A stretch of 64,000 nucleotides of DNA from Eledone cirrhosa (Eukaryota). How positions within the stretch are numbered: the stretch's first letter is position 1; each line of letters opens with the position of its first letter. The stretch lies in NCBI GenBank assembly GCA_964016885.1, contig OZ024741.1, positions 271,560,001-271,624,000 of the forward strand. Direction: 5' to 3'. The notes under the pieces were generated by a model. The model saw nothing but the letters and a program-made list of their open reading frames with translations. It did no database searches and was not told the origin of the DNA. Positions 1 to 64,000 of this stretch are shown one piece after another. The translations under genes and the position numbers were made by a program.

Positions 1-121
1 ACCGTGTTACCTACACGGCCACATTACAGCGTGGACTGTGTGTTTTTTTTGTCATGACACCTACACGACCTCATTTGTTTTGGACTGGATGTTGTGGTAC
101 CAACATAACTTTACATTGAAA

Positions 122-160
122 GGGGTGGTGTGGATGGGGTGGGGGTGGTGAGACGGGGGT
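122..160 (+). other. G-rich tract (potential G-quadruplex) antisense to the LINE 3'UTR
   Basis: ggggtggtgtggatggggtgggggtggtgagacggggg has four runs of 4 or more G. It is mirrored by the C-rich tract at ~5690-5728 in copy B. Confidence 0.5.
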
Positions 161-208
161 GTATTTTGTTAGAGGTGCCTACTGAGTGTAGTAGGTTTCA
201 CTTTGTAC

Positions 209-1555
209 TTAGGTAAGGCGGGTCTTCTGTATTACTGTGTAGCGCCAAAGATCTCGGTCCAGTGACATTGTCTTGGAGAGGTGTAAGTGTGTGAGGTCGG
301 AATTTATCAAGTCGTGGCTACCGTCTATTTTTATTGCCCTGCACTTTTTTTATACAGCTGTCGTCTTTCATGCGCATCACGTGACCATACCAACGTAGTC
401 TTCTATTGAGTAAACAACATCTGATCCCTCTTATTTCTAATTTTTCCCTTAGTTTGTTTATGCTTTGCCGTTCACGTATATTACTCTTACACATCCAGTG
501 GAGCATGCAAGCTTCGTTCCTCTCCAGTCTGCGTATATCCTCTGCACACAATGCCCAGGTCTCACTACCATGTAACATTGCTGTTCGTATGCAGGCATCA
601 TACAGCCTGCCTTTCATTTTTTGAGAGAACCCTTTAGCGGCTAATAGAGGTATAAACTCTCTGAACTTTTTCCATCCAGTTCTGACTCTAGCTACTGTAC
701 TTTCAGAGCACCCTCCACCATTGCTGATTTTGTCACCCAAGTAACGGAAGGTGTCCACTATTTCTATAGAACCATCTGTGTAATGGAATGAGCTAGTATT
801 TTGTGGGCACTTGCTGCTACTTATTGCACCAGAGCACCGGCCACATATAAAATCTATGTTCTTAGTTAGCTTACCTGTGATCCCACTACATCTTTTATGC
901 ACCCATACTTTGCATTTGGGACATAAAATGGAGTTTCTACCTACTCCTTTCCTACACACTGAGCATGGCCATTTCCCGGATGGGACCGGTGCCCTATTTT
1001 CCTTCCTACAAACTAGAACTTTAGTCTTAGACAGGTTAATTTTAAGGCCTTTTGATTCTAGGCCATGCTTCCATGTTTGGAATTTCTTCTCTAGTTCGGC
1101 CATTGATTCAGCTATGAGCATTAGATCATCTGCGTATAGGAGTTTCCATGGGTAGCCGGTCTTGAACTCCACTGGTATAGCCTGAAGGGCAATAATAAAT
1201 AGTAGGGGGCTAAGAACGGAGCCCTGATGAACACCAACTTTTACGCTAAACTCTTCACTATATTCGTTGTTAATTCTAACCTTGCTGACTGTTTCTTTAT
1301 ACATGGCTTGTATAGCTCTCACAAGCCATTCATCAACACCTAGTTTTCTAAGAGCCCACCAGATAATGGAACGGGGGACTCTGTCAAAGGCTTTCTCCAA
1401 GTCGACAAAACTAAGTATAGGGTTTACTTTTAGCTAGGTACTTCTCCTGTAGTTGCCGTACAATGAAAAGAGCGTCTGTGGTACTTTTACCTGACACAAA
1501 CCCGAACTGCATTTCATCTAGATCAATTCGCTCTCTGATTAGTTGCGCTATTACT
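209..1555 (-). pseudogene. Disrupted RT-PHD ORF of LINE copy A
   Basis: Contains QGSVLSPLLF, YADD and the C4HC3 finger (834-965). Relative to copy B it has two 1-bp deletions near 1410-1423, a +1 A insertion near 345-351 and a 30-bp deletion at 312/313. The ancestral TAA is at 209-211. The track's 318..1400 ORF is the fragment between these lesions. Confidence 0.9.
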
Positions 1556-1631
1556 TATATATATATGAATCAGGTATATCTTTCATCTTTGCCTATATAA
1601 TTATATATGTAATGTCATTTTTCATCCCTTT

Positions 1632-1880
1632 ATATATATATATGTACGTATGGATTCACCAAACATTTATTATAATGCTCATTGTGTTTGTAAACAAACA
1701 TCCCGTATTAAGCCGTAGTGTCTAGCAACCACCGTTGCTCGTTTGTTCAACACTGACAAAGGAACGCTGTACTAGTTTCAGGCTTGTTAGCTATCGTCAG
1801 CAACGTATACCTTCCTGCCAGATAGTTGAACGTCCGAAAGTATATACTTTCCTTATGCATATTAACGGCTGAGTAGCCCA
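1632..1880 (-). mobile_element. Arm X of a 249-bp inverted duplication; probable Penelope-like element pseudo-LTR fragment
   Basis: Gapless reverse complement of 2026-2274 with about 7 mismatches by eye. It carries a hammerhead followed by AATAAA and ends in a TA-rich microsatellite. The PLE assignment is inferred from the ribozyme type and arrangement; no PLE RT or GIY-YIG ORF is present. Confidence 0.6.
1764..1806 (-). ncRNA. Type I hammerhead ribozyme (copy 1)
   Basis: Minus strand reads acgttg-CTGACGA-tagctaacaagcct-GAAA-ctag-TA-cagcgt. Stem II is weaker than in copy 2 (one extra mismatch). Confidence 0.75.
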
Positions 1881-1923
1881 ATTTGCATATCGAGTGGTTA
1901 ATCGGCCGGGTGCACCGAAAACG

Positions 1924-2025
1924 ATAAAAGGAAAAAATGAAACGAAATTTCATTTCCCACTCTTAGTACAGCTGTTACTTAAATATAAGTATGTATACGT
2001 ACATACATATATGTATACAGACGTA
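1924..2025. repeat. Arm Y of a 102-bp inverted duplication (partner 2310-2411)
   Basis: Gapless reverse-complement match to 2310-2411 with about 3 mismatches. It abuts arm X' exactly at 2025/2026. Confidence 0.9.
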
Positions 2026-2274
2026 TGGGCTACTCAGCCGTTAATATGCATAAGGAAAGTATATACTTTCGGACGTTCAACTATCTGGCAGGAAGGTATA
2101 CGTTGCTGACGATAGCTAACAAGCTTGAAACTAGTACAGCGTTCCTTTGTCAGTGTTGAACAAATGAGCAACGGTGGTTGCTAGACACTACGGCATAATA
2201 CGGGATGTTTGTTTACAAACACACCGACCATTATAATAAATGTTTGGTGAATCCATACATACATATATATATAT
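2026..2274 (+). mobile_element. Arm X' of the 249-bp inverted duplication; probable Penelope-like pseudo-LTR fragment
   Basis: Inverted copy of 1632-1880. Hammerhead at 2100-2142, AATAAA at 2235-2240, and it runs into a TA/TACA microsatellite. Confidence 0.6.
2100..2142 (+). ncRNA. Type I hammerhead ribozyme (copy 2)
   Basis: Stem I acgttg(2100-05)/cagcgt(2137-42); core CTGACGA (2106-12); stem II agct-aaca-agct; GAAA (2127-30); minimal palindromic stem III ACTAGT; GUA cleavage triplet (cut after 2136). Stem I extends through ctggca/tgtcag and gttcaac(2075-81)/gttgaac(2155-61). Confidence 0.8.
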
Positions 2275-2309
2275 GTGTGCATGTATGTATATATATATGC
2301 ATACTACTG

Positions 2310-2405
2310 TACGTCTGTATACATATATGTATGTACGTATACATACTTATATTTAAGTAACAGCCGTACTAAGAGTGGGAAATGAAATTTTGTTTCATTT
2401 TTTCC

Positions 2406-2411
<6 letters not shown>
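2310..2411. repeat. Arm Y' of the 102-bp inverted duplication
   Basis: Reverse complement of 1924-2025. Confidence 0.9.
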
Positions 2412-2444
<33 letters not shown>

Positions 2445-2451
2445 CATACAT
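2409..2451. repeat. (TA)n/(TACA)n microsatellite
   Basis: Read directly from the sequence. Confidence 0.95.
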
Positions 2452-2791
2452 GGGCATACATGGCTTAGTGGTTAGAGCCCTTGCAATCGAAAGGTTGTGA
2501 GTTCAATTCTCAGACCGAGTGGTGTGTTGTTTCCTTGAGCAAGACACTTTATTTCACATTTCTCCAGTTTACTCAGCTGTAGAAATGAGATGATAGGGAC
2601 TGGGGTCCCTATCATTCCACTGCAAAGTGGTCGTGGACGTGCCACGGCAAAAAAGCACCCAGCACTCACTGTAAATGAGGTTGGTGTTAGGAAGGGCATC
2701 CAGCTGTAGAAATCAAGCCAGAATCAGTTCACGTCCCACCCTTGCAAGCAGGGAAAAGCGGACGTAAAATGATGATGATGATGATGATGAT
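2452..2791 (+). mobile_element. Apparently full-length tRNA-derived SINE with CORE-like body and RTE-related 3' end
   Basis: Pol III A box tggcttagtgg (2461-71) and B box gttcaattc (2501-09) in a T-arm. CORE-like gtgttgtttccttgagcaagacacttta follows. The 3' part (2617-2791) is homologous to the LINE 3'UTR and ends in a (GAT)7 tail. Flanked by TA-rich microsatellite on both sides. Confidence 0.85.
2461..2512 (+). promoter_or_regulatory. Internal RNA polymerase III type 2 promoter (A and B boxes) of the SINE
   Basis: TGGCTTAGTGG matches TRGCNNARYGG and GTTCAATTC matches GTTCRANNC, with tRNA-like spacing. Confidence 0.75.
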
Positions 2792-2803
2792 ATATATATA
2801 TAT

Positions 2804-2919
2804 ATAAGAAAAAGTATGAACCCGACGGCCAAGCTCAAGCCATTTCGGCGGCAATTTCTGAACTGAAATATCCATCGAAATGGCTTGAGCTCTGCCGTCG
2901 GGGTCATACTTTTTCTTAT
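2804..2919. repeat. 116-bp imperfect foldback (hairpin)
   Basis: ataagaaaaagtatgaacccgacggccaagctcaagccatttcg pairs with cgaaatggcttgagctctgccgtcggggtcatactttttcttat. The inner atttc/gaaat closes a 6-nt loop. Confidence 0.9.
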
Positions 2920-2995
2920 TACCTACTCTACTACCCTAAGTATTGAGTACTCTGGTGCTTTATGGTCCATCTGGTTCCTTACCACAATTCCTTTG

Positions 2996-2996
<1 letters not shown>

Positions 2997-3059
<63 letters not shown>

Positions 3060-3061
3060 TA
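2997..3061. repeat. (TA)n microsatellite, about 30 units
   Basis: Read directly from the sequence; immediately precedes the 5' truncation point of LINE copy B. Confidence 0.95.
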
Positions 3062-3062
3062 C

Positions 3063-5642
3063 GGCTACGACGAAATCCATGGAGGCTATGGGTTTGGTAC
3101 TAGAAATGAGGAAGGCTCCAGAATCCTGGAATTCTGTGATGCAAATAACCTAACTATCTGTAACACTAACTTCAAAAAACGTGACAATCACCTGATCACC
3201 TATAGATCCGGGGAACACACAAGCCAGGTAGATTATATCCTTACCAGAAGACGTGACAGAGTGTCTGTTGTTAACACTAAATCCCTCCCCCATGAAGAAT
3301 GCACCTCCCAACATAGACTGATAATTAGCGACCTCATAGTCAGGACGAGACGTACTCGACAACAGAAGAGGACTATCCTCAGGAGGAAAATATGGAAGTT
3401 AAAGGACCCCACAGCCAGGAATAAATTTCAAAGCATATTACTTGATGCTTTCGACAGTAAGGAAGAACATTTAGAGTCGGACAATATAGAGGGAGAGTGG
3501 GAATTTCTGAAAGCAAACCTGCTGTTGGCGACAGACGAGGTCTGTGGCTGGAGCAGGCCTGTAGGCAGGAGGAGAGTAACATGGTGGTGGAACAGTAAGG
3601 TGGAGGGGTCAATTAAGGCCAAAAAGCAGGCTTGGAAAGTATGGCGGGATGGGGGAAGTAGAGAGGACTATCAAGTGGCCAGGAGGGAAGCTAGGAGACA
3701 AGTGTACTTAGCAAGAAGGGAAGCTGAGGAAAGAAAGTTCAAGCATGTTCTACAACGCGATGACCAAAAACGTGAGGTGTTCAGGATTGCTAGGCAATGC
3801 GTCAAGGAAAACCGTGATATTGTCGGGGAGAAGTGTGTACTAAACGACGATGGCACACTTGCCATCACCGACGCTGATAAGAAGGTAGCTTGGAAGTGTC
3901 ACTATGAAAGACTTCTAAATGAGGAGAATAATTGGGAGAAAGGCAGTCTCCCCCATATCGACCCAATAGAGGGACCAGCAGTGTTAGTCGAGGGGAGTAT
4001 AATAAGTAAGGCAATCAAGGATATGAAGACTGGTAAGGCGGCTGGGCCTTCGGAAATAGTTGCTGAGATGCTGAAGGCATCTGGCATGGTGGGACACACC
4101 ATGGTCACCCGCATAGTTAACCAAGTCGTACAAAACGGGGTTGTTCCGAAGGACTGGCATAGCAGCATCATCGTTAACTGTTATAAGGGTAAAGGAGACG
4201 CCCTAGATAGGAGTAACTATAGAGGCATTAAATTAATCGACCAGGTCATGAAGGTCACGGAAAGAGTAATAGCGCAACTAATCAGAGAGAGAATTGACCT
4301 AGATGAAATGCAGTTCGGGTTTGTGTCAGGCAAAAGTACCACAGACGCTCTTTTCATAGTACGACAACTACAAGAGAAGTACCTAGCTAAAGGTAAACCC
4401 CTCTACTTAGCTTTTGTCGACTTGGAGAAAGCCTTCGACAGAGTCCCCCGCTCCATTATCTGGTGGGCTCTTAGAAAACTAGGCGTTGACGAATGGCTTG
4501 TGAGGGCTATACAAGCCATGTATAAAGAAACAGTCAGCAAGGTTAGAATTAACAACGAATATAGTGAAGAGTTTAGCGTAAAAGTCGGCGTCCATCAGGG
4601 CTCTGTTCTCAGTCCACTACTATTTATTATTGCCCTTCAGGCCATAACAGAGGAGTTCAAGACAGGCTGCCCATGGGAACTCCTATACGCAGACGACCTG
4701 ACACTCATAGCGGAATCAATGGCCGAGCTAGAGAAGAAATTCCAAACATGGAAGCACGGCCTAGAGTCAAAAGGACTTAAAATTAACCTGGCTAAGACCA
4801 AAGTACTAGTTTGTAGGAAAGAAAACAAGGCGGCGGTCCCTTCTGGGAAATGGTCGTGCTCGGTGTGTAGGAAAGGCGTAGGTAGAAACTCCATTTTATG
4901 TCCTAAATGCAAAGTATGGGTGCATAAAAGATGTAGTGGGATCACAGGTAGGCTAACTAAGAACATAGATTTTACATGTGGCCGGTGCTCTGGTGCAATA
5001 AGTAGCAGCAAGTGCCCACAAACTACTAGCTCTTTCAATTGCGCAGAGGGTTCTATAGAAATAGTGGACAGCTTCCGTTACCTGGGCGATAAAATCAGCA
5101 GTGGGGGAGGGTGCTCTGAAAGTACTGTAGCTAGAGTCAGAACTGGTTGGAAAAAGTTCAGAGAGCTTATACCACTATTAGCTGCTAAAGGGTTCTCACT
5201 AAAAATGAAAGGCAGGTTGTACGATGCCTGCATACGAACAGCAATGCTGCATGGCAGTGAGACCTGGGCATTGTGTGCAGAGGATATACGCAGACTAGAG
5301 AGGAACGAAGCTTGCATGCTCCGCTGGATGTGTAACAGTAATATACGTGAACGGCAAAGCATAAACGAACTAAGGAATAAATTAGAGATAAGAGGGATCA
5401 GATGTTGTTTACTCGAGAGAAGGCTACGTTGGTATGGACACGTGATGCGCATGAAAGTCGATAGCTGTATAACAAAGTGCAGGGCAATAAAGATAGACGG
5501 TAGTCACGGAATAGGCAGACCTAGAAAAACCTGGGACGAGCTGATAAACTCCGACATCACACACTTACACCTCTCCAAGACAATGTCACTGGACCGAGAC
5601 CTTTGGCGGTACTCAGTAACAGAGAAGACCCGCCTTACCTAA
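3063..5642 (+). CDS. Partial (N-truncated) LINE ORF: C-terminal half of APE endonuclease, reverse transcriptase with inserted PHD finger, RTE C-terminal region; 859 codons without a stop
   Basis: The frame is open 66 codons upstream of the track's GTG start: GYDEIHGGYGFGTRNEEGSRILEFCDANNLTICNTNFKKRDNHLITYRSGEHTSQVDYIL...TSQHRL (APE). RT motifs are NYRGIKL, QFGF, FVDLEKAFDRV, GVHQGSVLSPLLF, YADD (4686-4697) and FRYLG. There is no genuine start codon. Confidence 0.9.
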   Translation, partial: GYDEIHGGYGFGTRNEEGSRILEFCDANNLTICNTNFKKRDNHLITYRSGEHTSQVDYILTRRRDRVSVVNTKSLPHEECTSQHRLIISDLIVRTRRTRQQKRTILRRKIWKLKDPTARNKFQSILLDAFDSKEEHLESDNIEGEWEFLKANLLLATDEVCGWSRPVGRRRVTWWWNSKVEGSIKAKKQAWKVWRDGGSREDYQVARREARRQVYLARREAEERKFKHVLQRDDQKREVFRIARQCVKENRDIVGEKCVLNDDGTLAITDADKKVAWKCHYERLLNEENNWEKGSLPHIDPIEGPAVLVEGSIISKAIKDMKTGKAAGPSEIVAEMLKASGMVGHTMVTRIVNQVVQNGVVPKDWHSSIIVNCYKGKGDALDRSNYRGIKLIDQVMKVTERVIAQLIRERIDLDEMQFGFVSGKSTTDALFIVRQLQEKYLAKGKPLYLAFVDLEKAFDRVPRSIIWWALRKLGVDEWLVRAIQAMYKETVSKVRINNEYSEEFSVKVGVHQGSVLSPLLFIIALQAITEEFKTGCPWELLYADDLTLIAESMAELEKKFQTWKHGLESKGLKINLAKTKVLVCRKENKAAVPSGKWSCSVCRKGVGRNSILCPKCKVWVHKRCSGITGRLTKNIDFTCGRCSGAISSSKCPQTTSSFNCAEGSIEIVDSFRYLGDKISSGGGCSESTVARVRTGWKKFRELIPLLAAKGFSLKMKGRLYDACIRTAMLHGSETWALCAEDIRRLERNEACMLRWMCNSNIRERQSINELRNKLEIRGIRCCLLERRLRWYGHVMRMKVDSCITKCRAIKIDGSHGIGRPRKTWDELINSDITHLHLSKTMSLDRDLWRYSVTEKTRLT
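4857..4988 (+). other. C4HC3 PHD-type zinc finger coding segment inside the RT
   Basis: CSVC-x10-CPKC-x4-H-x2-C-x14-CGRC with the typical W-V-H motif. All 8 ligands are conserved in copy A. Confidence 0.85.
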
Positions 5643-5780
5643 ATATATAGTAAAACCTACTCCAGCCAGTAGGCATCTCTAACAAATACACCCCGTCCCA
5701 CCACCCCCACCCGATCCACACCACCCCGTTCTATGTAAAGTTATGTTGGTGCCGCGCCATCGAGGCCGAAACAAATGAGA

Positions 5781-6010
5781 TCGTGTAGGTGTCACGACAA
5801 AAAAACACACAGTCCACGCTGTAATGTGGCCGTGTAGGCAACACGGTAAAAACCTCCCAGACCCACACTGTAAATGTGGTTGGTGTTAGGAAGGGCATCC
5901 AACTGTAGAAAACCTGCCAGACAGTCCTATGCGAGCAAGACAATCACTCTTGCCTCAAGTGGGACTACCCCCGTCCAAACCCATGCAAGCGTGGAACACG
6001 GACGTTAAAC
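5781..6010 (+). other. Structured LINE 3'UTR: two H-type pseudoknots alternating with CTGTAA(A)-loop hairpins, a GGTTGG..GGAAGGGCATCC stem and a terminal stem-loop
   Basis: Pairings were read by eye. Compensatory changes are seen against the SINE at 2617-2767. Confidence 0.65.
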
Positions 6011-6037
6011 GCTGATGATGATGATGATGATGATAGT

Positions 6038-6053
6038 GAGAGAGAGAGAGAGA
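6038..6053. repeat. (GA)n microsatellite
   Basis: Read directly from the sequence. Confidence 0.9.
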
Positions 6054-6147
6054 CAAAGGTATTAATGGAAAAATTATACTTCATTCATCAAAAAAACATT
6101 TTTATTCTCTTAAAATTGTTAATATGGTTTTACCTTTGATATTTATA

Positions 6148-6210
6148 AATATATATGTGTTTGTGTGTGTGTGTGTATATATATATATATGGATAGATAT
6201 CTGTATATAT
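6148..6210. repeat. Compound (TA)n/(TG)n microsatellite
   Basis: Read directly from the sequence. Confidence 0.85.
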
Positions 6211-6277
6211 ATCATCATCATCATCACCATCATTTTCCGTCCGCTTTTCCCAGCTTGTTGCAAGGGTAGGATGGGTC
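6211..6277 (-). mobile_element. Short 3'-terminal fragment of the same SINE/RTE family
   Basis: Minus strand ccatcctacccttgcaacaagctgggaaaagcggacggaaaatgatggtgatgatgat matches the SINE end at 2732-2791. Confidence 0.85.
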
Positions 6278-6332
6278 CTATTCAGCACAGCTTTTCCCTT
6301 AATTTCATATTTGAAAAGCTGCATCTCATAAT

Positions 6333-9300
6333 GTATACACATCATTAAACACCTCACATATGTCACCATTCTCCTACACTGACCTCAGTATATACATTAT
6401 ATACCTCACATAAGTCACCATTCTCCTACACTGACCTCAGTATATAGATTAAACACCTCACATAAGTCACCGTTCTCCTACACTGACCACAGTATATACA
6501 TTAAACACCACACATAAGTCACCATTCTCCAAAACTGACCACAGTATATACATTAAACACCTCACATAAGTCACCATTCTCCTACACTGACCTCAGTATA
6601 TACATTAAATACCTCACATAAGTCACCATTCTCCTACACTGACCTCAGTATATAGATTAAACACCTCACATAAGTCACCGTTCTCCTACACTGACCACAG
6701 TATATACATTAAACACCACACATAAGTCACCATTCTCCTACACTGACCACAGTATACACATTAAATACCTCACATAAGTCACCATTCTCCTACACTGACC
6801 ACAGTATACACATTAAACACCTCACATAAATCACCCTTCTCCTACACTGACCACAGTATACACATTAAACACCTCACATAAGTCACCCTTCTCCTACACT
6901 GACCACAGTAAACACATTAAACACCTCATATAAGTCACCATTCTCCTACACTGACCACAGTATATACATTAAATACCTCACATATGTCACCATTCTCCTA
7001 CACTGACCACAGTATATACATTAAACACCTCACATAAGTCACCATTCTCCTACACTGGCCACAATATACACATTAAACACCTCACATAAGTCACCATTCT
7101 CCTACTCTGACCACAATATATGCATTAAACACCTCACATAAGTCACCACTCTCCTACACTGACCACAGTATATACATTAAACACCTCACATAAGTCACAA
7201 TTCTCCAACACTGACCACAGTATATACATTAAAGACCTCACATAATCACCATTCTCCTACACTGACCACAGTATACACATTAAACACCTCACATAAGTCA
7301 CCACTCTCCTACACTGACCACAGTATATACATTAAACACCTCACATAAGTCACCATTCTCCTACACTGACCACAGTATACACATTAAACACCTCACATAA
7401 GTCACCATTCTCCTACACTGACCACAGTATACACATTAAACACCTCATATAAGTCACCATTCTTCTACACTGACCACAGTATATACATTAAATATCTCAC
7501 ATAAGTCACCATTCTCCTACACTGACCACAGTATACACATTAAACACCTCACATAAGTCACCATTCTCCTACACTGACCACAGTATATACATTAAATATC
7601 TCACATAAGTCACCATTCTCCTACACTGACCACAGTATACACATTAAACACCTCACATAAGTCACCATTCTCCTACACTGACCACAGTATATACATTAAA
7701 TACCTCACATATGTCACCATTCTCCTACACTGACCACAGTATATACATTAAACACCTCACATAAGTCACCATTCTCCTACACTGACCACGGTATATACAT
7801 TAAACACCTCACATAAGTCACCATTCTCCTAAACTGACCACAGTATATACATTAAACACCTCACGTAAGTCACCCTTCTCCTACACTGACCACAATATAT
7901 ACATTAAACACCTCACATAAGTCACCATTCTCTTACACTGACCACAGTATACACATTAAACACCTAGCATATGTCACCATTCTCCTACACTGACCACAGT
8001 ATACACATTAAATACCTCACATAAGTCACCATTCTCCTACACTGACCACAGTATATACATTAAATACCTCACCTAAGTCACCATTCTCCTACACTGACCA
8101 CAGTATATACATTAAACACCTCACATAAGTCACCATTCTCCTACACTGACCACAGTATACACATTAAACACCTCACATAACTCACCCTTCTCCAACACTG
8201 ACCACAGTATACACATTAAACACCTCACATAAGTCACTATTCTCCTACACTGACCACAGTATACACATTAAACACCTCACATAAGTCACCCTTCTCCAAC
8301 TCTGACCACAGTATACACATTAAACACCTCACATAAGTCACCATTCTCCTACACTGACCACAGTATTCACATTAAACATCTCACATAAGTCACCATTCTC
8401 CTACACTCACCACAGTATATACATTAAACACCTCACATAAGTCACCATTCTCATACACTGACCACAGTATACACATTAAACACCTCACATAAGTCACCAT
8501 TCTCCTACACTGACCACAGTATACACATTAAACACCTCACATAAGTCACCATTCTCCTACACTGACCACAGTATACACATTAAATACCTCACATAAGTCA
8601 CCATTCTCCTACACTGACCACAGTATACACATTAAACACCTCACATAAATCACCCTTCTCCTACACTGACCACAGTATACACATTAAACACCTCACATAA
8701 GTCACCCTTCTCCTACACTGACCACAGTAAACACATTAAACACCTCATATAAGTCACCATTCTCCTACACTGACCACAGTATATACATTAAATACCTCAC
8801 ATATGTCACCATTCTCCTACACTGACCACAGTATATACATTAAACACCTCACATAAGTCACCATTCTCCTACACTGGCCACAATATACACATTAAACACC
8901 TCACATAAGTCACCATTCTCCTACTCTGACCACAATATATGCATTAAACACCTCACATAAGTCACCACTCTCCTACACTGACCACAGTATATACATTAAA
9001 CACCTCACATAAGTCACAATTCTCCAACACTGACCACAGTATATACATTAAAGAACTCACATAATCACCATTCTCCTACACTGACCACGGTATATACATT
9101 AAACACCTCACATAAGTCACCATTCTCCTAAACTGACCACAGTATATACATTAAACACCTCACGTAAGTCACCCTTCTCCTACACTGACCACAATATATA
9201 CATTAAACACCTCACATAAGTCACCATTCTCTTACACTGACCACAGTATACACATTAAACACCTAGCATATGTCACCATTCTCCTACACTGACCACAGTA

Positions 9301-12300
9301 TACACATTAAATACCTCACATAAGTCACCATTCTCCTACACTGACCACAGTATATACATTAAATACCTCACCTAAGTCACCATTCTCCTACACTGACCAC
9401 AGTATATACATTAAACACCTCACATAACTCACCATTCTCCTACACTGACCACAGTATACACATTAAACACCTCACATAACTCACCCTTCTCCAACACTGA
9501 CCACAGTATACACATTAAACACCTCACATAAGTCACTATTCTCCTACACTGACCACAGTATACACATTAAACACCTCACATAAGTCACCCTTCTCCAACT
9601 CTGACCACAGTATACACATTAAACACCTCACATAAGTCACCATTCTCCTACACTGACCACAGTATTCACATTAAACATCTCACATAAGTCACCATTCTCC
9701 TACACTCACCACAGTATATACATTAAACACCTCACATAAGTCACCATTCTCATACACTGACCACAGTATACACATTAAACACCTCACATAAGTCACCATT
9801 CTCCTACACTGACCACAGTATACACATTACACACCTCACATAAGTCACCATTCTCCTACACTGACCACAGTATACACATTAAACACCTCACATAAGTCAC
9901 CATTCTCCTACACTGACCACAGTATACACATTAAACACCTCACATAAGTCACCATTCTCCAACACTGACCACAGTATACACATTAAACACCTCACGTAAG
10001 TCACCATTCTCCTACACTGACCACAGTATACACATTAAACACCTCACATAAGTCACCCTTCTCCTACATTGACCACAGTATTCACATTAAACACCTCACA
10101 TAAGTCACCATTCTCCTACACTGACCACAGTATATACATTAAACACCTCACATAAGTCACCATTCTCCAACACTGACCACAGTATATACATTAAACACCT
10201 CACATAAGTCACCATTCTCCTACACTGGCCACAATATACACATTAAACACCTCACATAAGTCACCATTCTCCTACTCTGACCACAATATATGCATTAAAC
10301 ACCTCACATAAGTCACCACTCTCCTACACTGACCACAGTATATACATTAAACACCTCACATAAGTCACAATTCTCCAACACTGACCACAGTATATACATT
10401 AAAGACCTCACATAATCACCATTCTCCTACACTGACCACAGTATACACATTAAACACCTCACATAAGTCACCACTCTCCTACACTGACCACAGTATATAC
10501 ATTAAACACCTCACATAAGTCACCATTCTCCTACACTGACCACAGTATACACATTAAACACCTCACATAAGTCACCATTCTCCTACACTGACCACAGTAT
10601 ACACATTAAACACCTCATATAAGTCACCATTCTTCTACACTGACCACAGTATATACATTAAATATCTCACATAAGTCACCATTCTCCTACACTGACCACA
10701 GTATACACATTAAACACCTCACATAAGTCACCATTCTCCTACACTGACCACAGTATATACATTAAATATCTCACATAAGTCACCATTCTCCTACACTGAC
10801 CACAGTATACACATTAAACACCTCACATAAGTCACCATTCTCCTACACTGACCACAGTATATACATTAAATACCTCACATATGTCACCATTCTCCTACAC
10901 TGACCACAGTATATACATTAAACACCTCACATAAGTCACCATTCTCCTACACTGACCACGGTATATACATTAAACACCTCACATAAGTCACCATTCTCCT
11001 AAACTGACCACAGTATATACATTAAACACCTCACGTAAGTCACCCTTCTCCTACACTGACCACAATATATACATTAAACACCTCACATAAGTCACCATTC
11101 TCTTACACTGACCACAGTATACACATTAAACACCTAGCATATGTCACCATTCTCCTACACTGACCACAGTATACACATTAAATACCTCACATAAGTCACC
11201 ATTCTCCTACACTGACCACAGTATATACATTAAATACCTCACCTAAGTCACCATTCTCCTACACTGACCACAGTATATACATTAAACACCTCACATAAGT
11301 CACCATTCTCCTACACTGACCACAGTATACACATTAAACACCTCACATAACTCACCCTTCTCCAACACTGACCACAGTATACACATTAAACACCTCACAT
11401 AAGTCACTATTCTCCTACACTGACCACAGTATACACATTAAACACCTCACATAAGTCACCCTTCTCCAACTCTGACCACAGTATACACATTAAACACCTC
11501 ACATAAGTCACCATTCTCCTACACTGACCACAGTATTCACATTAAACATCTCACATAAGTCACCATTCTCCTACACTCACCACAGTATATACATTAAACA
11601 CCTCACATAAGTCACCATTCTCATACACTGACCACAGTATACACATTAAACACCTCACATAAGTCACCATTCTCCTACACTGACCACAGTATACACATTA
11701 AACACCTCACATAAGTCACCATTCTCCTACACTGACCACAGTATACACATTAAATACCTCACGTAAGTCACCATTCTCCTACACTGACCACAGTATACAC
11801 ATTAAACACCTCACATAAATCACCCTTCTCCTACACTGACCACAGTATACACATTAAACACCTCACATAAGTCACCCTTCTCCTACACTGACCACAGTAA
11901 ACACATTAAACACCTCATATAAGTCACCATTCTCCTACACTGACCACAGTATATACATTAAATACCTCACATATGTCACCATTCTCCTACACTGACCACA
12001 GTATATACATTAAACACCTCACATAAGTCACCATTCTCCTACACTGGCCACAATATACACATTAAACACCTCACATAAGTCACCATTCTCCTACTCTGAC
12101 CACAATATATGCATTAAACACCTCACATAAGTCACCACTCTCCTACACTGACCACAGTATATACATTAAACACCTCACATAAGTCACAATTCTCCAACAC
12201 TGACCACAGTATATACATTAAAGACCTCACATAATCACCATTCTCCTACACTGACCACAGTATACACATTAAACACCTCACATAAGTCACCACTCTCCTA

Positions 12301-15300
12301 CACTGACCACAGTATATACATTAAACACCTCACATAAGTCACCATTCTCCTACACTGACCACAGTATACACATTAAACACCTCACATAAGTCACCATTCT
12401 CCTACACTGACCACAGTATACACATTAAACACCTCATATAAGTCACCATTCTTCTACACTGACCACAGTATATACATTAAATATCTCACATAAGTCACCA
12501 TTCTCCTACACTGACCACAGTATACACATTAAACACCTCACATAAGTCACCATTCTCCTACACTGACCACAGTATATACATTAAATATCTCACATAAGTC
12601 ACCATTCTCCTACACTGACCACAGTATACACATTAAACACCTCACATAAGTCACCATTCTCCTACACTGACCACAGTATATACATTAAATACCTCACATA
12701 TGTCACCATTCTCCTACACTGACCACAGTATATACATTAAACACCTCACATAAGTCACCATTCTCCTACACTGACCACGGTATATACATTAAACACCTCA
12801 CATAAGTCACCATTCTCCTAAACTGACCACAGTATATACATTAAACACCTCACGTAAGTCACCCTTCTCCTACACTGACCACAATATATACATTAAACAC
12901 CTCACATAAGTCACCATTCTCTTACACTGACCACAGTATACACATTAAACACCTAGCATATGTCACCATTCTCCTACACTGACCACAGTATACACATTAA
13001 ATACCTCACATAAGTCACCATTCTCCTACACTGACCACAGTATATACATTAAATACCTCACCTAAGTCACCATTCTCCTACACTGACCACAGTATATACA
13101 TTAAACACCTCACATAAGTCACCATTCTCCTACACTGACCACAGTATACACATTAAACACCTCACATAACTCACCCTTCTCCAACACTGACCACAGTATA
13201 CACATTAAACACCTCACATAAGTCACTATTCTCCTACACTGACCACAGTATACACATTAAACACCTCACATAAGTCACCCTTCTCCAACTCTGACCACAG
13301 TATACACATTAAACACCTCACATAAGTCACCATTCTCCTACACTGACCACAGTATTCACATTATACATCTCACATAAGTCACCATTCTCCTACACTCACC
13401 ACAGTATATACATTAAACACCTCACATAAGTCACCATTCTCATACACTGACCACAGTATACACATTAAACACCTCACATAAGTCACCATTCTCCTACACT
13501 GACCACAGTATACACATTAAACACCTCACATAAGTCACCATTCTCCTACACTGACCACAGTATACACATTAAACACCTCACATAAGTCACCATTCTCCTA
13601 CACTGACCACAGTATACACATTAAACACCTCACATAAGTCACCATTCTCCAACACTGACCACAGTATACACATTAAACACCTCACGTAAGTCACCATTCT
13701 CCTACACTGACCACAGTATACACATTAAACACCTCACATAAGTCACCCTTCTCCTACATTGACCACAGTATTCACATTAAACACCTCACATAAGTCACCC
13801 TTCTCCAACACTGACCACAGTATATACATTAAACACCTCACATAAGTCACCATTCTCCTTCACTGACCACAGTATTCACATTAAACAGCTCACCTAAGTC
13901 ACCATTCTCCTACACTGACCACAGTATACACATTAAACACCTCTCATAAGTCACCCTTCTCCAACATTGACCACAGTATTCACATTAAACACCTCACATA
14001 AGTCACCCTTCTCCAACTCTGACCACAGTATACACATTAAATACCTCACATAAGTCACTATTCTCCTACACTGACCACAGTATACACATTAAACACCTCA
14101 CATAAGTCACCCTTCTCCTACACTGACCACAGTAAACACATTAAACACCTCATATAAGTCACCATTCTCCTACACTGACCACAGTATATACATTAAATAC
14201 CTCACATATGTCACCATTCTCCTACACTGACCACAGTATATACATTAAACACCTCACATAAGTCACCATTCTCCTACACTGGCCACAATATACACATTAA
14301 ACACCTCACATAAGTCACCATTCTCCTACTCTGACCACAATATATGCATTAAACACCTCACATAAGTCACCACTCTCCTACACTGACCACAGTATATACA
14401 TTAAACACCTCACATAAGTCACAATTCTCCAACACTGACCACAGTATATACATTAAAGACCTCACATAATCACCATTCTCCTACACTGACCACAGTATAC
14501 ACATTAAACACCTCACATAAGTCACCACTCTCCTACACTGACCACAGTATATACATTAAACACCTCACATAAGTCACCATTCTCCTACACTGACCACAGT
14601 ATACACATTAAACACCTCACATAAGTCACCATTCTCCTACACTGACCACAGTATACACATTAAACACCTCATATAAGTCACCATTCTTCTACACTGACCA
14701 CAGTATATACATTAAATATCTCACATAAGTCACCATTCTCCTACACTGACCACAGTATACACATTAAACACCTCACATAAGTCACCATTCTCCTACACTG
14801 ACCACAGTATATACATTAAATATCTCACATAAGTCACCATTCTCCTACACTGACCACAGTATACACATTAAACACCTCACATAAGTCACCATTCTCCTAC
14901 ACTGACCACAGTATATACATTAAATACCTCACATATGTCACCATTCTCCTACACTGACCACAGTATATACATTAAACACCTCACATAAGTCACCATTCTC
15001 CTACACTGACCACGGTATATACATTAAACACCTCACATAAGTCACCATTCTCCTAAACTGACCACAGTATATACATTAAACACCTCACGTAAGTCACCCT
15101 TCTCCTACACTGACCACAATATATACATTAAACACCTCACATAAGTCACCATTCTCTTACACTGACCACAGTATACACATTAAACACCTAGCATATGTCA
15201 CCATTCTCCTACACTGACCACAGTATACACATTAAATACCTCACATAAGTCACCATTCTCCTACACTGACCACAGTATATACATTAAATACCTCACCTAA

Positions 15301-18300
15301 GTCACCATTCTCCTACACTGACCACAGTATATACATTAAACACCTCACATAAGTCACCATTCTCCTACACTGACCACAGTATACACATTAAACACCTCAC
15401 ATAACTCACCCTTCTCCAACACTGACCACAGTATACACATTAAACACCTCACATAAGTCACTATTCTCCTACACTGACCACAGTATACACATTAAACACC
15501 TCACATAAGTCACCCTTCTCCAACTCTGACCACAGTATACACATTAAACACCTCACATAAGTCACCATTCTCCTACACTGACCACAGTATTCACATTAAA
15601 CATCTCACATAAGTCACCATTCTCCTACACTCACCACAGTATATACATTAAACACCTCACATAAGTCACCATTCTCATACACTGACCACAGTATACACAT
15701 TAAACACCTCACATAAGTCACCATTCTCCTACACTGACCACAGTATACACATTAAACACCTCACATAAGTCACCATTCTCCTACACTGACCACAGTATAC
15801 ACATTAAACACCTCACATAAGTCACCATTCTCCTACACTGACCACAGTATACACATTAAACACCTCACATAAGTCACCATTCTCCAACACTGACCACAGT
15901 ATACACATTAAACACCTCACGTAAGTCACCATTCTCCTACACTGACCACAGTATACACATTAAACACCTCACATAAGTCACCCTTCTCCTACATTGACCA
16001 CAGTATTCACATTAAACACCTCACATAAGTCACCCTTCTCCAACACTGACCACAGTATATACATTAAACACCTCACATAAGTCACCATTCTCCTTCACTG
16101 ACCACAGTATTCACATTAAACAGCTCACCTAAGTCACCATTCTCCTACACTGACCACAGTATATACATTAAACACCTCACATAAGTCACCATTCTCCTAC
16201 ACTGACCACAGTATACACATTAAAGACCTCACATAAGTCACCATTCTCCTACACTGACCACAGTATACACATTAAACACCTCTCATAAGTCACCCTTCTC
16301 CAACATTGACCACAGTATTCACATTAAACACCTCACATAAGTCACCCTTCTCCAACTCTGACCACAGTATACACATTAAATACCTCACATAAGTCACTAT
16401 TCTCCTACACTGACCACAGTATACACATTAAACACCTCACATAAGTCACCCTTCTACAACTCTGACCACAGTATACACATTAAACACCTCACATAAGTCA
16501 CCATTCTCCTACACTGACCACAGTATACACATTAAACACCTCTCATAAGTCACCCTTCTCCAACATTGACCACAGTATTCACATTAAACACCTCACATAA
16601 GTCACCATTCTCCTACACTGACCACAGTATTCACATTAAACATCTCACATAAGTCACCATTCTCCTACACTCACCACAGTATATACATTAAACACTTCAC
16701 ATAAGTCACCATTCTCATACACTGACCACAGTATACACATTAAACACCTCACATAAGTCACCATTCTCCTACACTGACCACAGTATACACATTAAACACC
16801 TCACATAAGTCACCATTCTCCTACACAGACCACAGTATATACATTAAGTATCTCACATATGTCACCATTCTCCTACACTGACCACAGTATATACATTAAA
16901 GACCTCACATAATCACCATTCTCCTACACTGACCACAGTATATACATTAAACACCTCACATAAGTCACCCTTCTCCAACACTGACCACAGTATATACATT
17001 AAACACCACACATAAGTCACCATTCTCCTACACTGACCACAGTATACACATTAAACACCTCACATAAGTCACCATTCTCCTACACTGACCACATTATACA
17101 CATTAAACACCTCATATAAGTCACCATTCTTCTAAACTGACCACAGTATATACATTAAATATCTCACATAAGTCACCATTCTCCTACACTGACCACAGTA
17201 TACACATTAAACACCTCACATAAGTCACCACTCTCCTACACTGACCACAGTATATACATTAAACACCTTACATAAGTCACCATTCTCCTACACTGACCAC
17301 AGTATATACATTAAATACCTCACATAAGTCACCCTTCTCCTACACTGACCACAGTATACACATTAAATACCTCACATAAGTCACCATTCTCCTACACTGA
17401 CCACAGTATACACATTAAACACCTCACATAAGTCACCATTCTCCTACACTGACCACAGTATACACATTAAACACCTCATATAAGTCACCATTCTTCTAAA
17501 CTGACCACAGTATATACATTAAATATCTCACATAAGTCACCATTCTCCTACACTGACCACAGTATACACATTAAACACCTCACATAAGTCACCACTCTCC
17601 TACACTGACCACAGTATATACATTAAACACCTTACATAAGTCACCATTCTCCTACACTGACCACAGTATATACATTAAACACCTCACATAAGTCACCCTT
17701 CTCCTACACTGACCACAGTATATACATTAAACACCTTACATAAGTCACCATTCTCCTACACTGACCACAGTATATACATTAAACGCCTCACATAAGTCAC
17801 TATTCTCACACACTGACCACAGTATACACATTAAATACCTCACATATGTCACCATTCTCCTACACTGACCACAGTATGTACATTAACCACCTCACATAAG
17901 TCACCCTTCTCCTACACTGACCACAGTATATACATTAAACACCTCACATAAGTAACCATTCTCCTACACTGACCACAGTATACACAGTAAACATTTAGCA
18001 TATGTCACCATTCTCCTACACTGACCACAATATACACATTAAATACGTCACATAAGTCACCATTCTCCTACACTGTCCACAGTATATACATTAAATACCT
18101 CACATAAGTCACCATTCTCCTACACTGACCACAGTATACACATTAAACACCTCACATAAGTCACCACTCTCCTACACTGACCACAGTATATACATTAAAC
18201 ACCTTACATAAGTCACCATTCTCCTACACTGACCACAGTATATACATTAAATACCTCACATAAGTCACCCTTCTCCTACACTGACCACAGTATACACATT

Positions 18301-21300
18301 AAATACCTCACATAAGTCACCATTCTCCTACACTGACCACAGTATATACATTAAATATCTCACATAAGTCACCATTCTCCTACACTGACCACAGTATATA
18401 CATTAAATACCTCACATAAGTCACTATTCTCACACACTGACCACAGTATACACATTAAATACCTCACATATGTCACCATTCTCCTACACTGACCACAGTA
18501 TGTACATTAACCACCTCACATAAGTCACCCTTCTCCTACACTGACCACAGTATATACATTAAACACCTCACATAAGTCACCCTTCTCCTACACTGACCAC
18601 AGTATACACATTAAACACCTCATAAGTCACCATTCTCCTACACTGACCACAGTATATACATTAAACCCCTCACATAAGTCACCGTTCTCCTACACTGACC
18701 ACAGTATATACATTAAACACCTCACATAAGTCACCATTCTCCTACACTGACCACAGTATTCACATTAAACACCTCACATAAGTCACAATTCTCCTACACT
18801 GACCACAGTATTCACATTAAACACCTCACATAAGTCACCATTCTCCTACACTGACCACAGTATTCACATTAAACACCTCACATAAGTCACCATTCTCCTA
18901 CACTGACCATAGTATATACATTAAATGCCTCACATAAGTCACCATTCTCCTACACTGACCACAGTATATACATTAAACACCTCACATAAGGCACCATTCT
19001 CCTACACTGACCACAGTATACACATTAAACACCTCAATAAAGTCACCATTCTCCTACACTGACCACACTATTCACATTAAACACCTCACATAAGTCACCA
19101 TTCTCCTACACTGACCACAGTATTCACATTAAACACCTCACATAAGTCACCATTCTCCTACACTGACCACAGTATTCACATTAAACACCTCACATAAGTC
19201 ACCATTCTCCTACACTGACCACAGTATTCACATTAAACACCTCACATAAGTCACCATTCACCTACACTGACCACAGTATATACATTAAACACCTCACATA
19301 AGTCACCGTTCTCTTACACTGACCACAGTATTCACATTAAACACCTCACATAAGTCACCATTCACCTACACTGACCACAGTATACACATTAAACACCTCA
19401 CATAAGTCACCGTTCTCTTACACTGACCACAGTATTCACATTAAACACCTCACATAAGTCACCATTCTCCTACACTGACCACAGTATATACATTAAACAC
19501 CTCACATAAGTCACCATTCTCCTACACTGACCACAGTATACACAGTAAACATTTAGCATATGTCACCATTCTCCTACACTGACCACAATATACACATTAA
19601 ATACGTCACATAAGTCACCATTCTCCTACACTGTCCACAGTATATACATTAAATACCTCACCTAAGTCACCATTCTCCTACACTGGCCACAATATATACA
19701 TTAAACACCTCAGATAAGTCACTATTCTCCTACACTGACCACAGTATATACATTAAAAACCTCACATAAGTCACCCTTCTCCAACACTGACCACACTATA
19801 TACATTAAATACCTCACATAAGTCACCATTCTCCAACACTGACCACAGTATATACATTAAAGACCTCACATAAATCACCATTCTCCTACACTGTCCACAG
19901 TATATACATTAAACACCTCACATAAGTCACCCTTCTCCAACACTGTCCACAGTATATACATTAAACACCTCACATAAGTCACCCTTCTCCAACACTGACC
20001 ACAGTATATACATTAAACACCTCACATAAGTCACCATTCTCCAACACTGACCACAGTATACACATTAAACACCTCACATAAGTCACCATTCTCCTACACT
20101 GACCACAGTATACACATTAAACACCTCACATAAGTCACCATTCTCCTACACTGACCACAGTATATACATTAAATATCTCACATAAGTCACCATTCTCCTA
20201 CACTGACCACAGTATACACATTAAACACCTCACATAAGTCACCATTCTCCTACACTGACCACAGTATATGCATTAAACACCTCACATAAGTCACCACTCT
20301 CCTACACTGACCACACTATTCACATTAAACACCTCACATAAGTCACCATTCTCCTACACTGACCACAGTATATGCATTAAACATCTCACATAAGTCACCA
20401 TTCTCCTACACTGACCACAGTATATACATTAAATATCTCACATAAGTCACCATTCACCTACACTGACCACAGTATACACATTAAACACCTCACATAAGTC
20501 ACCATTCTCCTACACTGACCACAGTATATACATTAAACACCTCACATAAGTCACCATTCTCCTACACTGACCACAGTATACACATTAAACACCTCACATA
20601 AGTCACCATTCTCCTACACTGACCACAGTATACACATTAAACACCTCATATAAGTCACCATTCTTCTACACTGACCACAGTATATACATTAAATATCTCA
20701 CATAAGTCACCATTCTCCTACACTGACCACAGTATACACATTAAACACCTCACATAAGTCACCATTCTCCTACACTGACCACAGTATATACATTAAATAT
20801 CTCATATAAGTCACCATTCTCCTACACTGACCACAGTATACACATTAAACACCTCACATAAGTCACCATTCTCCTACACTGACCACAGTATATACATTAA
20901 ATACCTCACATATGTCACCATTCTCCTACACTGACCACAGTGTATACATTAAAGACCTCACATAATCACCATTCTCCTACACTGACCACAGTATATACAT
21001 TAAACACCTCACATAAGTCACCCTTCTCCAACACTGACCACAGTATATACATTAAACACCTCATATAAGTCACCCTTCTCCTACACTGACCACAGTATAC
21101 ACATTAAACACCTCACATAAGTCACCCTTCTCCTACACTGACCACAGTATATACATTAAACACCTCACATAAGTCACCCTTCTCCAACACTGACCACAGT
21201 ATATACATTAAACACCTCACATAAGTCACCATTCTCCTACACTGACCACAGTATACACATTAAACACCTCACATAAGTCACCCTTCTCCTACACTGACCA

Positions 21301-24300
21301 CAGTATACACATTAAACACCTCACATAAGTCACCATTCTCCTACACTGACCACAATATATACATTAAACACCTCACATAAGTCACCATTCTCCTACACTG
21401 ACCACAGTATACACATTAAACACCTCACATAAGTCACCATTCTCCTACACTGACCACAGTATATACATTAAATACCTCACATATGTCACCATTCTCCTAC
21501 ACTGCCCACAGTATACACATTAAACACCTCACATAAGTCAACATTCTCCTACACTGACCACAATATATACATTAAACACCTCACATAAGTCACCACTCTC
21601 CTACACTGACCACAGTATATACATTAAAGACCTCACATAAGTCACCATTCTCCTACACTGACCACAGTATATACATTAAATACCTCACATAAGTCACCCT
21701 TCTCCTACACTGACCACAGTATACACATTAAATACCTCACATAAGTCACCATTCTCCTACACTGACCACAGTATATACATTAAACACCTCACATAAGTCA
21801 CTATTCTCCTACACTGACCACAGTATATACATTAAACACCTCACATAAGTCACCACTCTCCTACACTGACAACAGTATATACATTAAACACCTCACATAA
21901 GTCACCATTCTCCTACACTGACCACAGTATATACATTAAACACCTCACATAAGTCACCATTCTCCAACACTGACCACAGTATGTACATTAAATACCTCAC
22001 ATAAGTCACCCTTCTCCTACACTGACCACAGTATACACATTAAATACCTCACATAAGTCACCATTCTCCTACACTGACCACAGTATACACATTAAACACC
22101 TCACATAAGTCACCATTCTCCTACACTGACCACAGTATATACATTAAATATCTCACATAAGTCACCATTCTCCTACACTGACCACAGTATACACATTAAA
22201 CACCTCACATAAGTCACCATTCTCCTACACTGACCACAGTATATACATTAAATATCTCACATAAGTCACCATTCTCCTACACTGACCACAGTATACACAT
22301 TAAACACCTCACATAAGTCACCATTCTCCTACACTGACCAAAGTATATACATTAAACACCTCACATAAGTCACCATTCTCCTACACTGACCACAATATAT
22401 ACATTAAACACCTCACATAAGTCACCACTCTCCTACACTGACCACAGTATACACATTAAACACCTCATATAAGTCACCATTCTTCTACACTGACCACAGT
22501 ATACACATTAAATACCTCACATAAGTCACCATTCTCCTACACTGACCACAGTATATACATTAAACAACTCACATAAGTCACCATTCTCATACACTGACCA
22601 CAGTATATACATTAAACACCTCACATAAGTCACCATTCTCCTACACTGACCACAGTATATACATTAAAGACCTCACATAAGTCACCACTCTCATACACTG
22701 ACCACAGTATATACATTAAACACCTCACATAAGTCACAATTCTCCAACACTGACCACAGTATATACATTAAAGACCTCACATAAGTCACCATTCTCCTAC
22801 ACTGACCACAGTATTCACATTAAACACCTCACATAAGTCACCATTCTCCTACACTGAAAACAGTATATACATTAAATACCTCACATAAGTCACCATTCTC
22901 CTACACTGACCACAGTATATACATTAAACACCTCACATAAGTCACCATTCTCTTACACTGACCACAGTATACACATTAAACACCTAAAATAAGTCACCAT
23001 TCTCCTACACTGACCACAGTATATACATTAAACCCCTCACATAAGTCACCATTCTCCTACACTGACCACAGTATACACATTAAACACCTCACATAAGTCA
23101 CCATTCTCCTACACTGACCACAGTATATACATTAAACACCTCACATAAATCACCATTCTCCTACACTGACCACAGTATACACATTAAACACATCACATAG
23201 GTCAACATTATCTTACACTGACAACAGTGTACACATTAAACACCTAAAATAAGTCACCATTCTACTACACGGACCACAGTATACACATTAAACACCTCAC
23301 ATATGTCACCATTCTCCTACACTGACCACAGTAAACACATTAAACACCTCACATAAGTCACCATTCTCCTACACTGACCACAGTATATACATTAAACACC
23401 TCACATAAATCACCATTCTCCTACACTGACCACAGTATACACATTAAACACATCACATATGTCACCCTTCTCCTACACTGACCACAGTATATACATTAAA
23501 CACCTCACATAAGTCACCATTCTCCTACACTGACCACAGTATATACATTAAATACCTCACATATGTCACCATTCTCCTACACTGACCACAGTGTATACAT
23601 TAAAGACCTCACATAATCACCATTCTCCTACACTGACCACAGTATATACATTAAACACCTCACATAAGTCACCCTTCTCCAACACTGACCACAGTATATA
23701 CATTAAAAACCTCACATAAGTCACCATTCTCCTACACTGACCACAGTATTCACATTAAACACCTCACATAAGTCACCATTCTCCTACACTGACCACAGTA
23801 TTCACATTAAACACCTCACATAAGTCACCATTCTCCTACACTGACCACAGTATTCACATTAAACACCTCACATAAGTCACCATTCTCCTACACTGACCAT
23901 AGTATATACATTAAATGCCTCACATAAGTCACCATTCTCCTACACTGACCACAGTATATAGATTAAACACCTCACATAAGGCACCATTCTCCTACACTAA
24001 CCACAGTATACACATTAAACACCTCAATAAAGTCACCATTCTCCTACACTGACCACACTATTCACATTAAACACCTCACATAAGTCACCATTCTCCTACA
24101 CTGACCACAGTATTCACATTAAACACCTCACATAAGTCACCATTCACCTACACTGACCACAGTATATACATTAAACACCTCACATAAGTCACCGTTCTCT
24201 TACACTGACCACAGTATTCACATTAAACACCTCACATAAGTCACCATTCACCTACACTGACCACAGTATACACATTAAACACCTCACATAAGTCACCGTT

Positions 24301-27300
24301 CTCTTAAACTGACCACAGTATTCACATTAAACACCTCACATAAGTCACCATTCTCCTACACTGACCACAGTATATACATTAAACACCTCACATAAGTCAC
24401 CATTCTCCTACACTGACCACAGTATACACAGTAAACATTTAGCATATGTCACCATTCTCCTACACTGACCACAATATACACATTAAATACGTCACATAAG
24501 TCACCATTCTCCTACACTGTCCACAGTATATACATTAAATACCTCACCTATGTCACCATTCTCCTACACTGGCCACAATATATACATTAAACACCTCAGA
24601 TAAGTCACTATTCTCCTACACTGACCACAGTATATACATTAAAAACCTCACATAAGTCACCCTTCTCCAACACTGACCACACTATATACATTAAATACCT
24701 CACATAAGTCACCATTCTCCAACACTGACCACAGTATATACATTAAAGACCTCACATAAATCACCATTCTCCTACACTGTCCACAGTATATACATTAAAC
24801 ACCTCACATAAGTCACCCTTCTCCAACACTGTCCACAGTATATACATTAAACACCTCACATAAGTCACCCTTCTCCAACACTGACCACAGTATATACATT
24901 AAACACCTCACATAAGTCACCATTCTCCAACACTGACCACAGTATACACATTAAACACCTCACATAAGTCAGCATTCTCCTACACTGACCACAGTATACA
25001 CATTAAACACCTCACATAAGTCACCATTCTCCTACACTGACCACAGTATATACATTAAATATCTCACATAAGTCACCATTCTCCTACACTGACCACAGTA
25101 TACACATTAAACACCTCACATAAGTCACCATTCTCCTACACTGACCACAGTATATGCATTAAACACCTCACATAAGTCACCACTCTCCTACACTGACCAC
25201 ACTATTCACATTAAACACCTCACATAAGTCACCATTCTCCTACACTGACCACAGTATATGCATTAAACATCTCACATAAGTCACCATTCTCCTACACTGA
25301 CCACAGTATATACATTAAATATCTCACATAAGTCACCATTCTCCTACACTGACCACAGTATACACATTAAACACCTCACATAAGTCACCATTCTCCTACA
25401 CTGACCACAGTATATACATTAAACACCTCACATAAGTCACAATTCTCCAAAACTGACCACAGTATATACATTAAACACCTCACATAAGTCACCATTCTCC
25501 TACACTGACCACAGTATACACATTAAACACCTCCCATAAGTCACCATTCTCCTACACTGACCACAGTATACACATTAAACACCTCATATAAGTCACCATT
25601 CTTCTACACTGACCACAGTATATACATTAAATATCTCACATAAGTCACCATTCTCCTACACTGACCACAGTATACACATTAAACACCTCACATAAGTCAC
25701 CATTCTCCTACACTGACCACAGTATATACATTAAATATCTCACATAAGTCACCATTCTCATACACTGACCACAGTATACACATTAAACACCTCACATAAG
25801 TCACCATTCTCCTACACTGACCACAGTATATACATTAAATACCTCACATATGTCACCATTCTCCTACACTGACCACAGTGTATACAATAAAGACCTCACA
25901 TAATCACCATTCTCCTACACTGACCACAGTATATACATTAAACACCTCACATAAGTCACCCTTCTCCAACACTGACCACAGTATATACATTAAACACCTC
26001 ACATAAGTCACCATTCTCCTACACTGACCACAGTATACACATTAAACACCTCACATAAGTCACCCTTCTCCAACACTGACCACAGTATATACAGTATATA
26101 CATTAAACACCTCACATAAGTCACCATTCTCCTACACTGACCACAGTATACACATTAAACACCTCACATAAGTCACCATTCTCCTACACTGACCACAGTA
26201 TATACATTAAATACCTCACATATGTCACCATTCTCCTACACTGACCACAGTATATACATTAAACACCTCACATAAGTCACCATGCTCCTACACTGACCAC
26301 AATATATACATTAAACACCTCACATAAGTCACCACTCTCCTACACTGACCACAGTATATACATTAAAGACCTCACATAAGTCACCATTCTCCTACACTGA
26401 CCACAGTATATACATTAAATACCTCACATAAGTCACCCTTCTCCTACACTGACCACAGTATACACATTAAATACCTCACATAAGTCACCATTCTCCTACA
26501 CTGACCACAGTATATACATTAAACACCTCACATAAGTCACCATTCTCCTACACTGACCACAGTATATACATTAAACACCTCACATAAGTCACCACTCTCC
26601 TACACTGACCACAGTATATACATTAAACACCTCACATAAGTCACCATTCTCCTACACTGACCATAGTATATACATTAAACACCTCACATAAGTCACCACT
26701 CTCCTACACTGACCACAGTATATACATTAAACACCTCACATAAGTCACCATTCTCCAACACTGACCACAGTATGTACATTAAATACCTCACATAAGTCAC
26801 CATTCTCCTACACTGACCACAGTATATACATTAAATATCTCACATAAGTCACCATTCTCCTACACTGACCACAGTATATACATTAAATACCTCACATAAG
26901 TCACTATTCTCACACACTGACCACAGTATACACATTAAATACCTCACATATGTCACCATTCTCCTACACTGACCACAGTATGTACATTAACCACCTCACA
27001 TAAGTCACCCTTCTCCTACACTGACCACAGTATATACATTAAACACCTCACATAAGTCACCCTTCTCCTACACTGACCACAGTATACACATTAAACACCT
27101 CACATAAGTCACCATTCTCCTACACTGACCACAGTATATACATTAAACCCCTCACATAAGTCACCGTTCTCCTACACTGACCACAGTATATACATTAAAC
27201 ACCTCACATAAGTCACCATTCTCCTACACTGACCACAGTATTCACATTAAACACCTCACATAAGTCACAATTCTCCTACACTGACCACAGTATTCACATT

Positions 27301-30300
27301 AAACACCTCACATAAGTCACCATTCTCCTACACTGACCACAGTATTCACATTAAACACCTCACATAAGTCACCATTCTCCTACACTGACCATAGTATATA
27401 CATTAAATGCCTCACATAAGTCACCATTCTCCTACACTGACCACAGTATATACATTAAACACCTCACATAAGGCACCATTCTCCTACACTGACCACAGTA
27501 TACACATTAAACACCTCAATAAAGTCACCATTCTCCTACACTGACCACACTATTCACATTAAACACCTCACATAAGTCACCATTCTCCTACACTGACCAC
27601 AGTATTCACATTAAACACCTCACATAAGTCACCATTCTCCTACACTGACCACAGTATTCACATTAAACACCTCACATAAGTCACCATTCTCCTACACTGA
27701 CCACAGTATTCACATTAAACACCTCACATAAGTCACCATTCACCTACACTGACCACAGTATATACATTAAACACCTCACATAAGTCACCGTTCTCTTACA
27801 CTGACCACAGTATTCACATTAAACACCTCACATAAGACACCATTCACCTACACTGACCACAGTATACACATTAAACACCTCACATAAGTCACCGTTCTCT
27901 TACACTGACCACAGTATTCACATTAAACACCTCACATAAGTCACCATTCTCCTACACTGACCACAGTATATACATTAAACACCTCACATAAGTCACCATT
28001 CTCCTACACTGACCACAGTATACACAGTAAACATTTAGCATATGTCACCATTCTCCTACACTGACCACAATATACACATTAAATACGTCACATAAGTCAC
28101 CATTCTCCTACACTGTCCACAGTATATACATTAAATACCTCACCTAAGTCACCATTCTCCTACACTGGCCACAATATATACATTAAACACCTCAGATAAG
28201 TCACTATTCTCCTACACTGACCACAGTATATACATTAAAAACCTCACATAAGTCACCCTTCTCCAACACTGACCACACTATATACATTAAATACCTCACA
28301 TAAGTCACCATTCTCCAACACTGACCACAGTATATACATTAAAGACCTCACATAAATCACCATTCTCCTACACTGTCCACAGTATATACATTAAACACCT
28401 CACATAAGTCACCCTTCTCCAACACTGTCCACAGTATATACATTAAACACCTCACATAAGTCACCCTTCTCCAACACTGACCACAGTATATACATTAAAC
28501 ACCTCACATAAGTCACCATTCTCCAACACTGACCACTGTATACACATTAAACACCTCACATAAGTCACCATTCTCCTACACTGACCACAGTATACACATT
28601 AAACACCTCACATAAGTCACCATTCTCCTACACTGACCACAGTATATACATTAAATATCTCACATAAGTCACCATTCTCCTACACTGACCACAGTATACA
28701 CATTAAACACCTCACATAAGTCACCATTCTCCTACACTGACCACAGTATATGCATTAAACACCTCACATAAGTCACCACTCTCCTACACTGACCACACTA
28801 TTCACATTAAACACCTCACATAAGTCACCATTCTCCTACACTGACCACAGTATATGCATTAAACATCTCACATAAGTCACCATTCTCCTACACTGACCAC
28901 AGTATATACATTAAATATCTCACATAAGTCACCATTCACCTACACTGACCACAGTATACACATTAAACACCTCACATAAGTCACCATTCTCCTACACTGA
29001 CCACAGTATATACATTAAACACCTCACATAAGTCACCATTCTCCTACACTGACCACAGTATACACATTAAACACCTCACATAAGTCACCATTCTCCTACA
29101 CTGACCACAGTATACACATTAAACACCTCATATAAGTCACCATTCTTCTACACTGACCACAGTATATACATTAAATATCTCACATAAGTCACCATTCTCC
29201 TACACTGACCACAGTATACACATTAAACACCTCACATAAGTCACCATTCTCCTACACTGACCACAGTATATACATTAAATATCTCATATAAGTCACCATT
29301 CTCCTACACTGACCACAGTATACACATTAAACACCTCACATAAGTCACCATTCTCCTACACTGACCACAGTATATACATTAAATACCTCACATATGTCAC
29401 CATTCTCCTACACTGACCACAGTGTATACATTAAAGACCTCACATAATCACCATTCTCCTACACTGACCACAGTATATACATTAAACACCTCACATAAGT
29501 CACCCTTCTCCAACACTGACCACAGTATATACATTAAACACCTCATATAAGTCACCCTTCTCCTACACTGACCACAGTATACACATTAAACACCTCACAT
29601 AAGTCACCCTTCTCCTACACTGACCACAGTATATACATTAAACACCTCACATAAGTCACCCTTCTCCAACACTGACCACAGTATATACATTAAACACCTC
29701 ACATAAGTCACCATTCTCCTACACTGACCACAGTATACACATTAAACACCTCACATAAGTCACCCTTCTCCTACACTGACCACAGTATACACATTAAACA
29801 CCTCACATAAGTCACCATTCTCCTACACTGACCACAATATATACATTAAACACCTCACATAAGTCACCATTCTCCTACACTGACCACAGTATACACATTA
29901 AACACCTCACATAAGTCACCATTCTCCTACACTGACCACAGTATATACATTAAATACCTCACATATGTCACCATTCTCCTACACTGCCCACAGTATACAC
30001 ATTAAACACCTCACATAAGTCAACATTCTCCTACACTGACCACAATATATACATTAAACACCTCACATAAGTCACCACTCTCCTACACTGACCACAGTAT
30101 ATACATTAAAGACCTCACATAAGTCACCATTCTCCTACACTGACCACAGTATATACATTAAATACCTCACATAAGTCACCCTTCTCCTACACTGACCACA
30201 GTATACACATTAAATACCTCACATAAGTCACCATTCTCCTACACTGACCACAGTATATACATTAAACACCTCACATAAGTCACCATTCTCCTACACTGAC

Positions 30301-33300
30301 CACAGTATATACATTAAACACCTCACATAAGTCACCACTCTCCTACACTGACAACAGTATATACATTAAACACCTCACATAAGTCACCATTCTCCTACAC
30401 TGACCACAGTATATACATTAAACACCTCACATAAGTCACCATTCTCCAACACTGACCACAGTATGTACATTAAATACCTCACATAAGTCACCCTTCTCCT
30501 ACACTGACCACAGTATACACATTAAATACCTCACATAAGTCACCATTCTCCTACACTGACCACAGTATACACATTAAACACCTCACATAAGTCACCATTC
30601 TCCTACACTGACCACAGTATATACATTAAATATCTCACATAAGTCACCATTCTCCTACACTGACCACAGTATACACATTAAACACCTCACATAAGTCACC
30701 ATTCTCCTACACTGACCACAGTATATACATTAAATATCTCACATAAGTCACCATTCTCCTACACTGACCACAGTATACACATTAAACACCTCACATAAGT
30801 CACCATTCTCCTACACTGACCAAAGTATATACATTAAACACCTCACATAAGTCACCATTCTCCTACACTGACCACAATATATACATTAAACACCTCACAT
30901 AAGTCACCACTCTCCTACACTGACCACAGTATACACATTAAACACCTCATATAAGTCACCATTCTTCTACACTGACCACAGTATACACATTAAATACCTC
31001 ACATAAGTCACCATTCTCCTACACTGACCACAGTATATACATTAAACAACTCACATAAGTCACCATTCTCATACACTGACCACAGTATATACATTAAACA
31101 CCTCACATAAGTCACCATTCTCCTACACTGACCACAGTATATACATTAAAGACCTCACATAAGTCACCACTCTCATACACTGACCACAGTATATACATTA
31201 AACACCTCACATAAGTCACAATTCTCCAACACTGACCACAGTATATACATTAAAGACCTCACATAAGTCACCATTCTCCTACACTGACCACAGTATTCAC
31301 ATTAAACACCTCACATAAGTCACCATTCTCCTACACTGAAAACAGTATATACATTAAATACCTCACATAAGTCACCATTCTCCTACACTGACCACAGTAT
31401 ATACATTAAACACCTCACATAAGTCACCATTCTCTTACACTGACCACAGTATACACATTAAACACCTAAAATAAGTCACCATTCTCCTACACTGACCACA
31501 GTATATACATTAAACCCCTCACATAAGTCACCATTCTCCTACACTGACCACAGTATACACATTAAACACCTCACATAAGTCACCATTCTCCTACACTGAC
31601 CACAGTATATACATTAAACACCTCACATAAATCACCATTCTCCTACACTGACCACAGTATACACATTAAACACATCACATATGTCACACTTCTCCTACAC
31701 TGACCACAGTATATACATTAAACACCTCACATAAGTCACCATTCTCCAACACTGACCACAGTATACACATTAAACACCTCACATAGGTCAACATTATCTT
31801 ACACTGACAACAGTGTACACATTAAACACCTAAAATAAGTCACCATTCTCCTACACGGACCACAGTATACACATTAAACACCTCACATATGTCACCATTC
31901 TCCTACACTGACCACAGTAAACACATTAAACACCTCACATAAGTCACCATTCTCCTACACTGACCACAGTATATACATTAAACACCTCACATAAATCACC
32001 ATTCTCCTACACTGACCACAGTATACACATTAAACACCTCACATAAGTCACCATTCTCCTACACTGACCACAGTATATACATTAAATACCTCACATATGT
32101 CACCATTCTCCTACACTGACCACAGTATATACATTAAACACCTCACATAAGTCACCATGCTCCTACACTGACCACAATATATACATTAAACACCTCACAT
32201 AAGTCACCACTCTCCTACACTGACCACAGTATATACATTAAAGACCTCACATAAGTCACCATTCTCCTACACTGACCACAGTATATACATTAAATACCTC
32301 ACATAAGTCACCCTTCTCCTACACTGACCACAGTATACACATTAAATACCTCACATAAGTCACCATTCTCCTACACTGACCACAGTATATACATTAAACA
32401 CCTCACATAAGTCACCATTCTCCTACACTGACCACAGTATATACATTAAACACCTCACATAAGTCACCACTCTCCTACACTGACCACAGTATATACATTA
32501 AACACCTCACATAAGTCACCATTCTCCTACACTGACCATAGTATATACATTAAACACCTCACATAAGTCACCACTCTCCTACACTGACCACAGTATATAC
32601 ATTAAACACCTCACATAAGTCACCATTCTCCAACACTGACCACAGTATGTACATTAAATACCTCACATAAGTCACCATTCTCCTACACTGACCACAGTAT
32701 ATACATTAAATATCTCACATAAGTCACCATTCTCCTACACTGACCACAGTATATACATTAAATACCTCACATAAGTCACTATTCTCACACACTGACCACA
32801 GTATACACATTAAATACCTCACATATGTCACCATTCTCCTACACTGACCACAGTATGTACATTAACCACCTCACATAAGTCACCCTTCTCCTACACTGAC
32901 CACAGTATATACATTAAACACCTCACATAAGTCACCCTTCTCCTACACTGACCACAGTATACACATTAAACACCTCACATAAGTCACCATTCTCCTACAC
33001 TGACCACAGTATATACATTAAACCCCTCACATAAGTCACCGTTCTCCTACACTGACCACAGTATATACATTAAACACCTCACATAAGTCACCATTCTCCT
33101 ACACTGACCACAGTATTCACATTAAACACCTCACATAAGTCACAATTCTCCTACACTGACCACAGTATTCACATTAAACACCTCACATAAGTCACCATTC
33201 TCCTACACTGACCACAGTATTCACATTAAACACCTCACATAAGTCACCATTCTCCTACACTGACCATAGTATATACATTAAATGCCTCACATAAGTCACC

Positions 33301-36300
33301 ATTCTCCTACACTGACCACAGTATATACATTAAACACCTCACATAAGGCACCATTCTCCTACACTGACCACAGTATACACATTAAACACCTCAATAAAGT
33401 CACCATTCTCCTACACTGACCACACTATTCACATTAAACACCTCACATAAGTCACCATTCTCCTACACTGACCACAGTATTCACATTAAACACCTCACAT
33501 AAGTCACCATTCTCCTACACTGACCACAGTATTCACATTAAACACCTCACATAAGTCACCATTCTCCTACACTGACCACAGTATTCACATTAAACACCTC
33601 ACATAAGTCACCATTCACCTACACTGACCACAGTATATACATTAAACACCTCACATAAGTCACCGTTCTCTTACACTGACCACAGTATTCACATTAAACA
33701 CCTCACATAAGACACCATTCACCTACACTGACCACAGTATACACATTAAACACCTCACATAAGTCACCGTTCTCTTACACTGACCACAGTATTCACATTA
33801 AACACCTCACATAAGTCACCATTCTCCTACACTGACCACAGTATATACATTAAACACCTCACATAAGTCACCATTCTCCTACACTGACCACAGTATACAC
33901 AGTAAACATTTAGCATATGTCACCATTCTCCTACACTGACCACAATATACACATTAAATACGTCACATAAGTCACCATTCTCCTACACTGTCCACAGTAT
34001 ATACATTAAACACCTCAGATAAGTCACTATTCTCCTACACTGACCACAGTATATACATTAAAAACCTCACATAAGTCACCCTTCTCCAACACTGACCACA
34101 CTATATACATTAAATACCTCACATAAGTCACCATTCTCCAACACTGACCACAGTATATACATTAAAGACCTCACATAAATCACCATTCTCCTACACTGTC
34201 CACAGTATATACATTAAACACCTCACATAAGTCACCCTTCTCCAACACTGTCCACAGTATATACATTAAACACCTCACATAAGTCACCCTTCTCCAACAC
34301 TGACCACAGTATATACATTAAACACCTCACATAAGTCACCATTCTCCAACACTGACCACAGTATACACATTAAACACCTCACATAAGTCACCATTCTCCT
34401 ACACTGACCACAGTATACACATTAAACACCTCACATAAGTCACCATTCTCCTACACTGACCACAGTATATACATTAAATATCTCACATAAGTCACCATTC
34501 TCCTACACTGACCACAGTATACACATTAAACACCTCACATAAGTCACCATTCTCCTACACTGACCACAGTATATGCATTAAACACCTCACATAAGTCACC
34601 ACTCTCCTACACTGACCACACTATTCACATTAAACACCTCACATAAGTCACCATTCTCCTACACTGACCACAGTATATGCATTAAACATCTCACATAAGT
34701 CACCATTCTCCTACACTGACCACAGTATATACATTAAATATCTCACATAAGTCACCATTCACCTACACTGACCACAGTATACACATTAAACACCTCACAT
34801 AAGTCACCATTCTCCTACACTGACCACAGTATATACATTAAACACCTCACATAAGTCACCATTCTCCTACACTGACCACAGTATACACATTAAACACCTC
34901 ACATAAGTCACCATTCTCCTACACTGACCACAGTATACACATTAAACACCTCATATAAGTCACCATTCTTCTACACTGACCACAGTATATACATTAAATA
35001 TCTCACATAAGTCACCATTCTCCTACACTGACCACAGTATACACATTAAACACCTCACATAAGTCACCATTCTCCTACACTGACCACAGTATATACATTA
35101 AATATCTCATATAAGTCACCATTCTCCTACACTGACCACAGTATACACATTAAACACCTCACATAAGTCACCATTCTCCTACACTGACCACAGTATATAC
35201 ATTAAATACCTCACATATGTCACCATTCTCCTACACTGACCACAGTGTATACATTAAAGACCTCACATAATCACCATTCTCCTACACTGACCACAGTATA
35301 TACATTAAACACCTCACATAAGTCACCCTTCTCCAACACTGACCACAGTATATACATTAAACACCTCATATAAGTCACCCTTCTCCTACACTGACCACAG
35401 TATACACATTAAACACCTCACATAAGTCACCCTTCTCCTACACTGACCACAGTATATACATTAAACACCTCACATAAGTCACCCTTCTCCAACACTGACC
35501 ACAGTATATACATTAAACACCTCACATAAGTCACCATTCTCCTACACTGACCACAGTATACACATTAAACACCTCACATAAGTCACCCTTCTCCTACACT
35601 GACCACAGTATACACATTAAACACCTCACATAAGTCACCATTCTCCTACACTGACCACAATATATACATTAAACACCTCACATAAGTCACCATTCTCCTA
35701 CACTGACCACAGTATACACATTAAACACCTCACATAAGTCACCATTCTCCTACACTGACCACAGTATATACATTAAATACCTCACATATGTCACCATTCT
35801 CCTACACTGCCCACAGTATACACATTAAACACCTCACATAAGTCAACATTCTCCTACACTGACCACAATATATACATTAAACACCTCACATAAGTCACCA
35901 CTCTCCTACACTGACCACAGTATATACATTAAAGACCTCACATAAGTCACCATTCTCCTACACTGACCACAGTATATACATTAAATACCTCACATAAGTC
36001 ACCCTTCTCCTACACTGACCACAGTATACACATTAAATACCTCACATAAGTCACCATTCTCCTACACTGACCACAGTATATACATTAAACACCTCACATA
36101 AGTCACCATTCTCCTACACTGACCACAGTATATACATTAAACACCTCACATAAGTCACCACTCTCCTACACTGACAACAGTATATACATTAAACACCTCA
36201 CATAAGTCACCATTCTCCTACACTGACCACAGTATATACATTAAACACCTCACATAAGTCACCATTCTCCAACACTGACCACAGTATGTACATTAAATAC

Positions 36301-39300
36301 CTCACATAAGTCACCCTTCTCCTACACTGACCACAGTATACACATTAAATACCTCACATAAGTCACCATTCTCCTACACTGACCACAGTATACACATTAA
36401 ACACCTCACATAAGTCACCATTCTCCTACACTGACCACAGTATATACATTAAATATCTCACATAAGTCACCATTCTCCTACACTGACCACAGTATACACA
36501 TTAAACACCTCACATAAGTCACCATTCTCCTACACTGACCACAGTATATACATTAAATATCTCACATAAGTCACCATTCTCCTACACTGACCACAGTATA
36601 CACATTAAACACCTCACATAAGTCACCATTCTCCTACACTGACCAAAGTATATACATTAAACACCTCACATAAGTCACCATTCTCCTACACTGACCACAA
36701 TATATACATTAAACACCTCACATAAGTCACCACTCTCCTACACTGACCACAGTATACACATTAAACACCTCATATAAGTCACCATTCTTCTACACTGACC
36801 ACAGTATACACATTAAATACCTCACATAAGTGACCATTCTCCTACACTGACCACAGTATATACATTAAACAACTCACATAAGTCACCATTCTCATACACT
36901 GACCACAGTATATACATTAAACACCTCACATAAGTCACCATTCTCCTACACTGACCACAGTATATACATTAAAGACCTCACATAAGTCACCACTCTCATA
37001 CACTGACCACAGTATATACATTAAACACCTCACATAAGTCACAATTCTCCAACACTGACCACAGTATATACATTAAAGACCTCACATAAGTCACCATTCT
37101 CCTACACTGACCACAGTATTCACATTAAACACCTCACATAAGTCACCATTCTCCTACACTGAAAACAGTATATACATTAAATACCTCACATAAGTCACCA
37201 TTCTCCTACACTGACCACAGTATATACATTAAACACCTCACATAAGTCACCATTCTCTTACACTGACCACAGTATACACATTAAACACCTAAAATAAGTC
37301 ACCATTCTCCTACACTGACCACAGTATATACATTAAACCCCTCACATAAGTCACCATTCTCCTACACTGACCACAGTATACACATTAAACACCTCACATA
37401 AGTCACCATTCTCCTACACTGACCACAGTATATACATTAAACACCTCACATAAATCACCATTCTCCTACACTGACCACAGTATACACATTAAACACATCA
37501 CATATGTCACACTTCTCCTACACTGACCACAGTATATACATTAAACACCTCACATAAGTCACCATTCTCCAACACTGACCACAGTATACACATTAAACAC
37601 CTCACATAGGTCAACATTATCTTACACTGACAACAGTGTACACATTAAACACCTAAAATAAGTCACCATTCTCCTACACGGACCACAGTATACACATTAA
37701 ACACCTCACATATGTCACCATTCTCCTACACTGACCACAGTAAACACATTAAACACCTCACATAAGTCACCATTCTCCTACACTGACCACAGTATATACA
37801 TTAAACACCTCACATAAATCACCATTCTCCTACACTGACCACAGTATACACATTAAACACATCACATATGTCACCCTTCTCCTACACTGACCACAGTATA
37901 TACATTAAACACCTCACATAAGTCACCATTCTCCTACACTGACCACAGTATATACATTAAATACCTCACATATGTCACCATTCTCCTACACTGACCACAG
38001 TGTATACATTAAAGACCTCACATAATCACCATTCTCCTACACTGACCACAGTATATACATTAAACACCTCACATAAGTCACCCTTCTCCAACACTGACCA
38101 CAGTATATACATTAAAAACCTCACATAAGTCACCATTCTCCTACACTGACCACAGTATTCACATTAAACACCTCACATAAGTCACCATTCTCCTACACTG
38201 ACCACAGTATTCACATTAAACACCTCACATAAGTCACCATTCTCCTACACTGACCACAGTATTCACATTAAACACCTCACATAAGTCACCATTCTCCTAC
38301 ACTGACCATAGTATATACATTAAATGCCTCACATAAGTCACCATTCTCCTACACTGACCACAGTATATAGATTAAACACCTCACATAAGGCACCATTCTC
38401 CTACACTAACCACAGTATACACATTAAACACCTCAATAAAGTCACCATTCTCCTACACTGACCACACTATTCACATTAAACACCTCACATAAGTCACCAT
38501 TCTCCTACACTGACCACAGTATTCACATTAAACACCTCACATAAGTCACCATTCACCTACACTGACCACAGTATATACATTAAACACCTCACATAAGTCA
38601 CCGTTCTCTTACACTGACCACAGTATTCACATTAAACACCTCACATAAGTCACCATTCACCTACACTGACCACAGTATACACATTAAACACCTCACATAA
38701 GTCACCGTTCTCTTAAACTGACCACAGTATTCACATTAAACACCTCACATAAGTCACCATTCTCCTACACTGACCACAGTATATACATTAAACACCTCAC
38801 ATAAGTCACCATTCTCCTACACTGACCACAGTATACACAGTAAACATTTAGCATATGTCACCATTCTCCTACACTGACCACAATATACACATTAAATACG
38901 TCACATAAGTCACCATTCTCCTACACTGTCCACAGTATATACATTAAATACCTCACCTATGTCACCATTCTCCTACACTGGCCACAATATATACATTAAA
39001 CACCTCAGATAAGTCACTATTCTCCTACACTGACCACAGTATATACATTAAAAACCTCACATAAGTCACCCTTCTCCAACACTGACCACACTATATACAT
39101 TAAATACCTCACATAAGTCACCATTCTCCAACACTGACCACAGTATATACATTAAAGACCTCACATAAATCACCATTCTCCTACACTGTCCACAGTATAT
39201 ACATTAAACACCTCACATAAGTCACCCTTCTCCAACACTGTCCACAGTATATACATTAAACACCTCACATAAGTCACCCTTCTCCAACACTGACCACAGT

Positions 39301-42300
39301 ATATACATTAAACACCTCACATAAGTCACCATTCTCCAACACTGACCACAGTATACACATTAAACACCTCACATAAGTCAGCATTCTCCTACACTGACCA
39401 CAGTATACACATTAAACACCTCACATAAGTCACCATTCTCCTACACTGACCACAGTATATACATTAAATATCTCACATAAGTCACCATTCTCCTACACTG
39501 ACCACAGTATACACATTAAACACCTCACATAAGTCACCATTCTCCTACACTGACCACAGTATATGCATTAAACACCTCACATAAGTCACCACTCTCCTAC
39601 ACTGACCACACTATTCACATTAAACACCTCACATAAGTCACCATTCTCCTACACTGACCACAGTATATGCATTAAACATCTCACATAAGTCACCATTCTC
39701 CTACACTGACCACAGTATATACATTAAATATCTCACATAAGTCACCATTCTCCTACACTGACCACAGTATACACATTAAACACCTCACATAAGTCACCAT
39801 TCTCCTACACTGACCACAGTATATACATTAAACACCTCACATAAGTCACAATTCTCCAAAACTGACCACAGTATATACATTAAACACCTCACATAAGTCA
39901 CCATTCTCCTACACTGACCACAGTATACACATTAAACACCTCCCATAAGTCACCATTCTCCTACACTGACCACAGTATACACATTAAACACCTCATATAA
40001 GTCACCATTCTTCTACACTGACCACAGTATATACATTAAATATCTCACATAAGTCACCATTCTCCTACACTGACCACAGTATACACATTAAACACCTCAC
40101 ATAAGTCACCATTCTCCTACACTGACCACAGTATATACATTAAATATCTCACATAAGTCACCATTCTCATACACTGACCACAGTATACACATTAAACACC
40201 TCACATAAGTCACCATTCTCCTACACTGACCACAGTATATACATTAAATACCTCACATATGTCACCATTCTCCTACACTGACCACAGTGTATACAATAAA
40301 GACCTCACATAATCACCATTCTCCTACACTGACCACAGTATATACATTAAACACCTCACATAAGTCACCCTTCTCCAACACTGACCACAGTATATACATT
40401 AAACACCTCACATAAGTCACCATTCTCCTACACTGACCACAGTATACACATTAAACACCTCACATAAGTCACCCTTCTCCAACACTGACCACAGTATATA
40501 CAGTATATACATTAAACACCTCACATAAGTCACCATTCTCCTACACTGACCACAGTATACACATTAAACACCTCACATAAGTCACCATTCTCCTACACTG
40601 ACCACAGTATATACATTAAATACCTCACATATGTCACCATTCTCCTACACTGACCACAGTATATACATTAAACACCTCACATAAGTCACCATGCTCCTAC
40701 ACTGACCACAATATATACATTAAACACCTCACATAAGTCACCACTCTCCTACACTGACCACAGTATATACATTAAAGACCTCACATAAGTCACCATTCTC
40801 CTACACTGACCACAGTATATACATTAAATACCTCACATAAGTCACCCTTCTCCTACACTGACCACAGTATACACATTAAATACCTCACATAAGTCACCAT
40901 TCTCCTACACTGACCACAGTATATACATTAAACACCTCACATAAGTCACCATTCTCCTACACTGACCACAGTATATACATTAAACACCTCACATAAGTCA
41001 CCACTCTCCTACACTGACCACAGTATATACATTAAACACCTCACATAAGTCACCATTCTCCAACACTGACCACAGTATGTACATTAAATACCTCACATAA
41101 GTCACCCTTCTCCTACACTGACCACAGTATACACATTAAATACCTCACATAAGTCACCATTCTCCTACACTGACCACAGTATACACATTAAACACCTCAC
41201 ATAAGTCACCATTCTCCTACACTGACCACAGTATATACATTAAATATCTCACATAAGTCACCATTCTCCTACACTGACCACAGTATACACATTAAACACC
41301 TCACATAAGTCACCATTCTCCTACACTGACCACAGTATATACATTAAATATCTCACATAAGTCACCATTCTCCTACACTGACCACAGTATACACATTAAA
41401 CACCTCACATAAGTCACCATTCTCCTACACTGACCACAGTATATACATTAAACACCTCACATAAGTCACCATTCTCCTACACTGACCACAATATATACAT
41501 TAAACACCTCACATAAGTCACCACTCTCCTACACTGACCACAGTATACACATTAAACACCTCATATAAGTCACCATTCTTTTACACTGACCACAGTATAC
41601 ACATTAAATACCTCACATAAGTCACCATTCTCCTACACTGACCACAGTATATACATTAAACAACTCATATAAGTCACCATTCTCATACACTGACCACAGT
41701 ATATACATTAAACACCTCACATAAGTCACCATTCTCCTACACTGACCACAGTATATACATTAAAGACCTCACATAAGTCACCACTCTCATACACTGACCA
41801 CAGTATATACATTAAACACCTCACATAAGTCACAATTCTCCAACACTGACCACAGTATATACATTAAAGACCTCACATAAGTCACCATTCTCCTACACTG
41901 ACCACAGTATTCACATTAAACACCTCACATAAGTCACCATTCTCCTACACTGAAAACAGTATATACATTAAATACCTCACATAAGTCACCATTCTCCTAC
42001 ACTGACCACAGTATATACATTAAACACCTCACATAAGTCACCATTCTCTTACACTGACCACAGTATACACATTAAACACCTAAAATAAGTCACCATTCTC
42101 CTACACTGACCACAGTATATACATTAAACCCCTCACATAAGTCACCATTCTCCTACACTGACCACAGTATACACATTAAACACCTCACATAAGTCACCAT
42201 TCTCCTACACTGACCACAGTATATACATTAAACACCTCACATAAATCACCATTCTCCTACACTGACCACAGTATACACATTAAACACATCACATATGTCA

Positions 42301-45300
42301 CCCTTCTCCTACACTGACCACAGTATATACATTAAACACCTCACATAAGTCACCATTCTCCAACACTGACCACAGTATACACATTAAACACCTCACATAG
42401 GTCAACATTATCTTACACTGACAACAGTATACACATTAAACACCTAAAATAAGTCACCATTCTCCTACACTGACCACAGTATACACATTAAACACCTCAC
42501 ATATGTCACCATTCTCCTACACTGACCACAGTAAACACATTAAACACCTCACATAAGTCACCATTCTCCTACACTGACCACAGTATATACATTAAACACC
42601 TCACATAAATCACCATTCTCCAACACTGACCACAGTATACACATTAAATACCTCACATAAGTCACCATTCTCCTACACTGACCACAGTATATACATTAAA
42701 CACCTCACATAAGTCACCATTCTCCTACACTGACCACAGTATACACATTAAACACCTCACATAAATCACCATTCTCCAACACTGACCACAGTATATACAT
42801 TAAACACCTCACATAAGTCACCATTCTGCTACACTGACCACAGTATATACATTAAATACCTCACATAAGTCACCCTTCTCCTACACTGACCACAGTATAC
42901 ACATTAAATACCTCACATAAGTCAACATTCTCCTACACTGACCACAGTATATACATTAAACACCTCACATAAGTCACCACTCTCCTACACTGACAACAGT
43001 ATATACATTAAACACCTCACATAAGTCACCATTCTCCTACACTGACCACAGTATATACATTAAACACCTCACATAAGTCACCATTCTCCAACACTGACCA
43101 CAGTATGTACATTAAATACCTCACATAAGTCACCCTTCTCCTACACTGACCACAGTATACACATTAAATACCTCACATAAGTCACCATTCTCCTACACTG
43201 ACCACAGTATATACATTAAACACCTCACATAAGTCACCATTCTCCAACACTGACCACAGTATACACATTAAACACCTCACATAAGTCACCATTCTCCTAC
43301 ACTGGCCACAATATACACATTAAACACCTCACATAAGTCACCATTCTCCTACACTGACCACAATATATGCATTAAACACCTCACATAAGTCACACTGACC
43401 ACAGTATATACATTAAACACCTCACATAAGTCACCATTCTCCAACACTGACCACAGTATACACATTAAACACCTCACATAGGTCAACATTATCTTACACT
43501 GACAACAGTATACACATTAAACACCTAAAATAAGTCACCATTCTCCTACACTGACCACAGTATACACATTAAACACCTCACATATGTCACCATTCTCCTA
43601 CACTGACCACAGTAAACACATTAAACACCTCACATAAGTCACCATTCTCCTACACTGACCACAGTATATACATTAAACACCTCACATAAATCACCATTCT
43701 CCTACACTGACCACAGTATACACATTAAACACATCACATATGTCACCCTTCTCCTACACTGACCACAGTATATACATTAAATACCTCACATAACTCACCA
43801 TTCTCCTACACTGACCACAATATACACATTAAACACCTCACATAAGTCACCACTCTCTTACACTGACCACAGTATATACATTAAACACCTCACATAAGTC
43901 ACCATTCTCCTACACTAACCACAGTATATACATTAAACACCTCACATATGTCACCATTATCTTACACTGACCACAGTATATACATTAAACACCTCACATA
44001 AGTCACCATTCTCCTACTCTGACCACAGTATTCACATTAAACACCTCACATAAGTCACCATTCTCCTACACTGACCACAGTATATACATTAAACACCTCA
44101 CATAAGTCACCATTCTCCAACACTGACCACAGTATACACATTAAACACCTCACATAGGTCAACATTATCTTACACTGACAACAGTATACACATTAAACAC
44201 CTAAAATAAGTCACCATTCTCCTACACTGACCACAGTATACACATTAAACACCTCACATATGTCACCATTCTCCTACACTGACCACAGTAAACACATTAA
44301 ACACCTCACATAAGTCACCATTCTCCTACACTGACCACAGTATATACATTAAACACCTCACATAAATCACCATTCTCCTACACTGACCACAGTATACACA
44401 TTAAACACATCACATATGTCACCCTTCTCCTACACTGACCACAGTATATACATTAAGCACCTCACATAAGTCACCATTCTCCTACACTGGCCACAATATA
44501 CACATTAAACACCTCACATAAGTCACCATTCTCCTACACTGACCACAATATATGCATTAAACACCTCACATAAGTCACCATTCTCCTACACTGACCACAG
44601 TATATACATTAAATACCTCACATATGTCACCATTCTCCTACACTGACCACAGTAAACACATTAAACACCTCACATAAGTCACCATTCTCCTACACTGACC
44701 ACAGTATATACATTAAATACCTCACATATGTCACCATTCTCCTACACTGACCACAGTGTATACATTAAAGACCTCACATAATCACCATTCTCCTACACTG
44801 ACCACAGTATATACATTAAACACCTCACATAAGTCACCCTTCTCCAACACTGACCACAGTATATACATTAAACACCTCACATAAGTCACCATTCTCCTAC
44901 ACTGACCACAGTATACACATTAAACACCTCACATAAGTCACCATTCTCCTACACAGACCACAGTATATACATTAAATACCTCACATATGTCACCATTCTC
45001 CTACACTGACCACAGTATATACATTAAACACCTCACATAAGTCACCATTCTGCTACACTGACCACAGTATATACATTAAATACATCACATAAGTCACCCT
45101 TCTCCTACACTGACCACAGTATACACATTAAATACCTCACATACGTCACCATTCTCCTACACTGACCACAGTATATACATTAAACACCTCACATAAGTCA
45201 ACATTCTCCTACACTGACCACAGTATATACATTAAACACCTCACATAAGTCACCACTCTCCTACACTGACAACAGTATATACATTAAACACCTCACATAA

Positions 45301-48300
45301 GTCACCATTCTCCTACACTGACCACAGTATATACATTAAACACCTCACATAAGTCACCATTCTCCAACACTGACCACAGTATGTACATTAAATACCTCAC
45401 ATAAGTCACCCTTCTCCTACACTGACCACAGTATACACATTAAATACCTCACATAAGTCACCATTCTCCTACACTGACCACAGTATATACATTAAACACC
45501 TCACATAAGTCACCATTCTCTTACACTGACCACAGTATACACATTAAATACCTCACATAAGTCACCATTCTCTTACACTGACCACAGTATGCACATTAAA
45601 CACCTCACATAAGTCACCATTCTCCTACACTGACCACAGTATATACATTAAACACCTCACATATATCACCCTTCTCCTACACAGACCACAATATACACAT
45701 TAAACACCTCACATAAGTCACCATTCTCCTACACTGACCACAGTATTCACATTAAACACCTCACATAAGTCACCATTTTCTTACACTGACCACAGTATAT
45801 ACATTAAATACCTCACATAACTCACCATTCTCCTACACTGACCACAATATACACATTAAACACCTCACATAAGTCACCACTCTCTTACACTGACCACAGT
45901 ATATACATTAAACACCTCACATAAGTCACCATTCTCCTACACTGACCACAGTATATACATTAAACACCTCACATAAGTCACCATTATCTTACACTGACCA
46001 CAGTATATACATTAAACACATCACATAAGTCACCATTCTCCTACTCTGACCACAGTATTCACATTAAACACCTCACATAAGTCACCATTCTCCTACACTG
46101 ACCACAGTATTCACATTAAACACCTCACATAAGTCACCATTCTCCTACACTGAAAACAGTATATACATTAAACACCTCACATAAGTCACCATTCTCTTAC
46201 ACTGACCACAGTATACACATTAAACACCTAAAATAAGTCACCATTCTCCTACACTGACCACAGTATATACATTAAACCCCTCACATAAGTCACCATTCTC
46301 CTACACTGACCACAGTATACACATTAAACACCTCACATAAGTCACCATTCTCCTACACTGACCACAGTATATACATTAAACACCTCACATAAATCACCAT
46401 TCTCCTACACTGACCACAGTATACACATTAAACACATCACATATGTCACCCTTCTCCTACACTGACCACAGTATATACATTAAACACCTCACATAAGTCA
46501 CCATTCTCCAACACTGACCACAGTATACACATTAAACACCTCACATAGGTCAACATTATCTTACACTGACAACAGTATACACATTAAACACCTAAAATAA
46601 GTCACCATTCTCCTACACTGACCACAGTAAACACATTAAACACCTCACATATGTCACCATTCTCCTACACTGACCACAGTAAACACATTAAACACCTCAC
46701 ATAAGTCACCATTCTCCTACACTGACCACAGTATATACATTAAACGCCTCACATAAGTCACCATTCTCCTACACTGACCACAGTATATACATTAAACACC
46801 TCACATAAGTCACCATTCTCCTACACTGACCACAATATATGCATTAAACACCTCACATAAGTCACCATTCTCCTACACTGACCACAGTATATACATTAAA
46901 TACCTCACATATGTCACCATTCTCCTACACTGACCACAGTAAACACATTAAACACCTCACATAAGTCACCATTCTCCTACACTGACCACAGTATATACAT
47001 TAAATACCTCACATATGTCACCATTCTCCTACACTGACCACAGTGTATACATTAAAGACCTCACATAATCACCATTCTCCTACACTGACCACAGTACATA
47101 CATTAAACACCTCACATAAGTCACCCTTCTCCACCACTGACCACAGTATATACATTAAACACCTCACATAAGTCACCATTCTCCTACACTGACCACAGTA
47201 TATACATTAAATACCTCACATATGTCACCATTCTCCTACACTGACCACAGTATATACATTAAACACCTCACATAAGTCACCATGCTCCTACACTGACCAC
47301 AATATATACATTAAACACCTCACATAAGTCACCACTCTCCTACACTGACCACAGTATATACATTAAAGACCTCACATAAGTCACCATTCTCCTACACTGA
47401 CCACAGTATATACATTAAATACCTCACATAAGTCACCCTTCTCCTACACTGACCACAGTATACACATTAAATACCTCACATAAGTCACCATTCTCCTACA
47501 CTGACCACAGTATATACATTAAACACCTCACATAAGTCACCATTCTCCTACACTGACCACAGTATATACATTAAACACCTCACATAAGTCACCACTCTCC
47601 TACACTGACCACAGTATATACATTAAACACCTCACATAAGTCACCATTCTCCAACACTGACCACAGTATGTACATTAAATACCTCACATAAGTCACCCTT
47701 CTCCTACACTGACCACAGTATATACATTAAATACCTCACATAAGTCACCATTCTCCTACACTGACCACAGTATACACATTAAACACCTCACATAAGTCAC
47801 CATTCTCCTACACTGACCACAGTATATACATTAAATATCTCACATAAGTCACCATTCTCCTACACTGACCACAGTATACACATTAAACACCTCACATAAG
47901 TCACCATTCTCCTACACTGACCACAGTATATACATTAAATATCTCACATAAGTCACCATTCTCCTACACTGACCACAGTATACACATTAAACACCTCACA
48001 TAAGTCACCATTCTCCTACACTGACCACAGTATATACATTAAACACCTCACATAAGTCACCATTCTCCTACACTGACCACAATATATACATTAAACACCT
48101 CACATAAGTCACCACTCTCCTACACTGACCACAGTATACACATTAAACACCTCATATAAGTCACCATTCTTTTACACTGACCACATTATACACATTAAAT
48201 ACCTCACATAAGTCACCATTCTCCTACACTGACCACAGTATATACATTAAACAACTCATATAAGTCACCATTCTCATACACTGACCACAGTATATACATT

Positions 48301-51300
48301 AAACACCTCACATAAGTCACCATTCTCCTACACTGACCACAGTATATACATTAAAGACCTCACATAAGTCACCACTCTCATACACTGACCACAGTATATA
48401 CATTAAACACCTCACATAAGTCACAATTCTCCAACACTGACCACAGTATATACATTAAAGACCTCACATAAGTCACCATTCTCCTACACTGACCACAGTA
48501 TTCACATTAAACACCTCACATAAGTCACCATTCTCCTACACTGAAAACAGTATATACATTAAATACCTCACATAAGTCACCATTCTCCTACACTGACCAC
48601 AGTATATACATTAAACACCTCACATAAGTCACCATTCTCTTACACTGACCACAGTATACACATTAAACACCTAAAATAAGTCACCATTCTCCTACACTGA
48701 CCACAGTATATACATTAAACCCCTCACATAAGTCACCATTCTCCTACACTGACCACAGTATACACATTAAACACCTCACATAAGTCACCATTCTCCTACA
48801 CTGACCACAGTATATACATTAAACACCTCACATAAATCACCATTCTCCTACACTGACCACAGTATACACATTAAACACATCACATATGTCACCCTTCTCC
48901 TACACTGACCACAGTATATACATTAAACACCTCACATAAGTCACCATTCTCCAACACTGACCACAGTATACACATTAAACACCTCACATAGGTCAACATT
49001 ATCTTACACTGACAACAGTATACACATTAAACACCTAAAATAAGTCACCATTCTCCTACACTGACCACAGTATACACATTAAACACCTCACATATGTCAC
49101 CATTCTCCTACACTGACCACAGTAAACACATTAAACACCTCACATAAGTCACCATTCTCCTACACTGACCACAGTATATACATTAAACACCTCACATAAA
49201 TCACCATTCTCCAACACTGACCACAGTATACACATTAAATACCTCACATAAGTCACCATTCTCCTACACTGACCACAGTATATACATTAAACACCTCACA
49301 TAAGTCACCATTCTGCTACACTGACCACAGTATATACATTAAATACCTCACATAAGTCACCCTTCTCCTACACTGACCACAGTATACACATTAAATACCT
49401 CACATAAGTCACCATTCTCCTACACTGACCACAGTATATACATTAAACACCTCACATAAGTCAACATTCTCCTACACTGACCACAGTAAATACATTAAAC
49501 ACCTCACATAAGTCACCACTCTCCTACACTGACAACAGTATATACATTAAACACCTCACATAAGTCACCATTCTCCTACACTGACCACAGTATATACATT
49601 AAACACCTCACATAAGTCACCATTCTCCAACACTGACCACAGTATGTACATTAAATACCTCACATAAGTCACCCTTCTCCTACACTGACCACAGTATACA
49701 CATTAAATACCTCACATAAGTCACCATTCTCCTACACTGACCACAGTATATACATTAAACACCTCACATAAGTCACCATTCTCTTACACTGACCACAGTA
49801 TACACATTAAATACCTCACATAAGTCACCATTCTCTTACACTGACCACAGTATGCACATTAAACACCTCACATAAGTCACCATTCTCCTACACTGACCAC
49901 AGTATTCACATTAAACACCTCACATAAGTCACCATTCTCCTACACTGACCACAGTATTCACATTAAACACCTCACATAAGTCACCATTCTCCTACACTGA
50001 CCATAGTATATACATTAAATGCCTCACATAAGTCACCATTCTCCTACACTGACCACAGTATATACATTAAACACCTCACATAAGGCACCATTCTCCTACA
50101 CTGACCACAGTATACACATTAAACACCTCAATAAAGTCACCATTCTCCTACACTGACCACACTATTCACATTAAACACCTCACATAAGTCACCATTCTCC
50201 TACACTGACCACAGTATTCACATTAAACACCTCACATAAGTCACCATTCTCCTACACTGACCACAGTATATACATTAAACACCTCACATAAGTCACCATT
50301 CTCCAACACTGACCACAGTATACACATTAAACACCTCACATAAGTCACCATTCTCCTACACTGACCACAGTATATACAATAAACACCTCACATAAGTCAC
50401 CATTCTCCTACACTGACCACAGTATTCACATTAAACACCTCACATAAGTCACCATTTTCTTACACTGACCACAGTATATACATTAAATACCTCACATAAC
50501 TCACCATTCTCCTACACTGACCACAATATACACATTAAACACCTCACATAAGTCACCACTCTCTTACACTGACCACAGTATATACATTAAACACCTCACA
50601 TAAGTCACCATTCTCCTACACTAACCACAGTATATACATTAAACACCTCACATATGTCACCATTATCTTACACTGACCACAGTATATACATTAAACACCT
50701 CACATAAGTCACCATTCTCCTACTCTGACCACAGTATTCACATTAAACACCTCACATAAGTCACCATTCTCCTACACTGACCACAGTATTCACATTAAAC
50801 ACCTCACATAAGTCACCATTCTCCTACACTGAAAACAGTATATACATTAAATACCTCACATAAGTCACCATTCTCCTACACTGACCACAGTATATACATT
50901 AAACACCTCACATAAGTCACCATTCTCTTACACTGACCACAGTATACACATTAAACACCTAAAATAAGTCACCATTCTCCTACACTGACCACAGTATATA
51001 CATTAAACCCCTCACATAAGTCACCATTCTCCTACACTGACCACAGTATACACATTAAACACCTCACATAAGTCACCATTCTCCTACACTGACCACAGTA
51101 TATACATTAAACACCTCACATAAATCACCATTCTCCTACACTGACCACAGTATACACATTAAACACATCACATATGTCACCCTTCTCCTACACTGACCAC
51201 AGTATATACATTAAACACCTCACATAAGTCACCATTCTCCAACACTGACCACAGTATACACATTAAACACCTCACATAGGTCAACATTATCTTACACTGA

Positions 51301-54300
51301 CAACAGTATACACATTAAACACCTAAAATAAGTCACCATTCTCCTACACTGACCACAGTATACACATTAAACACCTCACATATGTCACCATTCTCCTACA
51401 CTGACCACAGTAAACACATTAAACACCTCACATAAGTCACCATTCTCCTACACTGACCACAGTATATACATTAAACACCTCACATAAATCACCATTCTCC
51501 TACACTGACCACAGTATACACATTAAACACATCACATATGTCACCCTTCTCCTACACTGACCACAGTATATACATTAAACACCTCACATAAGTCACCATT
51601 CTCCTACACTGGCCACAATATACACATTAAACACCTCACATAAGTCACCATTCTCCTACACTGACCACAATATATGCATTAAACACCTCACATAAGTCAC
51701 CATTCTCCTACACTGACCACAGTATATACATTAAATACCTCACATATGTCACCATTCTCCTACACTGACCACAGTAAACACATTAAACACCTCACATAAG
51801 TCACCATTCTCCTACACTGACCACAGTATATACATTAAATACCTCACATATGTCACCATTCTCCTACACTGACCACAGTGTATACATTAAAGACCTCACA
51901 TAATCACCATTCTCCTACACTGACCACAGTATATACATTAAACACCTCACATAAGTCACCCTTCTCCAACACTGACCACAGTATATACATTAAACACCTC
52001 ACATAAGTCACCATTCTCCTACACTGACCACAGTATACACATTAAACACCTCACATAAGTCACCACTCTCCTACACTGACAACAGTATATACATTAAACA
52101 CCTCACATAAGTCACCATTCTCCTACACTGACCACAGTATATACATTAAACACCTCACATAAGTCACCATTCTCCAACACTGACCACAGTATGTACATTA
52201 AATACCTCACATAAGTCACCCTTCTCCTACACTGACCACAGTATACACATTAAATACCTCACATAAGTCACCATTCTCCTACACTGACCACAGTATATAC
52301 ATTAAACACCTCACATAAGTCACCATTCTCTTACACTGACCACAGTATACACATTAAATACCTCACATAAGTCACCATTCTCTTACACTGACCACAGTAT
52401 GCACATTAAACACCTCACATAAGTCACCATTCTCCTACACTGACCACAGTATATACATTAAACACCTCACATATATCACCCTTCTCCTACACAGACCACA
52501 ATATACACATTAAACACCTCACATAAGTCACCATTCTCCTACACTGACCACAGTATTCACATTAAACACCTCACATAAGTCACCATTTTCTTACACTGAC
52601 CACAGTATATACATTAAATACCTCACATAACTCACCATTCTCCTACACTGACCACAATATACACATTAAACACCTCACATAAGTCACCACTCTCTTACAC
52701 TGACCACAGTATATACATTAAACACCTCACATAAGTCACCATTCTCCTACACTGACCACAGTATATACATTAAACACCTCACATAAGTCACCATTATCTT
52801 ACACTGACCACAGTATATACATTAAACACCTCACATAAGTCACCATTCTCCTACTCTGACCACAGTATTCACATTAAACACCTCACATAAGTCACCATTC
52901 TCCTACACTGACCACAGTATTCACATTAAACACCTCACATAAGTCACCATTCTCCTACACTGAAAACAGTATATACATTAAATACCTCACATAAGTCACC
53001 ATTCTCCTACACTGACCACAGTATATACATTAAACACCTCACATAAGTCACCATTCTCTTACACTGACCACAGTATACACATTAAACACCTAAAATAAGT
53101 CACCATTCTCCTACACTGACCACAGTATATACATTAAACCCCTCACATAAGTCACCATTCTCCTACACTGACCACAGTATACACATTAAACACCTCACAT
53201 AAGTCACCATTCTCCTACACTGACCACAGTATATACATTAAACACCTCACATAAATCACCATTCTCCTACACTGACCACAGTATACACATTAAACACATC
53301 ACATATGTCACCCTTCTCCTACACTGACCACAGTATATACATTAAACACCTCACATAAGTCACCATTCTCCAACACTGACCACAGTATACACATTAAACA
53401 CCTCACATAGGTCAACATTATCTTACACTGACAACAGTATACACATTAAACACCTAAAATAAGTCACCATTCTCCTACACTGACCACAGTATACACATTA
53501 AACACCTCACATATGTCACCATTCTCCTACACTGACCACAGTAAACACATTAAACACCTCACATAAGTCACCATTCTCCTACACTGACCACAGTATATAC
53601 ATTAAACACCTCACATAAATCACCATTCTCCTACACTGACCACAGTATACACATTAAACACATCACATATGTCACCCTTCTCCTACACTGACCACAGTAT
53701 ATACATTAAACACCTCACATAAGTCACCATTCTCCTACACTGGCCACAATATACACATTAAACACCTCACATAAGTCACCATTCTCCTACACTGACCACA
53801 ATATATGCATTAAACACCTCACATAAGTCACCATTCTCCTACACTGACCACAGTATATACATTAAATACCTCACAAATGTCACCATTCTGCTACACTGAC
53901 CACAGTAAACACATTAAACACCTCACATAAGTCACCATTCTCCTACACTGACCACAGTATATACATTAAATACCTCACATATGTCACCATTCTCCTACAC
54001 TGACCACAGTGTATACATTAAAGACCTCACATAATCACCATTCTCCTACACTGACCACAGTACATACATTAAACACCTCACATAAGTCACCCTTCTCCAC
54101 CACTGACCACAGTATATACATTAAACACCTCACATAAGTCACCATTCTCCTACACTGACCACAGTATACACATTAAACACCTCACATAAGTCACCATTCT
54201 CCTACACTGACCACAGTATATACATTAAATACCTCACATATGTCACCATTCTCCTACACTGACCACAGTATATACATTAAACACCTCACATAAGTCACCA

Positions 54301-57300
54301 TTCTCCTACACTGACCACAATATATACATTAAACACCTCACATAAGTCACCACTCTCCTACACTGACCACAGTATATACATTAAAGACCTCACATAAGTC
54401 ACCATTCTGCTACACTGACTACAGTATATACATTAAATACCTCACATAAGTCACCCTTCTCCTACACTGACCACAGTATACACATTAAATACGTCACATA
54501 AGTCACCATTCTCCTACACTGACCACAGTATATACATTAAACACCTGACATAAGTCAACATTCTTCTACACTGACCACAGTATATACATTAAACACCTCA
54601 CATAAGTCACCACTCTCCAACACTGACCACAGTATGTACATTAAATACCTCACATAAGTCACCCTTCTCCTACACTGACCACAGTATACACATTAAATAC
54701 CTCACATAAGTCACCATTCTCCTACACTGACCACAGTATATACATTAAATATCTCACATAAGTCACCATTCTCCTACACTGACCACAGTATATACATTAA
54801 ACACCTCACATAAGTCACCATTCTCTTACACTGACCACAGTATATACATTAAACACCTCACATATGTAACCCTTCTCATACACTGACCACAGTATATACA
54901 TTAATCACCTCACATAAGTCACCCTTCTCCTACACTGACCACAGTATATACATTAAACACCTTACGTAAGTCACCATTCTCCTACACTGACCACAGTATA
55001 TACATTAAACGCCTCACATAAGTCACTATTCTCACACACTGACCACAGTATATACATTAAAGACCTCACATAAGTCACCATTCTCCTACACTGACCACAG
55101 TATATACATTAAATACCTCACATAAGTCACCCTTCTCCTACACTGACCACAGTATACACATTAAATACCTCACATAAGTCACCATTCTCCTACACTGACC
55201 ACAGTATATACATTAAACACCTCACATAAGTCACCATTCTCCTACACTGACCACAGTATATACATTAAACACCTCACATAAGTCACCACTCTCCTACACT
55301 GACAACAGTATATACATTAAACACCTCACATAAGTCACCATTCTCCTACACTGACCACAGTATATACATTAAACACCTCACATAAGTCACCATTCTCCAA
55401 CACTGACCACAGTATGTACATTAAATACCTCACATAAGTCACCCTTCTCCTACACTGACCACAGTATACACATTAAATACCTCACATAAGTCACCATTCT
55501 CCTACACTGACCACAGTATATACATTAAACACCTCACATAAGTCACCATTCTCTTACACTGACCACAGTATACACATTAAATACCTCACATAAGTCACCA
55601 TTCTCTTACACTGACCACAGTATGCACATTAAACACCTCACATAAGTCACCATTCTCCTACACTGACCACAGTATATACATTAAACACCTCACATATATC
55701 ACCCTTCTCCTACACAGACCACAATATACACATTAAACACCTCACATAAGTCACCATTCTCCTACACTGACCACAGTATATACATTAAACACCTCACATA
55801 AGTCACCATTCTCCAACACTGACCACAGTATACACATTAAACACCTCACATAAGTCACCATTCTCCTACACTGACCACAGTCTATACATTAAACACCTCA
55901 CATATGTCACCCTTCTCCTACACTGACCACAGTATATACAATAAACACCTCACATAAGTCACCATTCTCCTACACTGACCACAGTATTCACATTAAACAC
56001 CTCACATAAGTCACCATTTTCTTACACTGACCACAGTATATACATTAAATACCTCACATAACTCACCATTCTCCTACACTGACCACAATATACACATTAA
56101 ACACCTCACATAAGTCACCATTCTCTTACACTGACCACAGTATATACATTAAACACCTCACATAAGTCACCATTCTCCTACACTGACCACAGTATATACA
56201 TTAAACACCTCACATAAGTCACCATTATCTTACACTGACCACAGTATATACATTAAACACCTCACATAAGTCACCATTCTCCTACTCTGACCACAGTATT
56301 CACATTAAACACCTCACATAAGTCACCATTCTCCTACACTGACCATAGTATACACATTAAACCCCTCACATAAGTCACCATTCTCCTACACTGACCACAG
56401 TATACACATTAAACACCTAAAATAAGTCACCATTCTCCTACACTGGCCACAGTATACACATTAAACACCTCACATACGTCACCCTTCTCCTACACTGACC
56501 ACAGTATATACATTAAACACCTCACATAAGTCACCATTCTCCAACACTGACCACAGTATACACATTAAACACCTAAAATAAGTCACTGTTCTCTTACACT
56601 GACCACAGTATTCACATTAAACACCTCACATATGTCACCCTTCTCCTACACTGACCACAGTATATACATTAAACACCTCACATAAGTCACCATTCTCCAA
56701 CACTGACCACAGTATACACATTAAACACCTCACATAGGTCAACATTATCTTACACTGACCACAGTACATACATTAAACACCTCACATATGTCACCATTCT
56801 CCTACACTGACCACAGTATATACATTAAACCCCTCACATAAGTCACCATTCTCCTACACTGACCACAGTATACACATTAAACACCTAAAATAATCACCGT
56901 TCTCTTACACTGACCACAGTATTCACATTAAACACCTCACATAAGTCACCATTCTCCTACACTGACCACAGTATATACATTAAACACCTCACATAAGTCA
57001 CCATTCTCCTAGACTGACCACAGTACATACATTAAACACCTCACATAAGTCACCATTCTCCAACACTGACCACAGTATACACATTAAACACCTCACATAA
57101 GTCACCATTCTCCTACACTGACCACAGTCTATACATTAAACACGTCACATGAGTCACCATTCTCTTACACTGACCACAGTATATACATTAAACACCTCAC
57201 ATAAGTACCAATTCTCCTACACTGACCACAGTATATACATTAAACACCTCACATAAGTCACCATTATCTTACACTGACCACAGTATATACATTAAACACC

Positions 57301-60300
57301 TCACATAAGTCACCATTCTCCTACACTGACCACAGTATTCACATTAAACACCTCACATAAGTCACCATTCTCCTACACTGACCACAGTATATACATTAAA
57401 CACCTTACGTAAGTCACCATTCTCCTACACTGACCACAGTATATACATTAAACGCCTCACATAAGTCACTATTCTCACACACTGACCACAGTATATACAT
57501 TAAAGACCTCACATAAGTCACCATTCTCCTACACTGACCACAGTATATACATTAAATACCTCACATAAGTCACCCTTCTCCTACACTGACCACAGTATAC
57601 ACATTAAATACCTCACATAAGTCACCATTCTCCTACACTGACCACAGTATATACATTAAACACCTCACATAAGTCACCATTCTCCTACACTGACCACAGT
57701 ATATACATTAAACACCTCACATAAGTCACCACTCTCCTACACTGACAACAGTATATACATTAAACACCTCACATAAGTCACCATTCTCCTACACTGACCA
57801 CAGTATATACATTAAACACCTCACATAAGTCACCATTCTCCAACACTGACCACAGTATGTACATTAAATACCTCACATAAGTCACCCTTCTCCTACACTG
57901 ACCACAGTATACACATTAAATACCTCACATAAGTCACCATTCTCCTACACTGACCACAGTATATACATTAAACACCTCACATAAGTCACCATTCTCTTAC
58001 ACTGACCACAGTATACACATTAAATACCTCACATAAGTCACCATTCTCTTACACTGACCACAGTATGCACATTAAACACCTCACATAAGTCACCATTCTC
58101 CTACACTGACCACAGTATATACATTAAACACCTCACATATATCACCCTTCTCCTACACAGACCACAATATACACATTAAACACCTCACATAAGTCACCAT
58201 TCTCCTACACTGACCACAGTATATACATTAAACACCTCACATAAGTCACCATTCTCCAACACTGACCACAGTATACACATTAAACACCTCACATAAGTCA
58301 CCATTCTCCTACACTGACCACAGTCTATACATTAAACACCTCACATATGTCACCCTTCTCCTACACTGACCACAGTATATACAATAAACACCTCACATAA
58401 GTCACCATTCTCCTACACTGACCACAATATACACATTAAACACCTCACATAAGTCACCATTTTCTTACACTGACCACAGTATATACATTAAACACCTCAC
58501 ATAAGTCACCATTCTCCTACACTGACCACAGTATATACATTAAACACCTCACATAAGTCACCATTATCTTACACTGACCACAGTATATACATTAAACACC
58601 TCACATAAGTCACCATTCTCCTACTCTGACCACAGTATTCACATTAAACACCTCACATAAGTCACCATTCTCCTACACTGACCATAGTATACACATTAAA
58701 CACCTCACATAAGTAACCATTCTCCTACACTGACCACAGTATATACATTAAACCCCTCACATAAGTCACCATTCTCCTACACTGACCACAGTATACACAT
58801 TAAACACCTAAAATAAGTCACCATTCTCCTACACTGGCCACAGTATACACATTAAACACCTCACATATGTCACCCTTCTCCTACACTGACCACAGTATAT
58901 ACATTAAACACCTCACATAAGTCACCATTCTCCAACACTGACCACAGTATACACATTAAACACCTAAAATAAGTCACTGTTCTCTTACACTGACCACAGT
59001 ATTCACATTAAACACCTCACATATGTCACCCTTCTCCTACACTGACCACAGTATATACATTAAACACCTCACATAAGTCACCATTCTCCAACACTGACCA
59101 CAGTATACACATTAAACACCTCACATAGGTCAACATTATCTTACACTGACCACAGTACATACATTAAACACCTCACATATGTCACCATTCTCCTACACTG
59201 ACCACAGTATATACATTAAACCCCTCACATAAGTCACCATTCTCCTACACTGACCACAGTATACACATTAAACACCTAAAATAATCACCGTTCTCTTACA
59301 CTGACCACAGTATTCACATTAAACAACTAAAATAAGTCACCATTCTCCTACACTGACCACAGTATACACATTAAACACCTCACATAGGTCAACATTATCT
59401 TACACTGACCACAGTATATACATTAAACACCTCACATAAGTCACCATTCTCCTACACTGACCACAGTACATACATTAAACACCTCACATAAGTCACCATT
59501 CTCCAACACTGACCACAGTATACACATTAAACACCTCACATAAGTCACCATTCTCCTACACTGACCACAGTCTATACATTAAACACGTCACATAAGTCAC
59601 CATTCTCTTACACTGACCACAGTATATACATTAAACACCTCACATAAGTCACCATTCTCCTACACTGACCACAGTATATACATTAAACACCTCACATAAG
59701 TCACCATTATCTTACACTGACCACAGTATATACATTAAACACCTCACATAAGTCACCATTCTCCTACACTGACCACAGTATTCACATTAAACACCTCACA
59801 TAAGTCACCATTCTCCTACTCTGACCATAGTATACACATTAAACACCTCACATAAGTCACCATTCTCCTACACTGACCACAATATATACATTAAACCCCT
59901 CACATAAGTCACCATTCTCCTACACTGACCACAGTATACACATTAAACAACTAAAATAAGTCACCATTCTCCTACACTGACCACAGTATACACATTAAAC
60001 ACCTCACATAGGTCAACATTATCTTACACTGACCACAGTATACACATTAAACACCTCACATAAGTCACCATTATCTTACACTGACCACAGTATATACATT
60101 AAACACCTCACATAAGTCACCATTCTCCAACACTGACCACAGTATATACATTAAACACCTCACATAAGTCACCATTCTCCTACACTGACCACAGTATACA
60201 CATTAAACACCTCACATAAGTCACCATTTCTCCTACACTGACCACAGTATATACATTAAACACCTGACATAAGTCACCATTCTCCTACACTGACCACAGT

Positions 60301-63300
60301 ATACACATTAAACACCTCACATAAGTCACCATTCTCCTACGCTGACCACAGTATACACATTAAATACCTGACATAAGTCACCATTCTCCTACACTGACCA
60401 CAGTATATACATTAAACACCTCATATAAGTCACCATTATCTTACACTGACCACAGTATATACATTAAACACCTCACATAAGTCACCATTCTCCTACACTG
60501 ACCACAGTATATATATTAAACGCCTCACATAAGTCACCCTTCTCCTACACTGACCACAGTATATACATTAAACACCTCACATAAGTCACCATTCTCCTAC
60601 TCTGACCATAGTATACACATTAAACACCTCACATAAGTCACCATTCTCCTACACTGACCACAGTATACACATTAAACACCTAAAATAAGTCACCATTCTC
60701 CTACACTGACCACAGTATACACATTAAACACCTCACATATGTCACCCTTCTCCTACACTGACCACAGTATATACATTAAACACCTCACATAAGTCACCAT
60801 TCTCCAACACTGACCACAGTATACACATTAAACACCTCACATAGGTCAACATTATCTTACACTGACCACAGTATACACATTAAACACCTCACTTAAGTCA
60901 CCATTATCTTACACTGACCACAGTATATACATTAAACACCTCACATAAGTCACCATTCTCCTACACTGACCACAGTATACACATTAAACACCTCACATGA
61001 GTCACCATTTCTCCTACACTGACCACAGTATATACATTAAACACCTGACATAAGTCACCATTCTCCTACACTGACCACAGTATACACATTAAACACCTCA
61101 CATAAGTCACCATTCTCCTACACTGACCACAGTTTATACATTAAACACCTCACATAAGTCACCATTCTCCAACACTGACCACAGTATACACATTAAACAC
61201 CTCACATAAGTCACCATTCTCCTACACTGACCACAGTATACACAATAAACACCTCACATAATTCACCATTCTCCTACACTGACCACAGTATACACATTAA
61301 ACACCTCACATAAGTCACCATTCTCCTACACTGACCACAGTATATACATTAAACACCTCAAATAAGTCACCATTCTCCTACACTGACCACAGTATACACA
61401 TTTAAAACCTAAAATAAGTCACCATTCTCCTACACTGTCCACAGTATATACATTAAACACCTGACATAAGTCACCATTCTCCTACACTGACCACAGTATA
61501 TACATTAAACACCTCACATAAGTCACCATTCTCCTACACTGACCACAGTATACATTAAACACCTCACATAAGTCACCATTCTCCAACACTGACCACAGTA
61601 TACATTAAACACCTTACATAAGTCACCATTCTCCTACACTGACCACAGTATATACATTAAACACCTCACATAAGTTACCCTTATCCTACACTGACCACAG
61701 TATATACATTAAACACCTCACATAAGTCACCCTTCTCCTACACTGACCACAGTATACACATTAAACACCTCACATGAGTCACCATTTCTCCTACACTGAC
61801 CACAGTATATACATTAAACACCTGACATAAGTCACCATTCTCCTACACTGACCACAGTATACACATTAAACACCTCACATAAGTCACCATTCTCCTACAC
61901 TGACCACAGTTTATACATTAAACACCTCACATAAGTCACCATTCTCCAACACTGACCACAGTATACACATTAAACACCTCACATAAGTCACCATTCTCCT
62001 ACACTGACCACAGTATACACAATAAACACCTCACATAATTCACCATTCTCCTACACTGACCACAGTATACACATTAAACACCTCACATAAGTCACCATTC
62101 TCCTACACTGACCACAGTATATACATTAAACACCTCAAATAAGTCACCATTCTCCTACACTGACCACAGTATACACATTTAAAACCTAAAATAAGTCACC
62201 ATTCTCCTACACTGTCCACAGTATATACATTAAACACCTGACATAAGTCACCATTCTCCTACACTGACCACAGTATATACATTAAACACCTCACATAAGT
62301 CACCATTCTCCTACACTGACCACAGTATACATTAAACACCTCACATAAGTCACCATTCTCCAACACTGACCACAGTATACATTAAACACCTTACATAAGT
62401 CACCATTCTCCTACACTGACCACAGTATATACATTAAACACCTCACATAAGTTACCCTTCTCCTACACTGACCACAGTATATACATTAAACACCTCACAT
62501 AAGTCACCCTTCTCCTACACTGACCACAGTATACACATTAAACACCTCACATAAGTCACCATTCTCCAACACTGATCACAGTATACATTAAACACCTCAC
62601 ATAAGTCACCCTTCTCTTACACTGACCACAGTATATACATTAAACACCTCACATAAGTCACCATTCTCCAACACTGACCACAGTATACATTAAACACCTC
62701 ACATAAGTCACCATTCTCCTACACTGACCACAGTATATACATTAAACACCTCACATAAGTCACCATTCTCCTACACTGACCACAGTATACATTAAACACC
62801 TCACATAAGTCACCATTCTCTTACACTGACCACAATATACACATTAAACACCTTAAATAAGTCACCATTCTCCTACACTGACCACAGTATATACATTAAA
62901 CACCTCACATAAGTCACCATTCTCCTACACTGCCCACAGTATACATTAAACACCTCACATAAGTCACCATTCTCTTACACTGACCACAATATACACATTA
63001 AACACCTCACATCAGTCACCATTCTCCTACACTGAGCACAGTATATACATTAAACACCTCACATAAGTCACCATTCTGCTACACTGACCACAGTATATAC
63101 ATTAAACACCTCACATAACTCACCCTTCTCCTACACTGACCACAGTATACACATTAAACACCTCACATAAGTCACCATTCTCCAACACTGACCACAGTAT
63201 ACATTAAACACCTCACATAAGTCACCATTCTCCTACACTGACCACAGTATATACATTAAACACCTCACATAAGTCACCATTCTCCTACACTGACCACAGT

Positions 63301-63507
63301 ATACACATTAAACACCTCACATAAGTCACCATTCTCCAACACTGACCACAGTATACATTAAATACCTCACATAAGTCACCAATCTCCAACACTGACCACA
63401 GTATACATTAAACACCTCACATAAGTCACCCTTCTCCTACACTGACCACAGTATATACATTAAACACCTCACATAAGTCACCATTCTCTTACACTGACCA
63501 CACAGTA
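6333..63507. repeat. Tandem satellite array, 52-bp monomer, about 1,100 copies, both ends inside the window
   Basis: Consensus ACATTAAACACCTCACATAAGTCACCATTCTCCTACACTGACCACAGTATA(T/C); period 52 (gtcacc at 6362 and 6414). Monomers mostly differ by 0-4 substitutions, with rare 41/50/51/53/60-bp variants. Orientation is uniform and no interruption was seen. Confidence 0.98.
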
Positions 63508-64000
63508 AAACAAATACGTATATATTGTACTCATGATGGTGCTCTTCACTTTCTAAACTGTTAAAGTACACTTTTAATATAATATACTCGTCTTCTGGTG
63601 ATGTATACCTGGTTATTTTGGTACCTCTGTAAATTAATTTGTAACTTTTTCTGCACAAATATATATTGATATCATAACCACTTCCATTATTGATTTATTG
63701 ATTCATTGATTCATTGATCTGTATATAAGCTGATATCCTATGTTAATAAACTCTGATGATACCAATTTTGAACCTATTTCTGATGATTGAAATATAAAAT
63801 CATAATGGAACCTTAGATAAAAACTCCTTGTTCTTAAGAAAATTCTAAGATTCCTGATTTTATAATCTCACATCCTCCGGTTTAATCTCCATCAGTTGAA
63901 ATGTGTTAGTTTGACAGCATATTGACTCTTTGGTGTTTCTTATTCTTTAAAATCAGCTCTATATTGAACCCTATTACATCGCGTGACTATCTCCCCCTCC
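63508..64000. other. AT-rich unique flank, no recognisable gene
   Basis: No convincing ORF or motif; only a short degenerate (TTGATTCA)-like repeat at ~63690-63720. Confidence 0.5.

Follow-up and report, generated by a model that had tools for sequence, protein, structure and literature searches.

A PHD finger between reverse transcriptase motifs 6 and 7 of a young, abundant RTE retrotransposon in Eledone cirrhosa, and its possible part in target choice

The locus and its element family

The window (the whole stretch of DNA that was analysed) comprises 64,000 nucleotides of the Eledone cirrhosa assembly GCA_964016885.1 (contig OZ024741.1, forward strand, positions 271,560,001 to 271,624,000). 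It carries two copies of one family of LINE retrotransposons, with the following features.

3061..6034, plus strand: 5'-truncated copy of a young RTE LINE, 99.8% identical to a longer copy (L031)
3054..5642, plus strand: open frame of 862 aa with the C-terminal part of the APE endonuclease, reverse transcriptase (RT), PHD finger, thumb and C-terminal region
4686..4697, plus strand: catalytic YADD of the RT (motif 5), aa 545-548
4773..4808, plus strand: RT motif 6, GLKINLAKTKVL, aa 574-585
4842..4856, plus strand: conserved stretch leading into the finger, with the aromatic W600 two residues before Cys1
4857..4988, plus strand: PHD finger (C4HC3), aa 602-645, in the interval between motifs 6 and 7
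5073..5087, plus strand: RT motif 7, FRYLG, aa 674-678
5643..6034, plus strand: 3' UTR and (TGA)7 tail, the 3' part being common to a nearby SINE-like element
1..1555, minus strand: second, older copy of the family, frame 318-1433, 89.9% DNA identity to the first copy
834..965, minus strand: the second copy's PHD finger, with every ligand present, Pfam PHD 26.5 bits

The first copy is preceded by a (TA)n tract and ends in its (TGA)7 tail; its start at about 3061 is a 5' truncation, and longer copies exist elsewhere in the genome. Searching the animal's 3.0-Gb genome with a 120-aa query turned up 66,841 first-look candidates; the 150 copies that were scored all matched the query with 100% identity, and the family is therefore young and very abundant. 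This copy number, together with ligand conservation in relatives, ruled out an assembly chimera or a single-copy accident. Twenty long copies were fetched, mostly with one frame of 1133-1147 codons encoding APE, RT and PHD finger. The protein of one of them (P0122; 1076 aa, counted from a Met taken as the start) bears Exo_endo_phos and RVT_1 in a single frame, as RTE elements do, and the short-repeat tail expected of such elements was found as (TGA)4-9 in 90/90 copies examined. By architecture and tail, the assignment to RTE made by the sequence-only reading stands. Rfam searching of a long copy returned no ribozyme, the only matches being microsatellite-driven miRNA matches below threshold.

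Two further families were used for comparison. A second finger-bearing family in the same genome is about 68% identical to the first. A second young RTE has no PHD finger, but carries C2H2 zinc fingers at its C-terminus; the finger-bearing elements have no zinc fingers there.

Identity, position and descent of the finger

As had been proposed from the letters alone, the young, abundant RTE LINE of the window has a true PHD finger inside its RT, in the interval from motif 6 to motif 7. The Cys4-His-Cys3 ligand pattern of PHD fingers lies at aa 602-645, where the near-invariant W622 precedes the His ligand by two residues and F640 is the core aromatic. PF00628 (PHD) scored 26 bits against a cut-off of 24 (E 9.5e-6) on the window finger and 26-31.8 bits over the fingers scored. 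C1 and RING identities were rejected, as their scores fell below the Pfam cut-offs and the leading fold matches were PHD fingers. Two residues ahead of the position of the seventh Cys, where PHD fingers have a core aromatic, Phe or Tyr stood in 219/219 parsed fingers and Trp in none; the canonical PHD signature is described with Trp at this position (PMC2927781).

Structure prediction agreed with the profile result. An AF2 model of the finger alone reached a mean pLDDT of 74.8. Foldseek gave nothing at E 0.001 with this model, its top rows nonetheless being PHD fingers, and a wide structure search (VIA-align) ranked the TAF3, Pygo and BPTF PHD fingers first at Z 5.3-5.7 (TAF3: Z 5.7, rmsd 4.2, 60 aligned; Pygo: Z 5.4, rmsd 3.0, 53 aligned); these Z-scores are all below 8, and a common fold by itself says nothing on function. 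In the model of the full protein (pLDDT 87, pTM 0.83) the finger was confident, and so was the RT where it resumes, with flexible linkers on either side of the finger, and the model matched L1 ORF2p along its length (64-1076 to 6-1060).

The location within the RT was likewise upheld: Pfam profiles recovered both the PHD and the RVT_1 domain on the window frame, RVT_1 spanning aa 386-586, and the motif positions place the finger between YADD/GLKINLAKTKVL and FRYLG. In R2Bm, residues 672-677 between motifs 6 and 7 form the 6a loop, which reads an upstream target motif and is required for nicking (PMC10499050); avian and turtle R2 use 6a likewise and also wedge it into upstream DNA (PMC12180492). 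Since aa 388-585 of the 862-aa frame (P0001) align with R2Bm 461-666, the finger and 6a occupy, by this alignment, the same sequence interval. That this interval binds target DNA in R2 had been overlooked as a feature of the finger's location in the sequence-only reading.

The finger is conserved within and beyond the family. Comparison of the two window copies gave 5 synonymous changes over 32 sites and 3 non-synonymous changes over 115 sites in the finger, which indicates purifying selection, with values close to those of the RT (25/87 synonymous, 6/309 non-synonymous). The retention of all ligands by the older copy (26.5 bits), already seen in the sequence, extends to relatives: the finger region as query matched 442 proteins, and the ligands were present in 119-120 of the 120 listed; the closest named relative among the matches listed was a protein of Octopus bimaculoides, at 64% across the finger region. 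Conservation was 0.72 in the first half of the finger, equal to the RT core (0.72), and 0.35-0.39 in the flanking linkers.

A search with the RT core only, by which the finger is not favoured, found 1189 proteins. The best 120 of these comprised 105 with the strict finger pattern, 7 spacing variants, 5 broken or cut and 3 unparsed; the short-linker form occurred in none of these 120 (the 3 unparsed included). Among 150 more distant cluster representatives, 12 had a finger in a linker of 87-93 aa and 69, many of them copies of one family, had a linker of 22-30 aa; the rest were 61 unparsed, 1 with a part-deleted finger and 7 without motif 7. The motif 6-7 linker of human L1 is comparably short.

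A tree was built from hand-picked, unnamed database proteins with the linker removed (28 rows with the finger, 23 without). It needed one state change, against a shuffled mean of 17, and the finger-bearing branch had an SH-aLRT of 89, below the star level of the tool. The finger-less neighbours, judged by architecture, are presumably RTE elements. One gain of the finger would be the simplest reading of this tree. Named hosts are Octopus, Hydractinia, the catfish Neoarius, Branchiostoma and the nematode Acanthocheilonema, and ESM Atlas clusters with RVT_1 plus PHD, which have very few members, come from Mollusca, Cnidaria, Nematomorpha and Nematoda. Metagenome contigs (79 loci), which are short, often broken and were left out of the target-site analysis, yielded 21 intact fingers, 1 short linker, 21 broken, cut or unrelated and 36 unparsed. 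Automatic Pfam annotation already places RVT_1 and PHD on many of these proteins. The architecture is real and clade-wide among RTE LINEs, and it makes a targeting hypothesis testable.

Finger surface, insertion sites and possible function

Finger surface: Residues were counted over 219 parsed fingers. Trp stands two before the His ligand in 216/219, an aromatic residue (Y/W/F/H) two before Cys1 in 203/219, Ser or Ala three before Cys3 in 210/219 and Ile or Val two before Cys3 in 209/219. The net charge is positive in 218/219 (median +7). An acid directly after Cys3, taken here as the site of the Arg2-pocket acid, is found in just 6/219, and the Cys2-Cys3 loop is free of any acid in 201/219. 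The 8 residues before Cys1 hold 0-1 acids in 181/219, i.e., there is no acidic cluster; an H3K4me0 reader would combine such a cluster with the lack of a cage, and here the cage Trp is present. H3K4me3 readers have an invariant cage Trp plus one to three further aromatics, and an acidic Arg2 pocket that is usual and not universal (PMC3241642); of these, the Trp and the aromatic before Cys1 are present, the third wall being Ser/Ala. In an alignment with Pygo2, the finger Trp falls on the pocket-dividing Trp and the Ile on the T3-channel Ile, and the loop at the pocket-lip Asp (all three described in PMC2927781) is shorter and lacks the Asp. By the criteria of PMC3241642, the finger would have a partial methyl-lysine cage of Pygo type, lacking the Arg2 acid that is usual, and would not count as a reader of unmodified K4. 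A complex prediction of the finger with the unmodified host H3 tail (32 aa) scored 0.00, with no alignment used and a tool unproven on peptides, and speaks neither for nor against binding. Cage and basic surface are both under selection, which would suit a joint contact with the nucleosome.

Local insertion sites: A TA tract directly followed the tail in 48/90 copies of the finger family (background 4.8%) and preceded the copy in 31/61. The finger-less RTE had TA or GTAT tracts at its targets (strict TA 12/35; 5/40 control copies were without a recognisable end), and purine-pyrimidine alternation was found in 55/90 copies of the finger family versus 28/35 of the finger-less RTE and 6% of the background. 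Target-site duplications were mostly unresolvable within TA tracts. Insertion of the TA type is common to the finger-less RTE and is therefore not the doing of the finger, which was rejected as a cause of (TA)n targeting. Insertion signatures of RTE elements have been described before (PMC6007223).

Regional CpG content: CpG observed/expected ratios were determined in 10-kb flanks after masking of both families and of tandem repeats, values below 0.5 being counted as low; 40 finger-family, 40 background and 20 finger-less loci were fetched. Flanks were CpG-depleted for 25/37 finger-family copies, 8/35 background loci and 1/19 finger-less copies (Fisher, finger family versus background p 1.7e-4, versus finger-less RTE p 9e-6). 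Masking other repeats too gave 22/27, 9/30 and 2/13, with a TpG/CpA excess of 1.30 versus 1.20 and GpC unchanged; GC-poor regions alone gave 22/27, 8/22 and 1/7. Comparison of long copies with long copies gave 7/12 versus 5/33 (p 0.007), the rank test being borderline (p 0.056). Two related sets leaned toward CpG depletion as well, against a background of 11/35, but without significance: the SINE-like element with the 3' end of the family (15/27 low; 29 loci; Fisher p 0.07) and other finger-bearing copies, mostly of the second family (8/13 low; Fisher p 0.10; 17/30 loci dropped for short flanks). About one third of the finger-family copies (12/37) lie in CpG-normal DNA. Flanks of up to 600 nt showed no CpG difference (median 0.52 versus 0.59, p 0.28), a result superseded by the 10-kb test.

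The copies are about 0.2% diverged and therefore cannot themselves have caused the depletion, which likely marks methylated gene bodies, by analogy with what is reported for Octopus bimaculoides. The link between finger and regional bias was drawn from a single control family without the finger, whose endonuclease is also different and which has C2H2 fingers at its C-terminus; on one such family the bias cannot be assigned to the finger. Expression timing or purifying selection after insertion could produce the same contrast. The two conserved cage aromatics, taken with a CpG-poor bias that has no counterpart in the finger-less RTE, give indirect support to chromatin tethering.

Which mark would be read: The flanks speak against the finger being a canonical H3K4me3 reader by which insertions are directed to promoters, in the manner of the RAG2 and TAF3 fingers, a reading that we consider quite improbable. 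CpG-island-like, promoter-like flanks occurred at 0/45 copies versus 5.2% of background windows, the flanks being CpG-depleted and not CpG-rich, and the third cage wall is Ser/Ala with the acids missing. The closest folds are nevertheless H3K4me3 readers, the cage Trp is there, K4me is read by RAG2 and Pygo even though neither has an acid in the Arg2 pocket (PMC3241642), and promoter insertions could have been purged by selection. A canonical H3K4me3 or H3K4me0 tail reader is not favoured, because the Arg2 acid is present in just 6/219 fingers, the acidic pocket-lip loop is missing, the charge is +7 and promoter-like flanks were not seen at these copies.

Proposed mechanism: The leading reading, which we hold to be about as likely as not, is that the finger contacts target chromatin during insertion and thereby biases copies toward methylated gene-body regions. 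The finger would face upstream target DNA, as the 6a loop of R2 does from the same interval, and its Lys/Arg surface would hold the DNA backbone. The partial cage (Trp, N-terminal aromatic and small Ser/Ala wall, after the Pygo2 alignment) would bind methyl-lysine, and the mark read would more probably be gene-body H3K36me or H3K4me1/2 than promoter H3K4me3. H3K36me3 is associated with gene bodies. Among PHD fingers, two from yeast bind this mark (PMC3241642). The CpG-poor flanks would correspond to methylated gene bodies, and the nick site in (TA)n-like repeats would be set by parts shared with finger-less RTEs.

The same position and charge could also serve a plain basic DNA clamp that stands in for 6a on target DNA or the cDNA duplex during nicking or priming, reads no histone mark and leaves the bias to another cause. 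We consider this unlikely, if to be taken seriously. A net charge of +7 without histone-reader acids is what a clamp would show, the BAZ1A PHD finger binds DNA through two lysines and does not bind histone peptides (PMC5636791), and the cross-brace finger of piggyBac binds DNA (PMC5861402). However, a clamp does not itself explain a CpG-poor bias that is missing in the finger-less RTE, local sequence preference is alike with and without the finger, and the BAZ1A finger has no cage (PMC5636791).

A tether would yield an equal regional bias if the finger, in place of the nucleosome itself, bound a host factor belonging to elongating or methylated chromatin, or some non-histone protein that is methylated; non-histone partners are known for the Pygo and MLL1 PHD fingers (PMC3241642). 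Conservation of the finger over hosts from cnidarian to nematode and fish makes this improbable, and so does a strongly basic surface that is better suited to nucleic acid. A finger that bound the RNA of its own element, to recognise the 3' UTR or to handle the template, would also use a basic surface, and these elements lack the C-terminal zinc fingers that the finger-less family has. RNA binding would leave the regional bias unexplained, and in three R2 structures the homologous interval is turned toward target DNA (PMC10499050, PMC12180492); we hold it to be highly improbable.

A wider reading goes beyond contact with target chromatin: a pan-animal LINE lineage with an epigenetic reader in the RT palm, at a loop facing target DNA, that reads a gene-body mark together with nucleosomal DNA, has put tens of thousands of copies into active genes as a chromatin-targeted machine for target-primed reverse transcription (TPRT), and could supply a portable targeting module for non-LTR gene writers. 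This we regard as doubtful, though worth stating. The choice of chromatin region by dispersed LINEs is largely open, target choice being credited mostly to the endonuclease, and a folded reader in the RT that is missing from sister lineages allows a clean test of targeting (one Trp, or a 60-residue insert). A motif 6-7 loop that tolerates a whole domain is relevant to engineered non-LTR gene writers, and the bias, if real, helps to explain how the family has shaped gene introns in a 3-Gb genome.

Comparison with known systems

Finger-less RTEs: The lepidopteran elements (PMC2887409) and the octopus element RTE-2_OV (PMC9115989) resemble those described here in their frame of APE and RT, short-repeat 3' tail, 5' truncation and insertion at microsatellite-like sites. 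Finger-less RTEs are 30-48% identical to finger elements in the RT core and have a motif 6-7 linker of 22-30 aa, as opposed to 87-93 aa with the PHD finger here; RTE-2_OV carries a C2H2 finger according to PMC9115989. An active O. bimaculoides RTE is reported without domain detail (PMC9115989), the passages on octopus RTEs in that paper make no mention of a PHD finger, and the words 'PHD' and 'zinc' are absent from the main text of PMC2887409 and PMC10294476. Titles and the beginnings of abstracts in the searchable literature held no earlier description of a PHD finger within a LINE RT, a scope that lies outside Repbase, Dfam, supplements and most subscription papers.

CR1/L2 ORF1 PHD fingers: These, too, are borne by LINEs and often match Pygo PHD structures best; host-genome targeting of a general kind has been proposed for them (PMC4120745). 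They lie in ORF1 or at the N-terminus of a polyprotein in another superfamily (PMC4120745), whereas the finger described here splits the RT palm; the structure of ORF2 has been called highly constrained (PMC4120745).

Pygopus PHD: This finger is one of the nearest sequences with a solved structure, two Jade-1 constructs ranking ahead of it, and its pre-Cys1 aromatic aligns with that of the element finger, as do the pocket-dividing Trp and T3-channel Ile. Precomputed Pfam annotation of some relatives includes the Pygo-type family PF27108. Pygopus has an acidic pocket-lip loop (EVND, D339); the element finger is without it, and basic.

R2 6a: In R2Bm (PMC10499050) and in R2Tg and PlaMe (PMC12180492), as here, RT motifs 6 and 7 are separated by an insertion, and the basic residues of 6a contact upstream target DNA. 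The loop has been described as unique to R2 (PMC10499050). It is a short loop of a site-specific RLE element, whereas a folded zinc finger of 44 residues is found here in a dispersed APE element, and the two insertions are likely of independent origin.

Chromovirus chromodomain: A chromatin reader fused to a transposition enzyme biases integration in chromoviruses (bioRxiv 10.64898/2026.05.21.726589), a system to which the finger had been likened. There, an LTR integrase is combined with heterochromatin; here, the partners would be a non-LTR RT and CpG-depleted, probably genic regions.

Repeats of the window

The 52-bp satellite occupies the remainder of the window; its coordinates and those of the smaller repeats are as follows.

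~2450-2790, + strand: SINE-like element, 3′ part resembling the 3′ UTR of the finger family (the young RTE LINE with a PHD finger in its reverse transcriptase)
1632-1880 / 2026-2274: inverted repeat pair 1 (249 nt, 97% complementary)
1924-2025 / 2310-2411: inverted repeat pair 2 (102 nt, 97% complementary)
2804-2919: hairpin, 55-nt
6343-63502: satellite, 52-bp unit (~1100 copies, 93% matches)

The two inverted repeat pairs interleave and, together with the hairpin, possibly represent small non-autonomous elements in opposite orientations. The SINE-like element, of which numerous genomic copies were found, matches the finger-family 3′ UTR at 77-85% in its 3′ part and terminates in a (TGA)n-type tail; the flanks of its copies lean CpG-poor. 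Its head was read by eye as tRNA-derived; no tRNA gene was detected in the element by using ARAGORN.

Variation among finger-bearing copies

In L031, a longer finger-family copy, the 5′ end (positions 1-1707 of L031) consists of 450-bp units repeated in tandem, and other long copies have the same arrangement. These units resemble the monomers of mouse L1 promoters.

A second finger-bearing RTE family (L356-L381) of the same genome shares ~68% DNA identity with the first, and its fingers have the same ligands and cage residues. The residue directly before Cys1, the first zinc-finger ligand (window 4854-4856), is Ser in the youngest finger subfamily, whereas Pro is found in the older window copy and in 214 of the 219 related fingers. 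One finger-bearing RTE protein (P0137) is recorded under the MAG of a bacterial symbiont, Candidatus Thiodiazotropha, where it probably reflects contaminating host DNA.

Finger-less RTE family

A second young RTE family (L202-L241), without PHD, has frames of ~1160-1300 codons, a (CAT)2-3 tail and insertion sites at TA and GTAT tracts. Its protein carries three C2H2-like motifs at the C-terminus, and its architecture resembles that published for RTE-2_OV, an octopus RTE with a C2H2 finger (PMC9115989).

What the first reader, a model, noticed from the sequence alone, without database searches (positions are those of the whole stretch)
5781..5910. Modular pseudoknot-plus-hairpin RNA element shared by the LINE 3'UTR and the SINE, with covariation
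Seen: LINE PK1 is tcgtg-tag-gtgt-cacga-caaaaaa-acac (5781-5808) and the SINE counterpart is tcgtg-gac-gtgc-cacgg-caaaaaa-gcac (2631-2658). Stem 2 changes gtgT/Acac to gtgC/Gcac (compensatory), stem 1 goes U-A to U-G, loop 1 varies freely and the A-rich loop 3 is identical. A second pseudoknot follows in the LINE (ccgtgt-aggca-acacgg-taaaaa-cct, 5830-5855). Each is followed by a hairpin with a CTGTAA(A) loop (5814-5829, 5863-5879). The SINE version cTca-ctgtaaa-tgAg versus LINE cAca-ctgtaaa-tgTg is again compensatory. The LINE has two pseudoknot units and the SINE one. Inference: a selected, tandemly repeated RNA fold well upstream of the usual terminal stem-loop, possibly an RT-loading site, nuclease block or translation element.
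Basis: partly seen in the sequence, partly recalled or inferred. Interest (0 to 1): 0.72.

Follow-up and report, generated by a model that had tools for sequence, protein, structure and literature searches.

The report
Relocated pseudoknot chain of RTE retrotransposons
The flagged stretch is a piece of a jumping gene's front end that in this animal sits at the tail of four related jumping-gene families and inside a short non-coding one, keeps most of its predicted knot-shaped base pairing as its letters change, and likely serves as a position-independent handle that the jumping gene's protein grips.

Summary
The sequences are present as described, with corrections. The SINE family's stem 2 is 5 bp (72 of 79 copies), so the 'free' loop 1 reflects a private mutation. 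The LINE's second knot is weak (3-bp stem). A third predicted knot (5878-5918) was missed.

The module is RTE-clade 5'-UTR sequence. A sister family carries it 6-7 nt before its start codon (19 of 20 loci), as do hagfish RTE elements. Four families with it in the 3' UTR form one clade (99/99), which fits one relocation. Over 10 unit types, 89% of cells pair and 6 of 10 pairs change on both sides (shuffles 2.0±1.0), some through CpG decay.

Best mechanism: a movable handle bound by the RTE protein (0.40); host ribosome engagement is close (0.33). A ribozyme or nuclease block is disfavoured: 0 of 30 young copies start at the module's edge.

By-product: the SINE's CORE domain fits the same knot-CAG-hairpin layout, with compensatory changes across phyla.

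The scan noted this module before on other DNA of this genome. No pseudoknot report turned up in five literature searches.

The parts
3060..5642 (+). 5'-truncated ORF of a young RTE-clade LINE (family W): end of the endonuclease, RT, PHD-type Cys finger, C-terminus
   Evidence: truncation point about 3060
5643..5780 (+). proximal 3' UTR with a C-rich tract; no significant match to the family X 5' UTR
   Evidence: score 27, shuffle max 31
5781..5808 (+). PK1: predicted H-type pseudoknot, S1 5 bp, S2 4 bp, loops 3/0/7, followed by CAG at 5810-5812
5814..5829 (+). hairpin with CTGTAA loop
5830..5855 (+). PK2: strong S1 hairpin (5-6 bp), weak 3-bp S2; pseudoknot doubtful
5863..5879 (+). [quoted passage not shown]
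   Evidence: by eye against consensus sequences
5878..5918 (+). PK3: RTE 5'-UTR motif around AGGAAGGGCATCC, conserved across animals; predicted knot S1 6 bp, S2 GGCA/TGCC
5929..5931 (+). ATG 10 nt after PK3, possibly a vestige of the ancestral start codon (weak)
5972..6033 (+). terminal RTE-type stem-loop (by eye) and (TGA)n tail
2452..2525 (+). SINE head, tRNA-like by eye (ARAGORN calls no tRNA)
2529..2589 (+). SINE CORE-type domain: predicted H-type pseudoknot, then CAG, then hairpin; this copy has TTCTC where the family medoid has TGCTC
2617..2719 (+). SINE module: hairpin (2617-2630), knot unit (2631-2659), hairpin (2665-2679), PK3 (2679-2719); nearest to the family Y 3' UTR
2732..2790 (+). 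SINE 3' tail matching the 3' end of family X, plus (TGA)n
1..70 (-). further copy of the LINE module (older subfamily), cut by the window edge; its ORF remnant lies at 318-1433 on the minus strand

Best explanation
The stretch is RTE-clade 5'-UTR sequence, a chain of predicted small H-type pseudoknots and hairpins, that likely moved once to the 3' UTR and likely acts as a position-independent handle bound by the RTE-encoded protein when it loads an RNA for reverse transcription.

Shown: homology to the 5' UTR of sister family X and of hagfish RTE elements; complementary 5' versus 3' placement; one clade for the 3'-module families; retained pairing across families; capture by a SINE.

Inferred: the fold; the direction of the move (from outgroup states); the route (template switch from a bipartite 5'+3' element, combined with a new tandem-monomer 5' end); the binding partner.
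For: Placement. The module lies upstream of the ORF in 20 of 20 family X loci. It is absent from the 3' ends of the 3 X copies with both ends held. In 5 of 5 W copies with the ORF start it lies in the 3' UTR; one of them has an extra motif about 1.4 kb upstream, not examined. Y has none in 7 kb upstream.

Tree. Families W, Y, Z and V form one side of a branch, 99/99, sister to X, with 16 outside proteins.

Outgroups. [quoted passage not shown] A metagenome relative (L180) has a short 3' UTR without it. An old bipartite 5'+3' element of the donor type exists in this genome.

Pairing. 89% of cells pair; 6 of 10 pairs change on both sides against 2.0±1.0, 0 of 500 shuffles; slid controls pair 30-53%.

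Function. The module is kept behind a stop codon and in an untranslated SINE, where start-codon placement cannot be the selected role. Avian and turtle R2 proteins bind a 3'-UTR pseudoknot-hinge-stem, and compensatory mutants restore activity (PMC12180492, passages).
Against: No binding or probing data. Several units break the knot: Y unit 2 has none with both stems of 3 bp or more, W PK2 is weak, and the first Z unit lacks S2 (by eye). Crude knot energies beat the nested minimum in only 2 of the 9 small units for which the search ran (no coaxial or triple terms). Two of the six double changes are CpG-decay types and one depends on register.

The PK3 core is invariant across phyla while the 3' tails differ, which suits a conserved host partner. 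A related RTE 5' domain also occurs in Ingi and R4 elements (PMC5786205).

A first tree with two very distant outgroups and a composite locus labelled as 3' rejected the clade (AU p 0.039). Z and V 5' ends were not obtained.
Confidence: 0.4

Rival explanations
1. The chain engages host translation machinery. In the 5' UTR it would place ribosomes at the start codon. In SINEs and 3' UTRs it would tether the RNA to ribosomes making the RTE protein, or enhance translation from the 3' end.
For: PK3 ends 6-7 nt before the start codon in 19 of 20 X loci (18 ATG, 1 GTG), in frame with the endonuclease in 11 of 17 measurable copies. An ATG follows 8 and 13 nt after it in the hagfish RTE-2 and RTE-4 consensus (by eye). 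The loop sequence is invariant across animals. CORE, with the same layout, rides on SINEs with L2, CR1 and RTE tails (PMC4824008, PMC5786205).
Against: W, Y, Z and V keep the module behind the stop codon. A LINE mRNA is already on the ribosome. No expression or ribosome data. The module covariance model does not hit CORE.
Confidence: 0.33
2. The knots protect the RNA from exonucleases (an Xrn1 or exosome block), stabilising transcripts that end in (UGA)n.
For: Tandem compact knots with A-rich loop 3. Some non-autonomous elements begin sharply at a knot.
Against: Among 30 young copies chosen only on their last 88 nt, 0 start at the module's 5' edge and 2 start inside it (one beside an assembly gap). 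Twelve start across 4579-5636 and 16 run beyond the held flank. No Rfam hit over the module.
Confidence: 0.11
3. The module is a neutral passenger of a captured bipartite tail. Pairing persists by descent, CpG decay and unit shuffling.
For: Broken units exist. Unit number varies from 1 to more than 10. Rows are related, so shuffle counts overstate significance.
Against: It is retained in four families about 67-78% identical in protein while the flanking 3' UTR diverges. Transversion-type compensations occur in S2 (U-A to A-U) and in the hairpin.
Confidence: 0.12
4. The module is a self-cleaving ribozyme.
For: RTE 5' UTRs are reported to carry HDV-like ribozymes (cited in PMC5786205; the primary paper was not held).
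Against: A loose descriptor without positive control finds no HDV-like or hammerhead core in the W 3' UTR or the SINE. Cleavage there would sever the ORF or the Pol III head, yet long W copies and headed SINEs are common.
Confidence: 0.04

Closest known systems
RTE 5'-UTR-derived SINE bodies and bipartite RTE elements (Kojima 2018, PMC5786205, parts 1-4 of 5 and supplement passages read; Kojima 2020, PMC7245038, passages and supplement passages read)
   Same: [quoted passage not shown] Family X also carries Kojima's conserved RTE 5' domain. The SINE is head + CORE + RTE 5' piece + RTE 3' tail.
   Different: Here autonomous LINEs carry the 5' piece in their 3' UTR, and the SINE took it from such a 3' UTR. 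The parts read propose no structure; Kojima 2018 suggests transcription-factor binding.
A-clade R2 3'-UTR pseudoknot-hinge-stem (PMC12180492, passages read)
   Same: Non-LTR retrotransposon RNA with a small pseudoknot followed by a stem, in a 3' UTR; element with a zinc finger.
   Different: The R2 motif is 3'-terminal and single, with binding shown. This one is 5'-derived, tandem and 50-190 nt upstream of a separate terminal stem-loop, with binding untested. Works-like analogy only.
CORE domain of CORE-SINEs (PMC4824008, parts 2-3 of 6 and supplement passages; PMC5786205 supplement passages)
   Same: Same predicted layout (5-bp S1, 5-6-bp S2, loop 2 of 0-1 nt, then CAG and a CTGTAAA-loop hairpin in MIR and BivaCORE-SINE2). 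The hairpin sequence is nearly the same by eye.
   Different: Loop 3 is pyrimidine-rich and 11-12 nt in CORE, A-rich and 5-9 nt here. Sequence similarity is marginal (12 and 36 of 1000 shuffles as high). The module model does not hit CORE.
HDV-like ribozymes in RTE, R2 and Ingi 5' UTRs (as cited in PMC5786205)
   Same: Pseudoknotted RNA of RTE 5'-UTR origin.
   Different: Simple H-type knot rather than a nested double pseudoknot; no descriptor hit in the module; internal position.

Membership tests
RTE-clade LINE | single ORF with AP endonuclease and RT | tested here: met
RTE-clade LINE | microsatellite 3' tail | tested here: met
   (TGA)n
RTE-clade LINE | RT groups with named RTE references | not tested
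   the tree used unnamed homologues; clade assignment rests on domain layout and shared UTR motifs
RTE 5'-UTR-derived (bipartite) segment | homology to the 5' UTR of an autonomous RTE | tested here: met
   score 76.5 against shuffle max 32 versus the X 5' UTR; hagfish RTE-2/-4 by eye
RTE 5'-UTR-derived (bipartite) segment | joined to an RTE 3' end | tested here: met
H-type pseudoknot | two interleaved stems kept by covariation | tested here: inconclusive
   one search is positive on 10 related rows; broken units and marginal energies; R-scape not available
H-type pseudoknot | both stems formed in solution | not testable with these tools
   needs probing
Meta-domain (MetaSINE) | 66-bp Meta consensus | tested here: not met
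   the consensus printed differs (by eye)
CORE domain (module 5781-5879) | CORE 5' conserved core | tested here: not met
   absent from the module; only the hairpin resembles CORE's 3' half
CORE domain (SINE 2529-2589) | CORE core sequence after a tRNA-like head | tested here: met
   close by eye to BivaCORE-SINE1/2
HDV-like ribozyme | nested double pseudoknot with catalytic C | tested here: not met
   0 hits in the W 3' UTR and the SINE; loose descriptor without positive control
R2-type RT-bound pseudoknot | bound by the element's protein | not testable with these tools
   no binding assay
Rfam families | covariance-model hit | tested here: not met
   none of 42 weak hits in 1-6400 overlaps 5781-5918

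The most novel reading that the evidence does not exclude
Small H-type pseudoknots followed by CAG and a CTGTAAA-loop hairpin are a shared, movable RNA module of non-LTR retrotransposons. RTE 5' UTRs are chains of them, an autonomous LINE clade moved the chain to its 3' UTR without loss, and the CORE domain of SINEs from molluscs to mammals (MIR) is the same kind of knot. The long-unexplained conservation of CORE would then reflect an RNA fold that binds a common partner.
Probability: 0.35. Interest if true: 0.8.

Novelty: new variant of a known kind. Interest (0 to 1): 0.58.

Why it matters
The role of RTE 5'-UTR pieces kept by SINEs, and of conserved SINE bodies such as CORE, is described as unclear (PMC5786205; PMC11481361, passages). 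This finding gives base-pair-level models with natural compensatory variants. It also gives a natural experiment: sister LINE families carry the same module at opposite ends of the RNA, and the young W family has many long, identical copies. That makes 'protein handle versus ribosome handle' directly testable.

Tried and rejected
Rfam scan: only low-complexity noise.

Meta-domain guess: rejected (MetaSINE supplement file 1 could not be searched).

No RNA holder listed. Contigs laid from 3 of 6 listed runs gave only variant letters, for example CCTGCC>CCCGCC in PK3 stem 2, which breaks one pair.

Trees: the C-terminal tree was unresolved. The tree with distant outgroups and composite locus L128 did not give the clade. 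L128, L111, L062, L280, L292 and the two distant outgroups were left out.

Alignments: A1 held a mis-specified row and was redone. Hairpin pairs were not counted on A2 (misregistered), and CORE alignment A3 was not used for pair counts.

Covariance model: it found no small-knot unit in 18 metagenome or MAG loci (best E 0.18), so that unit is shown only in this genome. Analogous knots in L168 and hagfish RTE-2 rest on a crude search or on reading by eye.

Collection scans: viral and prokaryote scans were mostly chance matches. Homology of the X Kojima-domain knot to the module knot was not significant (92 of 1000 shuffles).

Papers not held: Gilbert and Labuda 1999, and Ruminski 2011.

Full report
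1. Observation. The strings and coordinates are right and far from chance (2 matches against 0.00 expected). The host element is a 5'-truncated LINE with endonuclease end, RT and a PHD-type finger. It belongs to a young family, here W, with 40 of 40 scored 3' UTRs identical. The genome is about 3 Gb; that it is an octopod is my recollection from its repeats, not a call result.

The SINE copy in the window is atypical. 72 of 79 distinct copies have a 5-bp stem 2 and only 1 has the window's variant. A covariance model finds a further unit at 68-17 on the minus strand. Behind the second hairpin lies a third element, PK3 (5878-5918).

2. What it is. PK3's core was found in 120 metagenome stretches, many in SINE-like or bipartite animal elements and some by chance. 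[quoted passage not shown] It is not the Meta-domain.

In this genome an older family X (55-65% protein identity) carries two knot-hairpin units plus PK3 upstream of its ORF in 20 of 20 loci. PK3 ends 6-7 nt before the start codon in 19 of 20. X's 3' UTR is short and lacks the module. The window's module aligns to the X 5' UTR at 76.5 against a shuffle maximum of 32.

Families W, Y, Z and V carry the module in the 3' UTR, in 1 to more than 10 units. W and Y lack it next to the ORF start and have tandem-monomer 5' ends instead. Z and V 5' ends were not found. With 16 outside proteins (of 120 listed), the seven 3'-module rows form one clade (99/99), sister to X. An earlier tree with a composite locus and distant outgroups did not give this clade.

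Outgroup states point to a single 5'-to-3' move: the hagfish 5' UTRs and the short 3' UTR of L180. An old bipartite element of the donor type is present, so tail capture by template switching is the likely route (inferred). The SINE is a mosaic of tRNA-like head, CORE, Y-type module and X-type tail.

3. Is the fold selected? On 10 unit types found with pairing-blind anchors, 89% of cells pair. Six of 10 pairs change on both sides (shuffles 2.0±1.0, 0 of 500), and slid controls pair 30-53%. Two double changes are CpG-decay types and one is register-dependent; U-A to A-U in S2 and A-U to U-A in the hairpin are not. Rows are related, so the shuffle count is not a probability.

Knot-forming potential exceeds all 40 shuffles in 7 of 9 small units. 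Unit I does not (8 of 40 as good) and Y unit 2 forms none. Estimated energies beat the nested minimum in only 2 of these 9.

For PK3, 14 of 36 element types have S1 of 5 bp or more and 19 of 36 have S2 of 4 bp or more, against 4.1±1.8 and 7.2±2.3. That is conserved complementarity, not covariation. The 36 include chance hits, and the largest metagenome family (77 hits) lacks S2. The fold is likely but not proven, and individual units are dispensable.

4. Mechanism. Retention behind a stop codon and in an untranslated SINE argues for a position-independent role. Cleavage or nuclease blocking would be expected to leave copies starting at the module; 0 of 30 do. No ribozyme core was found. I commit to a handle for the RTE protein (0.40), by analogy with the R2 pseudoknot-hinge-stem (PMC12180492, passages). 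Host ribosome engagement (0.33) is nearly as good, given the start-codon position and cross-phylum invariance. Nothing here tests binding.

5. CORE by-product. The SINE's CORE (2529-2589) fits the same layout. S1 occurs as GTGAC:GTCAC (MIR types), GTTTC:GAAAC and GTATC:GATAC (bivalves), and ATGCC:GGCAT and ATACC:GGTAT (squid). S2 occurs as GGGCA:TGCCT, GGACA:TGTCC, GAGCA:TGCTC and GGGAA:TTCTC. One CORE-RTE SINE has a 4-bp S2.

In fetched DNA, both stems are met (S1 at least 4 of 5, S2 5 of 5) in 73 of 83 genome copies, 4 of 86 prokaryote-collection hits and 0 of 32 viral hits. Those 4, plus L433, look like animal CORE-SINE contaminants. This classification was by eye and not blind. The family's own S1 has one mismatch in the standard register. 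Knot potential beats 40 shuffles in 6 of 7 copies, with 1 of 40 as good for the seventh; L433's best knot has another register. Homology between CORE and the module is unproven.

6. Literature. Five searches with 'pseudoknot' plus SINE, RTE, R2 or CORE terms (listings and abstract starts seen) showed no report of these folds. Find look-ups gave no 'pseudoknot' in PMC7245038, PMC4758252, PMC13295347, PMC6007223, PMC7941889 or PMC11481361. PMC9115989 (passages) describes an octopus RTE with a microsatellite-rich 3' UTR and no such module in the passages seen. PMC3531059 was seen as passages. Subscription papers, two papers not held, figures and unread supplements may hold structure models.

The scan itself noted this module at least four times elsewhere in this genome; those notes are not independent support.

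7. Verdict. A real, probably selected RNA module: known at the sequence level, new in fold and relocation. Interest 0.58.

Noticed in passing
window 6343-63502: 52-bp satellite, about 1,100 copies, 93% matches.
   Followed up: no
L314, L315 upstream of the W ORF: The 5' end of family W is an array of about 450-bp monomers, 7 to 12 or more copies, resembling L1 monomer promoters (recalled).
   Followed up: partly
window 2529-2589; L307, L429, L433, L456, L483, L490: The CORE domain fits an H-type pseudoknot with compensatory changes across phyla.
   Followed up: partly
L299-L313: Old bipartite non-autonomous element whose 5' part resembles the 5' end of hagfish RTE-4_EBu and which ends in a local RTE tail.
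   Followed up: partly
L327:2868-2905: Kojima's conserved RTE 5' domain in family X ends in a predicted small knot with the same loop-3 letters as the module unit. The same 5' UTR gave one loose HDV-like descriptor hit, uncontrolled.
   Followed up: partly
L483:214-268: A segment of a contaminant SINE, Deu/Nin-like by eye, weakly hits the module model (E 1.2); that domain may hold a similar knot.
   Followed up: no
L128, L076, L292, L123, L105: The 49-50-bp unit expands into minisatellites inside old LINE copies.
   Followed up: no
window about 1660-2400 and 2810-2920: Long inverted repeats, MITE-like by eye.
   Followed up: no
L353-L382 and window 2997-3061: Most truncated W copies have (TA)n-rich DNA at their 5' junction.
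   Followed up: no
L429, L433, L456, L483, L490: Animal SINE sequence inside prokaryote genome assemblies, probably host contamination.
   Followed up: no
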